From an uncultured archaeon (lineage in GTDB: Archaea; Asgardarchaeota; Lokiarchaeia; Sigyniarchaeales; SOKP01), in NCBI GenBank assembly GCA_964388035.1, contig CAYLZE010000076.1:3188-24181 (forward strand): DNA of 20,994 nt, written 5' to 3'. The translations under genes and the position numbers were made by a program. The notes beneath the pieces were generated by a model. It was not told where the DNA came from and made no database searches. It saw only the letters and a program-made list of their open reading frames with translations. Of the stretch, positions 1-20,994 are shown in pieces (the first letter of the stretch is position 1; every line of letters begins with the position of its first letter).

Positions 1-3000
1 CAAATCCAAGATGGGAATTCAATATGTTCTAATGGGAAGGATGGAATTCACATTCTATCCGGCAATATGAATATCATCGATGATAATACGCTGAATGATA
101 ACCAAGAAAACGGAGTTTTTATATATTTTAGCACCTATACTACCATTTCAAATAATGATCTGAATAATAACGGAGTATTAATAGGTGCCGGTATTCATTT
201 AGAAGGATCAAATTCTTCACTCATTATAACTAATGAAATCCATGGAAATATTCACGGAATATTTTTAATAGATTCTTGTTTCAATAATACCCTATTAACT
301 AACACCATTAGTAATAATGATGGTTTTGGCATTTTCCTTGAGCAAAGTTTCAATAATACAATTCGGGAAAATGAAAATACATTCAATGAACAGGGAATAG
401 GATTAAAAAATAGTTATTATAATAATCTCACTGGCAATTTTTTTGATTTTAATACTTTATACGGGATCAATTTCACGGGTTCTTTTAACAATTATCTTTT
501 TGATAATAATATCACTCGAAATGGCCGCTGTGGAGCATTATTTATCAGTAGCAATTATAATACCATTATTTCCAATTATTTTGATTATAACGCAATATGC
601 GGGATTAACTTGACTGACTCGTCAAATAATTATTTCTTCAATAATAACGCAACCTTCAACATGAATGGCATTTCCTTAGAAAGCGGAGCAGATAATAATC
701 ATTTCTTTTCAAATAACATTTCAAATAACACGAAAAAAGGAATGTATATACAAGGAAGCGATAATAATATCGTGGAAAGGAACATGATAATGAATAATGG
801 TGAATTTGGCGTTAGAATCTTAGATACTAATTCATATCTTAATTTATTTTTTAATAATAGCTTCATTAGTAATGCGATAAATGCTTTTGATTCGGGAAGT
901 CATAACGATTGGAATTCCACTATCGGAAATTATTGGGATGACTATAGTGGAAAAGATGCTAACGATGATGGAATAGGTGATACAGGTTATTTAGTAAATT
1001 ATACCCGGCCATATGGCATTGATTACTTGCCTATTTGGTGGGATAGACCAGTGATTAATTTAACATCTCCTTCTAACTATAGTGTATTTGGAATCCCTCC
1101 ACCCGAATTTATCCTAAGGATACTAGAAGGGCTTAGCAATACCACGTGGTATACAATAAATGGAAGTTCAACTATTAATATTTTTGATATGAACACCACG
1201 ATTAATCCCGTTGGGTGGGCAAATTTGGGAAATGGATCCCTTTTCATCACATTTTACGCGAATGATTCGCGAGGATGGATAAGTCTCCCTGAAAGAGTCT
1301 ATTTATGGAGAGATATATATGCCCCCACTATTAATGTGATTTATCCAAATGAACACTTGTTAGTAGGAGTTGAGGTGATCGACTTCAATGTTATTATTCA
1401 TGACCCACACTTAGACACCATGTGGTACTCGTTAAATGGAGGAGCTAACATCACGTTCACTCATAATGGTACTTTTGACTTATCTGCGTGGAGTGATTTG
1501 CCAAATGGAACTATCACCATCGCGTTCTATGCAAATGATACTGTAGCAAACCAAGGATCCTATATTTTTGACATTCAAATCGATATTTTCATCCCTCTTC
1601 TTGTTGTAAATGCCCCAGAGAATCATACACTCTGGGATTTGCCTCCCCCCATTAACCTAACGGTTTACACCACGAAATTTAGCAGAATGTGGTATACAGT
1701 CACCGGGAATTCCACGAAATTTTACGTGGATAATAACACGGAAGTACTTCTAAATATTTACGCATGGTATGAATTACCGCAAGGATGGTTTATAATTCGA
1801 TTTTATGCTAATAATACCGTGAATAATATCAACGATACGTACTATGTTCTTTTATGTAAAGATACGTTAGCTCCTATCATTACTATTATTTCTCCCTATA
1901 AGAACGAATATGAGAGAGTTGACGTCGTGCCGGATTACCAGATTACGATTGACGAACCGAACTTAGATAAGGTATGGTACACCATCGAAGGAGGAACCCA
2001 AAAATATTTCATTACCAGTTTGAGCGGTAAATTAAATAAACAAGCTTGGGAAACAATAGCCAGTTCCCTCCGTGATGGAGGAACGGTTCTGATCACGTTC
2101 TATGCCAATGATACGCTGGGGCACGTGGGAGTATCCTCCGTAATGGTCATTAAGTACACCCCCGGAGCTTCCAAGCCGGGACAAGGTCCTAATGAAGTGC
2201 CCCCCGAGGAAGAAGAAAATGTAATCAGCCCCCAAGATTTGGCAATTCTTATCTTTTTAGGTATATTTGGAATTATCGTATTTTCGAGCACTCTGGTTTC
2301 AAAAAGAAAATTAACCGAGGAGGAAGTAATAGTACAGGATAAACTGCAGAAGAAAAAATTAAAAATCTCCTTGAAAGAGAAGGAAGTCTACTTCTTGGCT
2401 TTAGATGAGAAAGCAACATCTAAAAATAAGCTCAGGCTTCTTCTATTCATCATATCTCAAGCTATTTTAGCATTCGCGTGGGTCCTCATATTTTCTCTGT
2501 TAGATTATATTAATGAAATTAGTATTTTATTATTACTTTTAATCGAAATGGGCTTATTCATTTATCCCGTGCATTTAATTAACAAATTATTTGTGAAAGA
2601 AAAGAAACTTGACTTTAAGAAATTGGGATACACGTTCATTCTAATTGGAATGTATGTTGCTTGTTCCTTATTCTATATCTTTCTTTTCAGTCCGTATTTC
2701 GGAATCCCAATCGGGATAATTTTATCTCAATTATTAATATGCGTGGTATTAATAGTCGGACAGTTTTTGGTGAAATTCATTAATAAAGCCATTAATGCCG
2801 TGAGATCGTTTTCATGGGTCTCGATAATAGTTTTTTCCTTCCTATATTTATTGGAGATGGAGTTTACCTCCTTGAGGGTTGTAATTACTTCGCTTTTAGT
2901 CCTAGTATTATTGTTCATCTCGCTGCAATTAGGAAAAGTTTATGACTTCAAGAACGTATTCAAGAAGAAACCAAAGGAAAAAGAGCTAGATGATTTTCTT

Positions 3001-4068
3001 TCGATAAGACCATATCTGGGATATATTTGGATAACTATCGTCTTATTATTGTCGATAACCATTTATGCATTTACTACTCTCTATCTTTCATGGTCATGGT
3101 ATAGATCTTTAGTGCTCGCGGGGGTTATCTTCTATTTACTCATAATGTTCATCCTATTGGAAAACCCCGAGGGTCTTGGAACGCGACACAATCGCAAGGT
3201 ATTAGTGTGGACAATGGTGTGGTGCGCACTCATGCTTCTCTTTATTATGGTGTTAATTAACAATAATTTTACGGTTTTAATACCTGTCTTGATAATCGAG
3301 CTAATGCTAATAACTCTATTTCTCATAAGACCGTTAATAAAAGATGCAAAAGAGAACAAGAAAATAAGCCACCAAGCAAAAATTAGATTCCTTATTTCTG
3401 TAATAGTTCTCTCATTCTTCTTAATCATGGGCATTCTCATCGGAACGTTACTATTAGGAATTCCTTTTGGTTCATTGGCATTTACCATATTAATTCCGAT
3501 ATTAATCCTGGAAATATTTCTCGTCTGCTTATTGTTTATCACTCCAATAATCAGTGATAGGTTAATACGAGCCAAAGAAAGCAAGAATTTTAAAAGAAGA
3601 TCGCTCTTTTATATTAGCTTTCTCATCATCTTCTCAATTATAATTATAATAGTTGGGGCAATATTAATGGGTATTTTTCCCGCTCTTTTTGTACTTTCGA
3701 TTTTAATGATCTTGCTAACAATTGAAATATTTCTTTCAATATCGTATCTAGTAATCAAACAAGTTCAAAGTAATAGGAAGGAGAGAAAAGGTTCTCGCGT
3801 GAAACAATACTCCTTGGTGTTTACTTGCAGCTTGTTTTTCATCATGGCATTTATTATAGGGCTAATTCTCTTATCAAATAACATGCCAGTCTTGCCCATT
3901 TTCATGTTACTCATCACGATAGTTATCGAGATTGTTGCGATATCCCTCATTAAAAATAAGATGAGATATCATTCTAAATATCATTTAATCTTAACTATTA
4001 CTATAATTGTGGGAATTATTATCACTTGGACGTGGTTTTTATCTTATTTAATTAAATTAAATGCATGA
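1..4068 (+). CDS. Large cell-surface glycoprotein, 5'-partial: NosD/CASH-type right-handed beta-helix, four ~90-aa Ig-like repeats, then about 18 TM helices
   Basis: Frame 1 is open from base 1 (QIQDGNSICSNGKDGIHILSGN) into the track ORF at 67, so the start lies upstream of the window. It has ~22-24-aa GIxLxxSxxNxIxxN beta-helix repeats, the NosD-type cap GNYWDDYSGKDANDDGIGD, many N-x-S/T sequons and a hydrophobic C-terminal half. Confidence 0.88.
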   Translation, partial: QIQDGNSICSNGKDGIHILSGNMNIIDDNTLNDNQENGVFIYFSTYTTISNNDLNNNGVLIGAGIHLEGSNSSLIITNEIHGNIHGIFLIDSCFNNTLLTNTISNNDGFGIFLEQSFNNTIRENENTFNEQGIGLKNSYYNNLTGNFFDFNTLYGINFTGSFNNYLFDNNITRNGRCGALFISSNYNTIISNYFDYNAICGINLTDSSNNYFFNNNATFNMNGISLESGADNNHFFSNNISNNTKKGMYIQGSDNNIVERNMIMNNGEFGVRILDTNSYLNLFFNNSFISNAINAFDSGSHNDWNSTIGNYWDDYSGKDANDDGIGDTGYLVNYTRPYGIDYLPIWWDRPVINLTSPSNYSVFGIPPPEFILRILEGLSNTTWYTINGSSTINIFDMNTTINPVGWANLGNGSLFITFYANDSRGWISLPERVYLWRDIYAPTINVIYPNEHLLVGVEVIDFNVIIHDPHLDTMWYSLNGGANITFTHNGTFDLSAWSDLPNGTITIAFYANDTVANQGSYIFDIQIDIFIPLLVVNAPENHTLWDLPPPINLTVYTTKFSRMWYTVTGNSTKFYVDNNTEVLLNIYAWYELPQGWFIIRFYANNTVNNINDTYYVLLCKDTLAPIITIISPYKNEYERVDVVPDYQITIDEPNLDKVWYTIEGGTQKYFITSLSGKLNKQAWETIASSLRDGGTVLITFYANDTLGHVGVSSVMVIKYTPGASKPGQGPNEVPPEEEENVISPQDLAILIFLGIFGIIVFSSTLVSKRKLTEEEVIVQDKLQKKKLKISLKEKEVYFLALDEKATSKNKLRLLLFIISQAILAFAWVLIFSLLDYINEISILLLLLIEMGLFIYPVHLINKLFVKEKKLDFKKLGYTFILIGMYVACSLFYIFLFSPYFGIPIGIILSQLLICVVLIVGQFLVKFINKAINAVRSFSWVSIIVFSFLYLLEMEFTSLRVVITSLLVLVLLFISLQLGKVYDFKNVFKKKPKEKELDDFLSIRPYLGYIWITIVLLLSITIYAFTTLYLSWSWYRSLVLAGVIFYLLIMFILLENPEGLGTRHNRKVLVWTMVWCALMLLFIMVLINNNFTVLIPVLIIELMLITLFLIRPLIKDAKENKKISHQAKIRFLISVIVLSFFLIMGILIGTLLLGIPFGSLAFTILIPILILEIFLVCLLFITPIISDRLIRAKESKNFKRRSLFYISFLIIFSIIIIIVGAILMGIFPALFVLSILMILLTIEIFLSISYLVIKQVQSNRKERKGSRVKQYSLVFTCSLFFIMAFIIGLILLSNNMPVLPIFMLLITIVIEIVAISLIKNKMRYHSKYHLILTITIIVGIIITWTWFLSYLIKLNA
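1048..2154 (+). repeat. Four tandem ~90-93-aa Ig-like beta-sandwich repeats (protein-level)
   Basis: Units start at 1048, 1324, 1594 and 1873. Each follows P-x-(I/L)-x-(L/V/I)-x-x-P...WY(T/S)xxG...W...G...I-x-FYAN(D/N)(S/T). Confidence 0.85.
3202..3960 (+). repeat. ~70-aa transmembrane hairpin repeat with a conserved intramembrane Glu (protein-level)
   Basis: Glu codons at 3298, 3511, 3724 and 3928 (spacing 213, 213 and 204 nt) lie in PVLIIELM, PILILEIF, ILLTIEIF and ITIVIEIV. FTVLIPVLIIE...AKENK aligns with FTILIPILILE...AKESK. Confidence 0.7.
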
Positions 4069-4183
4069 ATTCATAAAAAAATTGTAAAGAAAAGGTGAAT
4101 ATAAGATTAGCGAACAAATAGATAAAATTTTCTCTGAATATAAAGGAGTATTCAAGGAAAGAGGAGCGGAAATTAGGACGTAC

Positions 4184-5884
4184 TTGATTAAACATTACAT
4201 TAGAGATTTTCAGAGAAGAAAAGTGATCGAAGTTAAAAGGGTAGATGCTAGGGATAGAATTCAGAAAAGTGGATTTTTTAAAAATCTAACTTCTTGGAAA
4301 AATATATATCAAAATCTTACCGTGAGCGCGTGCTTCATGGAAGGAGATAATCAGCGGCGATACGACTACAAATTTATTTTTACAAAAGAGAAACTCGATG
4401 AGGTTACCATAGAAAGAATTGAAGAAGGATTGAAAGAATGTAATTCCTTAAAAATGAATTTCAAATTTGATGATGCATTAAAAAAAATCGACGAATTGGC
4501 GGAGTCAATACGAAATAAGAATGATGAATTCTTCGACAAGTTATTAAACGTACAGCGCGCTGAAATCCTTAAGAGTAAAGAGGATCACGATAAGAAGCTC
4601 AAGAGGTTTGAAGAATTAGAAGATAATGTTAATGTAAATTTGAAATATAATAATTTGGATGATGTGGTTAAGGATTGCGAAAAAATTTTACCCTTAGCTG
4701 ATGCATTAAGAAAACGCAATTTATCGAGGAAATATGCTGACCTCTTAGATAAAACTAAAAAGAAAATTGAAGATAAGAACGCTCTTGAAGAGAAAATGGC
4801 CCAAGAAGAGAAAGAGACGCTCAAAAAACAGAGAGAAATAGAGAATCAAAAAGCACAAGAAGAAAAAGAAGCGCGTAGGAAACAGCGTGAGTTGGAAAAG
4901 CAAAAGGAACTGGAAGAAAAAGAAAAATTACGAAAACAAAAAGAACAAGAAGAAAAAGAAAAAAGGAAAAGAGATAGGCAACAAAAAAAGTTAACAGAAC
5001 AACAGAAAAAAGCAGATAAAATCTCAGCGTTAGAAGAAAAGGTAAAACAAAAGCGCGAGGAAAAGAATTATAATGGTGCCATTAAAGACTGTGGTAAAAT
5101 TATTTCTTTAGCAAATCAATTAAATGATGATGAAAAAGCTAAAGAATACGCGAAAATTCGGGATGAATTAAGACGGGAAGCTCTGGAAAAAGAACAAGAA
5201 CAAGAAGCGGTGCCACAAAAACCCATTTATACTAAGGCCCAAATCACCTGCTTAATTGCAGGGTTACTAATGATAGCAAGTTCCATAGCTAATATCCTAT
5301 TATTAGTGAATCATGTTTATACAAATATCATCGTGCCATTCATTGGAGAAACACCCGAAACCTTTTTCATTTTCCTATATGGAAATGCTTGCTTCACCAT
5401 GTTAGGAGGAATCATGGTTGTTCTTGGGTTAATCCAGATTCACTCTTTAACAATAAAGTTTGGCATTCCTATTGGTTTCATGGGCTCTATCATGTATTTC
5501 ATTGTTGGCATTTGGGCAGCTTACTTATGTGGCTCTTTATTATCTCAGATTATTACCCTAGCGTTAGTATTTTTCATAATGGGAGCACTTGGTGTGATAA
5601 TTGCCTTTTATGCAATGAAAAAAGTAGAGCTCATGGAAGCCTCGAAAATGACTGAGCAATCCTCTGAAAAAGGAAAGGAAGATATCACTGTAAAAAAAGG
5701 AATTCCCTTAATGACATTGACTGGCATGACTTTATCCCTCAATAAACGATTGATCAAACTCGGAATCCGAGATGTCGAATCCTTATGCCGTTTGAATCCC
5801 GAAACTTTATCTAAAAAGTTGGAAAATGTATCTAAGGATGAAATCGAGGATTGGATTGCAGAAGGCAAAAAGCTACTAGAATGA
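4184..5884 (+). CDS. Hypothetical membrane protein: TPR/MIT-like helical repeats, charged coiled-coil/single alpha-helix, 4 TM helices, C-terminal helix-hairpin-helix (HhH_5/DUF4332-like) domain. The true start is probably ATT at 4106.
   Basis: 566-aa ORF with an E/K/R/Q-rich centre and four hydrophobic segments (~5243-5617). The C-terminus is PLMTLTGMTLSLNKRLIKLGIRDVESL...L...VSKDEIEDWI. The frame stays open upstream to the TAA at 4085. Confidence 0.8.
   Translation: MIKHYIRDFQRRKVIEVKRVDARDRIQKSGFFKNLTSWKNIYQNLTVSACFMEGDNQRRYDYKFIFTKEKLDEVTIERIEEGLKECNSLKMNFKFDDALKKIDELAESIRNKNDEFFDKLLNVQRAEILKSKEDHDKKLKRFEELEDNVNVNLKYNNLDDVVKDCEKILPLADALRKRNLSRKYADLLDKTKKKIEDKNALEEKMAQEEKETLKKQREIENQKAQEEKEARRKQRELEKQKELEEKEKLRKQKEQEEKEKRKRDRQQKKLTEQQKKADKISALEEKVKQKREEKNYNGAIKDCGKIISLANQLNDDEKAKEYAKIRDELRREALEKEQEQEAVPQKPIYTKAQITCLIAGLLMIASSIANILLLVNHVYTNIIVPFIGETPETFFIFLYGNACFTMLGGIMVVLGLIQIHSLTIKFGIPIGFMGSIMYFIVGIWAAYLCGSLLSQIITLALVFFIMGALGVIIAFYAMKKVELMEASKMTEQSSEKGKEDITVKKGIPLMTLTGMTLSLNKRLIKLGIRDVESLCRLNPETLSKKLENVSKDEIEDWIAEGKKLLE
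4799..4906 (+). repeat. Two tandem 54-bp (18-aa) degenerate repeats in the charged helix
   Basis: AQEEKETLKKQREIENQK / AQEEKEARRKQRELEKQK, followed by shorter EEKEK..KQKE units. Confidence 0.7.
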
Positions 5885-5931
5885 ATTATCTTTTATGTTT
5901 TATAATCCTAAAAAATTAAATACCGGAGTAC

Positions 5932-6327
5932 TTGTTTGGACATAAAGATAATTGGATTGAATTAAAAAAAATGAAAGCTATTGGAATTGTGTTTTTATTC
6001 GACAAAAAAGTAGGCTCCCCCGAGGATATTTCCAAACAGTTTAGCAAGTATTTTTCGAATGTGAGTGAAAATTTCGTGAAAGAAGGTCTAATGGATCTCG
6101 TTGAATTAAAAAGCATTTTGGACTCTAAGAAAATCTTTTGGGGGGGCATAAAAGAGGATTTTGAAAACTTGCTAAAAAATGATGAGCTAATTGGGGATCT
6201 CGCTTGGAATGTATTTAAAAAGCACGTGAATATTGAAGCTGCAGAAGATATAAGAACATTGATTTACCAAGCATCAGATGCTCCCTGGGGCTTTACCTTA
6301 ATAGCAAACGTGTTGTATGAAGAATAA
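5932..6327 (+). CDS. Hypothetical soluble alpha/beta protein; the start may be ATG 5971 (MKAIGIVFLFD...)
   Basis: Open frame with protein-like composition, co-oriented with the upstream gene and followed by a T-rich tract. No family recognised. Confidence 0.75.
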   Translation: MFGHKDNWIELKKMKAIGIVFLFDKKVGSPEDISKQFSKYFSNVSENFVKEGLMDLVELKSILDSKKIFWGGIKEDFENLLKNDELIGDLAWNVFKKHVNIEAAEDIRTLIYQASDAPWGFTLIANVLYEE

Positions 6328-6340
6328 AGGAAATTAAATG

Positions 6341-6400
6341 TACTTTTAAGTTCTTTACTTTTTTATTTTATCATTTTTTTCATCTTATTTTTTCCATTTT
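6341..6400 (+). terminator. Probable archaeal oligo-T terminator region
   Basis: Several T5-T7 runs directly after the stop codon at 6327. Confidence 0.4.
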
Positions 6401-6460
6401 AAAATGACTGCTTCTGAAATTAAAGCGGAGTTTAAATAATTCTTTATTTATTCTCATTTT

Positions 6461-6757
6461 ATGATATTTAATGCAAGCTTTTTTAGCTTATGTCTCATGA
6501 TTGCATTTTTAGTTTTATGTTTTGTTTTTTCCGTTTTAGTTGCGGATCAGATTGTTACTCTGATAATCTTTCTAATATATTTAATAATTCTCTTACCTAT
6601 TTTCATTTTAATGGAAGAACTCAAAAAAACCCTCTATTTTTATGGTTTAGAATCAGTTGGTTATTATAACGCGATTTTTTTATTTTCTACCTTCTTAATC
6701 ATTACAGTCGGGCTTGTCTTAATTATCCAATCATGCTACCTTAGCTTTCAAGCATGA
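6461..6757 (+). CDS. Small hypothetical membrane protein (about 3 TM), possibly truncated at the N-terminus by an in-frame TAA at 6437
   Basis: Three long hydrophobic stretches with a charged loop (EELKK). There is an in-frame upstream ATG at 6404. Confidence 0.6.
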   Translation: MIFNASFFSLCLMIAFLVLCFVFSVLVADQIVTLIIFLIYLIILLPIFILMEELKKTLYFYGLESVGYYNAIFLFSTFLIITVGLVLIIQSCYLSFQA

Positions 6758-6839
6758 GTTTGTAACCTTGGATTTATAAGTTATAAATGAAGAAAATTAA
6801 GTAATGATGGAAGAAAAAAGATAAGATAAAAAAATATTA

Positions 6840-7508
6840 TTAAATATTTTTGGATTCTTTAAACACTTCAAAAACTTCTTTTTCAAACTCAACGGTCTCT
6901 TCGGGAAGTAAATTTGGTTCTTTGATTAATTTTGCCATGTAATAAATTTTTGATGCTCTTTCAAGATATTCCAAAACAGTATATGCCCCATCTAAATGGC
7001 TTCCACAACAAAGATTTCCATGATTGGGTAAAAAGAGAGCATTTTTTTCCCCCAAGCTCTCCACCACATTTTGTGCAAGTTCTTCAGTCCCTGCTTCCGC
7101 ATATTCTGCGCAGATTATCTCTCCCCCCACATAAGGAACCAATTCTTCAATAATAGGGGGTAATGAAAGTTTGAGCGTGCTTAGAATTGTAGAATAAATG
7201 CTATGAGCATGAATTATTGCATTTACATCGTCTCGTGATTTATAAACTCCCAAATGTAAGTGCTTTTCTACAGAAGGGTTTTTATCTCCCTCAATAACTT
7301 TTCCATCCATGTCCAAGATTAGGATATCCGAGGGATCCATCTCTACATATCTTACTCCGCTAGGCGTGATGAGCATGAATTCTTTATCATCCTTTTTTAT
7401 TCTGACACTTACATTTCCCGCAGAACCAATAACGTGCCCTTTTTCCACTAATTTCAAGCACAATTCTACTATTTCTTTTTTCAAATCAAGAATTAATTGA
7501 TCGTTCAT
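6840..7508 (-). CDS. fucA: Class II aldolase/adducin family protein, L-fuculose-1-phosphate aldolase-like
   Basis: Phosphate-binding GSAGNVS and ITPSG, catalytic Glu in PSVE, Zn ligands HAH and NHG. It overlaps the upstream gene by ATGA (7505-7508). The substrate is not established. Confidence 0.88.
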   Translation of the reverse strand: MNDQLILDLKKEIVELCLKLVEKGHVIGSAGNVSVRIKKDDKEFMLITPSGVRYVEMDPSDILILDMDGKVIEGDKNPSVEKHLHLGVYKSRDDVNAIIHAHSIYSTILSTLKLSLPPIIEELVPYVGGEIICAEYAEAGTEELAQNVVESLGEKNALFLPNHGNLCCGSHLDGAYTVLEYLERASKIYYMAKLIKEPNLLPEETVEFEKEVFEVFKESKNI

Positions 7509-8518
7509 GGTGTTTTTTTTCCTTTATTATATACTTCAGGATTTAAAATATTTTTCGGCATTTCGTTATTTAACCATAATTTGATATCTTCCACGATCAG
7601 TTTTCCCTGTCGTGCGAAGATCTCCTCTGTATTTCCTCCTACATGAGGGGTGACGATAACATTTAATAACTCTAAAAATTCGTTATCTTCATCAACGGGC
7701 TCCATTGGAAACACATCAAGGGCGGCACCACCGATTCTTTTTTCTTGTAACGCCTCATGCAATGCATCATAATCTACTAAACTGCCCTTAGAGGTATTAA
7801 TTAAAAAAGCTGTCTTTTTCATCATGCCAATCCGATCTTCATCAACAAGATTATCATTTTCATCACTGGCCATCACATGAATCGTAATGAAATCGGACTC
7901 TTTCATTAATTCGTCTAGTTCCACTTTTTTTCCGTATGGCTTGATGCTTTCTTCTGGAACATAGGGATCATAGATGAGAAATTTTACTTCAAATGGTTTT
8001 AGACGATCTGCAACCCTCCTACCGATCTGACCAAATCCAATGATCCCTATAGTTTTATTTTTCAATTCAAATCCGACAAATCGATTTAAATAATCCAAAT
8101 AATCATCAAATTCGATCACTTCAAACTCATCTGAGTGAAGAACGCGATCGATCTGCTGCAATTTTCTCGCGAGAGATAACATTAAACCAACCGCCAATTC
8201 TGCAACCGCATCCACATTTCTAAGAGGTGTATTTAATACGGGAACATTATTCTCAGTAGCCGCTTTTAAATTAACATTAAAAGGGTCTCCTCTACAAGAT
8301 ATGACTAATTTTAATTTTGACTTTTCAAAAAAATCTGCTTTTTTAAGATCATCAGCTTCTGTAATAAAAATATCATAACCCTCCAATTTTTCTAAAAGCT
8401 CTTCCACCTCAAAATAAAGCTCTTTCGTGATCCTCCATGGTTCATAAGTAACCTCTAGCATGGTCTTTAATTCATCCAAACTCTTTTTATCTAGGCAAGC
8501 TGTAATGTAAGCTTTCAT
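7505..8518 (-). CDS. D-isomer-specific 2-hydroxyacid dehydrogenase family, NAD-dependent (SerA2-like, no ACT domain)
   Basis: NVDAVAE, Rossmann GIIGFGQIG, acidic YDPY, ALDVFPMEP and TPHVGG. SD-like GGAGG upstream. Confidence 0.9.
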   Translation of the reverse strand: MKAYITACLDKKSLDELKTMLEVTYEPWRITKELYFEVEELLEKLEGYDIFITEADDLKKADFFEKSKLKLVISCRGDPFNVNLKAATENNVPVLNTPLRNVDAVAELAVGLMLSLARKLQQIDRVLHSDEFEVIEFDDYLDYLNRFVGFELKNKTIGIIGFGQIGRRVADRLKPFEVKFLIYDPYVPEESIKPYGKKVELDELMKESDFITIHVMASDENDNLVDEDRIGMMKKTAFLINTSKGSLVDYDALHEALQEKRIGGAALDVFPMEPVDEDNEFLELLNVIVTPHVGGNTEEIFARQGKLIVEDIKLWLNNEMPKNILNPEVYNKGKKTP

Positions 8519-8608
8519 GGTTTGTAGCCTCCTAATCGTTTCAATATTATATAATTTGTCTAATAATTAAACTATTATTCTATAAATATTAAAAAAAAAG
8601 AAATTAAT

Positions 8609-8959
8609 TTAGAACATGAGACTTTTTAATTTCATTAAATTCCTGGCTTTTCCCTCAACTATCTTAATCTTTCCCGAAGAATAAGCCTTAACGCCCCCAA
8701 TTTTCTTATTAAACATGTCTATCATGACCTGTTCTGAGGTAAAATCTATTTTAACCGGCGCATTATCATCCCCTACTCCGATTTTCGTCTCAATACCTTG
8801 ATCCTTATTCACTAAAAGAAGTGCTTTTCGTCCGGAATCTAAAAAGGTCATTTGGATGGGCTCATCATACGTTTTAAGCTTAGCTTTTGTTTTCTCAGAA
8901 CTATTATATCGATTTTCTATTTCTTTTAAACAATCTTCCACTTTTTCAAACTCTGACAT
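8609..8959 (-). CDS. SCP2 (sterol carrier protein 2) domain lipid-binding protein
   Basis: 116 aa with the typical SCP2 C-terminal signature (MIDMFNKKIGGVKAYSSGKIKIVEG...LMKLKSL). Confidence 0.8.
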   Translation of the reverse strand: MSEFEKVEDCLKEIENRYNSSEKTKAKLKTYDEPIQMTFLDSGRKALLLVNKDQGIETKIGVGDDNAPVKIDFTSEQVMIDMFNKKIGGVKAYSSGKIKIVEGKARNLMKLKSLMF

Positions 8960-9039
8960 GTTAGATCAACTTTTGTATTATTATTGTGTTCACGAAAAAG
9001 AATTTAAGATCTTTAATAAAACATGAGAAATTTTAACCT

Positions 9040-10554
9040 TTATAAATCTTCAATTTTATCATTTATCTGTCTCCATTCGGAGTATAAGGTCTTATATTTA
9101 TCGGCAATCGCTTGATCTGGGGAATAAAAATCATGTTCAACAAATTTCTCTATTAACTCTGTTTCACTTTTATTATAATCCAATCCAATTAGAGTATTCA
9201 TCGCCAATCCAATAAAAGCAGAATCTTTGGTTTTTTTCGGGACTTTTATCTCAGTATCCAAGATATTAGCTAAAATCTTACAAGTTTCTTCTGAATTTGC
9301 TAATCCACCAGCACAAAATGTAGTACTTTTAGAATTGGTAAATTGTTTCAAGAAATTATAATTTTCTAAAATGCCAAATCCAATGTTGTCGATTACTGCT
9401 TTTGTAAAATTCGGGAGCTTGGTAAATTCCTCGGCAACAATTACTGGAGCTCGAAAAACAAAAACTCCTCTTTTAATTGAGGTTTGATCCTTAATTTTAG
9501 TGAGTTCCGGGCCTAAGAAAGCCAAGGTAGAATCGTCTTGGGGATCTACACTCTTTAAATGAGTTTCTACCAATTCATCGGGATCATCCGTTAATCCTTT
9601 CAAAAAACAATCCTTATACCAATCATATACAGTTCCAGTATTTCCTGCATTTGCTTCTAGCATCCAAGTATTTTTTATCGAATGATTGATTAACCAATGA
9701 TCTCCTTCCGGGTCCAATAATGGTTTATCTAAAATAAGATGAAGTGGTCCGGTAGTTCCTAAAGTAAGACCAATATCTCCAGCATGCACGGCACCCATCC
9801 CTAACAAGGATGCTTGAGTGTCTCCACCGCTTTTTATTACAGGAATTGTGTGTTCTCCGATTCCTGTTAATTGTAGCATTTTAGGCGTCAAATCACCTAC
9901 GATAGTTCGGGGATCAACTACTTCAGGAAACCAATTAAAATCAAAATTAAATGCTTCAATGATTTCTTCACTCCAGGTTTCTCTTTTAACATCAAAAAGT
10001 TGAGAATCCGATGCGGAAGTTCGATCTGTATAAAAATTTCCCGTTAGTTTGTAAATAATCCAGTCATCAAGCATTAACACTTTATCAACCTTCTCATACT
10101 TATCTTCCTCTTCTTCTTGGAACCATAAAAGACGAGCCAAGCAGAATAGCATGGGTGGAATATGCCCCGTTATTTGATAAAGTTCTTCATCAGTGAAATG
10201 ATCTTCTATGAGATAAGCTGAATCTATGCCTCGAACATCAATATTGGGTCCACCATAAATCTCCTTGCCCTTCTTGTCCAAAAATACTGCAGCCATTCTC
10301 TGGGCACAAGAAGATATGCCTATGATTTCTTCTGGTGCTATGTGTGCTGTTTTTAATGTTGATTTTATACCATTCACAACAAGTTCCCATAATTCATCCA
10401 TGTTAAAACTTCTCGCAAATCCATCTAAATCTTCAACTACAAAATTGATTTCCTTTTGTGAAGCTGCAAGTAAATCCAGATTTTCAGAAACTAAACCAAT
10501 TTTGACACTTTTAGAAGATATATCTATACTTATAATTTTTCTAGAATCTGTCAT
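9040..10554 (-). CDS. FGGY-family carbohydrate kinase, LsrK (autoinducer-2 kinase)-like subfamily
   Basis: N-terminal IISID, IAPEEIIGISSCAQR, PNIDVRG, ARLLW, GGDTQ, LGTT and AGG..S motifs; 504 aa. Confidence 0.9.
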   Translation of the reverse strand: MTDSRKIISIDISSKSVKIGLVSENLDLLAASQKEINFVVEDLDGFARSFNMDELWELVVNGIKSTLKTAHIAPEEIIGISSCAQRMAAVFLDKKGKEIYGGPNIDVRGIDSAYLIEDHFTDEELYQITGHIPPMLFCLARLLWFQEEEEDKYEKVDKVLMLDDWIIYKLTGNFYTDRTSASDSQLFDVKRETWSEEIIEAFNFDFNWFPEVVDPRTIVGDLTPKMLQLTGIGEHTIPVIKSGGDTQASLLGMGAVHAGDIGLTLGTTGPLHLILDKPLLDPEGDHWLINHSIKNTWMLEANAGNTGTVYDWYKDCFLKGLTDDPDELVETHLKSVDPQDDSTLAFLGPELTKIKDQTSIKRGVFVFRAPVIVAEEFTKLPNFTKAVIDNIGFGILENYNFLKQFTNSKSTTFCAGGLANSEETCKILANILDTEIKVPKKTKDSAFIGLAMNTLIGLDYNKSETELIEKFVEHDFYSPDQAIADKYKTLYSEWRQINDKIEDL

Positions 10555-10602
10555 GGTAAATATTCACAAATCAATAATTAAATAAATTATTCTGTTTGAT
10601 CC

Positions 10603-10610
10603 ATATAAAA
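10603..10610 (-). promoter_or_regulatory. Candidate TATA box (TTTTATAT) for the kinase cluster
   Basis: TATA-like octamer about 50 nt upstream of the kinase ATG. The AT-rich background limits certainty. Confidence 0.3.
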
Positions 10611-10670
10611 CTAGCACTTATTTCGAGAAAAAATTCAAGAAGAAAGAGAACATGAAAATAATTAGATTAA

Positions 10671-11312
10671 TTATTTAGGATTTAGATATTTTCTAATGAC
10701 CTCTCCCCTGGGAGATTTTTCTTCAAATAATATCGCTTGAAAAGAATAAATTTTTGTGGAAAGCTCTTTCCAAGCATTCGAAGGGAGCCAAGCTTTTTGA
10801 CAAGTATGATGAAGAAATTCCTCAACGGTCCAATTCCTATCGTGATCCACGGGGACCTGGGGTAAAAGCAAACCTCGTCTCGCTCCCTTCTCAGCAATGA
10901 GCCCATCTCTTCCTATAACTATTTTATCTAGGTATTCTTTCGGATCTTTAACTTGTATTAGTTTTGGAGGAGTTAATATGGAAATCTCAATAACAATGTC
11001 CTCCATCTCCTTCAACGTGACCGATGAGAAACGGGGATCTTCTGTAGCTGAGCTAACAGAAACCATATGGACAACATCATATAAAGGATATATGGGTTCT
11101 ATATAACCAATGCATCCTCTGAGAGGATTATCACTTTTTTCAATTCTATTAAGAGATACAAAATCACCATATTTCACATGAAACTTTTCTTTTATTTCTT
11201 CCGGAATAGGGATACGCTTACCATTTTTTAAATAATGTTCGATATTATCTCTAGCAAAATTGATCAGCACCTTGCCATCTTGAACTGTAAATTTTTCTTC
11301 TTCCTCAGTCAT
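10671..11312 (-). CDS. AMMECR1 domain protein (TIGR00296 / AmmeMemoRadiSam protein A family)
   Basis: LRGCIG signature, EDPRF, IEISILTPP, IGRDGLI, GLLLPQV and KAWL. SD GAGGTGA 6 nt before the ATG. Confidence 0.93.
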   Translation of the reverse strand: MTEEEEKFTVQDGKVLINFARDNIEHYLKNGKRIPIPEEIKEKFHVKYGDFVSLNRIEKSDNPLRGCIGYIEPIYPLYDVVHMVSVSSATEDPRFSSVTLKEMEDIVIEISILTPPKLIQVKDPKEYLDKIVIGRDGLIAEKGARRGLLLPQVPVDHDRNWTVEEFLHHTCQKAWLPSNAWKELSTKIYSFQAILFEEKSPRGEVIRKYLNPK

Positions 11313-11344
11313 CTTAATTCACCTCATTTCCATGTATTCTAGAA

Positions 11345-12739
11345 TTATTCAAACGGATTTATTATTTTTCCTTCATGATTATATTGTTCGCCATTTATTT
11401 CATGACCATTTAAAAACGTGTTTTCTATTCGAACAGAAGTAGTATAGTTTTCAAATGGTGTAAATTTAGCTTTAGTGTGAAAATTTTTGGATTTTATCGG
11501 ATAGGGAGATGTTTTTTTTATGATCATTAAATCTGCTGTAAATCCTTCCGTAATCGAACCCTTATTCGTCAAATTAAATACATGAGCAGGATTTTCCGAC
11601 ACGCATCTAACATGAGAACTCATTGAGACTGCATCTGTATAAACTCTTTCCAGCATCAGCAACGGATAAGTCTCGAATCCAGGAAATCCCGAAGGCGCTT
11701 TAAAAAACTCTTCAGATTTTTCCTTTAATGAGTGAGGCGCGTGATCCGTTCCCATTAAGAAAACATTCCCTTTACGATATTCTTCATATAAAAAATGAGA
11801 ATGTTTGGGGGTTCTTAAAGGAGGAAGAACCTTTCCATATGAATCCTTATCCAGAGATAATTTATTCGAGAGAAGCATGTGATGAGGGGTGATTTCAAAA
11901 GTGATTTTTAATCCCATGGCGAAAGAATTTGCCCTTTTAAGTGCTCTATAGCCCTCTTTTGAGCTAACATGACACATGTGAATAATTGGATAATCATCGG
12001 GTCGGACATCATTGGTTTTTATAAATTTATAATAATTTTTTATTATATGATTGATGAATCGCAATTCACCAGAAATAGGGTTTAAAATATCATGGACTTC
12101 TAAAGAAGTGAGGGAAGAATTTTTAAATTTTTCTCGAATCTGATCAACGGTACGTGCTTTCTGGGGCCAAGCGGGATGAATAAAAATTGGAATTTTTAAT
12201 TGGGAAGAAATTTTCAAGAGTTTTTGGATATTTTTAACGAGGGTCCAATCTATTCCATTTAATGGTGCATGAGGATAAATTTTTAATCCTAAAATACCGA
12301 GTTTTTTCATGCTTTTAATTTCATCTTCATCAATTTCCAAGGGGACTCCTCCTATAAATGCTACATCCGTATATATCCGCCCTTTAGCGGCGTCCATCCA
12401 TTGCTTTACAATTTTGGAGTTTATAGCAGGTGGTTTAGTATTCGGCATGGTAAAAACAGTGGTGATTCCCGATAAAATTGCTGCTTTTGTTCCCGTTTCG
12501 AAGGTTTCTTTTTTTTGTTGCCCCATATCTCTTAGATGAGAATGTATATCAATGATGCCCGGTAAGATTATCTTCCCCTTGCAATCCATTTCCTTTCCAT
12601 CCTCATTATTATTTCTTAATGAGGTTAAACTTAAATTAGGGGTAGATTCAAGGATTGCTTCAATTTTCCCCCGGTTTATTAAGATTGAACCATTTCTTAG
12701 ATTACCTTTCCGGTAAACTTTTCCATTTTTTAATATCAT
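11345..12739 (-). CDS. pyrC: Dihydroorotase (amidohydrolase superfamily)
   Basis: LPGIIDIHSHLRD with the substrate Arg, GITTVFTMPNTKP, GLKIY, EITPHH, KVLPPLR, GTDHAPH, APSGFPGFET and TPFE. Confidence 0.88.
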   Translation of the reverse strand: MILKNGKVYRKGNLRNGSILINRGKIEAILESTPNLSLTSLRNNNEDGKEMDCKGKIILPGIIDIHSHLRDMGQQKKETFETGTKAAILSGITTVFTMPNTKPPAINSKIVKQWMDAAKGRIYTDVAFIGGVPLEIDEDEIKSMKKLGILGLKIYPHAPLNGIDWTLVKNIQKLLKISSQLKIPIFIHPAWPQKARTVDQIREKFKNSSLTSLEVHDILNPISGELRFINHIIKNYYKFIKTNDVRPDDYPIIHMCHVSSKEGYRALKRANSFAMGLKITFEITPHHMLLSNKLSLDKDSYGKVLPPLRTPKHSHFLYEEYRKGNVFLMGTDHAPHSLKEKSEEFFKAPSGFPGFETYPLLMLERVYTDAVSMSSHVRCVSENPAHVFNLTNKGSITEGFTADLMIIKKTSPYPIKSKNFHTKAKFTPFENYTTSVRIENTFLNGHEINGEQYNHEGKIINPFE

Positions 12740-12742
12740 GGA

Positions 12743-13420
12743 TTATTGATTCCGTATCTTTTCTTCACGGAGATCCCATTGATAATTCATATATAAAATT
12801 ATATCTGAAACAGACCTTATAGGTGATATTGAACGCTTGATTATGTGTTGATTATTCATTAAAGACTTCATTAATTCTTCATTTTCTTGATTGATATGAA
12901 TTGGGATTAAAAGTAAAGCACCAGTTGCATTTTTAGGCATTATATTAGAATCAAAATCTAATTCTTTTATCTCTAAATCCCTAAATTTTCGGTCTAAAAT
13001 TAGAATTATGAATTTATTATCTAAAGTAAGGAGAAAATCCATAAATTTGAAATTATTGGATAAAGACATCACGTAAATTCCAGGAGTTGATTTCTTCCAT
13101 TGATTTGGTTGATAAGGAAAGTTAGTATTCCTCAAATTTAAAGCCTTACTTAATAATATCGCTTGAGACCTCTCATCAGATCCTACAAATCTTAATTCAT
13201 TTCCAACAAATTTTACCAGAAATGCGTTTTCCAGGAAAAACATGTAAAGATTATTCATTTTTCTAATAGCATAAGATAAACAGAACGTTTCTTTTATGCA
13301 ATTACAAAGTTGATAAATTTCTAAGGGTGTGAACCCTTTATCAATGTCTTTTTTGGTATAAGGAATAATTTCCTTAACGATTAGTAAAAAATCTGCCAAA
13401 ATGGTCAAGCAATCCTGCAA
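12743..13420 (-). CDS. trmY: TrmY-like SPOUT protein (tRNA pseudouridine-54 N1-methyltransferase homolog) with degenerate SAM-binding motifs; likely start TTG 13399
   Basis: LC.CI..TFCLSYAIRK, VKFVGNELR..GSDERS.A.LL.KAL and W..STPGIYV match the TrmY/COG1901 N-terminal motifs as recalled. It lies immediately downstream of SRP54. Confidence 0.75.
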   Translation of the reverse strand: MQDCLTILADFLLIVKEIIPYTKKDIDKGFTPLEIYQLCNCIKETFCLSYAIRKMNNLYMFFLENAFLVKFVGNELRFVGSDERSQAILLSKALNLRNTNFPYQPNQWKKSTPGIYVMSLSNNFKFMDFLLTLDNKFIILILDRKFRDLEIKELDFDSNIMPKNATGALLLIPIHINQENEELMKSLMNNQHIIKRSISPIRSVSDIILYMNYQWDLREEKIRNQ

Positions 13421-13438
13421 TTAGAATATAATAACATG

Positions 13439-14818
13439 TTAGAATTTAAAATCTTTCGACATTTTATTCATGAATTGTTGCGCCCCTTTTCCCATTCCGG
13501 GCATCATTGGCATACCTTTCTTTCCTTTTTGTCTTAATTTCATGAATTGTTTCATCATCTTTTTCATTTGGTTATATTGGTCCAGCATTTTATTTATTAC
13601 GGAATAATCCGTTCCCGAGCCAATTGCGATGCGTCTTTTTCGAGATTTTTTAATGATTTTGGGGGAATTTTTTTCTTCGGGAGTCATGGAATTAAGTACT
13701 ACTTCCCATTTGTCCAAGTTTTTTTCTGCATCTTCTTTTAAAGCATCTGGTATATTTCCTCCTCCCATCATTCCAATAATTTGCTTAAACTTTCCTACTT
13801 TTTTAATGGATTTTAATTGGTTGTAAAGATCATCCAACGTGAATTTTCCGTGCATCATTCTTTTCACTGCTTCAGGATCAGGCATGGCTTCTGCTTCTTG
13901 AACTCTTTCAATCAAAGCACTAATATTTGGTACACCTAATAAAGATCCTACAAAAGAAGAGGGATCGAATTCTTCTAATGCATCAATTTTTTCTCCTGTT
14001 CCAATAAAACGGATGGGAACATGCGTTGCAGCGCAGGCAGATAATGCTCCTCCTCCTTTAGCCGTTCCATCCAATTTTGTGACAATGATAGAACCCAAAT
14101 TTGTAGCTTTCGCAAACTCCTCTGCTTGAGAATAAGCTTGTTGACCTAATGTTCCATCTATGACGAGTATTACCTCGTTAGGTTTCAGAACTTTTTCAAG
14201 TTGCTTCATTTCTTCCATTAATTCCTTTTCTTCCTTGTGCCTGCCCGCAGTATCCACGATTACCAAATCATTCCCCTCCAAAATGGCTTTCTTGGTCTCT
14301 TTTACCGCAATTTTGAGAGCATTTTTTTCTTTGGGATTTCCATAACACTTCACATCAATTTGTTCCGCCAATTGGCAAAGTTGCTCATAGGCTCCCGGTC
14401 TCCAAGTATCAGTAGTTAAAGCAGCCACTTTCCAACCCTTTCTTTTATAGTACTGAGCTAGCTTTCCGATGGTAGTCGTTTTTCCCGAGCCTTGTATTCC
14501 CACTAATAATACTACATTTTTTTTCCCGGAACGAATTCTAATAGGAGCTTTAGTACCCCCTAAGGTTTTAATTAATTCATCGTGAATTAATTTAATAATG
14601 AAATCTTTCCGTTTCGCTTTTTGGAGCTCAGTATTCATCGCTTCTTTCTTTATATTTTCTGTCATTTGGAAAACTAATTCCACTTTTACATCAGAGGATA
14701 AAAGGGCTCGCTGCAAATCTTGGATTAATGCATTAATTGCATCTTTATCGATTTTTGGTAAGCGCCTGACCTTTCTGATTGCACTATCAAGTCCTCTTCC
14801 TAACTTTTCTAATACCAT
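13439..14818 (-). CDS. ffh: Signal recognition particle protein SRP54
   Basis: [49 protein letters not shown]-domain GKFTLDD and SR.RRIA.GSG. Confidence 0.98.
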
Positions 14819-14982
14819 TCTTTAAAAGCCGATTTTATTTCAGTCTGTTTTTAATCCTAATATCTTAATATATTTAAGGCTAAATATTTCTTTCTTTTAA
14901 CATTTAACATTTTTTATTAACCTTATAGGGAAAGAAAAATTTCAATAAGAATAGTGGATTTAAAAATTTAGAAGAAAAGTAT

Positions 14983-15420
14983 GTGGTGATTATTATTAGT
15001 ATCAGACGAGAGGAAGTTCAAAAGTTAAAGACAGGACATTATATTATGGTGGAAGGGGAGCCTTGTGTGATCAAAAGTACAGAAAGAAGTAAAAGCGGAA
15101 AACACGGTCATGCGAAGGTGCGTGTTGTCTGCATTGGGGTTTTTGATAATAGTAAAAGATCTCTTACAGTACCGAGTGGCACTTTAATGGAAGTACCCGA
15201 AATCGTGAAGGGAAATGCACAGATCAATTATATTGAAGAAAGTCTCATTAATATCATGGATGTAGCATCTTATGATTCCTTTGATGTGAAATGGCCCGAT
15301 GATGAAGAAATGAAGAAAAAACTAACGGAATTGCAAACAAATCCTTCCAAGATGGCAGCTGCTCAAGTGGAATTTTGGGAACTTGCCGGTCGGCATTTGA
15401 TTAATCGCATCATAATATAA
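14983..15420 (+). CDS. eif5a: Translation factor aIF5A/eIF5A; the start is possibly ATT 14995 (MSIRREE...)
   Basis: GEPC and the hypusine loop SKSGKHGHAK (Lys codon 15100), followed by VPEI.K..AQ and MD..SY. Confidence 0.96.
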   Translation: MVIIISIRREEVQKLKTGHYIMVEGEPCVIKSTERSKSGKHGHAKVRVVCIGVFDNSKRSLTVPSGTLMEVPEIVKGNAQINYIEESLINIMDVASYDSFDVKWPDDEEMKKKLTELQTNPSKMAAAQVEFWELAGRHLINRIII

Positions 15421-15528
15421 TGTCTAATTTTTACAATGGTAACTAATTCTTTTATTAGAAACCATAATTTTATTTTTATTCAAAAGAATATTCTTTTGAA
15501 AACTTGATAAAAAAATCGAATTTCAGTA

Positions 15529-16482
15529 ATGGGTTCTGGTATGGTTGAAAAAGCTGTTGCACTTGCCTGCAGGATGGACTCTGAAAGGGCATTAGCATTA
15601 ACGAAGAAAATTTATGTCTACCTTATTAAGCAGAAAGGAGAGACGGTCTTCCTTGAGACGAGAATCGCTCCTAAGATTTTCCCCCTTAATGGGAAGGATT
15701 TAAATGAGATGACTTCAGAGAATACCAAATTTGCTATCTCTATTGGCGGGGATGGCACTCTTCTTAGGGTTGCTCAAGGATTAAATCAGAAGGATTCCCC
15801 TCCTATTTTTGGAGTGAACATCGGGTCTATCGGATTCTTGGACGAATCCAATGAAAGAACGGTTTTTAACGATTTAGATAAAATTTTAAACGGGAAATAT
15901 ATCCTCGAAAAATGCACTCGATTAACGGCTTACATTGTTAAAAATGAGACTGAGGAAATAAAACTCAATAACGCATTAAATGAAATCTTAATCATTTCCT
16001 CAAAAGCCTCAAAAATCATGCAAGTATCGGTCAAAATTAATGGGATATTTCTAAATCGCAGTTATTTGGATGGAATCATCATTTCGACTTCAACCGGATC
16101 CACGGCCTATAATTTGAGTGCGGGAGGTGCGATTGTAGATCCTCAACTGCATATCATGCAAATTACCCCGCTTAATTCTTATGCTCAATCGGGATTAAAA
16201 CCTATTATTCTACCCATAGAGAGCGAGATCGGAATAAAATTATTAAGACCTCGCATCGAGGCAAAAATCGTAATTGATGGACAGAGAGTCATAAAAGCAA
16301 TACAGCCAAATACCATCATTAAGGTTAGAAAAGCTAATTCTGATGTTAAATTTATTCGTCTATCAAATACAGTAGATGAAAATTACATAAAACGATTAAG
16401 AAAGAAAATTATTAATACTCATAGGGGTCTGCCACTCAATGACTCCCCGGAATCATCCGAAGGGCAATTAAATAATGAATAA
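15529..16482 (+). CDS. nadK: NAD(+)/NADH kinase
   Basis: GGDGT, GVNIGSIGFL, ALNE and DGIIISTSTGSTAYNLSAGG. Alternative start ATG 15541. Confidence 0.96.
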   Translation: MGSGMVEKAVALACRMDSERALALTKKIYVYLIKQKGETVFLETRIAPKIFPLNGKDLNEMTSENTKFAISIGGDGTLLRVAQGLNQKDSPPIFGVNIGSIGFLDESNERTVFNDLDKILNGKYILEKCTRLTAYIVKNETEEIKLNNALNEILIISSKASKIMQVSVKINGIFLNRSYLDGIIISTSTGSTAYNLSAGGAIVDPQLHIMQITPLNSYAQSGLKPIILPIESEIGIKLLRPRIEAKIVIDGQRVIKAIQPNTIIKVRKANSDVKFIRLSNTVDENYIKRLRKKIINTHRGLPLNDSPESSEGQLNNE

Positions 16483-17017
16483 CATTTTTGTTTTTGATAC
16501 AAACATTTTCTTATTAGGAACCAATATCAATGTAATTAATGGGTTGATTTATACCACCCCCTCTATTCTAGATGAGATCAGGGTAGAAAAGTATTTAGAG
16601 AAGAATAGAAATATTTTAAACATAATTGAAGCAGCTATTTCAAATAAAAAATTAGTGATAAAACAACCTTCTTATAAATTTGTTCAAATCATTGAGGATC
16701 AATCTCTAATCACGGGTGATGTCCGGGCTCTCTCTAAAGCAGATAAAGAGCTATTAGCTTTAGCCTTAGAGTTATTAAACACAGAAAATCAGGAAGTTAT
16801 AGTATATACGAATGATTATTCCATGGAAAATGTTTGCATGCAACTGAATATTCCCTATTCTCCGCTAAAGAAAGAGGGAATTAAACATAAAATTGTTTGG
16901 CAAGTTTATTGTCCTTTTTGCAAGACAACACGCGAAGTAGAACAATATAATAACCTTTGTGAGATATGTGGTTCAAAATTAGTCAGAAGACCGAAAAGGA
17001 AAGACAATTCCGCTTAA
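16475..17017 (+). CDS. nob1: Nob1 endoribonuclease (PIN domain plus Zn ribbon), pre-16S rRNA processing
   Basis: VFDTN, YTTPSILDEI, TGD..ALSKADKELLALA, TNDYSMENV, CPFC...CEICGS. Overlaps nadK by 8 nt. Confidence 0.92.
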   Translation: MNNIFVFDTNIFLLGTNINVINGLIYTTPSILDEIRVEKYLEKNRNILNIIEAAISNKKLVIKQPSYKFVQIIEDQSLITGDVRALSKADKELLALALELLNTENQEVIVYTNDYSMENVCMQLNIPYSPLKKEGIKHKIVWQVYCPFCKTTREVEQYNNLCEICGSKLVRRPKRKDNSA

Positions 17018-17056
17018 AGTTAATTAATAATAGCTAAGAATAGCTTTAACTTTAAG
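17013..17056. repeat. 11-bp perfect inverted repeat overlapping the nob1 stop codon (possible hairpin)
   Basis: CTTAAAGTTAA (17013-17023) and TTAACTTTAAG (17046-17056) with a 22-nt spacer. Confidence 0.55.
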
Positions 17057-17233
17057 GAAATGATAGTATTTTAAAAATAAAACTTCTTTACCTGCATTTT
17101 TAATCAAAACCAAGAATTTGATAATACAAAGAGGTTAATAAGGTTAAAAGTAAAAATATTATGAATATAAATAAAAAGTCTCTTATATTAGTTTATATTG
17201 ATAAAAATTAGAACTTAACAAGAGGGAACATCA

Positions 17234-18289
17234 TTGGGTGTAAAAATTAATGAATTGGTAAAAGAAATAAAACGACCCATCACCTTTGAAAATTTGCACA
17301 ATCGTAAGATCGCAATTGATGCATTTAATACCATTTATCAATTTTTAGCGATAATACGACAACCCGATGGAACCCCTTTAAAGGATTATAAAGGTAATAT
17401 TACGTCCCACCTATCTGGGTTATTTTATAGAACTATTAATTTTCTTGAGTACAATACCAAACCCATTTATGTTTTTGATGGAGAACCCTCTGTCCTAAAA
17501 TTTGACACCATTAAAGAGCGCAAGCAAGTCAAGAAAGAAGCTAGAGAGAAAATGATTAAAGCCCAAGATGAGGGAAATCTAGCAGAAGCAAAAAAATATG
17601 CTCAAATGACCTCAAAGTTAAGTTCTGATATGATAGAAGAAAGTAAAAAATTAATCCACTCTTTAGGAATTCCAATAGTAGAAGCAAAATCAGAAGGAGA
17701 AGCACAATCAGCTTATTTAGTGGAAAAAGGAGAGGCTTGGGCTTGTGCTTCTCAAGATTATGATACCCTACTCTTTGGAGGAGAGAGATTATTAAGAAAC
17801 TTTGCAATTGGGCGCAGTAAAAAGGTAAAACAAACAACAATTACTCTGGATATTGAATATATCTCCTTACCTAAATTTTTGGAGAAATTAGAAATCTCAA
17901 GAGAACAGCTCATAGATATGGGCATCATGATCGGAACAGACTTCCATCCGGGAATAAAAGGTATTGGTCAGCATAAGGCATTAGAGTTAATTAAAAAATA
18001 TGAGAATCTTGAAACTATCATGGAAAAGGAAGAATCACTAAAAGGAAAATGGGATGATTTGCCCATAGAATTGATAGAACAAGTTAGGACCTTATTTCTA
18101 TCTCCTAAAGTAAGCGAAACCTATCCCGCCCTCAAATGGCAGAAAGTTAATTATGAAGAAGTGGAAGAACTATTAGTTGAAAAACACGATTTTTCCAAAC
18201 AAAGAGTAGAACACGCTTTAGAACGAATAAAAAAACTAGATTCCAGTTTTACACAAGTTTCTCTCTCAGAGTGGATGAAGGGAAAATGA
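17234..18289 (+). CDS. fen: Flap endonuclease 1
   Basis: TTG start giving MGV; AIDAFNTIYQFLAIIRQPDG, TSHLSGLFYRT, VFDG, EGEAQ, SQDYDTLLFG, GTDF..GIKGIG; C-terminal PIP box QVSLSEWM. Confidence 0.98.
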   Translation: MGVKINELVKEIKRPITFENLHNRKIAIDAFNTIYQFLAIIRQPDGTPLKDYKGNITSHLSGLFYRTINFLEYNTKPIYVFDGEPSVLKFDTIKERKQVKKEAREKMIKAQDEGNLAEAKKYAQMTSKLSSDMIEESKKLIHSLGIPIVEAKSEGEAQSAYLVEKGEAWACASQDYDTLLFGGERLLRNFAIGRSKKVKQTTITLDIEYISLPKFLEKLEISREQLIDMGIMIGTDFHPGIKGIGQHKALELIKKYENLETIMEKEESLKGKWDDLPIELIEQVRTLFLSPKVSETYPALKWQKVNYEEVEELLVEKHDFSKQRVEHALERIKKLDSSFTQVSLSEWMKGK

Positions 18290-18344
18290 TAATAGAAAAA
18301 TATTTTCAGAAGGTAGCATTATTATTAGTAAAGATATAGATAAA

Positions 18345-18352
18345 TTTTATAA
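18345..18352 (+). promoter_or_regulatory. Candidate TATA box (TTTTATAA) for a probably leaderless cdc48 transcript
   Basis: Ends 26 nt upstream of ATG 18379, is preceded by a purine-rich BRE-like GATAAA, and no SD precedes the ATG. Confidence 0.4.
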
Positions 18353-18378
18353 TAAACGTTTTACGGGTTCGGTTAAAA

Positions 18379-20628
18379 ATGGCTTCAAAAGATACCAATG
18401 ATGATAATAATAAGGATAAGAGTGATAAAGAACCTGAGGAGACCAAGGTCCTCTTGCGAGTACAAAAAGCTAAAAAGAGAGATATCGGAAGAAATATAAT
18501 TCGTATTGACCCAAAGACCATGGAAAAGTTAAATATCAATACGGGAGATGTCATCGCTATTAATGGCAAGAAAGAAAGTGCTGGTATTGCTTGGCCTTCT
18601 TATCCTCAAGATAATGGTTTGGGAATTGTACGATTTGATTCTCGCTTAAGGAAAAATACGGGTTCTAGTATCGATGATACGGTTGAAGTTAGAAAGGTCA
18701 ATGCCAGCGTGGCACAGTCCATTGTATTAGCTCCCGCAAACGTGAGAATCAGAACTAACCCGCGCTTCGAAACATTTGTTAAAAGGAAACTTAATAATTT
18801 TCCCGTGACTTTAGATGACATAATCCTCATTTCCATAGGTATCAGTAGAGAAATCACGTTTAAAGTGATTAATATACGACCTAAAGGTGTTTGTATTATT
18901 AAACCTGATACTGCTTTACATATTAGCGAATATGTTACAGAAGAAGAGGAAAAAGGAACAAGTTATGTTACTTACGAGGATGTGGGAGGCTTGGACAGGG
19001 AGATCCAAAAAGTTCGTGAAATGGTAGAATTGCCCTTACGGCATCCCTCACTTTTCAAAAGACTGGGAATTGATCCTCCCAAAGGAGTTCTTTTGAGGGG
19101 ACCCCCCGGATGTGGTAAAACTTTATTGGCAAAAGCTGTGGCCAATGAAAGTGAAGCGAATTTTATATCAATTAATGGACCAGAAATAATGAGCAAGTTT
19201 TATGGAGAATCCGAAAAAAAGCTACGTAAGATTTTTATAGAAGCGGAGGAAAAAAGCCCTTCCATTATTTTCATTGATGAGATCGATGCAATTGCACCAA
19301 AGCGAGAAACAGTGACAGGAGAGGTGGAACGCCGGGTTGTTGCACAATTATTGGCTCTCATGGATGGATTGCATTCTCGAGGAAGAGTAATCGTCATCGG
19401 AGCTACTAATAGGCCCAATAGTCTGGATTCAGCATTAAGGAGACCTGGACGGTTTGATCGGGAAATTGAAATAAAGGTACCCAATGAAAAAGGAAGGAGA
19501 GAGATTTTTCAAATACATACGAGGAACATGCCATTAGATAGAAAGATCTCCTTGAAAGAGTATTCAAAAATCACGCATGGATTTGTTGGGGCAGATATTT
19601 CCGCGGTATGTCGTGAAGCTGCGATGTCTGCTCTAAGAAGATATCTACCTCGTATTGATTTAGAATCTGAAATTATAGACCCAGAATTATTAGAAGAAAT
19701 TGAAGTTACAAAAGAGGATTTTGACGAGGCATTGAAAGAGGTCTTACCCTCGGGAATTAGAGAAGTATTCGTGGAAGTTCCTAATGTACACTGGGATCAG
19801 GTAGGTGGACTTGATGATTTAAAGCAAAGGTTAATAGAAGCCGTGGATTGGCCGTTATCCAATCCCCAAATTTTCAAGCGCATGGGAATACGCCCTCCCA
19901 AGGGAATTTTGTTGTTTGGTCCTCCTGGTTGTGGAAAAACTTTATTAGCTCGTGCCGTAGCGACTGAAAGTAAAGCTAATTTCATCTCTATCAAAGGTCC
20001 TGAGCTTTTATCTAAATGGGTAGGTGAGAGTGAAAAAGCTATCAGAGAAGTATTTCGTAAAGCTAAAATGGCTGCCCCTTGCATCATTTTCTTTGATGAA
20101 TTTGATTCAATTGCTCCCAGTAGAGGACGCTATACATCTGATTCAGGAGTAACAGAAAAGGTATTATCTCAATTTTTAACAGAATTGGATGGACTCGAAA
20201 TAAATAAGGATATTATTGTGATAGCGGCTACAAATCGCCCAGATATCTTAGATCCTGCATTGATTCGACCGGGAAGAATCGATCGAATTCTGCTTGTCCC
20301 TCCCCCTGAAGCAAAAGGTAGGTTAGAGATATTGAAATTATTCACGGAAAAAATGCCGTTAGCTTCTAACTTGAAATTGGAGGACCTTTTAACCTTGACG
20401 GAAGGTTTTTCTGGAGCAGATATCGAGTCGTGGTGCAGGGAAGCAGCAATGAATTCCTTGCGTGAAAATATGAGAGCCCGCGTGGTAACCCTCGAACATT
20501 TCATGGAAGCTTGCAAGGTAATATCTAAATCTATTACACCAGAGCTTATCAAATATTATGAGAGCTTTGTTGAAACCTTAAAACACCAGAGAATTGAAAA
20601 GCAAAAAGAAGAAGGTCTATTTGTCTAA
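18379..20628 (+). CDS. cdc48: Cdc48/VCP/p97 family AAA+ ATPase
   Basis: N-domain (DIGRNIIRID..., LRKNTG), two AAA modules with GPPGCGKT, Walker B IFIDE/IFFDE, pore loops KFYGE/KWVGE and arginine fingers RRPGR/IRPGR. Confidence 0.98.
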   Translation: MASKDTNDDNNKDKSDKEPEETKVLLRVQKAKKRDIGRNIIRIDPKTMEKLNINTGDVIAINGKKESAGIAWPSYPQDNGLGIVRFDSRLRKNTGSSIDDTVEVRKVNASVAQSIVLAPANVRIRTNPRFETFVKRKLNNFPVTLDDIILISIGISREITFKVINIRPKGVCIIKPDTALHISEYVTEEEEKGTSYVTYEDVGGLDREIQKVREMVELPLRHPSLFKRLGIDPPKGVLLRGPPGCGKTLLAKAVANESEANFISINGPEIMSKFYGESEKKLRKIFIEAEEKSPSIIFIDEIDAIAPKRETVTGEVERRVVAQLLALMDGLHSRGRVIVIGATNRPNSLDSALRRPGRFDREIEIKVPNEKGRREIFQIHTRNMPLDRKISLKEYSKITHGFVGADISAVCREAAMSALRRYLPRIDLESEIIDPELLEEIEVTKEDFDEALKEVLPSGIREVFVEVPNVHWDQVGGLDDLKQRLIEAVDWPLSNPQIFKRMGIRPPKGILLFGPPGCGKTLLARAVATESKANFISIKGPELLSKWVGESEKAIREVFRKAKMAAPCIIFFDEFDSIAPSRGRYTSDSGVTEKVLSQFLTELDGLEINKDIIVIAATNRPDILDPALIRPGRIDRILLVPPPEAKGRLEILKLFTEKMPLASNLKLEDLLTLTEGFSGADIESWCREAAMNSLRENMRARVVTLEHFMEACKVISKSITPELIKYYESFVETLKHQRIEKQKEEGLFV

Positions 20629-20737
20629 TAATCCAACAAATTTAAGACACCTTCTTTATTTATTATTATAAAGTCTTATTCTTTTAATAAAAAGTTAAAT
20701 AATCGAATCTAAAATAAAAAACTAACAGGTAATTAAT

Positions 20738-20994
20738 TTGGAACGATGGAATATACAACCTATAATGAATTCACTCATTGATATCCTCATTAAAAATAAA
20801 GGGGAAATATTGGATAAGAGATTAGAAGAGCTATTAAAAAAAGAGTTTCCAATAAATAGCATTATTTTAGAAGACATTTTTCTAAAATTGGAAACTATGA
20901 ATATAATTAACGTGTTTAGGGTATCCAATACTAAAAAGATGATTGTATTAAAAAAAGATACTCCCGCACTTAGTCATGAGGTATTAGAGGATAG
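20738..20994 (+). CDS. Small winged-helix-like protein, 3'-partial (not in the ORF track)
   Basis: TTG at 20738 follows SD-like AGGTAA. The frame is open to the window end: MERWNIQPIMNSLIDILIKNKGEILDKRLEELLKKEFPINSIILEDIFLKLETMNIINVFRVSNTKKMIVLKKDTPALSHEVLED, a three-helix plus beta-hairpin pattern. Confidence 0.75.
   Translation, partial: MERWNIQPIMNSLIDILIKNKGEILDKRLEELLKKEFPINSIILEDIFLKLETMNIINVFRVSNTKKMIVLKKDTPALSHEVLED

Follow-up and report, generated by a model that had tools for sequence, protein, structure and literature searches.

What might an FGGY-family kinase, a stand-alone SCP2-fold protein, a dehydrogenase of the D-2-hydroxyacid dehydrogenase family and a class II aldolase accomplish together, encoded side by side in an uncultured archaeon of the Lokiarchaeia? 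The question is raised by four genes in the stretch of DNA analysed here (the window, 20,994 nucleotides), a combination for which no published study was found in the literature.

A conserved four-gene cluster

All four genes and the spacers between them lie on the reverse strand. The FGGY-family kinase (9040..10554; 504 aa; Pfam FGGY_N 1e-47, FGGY_C 3.7e-6) is separated by an AT-rich spacer of 80 nt (8960..9039), in which a T5 run and the TATA-like TTTATTAAAG can be read from the sequence, from the gene of the stand-alone SCP2-fold protein (8609..8959; 116 aa; Pfam SCP2 1.2e-4). A second AT-rich spacer, of 90 nt (8519..8608), contains on direct reading a T9 run, TATA-like tracts and an AGGAGG 8 nt ahead of the start of the NAD-dependent D-2-hydroxyacid dehydrogenase family enzyme (DH; 7505..8518; 337 aa; Pfam 2-Hacid_dh_C 5.5e-56). 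The stop codon of DH overlaps, as ATGA, with the start of a class II (Zn, DHAP-type) aldolase (6840..7508; 222 aa; Pfam Aldolase_II 3.3e-52). The co-orientation, overlap and gap lengths given in a first-pass annotation of this DNA match the open reading frame listing and our direct reading exactly, the motifs it quoted (VTYEPW, RGDPFNV, TPLRNVDAVAE, IEELVPYVGG and CAEYAEAGT) are all found in the sequence, and, as it stated, neither a sugar isomerase nor a transporter adjoins the cluster in the window.

The grouping of SCP2 with the three enzymes, which had also been proposed, is strongly supported by Asgard gene neighbourhoods and by a bacterial fusion protein that joins it to all three: SCP2 is conserved beside the trio in other genomes. 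Across 80 Asgard loci, an SCP2 gene stands directly 5' of the DH-aldolase unit wherever the flank suffices, with very few exceptions, and this adjacency persists although the flanking contexts otherwise differ; the orthologues at this position are 57-83% identical to the window SCP2. Since other genomes show the arrangement at about 80 loci, it is far beyond chance, and the module is present in 61 of the 251 Asgard genomes sampled. In the type A arrangement, which is that of the window, the order is kinase, SCP2, DH and aldolase, with kinase orthologues at the same position (47-63% identity) and housekeeping genes (SRP54, TrmY, dihydroorotase, AMMECR1) as surroundings. Type B consists of a membrane-anchored SCP2 and the DH-aldolase unit, and its kinase gene usually lies on the other strand; type C is a tight operon of SCP2, DH, kinase, aldolase and an aldehyde oxidoreductase (AOR). 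The bacterial version is one polypeptide of 1,260-1,500 residues (FGGY-2HADH-SCP2(x1-2)-Aldolase_II), homologous to the window proteins domain by domain, including its N-terminal module to the window kinase, and has at least 500 relatives in metagenomes. It is thus supported that the four genes constitute one conserved functional module which includes SCP2.

In most relatives DH and aldolase are a single fusion gene, and the split is confined to the window's genus and one other operon type; the sister genome G001 shares it, although with a different junction, so the fission has been inherited and does not stem from a sequencing error. A tree of the DH sequences places the Asgard and the bacterial fusion proteins in separate clades, and its deep nodes are weak; the fusions may accordingly have arisen by convergence instead of being orthologous. 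An opposite-strand wHTH regulator gene fills the interval between kinase and SCP2 in 14 related loci, which indicates that the cluster is not always one operon and that co-transcription of kinase and SCP2 is not obligatory. Finally, trios of aldolase, DH of the same subfamily and kinase occur without SCP2 in metagenomic contigs, and SCP2 is therefore not obligatory for the chemistry. Given these contigs, it is plausible, by analogy, that M. tuberculosis Rv0727c (fucA)-Rv0728c (serA2)-Rv0729 (xylB), in which the same three enzyme families are adjacent by annotation and SCP2 is reportedly absent, is a trio of this kind; the titles and abstracts of the papers found to mention these genes describe no functional study of them.

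The three enzymes

No NCBIfam equivalog cut-off is reached. The kinase is a distinct FGGY subfamily, in which the phosphate-1 loop reads DISS instead of D-x-G-T. Among solved structures, the AI-2 kinase LsrK (PDB 5ya0, 1.1e-34) is the nearest relative and xylulokinase the next, and the NCBIfam scores of the window kinase are below the cut-off for both XylB (206 bits, cut-off 380) and LsrK (200 bits, cut-off 528; 4e-59). This kinship, together with the SorC-family regulators (the family of LsrR) that precede the bacterial fusion, could point to degradation or salvage of autoinducer-2 (DPD) without LsrF, in which an LsrK-like kinase would form phospho-DPD for reduction and aldolase cleavage. However, the LsrK score is well under its cut-off and equal to that for XylB, no LsrG, LsrF or LsrACDB genes occur in the window or the loci examined, and SCP2 and its membrane anchors are left unexplained, which makes this the least probable of the readings weighed here.

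PDB matches of the aldolase are S. pneumoniae FucA (4c24, 1.4e-45; about 45% identity) and a B. thuringiensis enzyme (6btd, 3.1e-43). The FucA catalytic and Zn residues are complete (GN.S, TPSG, the catalytic Glu, HAH and NHG), and in the FucA aldehyde pocket Tyr113 is replaced by Glu and Phe131 by Ala; judged from its sequence, the protein is not an ordinary FucA. DH matches PDB 1wwk (2.2e-52). DH retains the catalytic His (TPHVGG) and Glu (FPMEP) as well as GFGQIGRR and YDP, and is a special subfamily of its family, marked by C-R-G-D-P-x-N-V, T-P-x-R-N and an insertion of about 10-20 residues. Type B and the bacterial fusions have the substrate Arg of the family, whereas every type A orthologue has Lys in its place (NTSKGS). 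The catalytic residues of aldolase and DH are conserved across module types, and argue for active enzymes.

The usual substrates of D-2-hydroxyacid dehydrogenases are 2-oxo and 2-hydroxy acids and not polyol phosphates, which counts against the polyol reading that we favour below. The preference of the family for hydroxy acids would suit a sugar-acid route, in which the kinase acts on an acid sugar, DH forms a beta-keto acid phosphate, and an aldolase-fold decarboxylase like OtnC or 3OtnC releases CO2 along with either DHAP or a pentulose phosphate. There is a precedent in tetronate catabolism (LtnD/OtnI/OtnK/OtnC and the Ltn3D-3OtnK-3OtnC variant), where DHAP results from the joint action of a kinase, a dehydrogenase and an enzyme of the class II aldolase fold (PMC12994016); the window aldolase matches the NCBIfam 3-oxo-tetronate 4-phosphate decarboxylase model (121.6 bits), and an SDF (dicarboxylate-type) transporter adjoins an SCP2-less trio. 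However, this score is far under its cut-off of 250 and under those of the FucA models (197.9 bits), and in the known route the kinase belongs to DUF1537 and the dehydrogenases are SDR or beta-hydroxyacid enzymes, in place of FGGY and 2-HADH; that route ends in decarboxylation with neither SCP2 nor an aldehyde-handling partner (PMC12994016). With AOR coupled to the aldolase implying an aldehyde product, and SCP2 left unexplained, we consider such a route very improbable.

The SCP2 protein and its probable link to the membrane

The Pfam SCP2 match is marginal (22.8 bits vs a cut-off of 21.3), but the fold is confirmed by the predicted structure: the AlphaFold2 model (pLDDT 86.5) matches, in Foldseek, SCP2 domains of alkylsulfatases, Thermus and human SCP2, and UbiJ (E 5e-7 to 3e-4). 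The best matches come from lipid enzymes (SCPx thiolase, MFE-2, the alkylsulfatases SdsA1/Pisa1 and UbiJ) in which SCP2 is likewise joined to, or encoded with, enzymes of hydrophobic substrates, although in none of them is the partner of SCP2 a DHAP aldolase, a 2-HADH or a sugar-type kinase. The window protein is presumed to be a carrier for a hydrophobic substrate or product. In type B, a pair of TM helices at the N terminus and a linker of roughly 70-130 residues precede the C-terminal SCP2 domain, and positive charges lie on the cytoplasmic side. A basic amphipathic motif (e.g. KKGFFKRLFGG) lies just ahead of SCP2 in 7 of 14 bacterial fusions, and resembles the membrane-targeting helix of MinD.

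Proposed pathway and its alternatives

On balance, we lean towards a catabolic module that acts on a hydrophobic molecule, probably one residing in the membrane, and frees DHAP from its polyol or ketose end. SCP2 would hold the greasy part of the substrate while the FGGY kinase, following the chemistry of its family, would phosphorylate the terminal primary hydroxyl. The NAD-dependent DH could then turn the secondary hydroxyl next to it into a ketone, which would leave an end like a ketose-1-phosphate; that the kinase step precedes the DH step is suggested by two additional conserved Arg residues of the active-site loops, the sole hint as to order. The FucA-like Zn aldolase, its catalytic residues being kept, would cut between C3 and C4 to give DHAP and an aldehyde R-CHO, which may be oxidised or reduced by aldehyde:ferredoxin oxidoreductase, aldehyde dehydrogenase or aldo-keto reductase, encoded alongside in many relatives. 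From the aldolase chemistry, the minimal substrate end would be a terminal 1,2,3,4-tetrol (or the matching ketose) on R. The best fit is a terminal polyol that is amphiphilic or part of the membrane; bacteriohopanetetrol or a glycolipid as the substrate is speculation. The first-pass annotation had envisaged an oxidise/phosphorylate/retro-aldol module with a hydrophobic substrate or aldehyde product, an outline that is supported in part, by the conservation of the module with SCP2 and by the two-helix anchor and the amphipathic motifs.

Gene neighbours bear on this proposal in both directions. The AOR gene of type C abuts or overlaps the aldolase gene, AOR is found near the module in 6 Asgard and 8 bacterial loci, an aldehyde dehydrogenase lies directly upstream of the module in locus L120, and 12 Heimdall-type loci have an aldo-keto reductase in the vicinity; the recurrence of such aldehyde-handling enzymes supports an aldehyde product. 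In a subset of bacterial loci, the fusion lies among thiolase, TetR, P450, acyl-CoA synthetase, SDR and acyl-CoA dehydrogenase genes, a context in favour of a hydrophobic substrate. Against the proposal, there are no lipid genes beside the cluster in the window, and even the most conserved neighbour recurs in no more than about 12% of 85 bacterial loci.

Many bacterial contexts also speak against a lipid and resemble those of soluble sugars, with SorC-type (phosphosugar-sensing) regulators directly 5' of the fusion, sugar-type MFS transporters beside it, and PfkB kinase, GH4 and GH32 or an SDF symporter in others. Catabolism of a soluble sugar, alditol or deoxy-sugar to DHAP and a small aldehyde (glycolaldehyde, lactaldehyde or acetaldehyde), with SCP2 as a scaffold, linker or binder of a small amphiphile, would also agree with the LarA and D-lactate-dehydrogenase-like genes downstream in locus L119, with the SDF transporter beside SCP2-less trios, with Asgard neighbours that include an IMPase-family gene, a xylose-isomerase-like TIM barrel and a second aldolase, and with the closeness of the aldolase to true FucA and also to DrdA. 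Yet SCP2 is kept through four independent gene or domain arrangements, doubled in some fusions and membrane-anchored in type B, which is hard to reconcile with a freely soluble substrate; in addition, the FucA aldehyde-pocket residues are replaced and the core module has no isomerase. We therefore regard a soluble substrate as unlikely, though with an appreciable chance.

The pathway could also run in the synthetic direction, the aldolase joining DHAP to a lipid aldehyde, and DH (as a reductase) and a phosphatase building a polyol end on a membrane lipid. DHAP aldolases are reversible, an IMPase-family phosphatase is a frequent neighbour, and the type A module sits amid housekeeping genes. However, this direction leaves the kinase without a role, aldehyde-oxidising genes (AOR/ALDH) and catabolic-type regulators accompany the module, and its patchy distribution among Asgard genomes is unlike that of a core lipid-biosynthesis step; we consider it quite improbable.

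Comparison with known systems

In L-fucose and L-rhamnose catabolism (E. coli FucK-FucA and RhaB-RhaD), an FGGY kinase is likewise followed by a Zn class II aldolase that gives DHAP and an aldehyde, later oxidised or reduced; the window module differs in having no isomerase and in the additional 2-HADH-family DH (mostly aldolase-fused) and SCP2 carrier. 5-Deoxyribose disposal, or the DHAP shunt (DrdK-DrdI-DrdA; MtnK-MtnA-Ald2), employs an MtnK-type kinase and an MtnA-type isomerase, and its near class II aldolase (6btd) splits a ketose-1-phosphate into DHAP and a small aldehyde, whereas the window has an FGGY kinase, a ketone presumably made by DH, and SCP2. Although the dehydrogenases of the erythritol and glycerol routes (EryA-EryB; GlpK-GlpD) are FAD enzymes, with no aldolase after them and no SCP2, an FGGY kinase there phosphorylates the polyol before the dehydrogenase oxidises the adjacent hydroxyl, which matches the order proposed here.

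Gene organization in the window

The FGGY kinase (9040-10554), a 116-aa SCP2-like protein (8609-8959), a D-2-hydroxyacid-dehydrogenase-family (2-HADH) enzyme (7505-8518) and a class II aldolase (6840-7508) all lie on the minus strand, each being identified by ORF listing and Pfam and, for the SCP2-like protein, by a structure model as well. Direct reading of the sequence agreed exactly with the first-pass annotation, which had described four co-oriented genes with an ATGA overlap and spacers of 80 and 90 nt. The window is low in GC (~33%), and its remaining genes are of the archaeal housekeeping kind (SRP54 of the eukaryote/archaea type, aIF5A, FEN1, CDC48 and TrmY). On the plus strand lies a 131-aa ORF (5932-6327) without a Pfam match; at least 18 related loci have a counterpart of 50-65% identity close to the module, and a longin-domain protein is frequently found close to this small ORF or to the module in relatives. 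A very large ORF at 1-4068 (plus strand; more than 1,333 aa, open at the window start) contains NosD/beta-helix repeats.

Conservation and arrangement in Asgard archaea

The neighbors of SCP2 were mapped in a search of 40 related genomes and then at 80 further loci from named Asgard MAGs, spanning Prometheo-, Heimdall-, Hod-, Hermod- and Thorarchaeota as well as Sigynarchaeum; all of the relatives are labeled Asgard. As the first-pass annotation had supposed in treating SCP2 as part of the module, it is conserved beside the enzymes: with very few exceptions among the 80 loci, the dehydrogenase and aldolase directly follow SCP2 wherever the flank is long enough. When the phylum was sampled evenly, a close match to the dehydrogenase or to a dehydrogenase-aldolase fusion was found in 61 of 251 Asgard genomes and in 25 of the 89 of high quality, so the module is common but patchy.

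Three arrangements could be distinguished. In type A, to which the module in the window belongs and which is the only type in that genome, SCP2 is soluble and the kinase lies upstream on the same strand, with an opposite-strand wHTH regulator between the two in 14 loci. In type B, a protein of 253-333 aa has SCP2 as its C-terminal domain, preceded by two transmembrane helices at the N terminus and a long linker rich in Pro, Ser and Lys. The dehydrogenase-aldolase fusion comes next, and a divergent FGGY kinase (~28% identity) is usually encoded on the opposite strand. Type C is a tight SCP2-dehydrogenase-kinase-aldolase operon ending in a gene for aldehyde:ferredoxin oxidoreductase (AOR), in which the genes abut or overlap.

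In most relatives, the dehydrogenase and aldolase form one fusion protein of 540-582 aa, and a homolog search with this fusion returned Asgard fusions only among the 120 matches listed. The two are separate genes in the genome of the window and in its sister genome, which is split at the same linker but has a different junction and a ribosome-binding-like site of its own. On these grounds a sequencing frameshift in the A8 run was rejected as the source of the split, which is a real, inherited fission; what the window contributes is a genus-specific separation of dehydrogenase and aldolase.

Several other genes recur around the Asgard modules. In ~30 type A loci, the dehydrogenase-aldolase fusion is followed by a ~690-aa fusion of a DHDPS-family (class I aldolase-like) domain and an APH/fructosamine-kinase-type phosphotransferase (for example L034:9127-11400 and L066:3196-5271), often with an IMPase-family gene alongside; since these are absent from the window and from types B and C, we regarded them as accessory genes or as purely local neighbors. 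A second, stand-alone class II aldolase of ~225 aa (38% identity) is paired with a xylose-isomerase-like TIM-barrel gene at L038:10433-11107 and in 10 other loci, and many type A loci have this pair at a distance of 1-5 kb downstream of the module. Two more aldolase paralogs are present on contig C5 of the window's genome. In seven Heimdall-type loci (L089, L091, L092, L095, L096, L099 and L103), a Ras-family small GTPase, a split TPP enzyme resembling sulfopyruvate/phosphonopyruvate decarboxylase subunits and a ThiS-like protein are encoded directly upstream of the type B SCP2.

Bacterial single-polypeptide forms

An exhaustive profile-free search with a fused ortholog recovered ~20 representative proteins of 1,220-1,485 residues in which Pfam places, in order, an FGGY kinase, a 2-HADH enzyme, one or two SCP2 domains and a class II aldolase. 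Every one of these modules is homologous to its counterpart in the window. One such fusion is annotated in a Chloroflexota MAG, at least 500 relatives occur in metagenome contigs, and a bacterial-looking contig of 72% GC carries the parts as separate genes in the order SCP2-dehydrogenase-kinase-aldolase. In a tree of the dehydrogenase module, one well-supported clade unites Asgard types A and B and another unites the bacterial fusions, with the deep nodes poorly resolved. Because of these separate clades and the different domain order in the two groups, the Asgard and bacterial fusions probably arose independently, which strengthens rather than weakens the functional link between the parts.

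Features of the four proteins

The Pfam match of the window SCP2 is marginal (PF02036; 22.8 bits, cut-off 21.3), and its relatives reach 33-47 bits. The match is backed by an AlphaFold2 model of confident quality (pLDDT 86.5), which confirmed a predicted SCP2 alpha/beta fold for the 116-aa protein; with this model, Foldseek retrieved SCP2 domains of alkylsulfatases, bacterial, archaeal and human SCP2, and UbiJ (E-values down to 5e-7). The same genome encodes a second, distant SCP2-like ORF (G000:C78:21527-21784; 114 aa, 34% identity to the window SCP2), and similar paralogs were found in several relatives.

The kinase matches FGGY_N (1e-47) and FGGY_C (3.7e-6) but falls under the NCBIfam equivalog cut-offs for XylB (206 vs 380), LsrK (200 vs 528) and GlpK (126 vs 590). 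Its best PDB match is LsrK (1e-34), and its likeness to LsrK and XylB is about equal. Membership of the Lsr AI-2 processing system is not supported: besides the low LsrK score, LsrG and LsrF genes are lacking both from the window and from the loci of relatives that were looked at. The phosphate-1 loop, canonically D-x-G-T, reads DISS in type A, D(A/S)GS in type B and D-x-G-G in the bacterial fusions; the Asp is kept and the GGD motif is present.

In the dehydrogenase, the Rossmann GxGxxG motif (GFGQIGRR), the acidic residue of an NAD-binding site (YDP) and the catalytic His-Glu pair (TPHVGG and FPMEP) are all retained. The conserved Arg of 2-HADH enzymes binds the 2-oxo-acid group of the substrate. 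This residue is replaced by Lys (NTSKGS/NTAKGS) in the window and in all type A orthologs and is retained in type B and the bacterial fusions. Scores lie below the equivalog cut-offs of the phosphoglycerate dehydrogenase/glyoxylate reductase models (227.9 vs 454 for TIGR01327 and 203.6 vs 455 for NF009714), and an ESM Atlas look-up with the dehydrogenase gave generic 2-HADH clusters only. The subfamily is marked by a C-R-G-D-P-x-N-V loop, a T-P-x-R-N loop and an extra insertion; the two extra Arg residues in these loops could hold a phosphate, which would place the kinase step first. Two dehydrogenase matches in other Asgard genomes (G239:C1:847868-848929 and G236:C185:579-1625) contain an in-frame TGA or TAG and may be pseudogenes, instances of recoding or assembly errors.

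The aldolase shares ~45% identity with S. pneumoniae FucA and is also close to 6btd from B. thuringiensis. Its HAH and NHG motifs and the Glu of NPSVEK align with the Zn ligands (His92, His94 and His155) and the catalytic Glu73 of E. coli FucA; the Zn-binding His residues and the catalytic Glu are conserved in types A and B, and the phosphate-binding motifs are kept as well. In FucA, Tyr113' and Phe131 fit L-lactaldehyde. In an alignment to the E. coli enzyme, these aldehyde-pocket positions are Glu (IEEL) and Ala (AEAGT) in the window and Glu/Asp and Ala across types A and B, unlike S. pneumoniae FucA and 6btd, which retain the pocket Tyr and an aromatic residue. No curated equivalog threshold is reached: the top NCBIfam model, NF005302, stands at 197.9 of the 264 bits required, and TIGR01086 at 131 of 400. 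By these residue and cut-off tests, the protein is predicted to work like a DHAP aldolase but not to be a fuculose-phosphate aldolase.

Proposed chemistry and nature of the substrate

A different reaction, decarboxylation of the OtnC type, was weighed against aldol cleavage. The OtnC model NF043034 reaches 121.6 bits on the aldolase, against a cut-off of 250, and the partner kinase is of the FGGY rather than the DUF1537 family. In type C, the AOR gene adjoins or overlaps that of the aldolase; AOR is also encoded close to the module in 6 further Asgard and 8 bacterial loci, an aldehyde dehydrogenase gene is directly upstream in one bacterial locus, and an aldo-keto reductase gene is present in 12 Heimdall-type loci. 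This recurrence of aldehyde-handling enzymes argues for aldol cleavage to DHAP plus an aldehyde and against an OtnC-type decarboxylase.

On the reading that aldol cleavage occurs, SCP2 would be a putative carrier, presenting a hydrophobic, polyol-ended molecule to the enzymes. The kinase would phosphorylate the terminal hydroxyl of the polyol end, the dehydrogenase would then form a 2-ketone, and the aldolase would cleave between C3 and C4 to give DHAP and an aldehyde, which AOR, aldehyde dehydrogenase or aldo-keto reductase could process. From aldolase chemistry, the minimal substrate end would be a terminal 1,2,3,4-tetrol or the matching ketose. The presence, conservation, catalytic residues and linkage of the parts are directly observed; we infer the order of the steps, the direction in which the reactions run and the kind of group (R) that bears the polyol end.

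Several clues point to a hydrophobic or membrane substrate. First, SCP2 has its characteristic fold, and in type B it is attached to a membrane anchor. Second, a basic amphipathic motif (e.g., KKGFFKRLFGG), which resembles the MinD membrane-targeting helix, precedes SCP2 in 7 of 14 bacterial fusions; this motif and the type B anchor would be convergent means of membrane tethering. Finally, a subset of bacterial loci carries around the fusion genes for thiolase, TetR, P450, acyl-CoA synthetase, SDR and acyl-CoA dehydrogenase. Other clues would fit a soluble substrate: SorC-type regulators, MFS and SDF transporters and PfkB kinases are found near the module, and trios devoid of SCP2 exist. The neighborhoods of the bacterial fusions do not name the substrate, as even the commonest neighbor family is limited to 10 of the 85 loci (~12%).

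Among hydrophobic candidates, bacteriohopanetetrol fits the end-group requirement, and C32 hopanoic acid dominates sedimentary hopanoids. The module could conceivably be the missing enzyme system that trims three carbons from the end of membrane lipids with a terminal tetrol, bacteriohopanetetrol among them, with SCP2 as lipid extractor, yielding DHAP and a C32 hopanoid aldehyde that AOR would convert to C32 hopanoic acid, but we regard this as improbable. Hopanoid biosynthesis genes were absent from the annotated neighbor families of the bacterial fusion, a result that lends the hopanoid idea no support but does not refute it. If the proposal were true, Asgard archaea and sediment bacteria would be drawing carbon from the membrane lipids of other organisms.

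Among known systems, those that come closest are FucK/FucA, RhaB/RhaD, the DHAP shunt, the kinase/dehydrogenase logic of erythritol use and the tetronate route. In none of these do a kinase and a DHAP aldolase occur together with a 2-HADH enzyme or an SCP2 carrier. A literature search found no paper on this four-part combination. The first-pass annotation had proposed a resemblance of the dehydrogenase and aldolase to M. tuberculosis serA2 (Rv0728c) and fucA (Rv0727c), neighbors of the FGGY kinase Rv0729; the literature search turned up no functional study of Rv0727c or Rv0728c. Present in about a quarter of the sampled Asgard genomes and, as a single fused protein, in at least 500 bacterial metagenomic loci including Chloroflexota, the module would bring a new, dehydrogenase-driven way of making substrates for DHAP aldolases, and no pathway built on a sugar-type kinase and an aldolase would have included a lipid carrier before. 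With it, a specific biochemical function could be given to an SCP2 lipid-binding protein of Asgard archaea. Should the substrate prove to be a membrane polyol lipid, the module would account for the ability of anaerobes to strip these lipids and live on them. In the search for the substrate, the bacterial fusion, with all four parts on one chain, makes a handy reagent.

We also considered that the module might replace a missing glycerol-1-phosphate dehydrogenase. This idea was dropped, as PF13685, an unspecific model, has matches in each of the 41 related genomes, one of them a 372-aa ORF encoded by the genome of the window.
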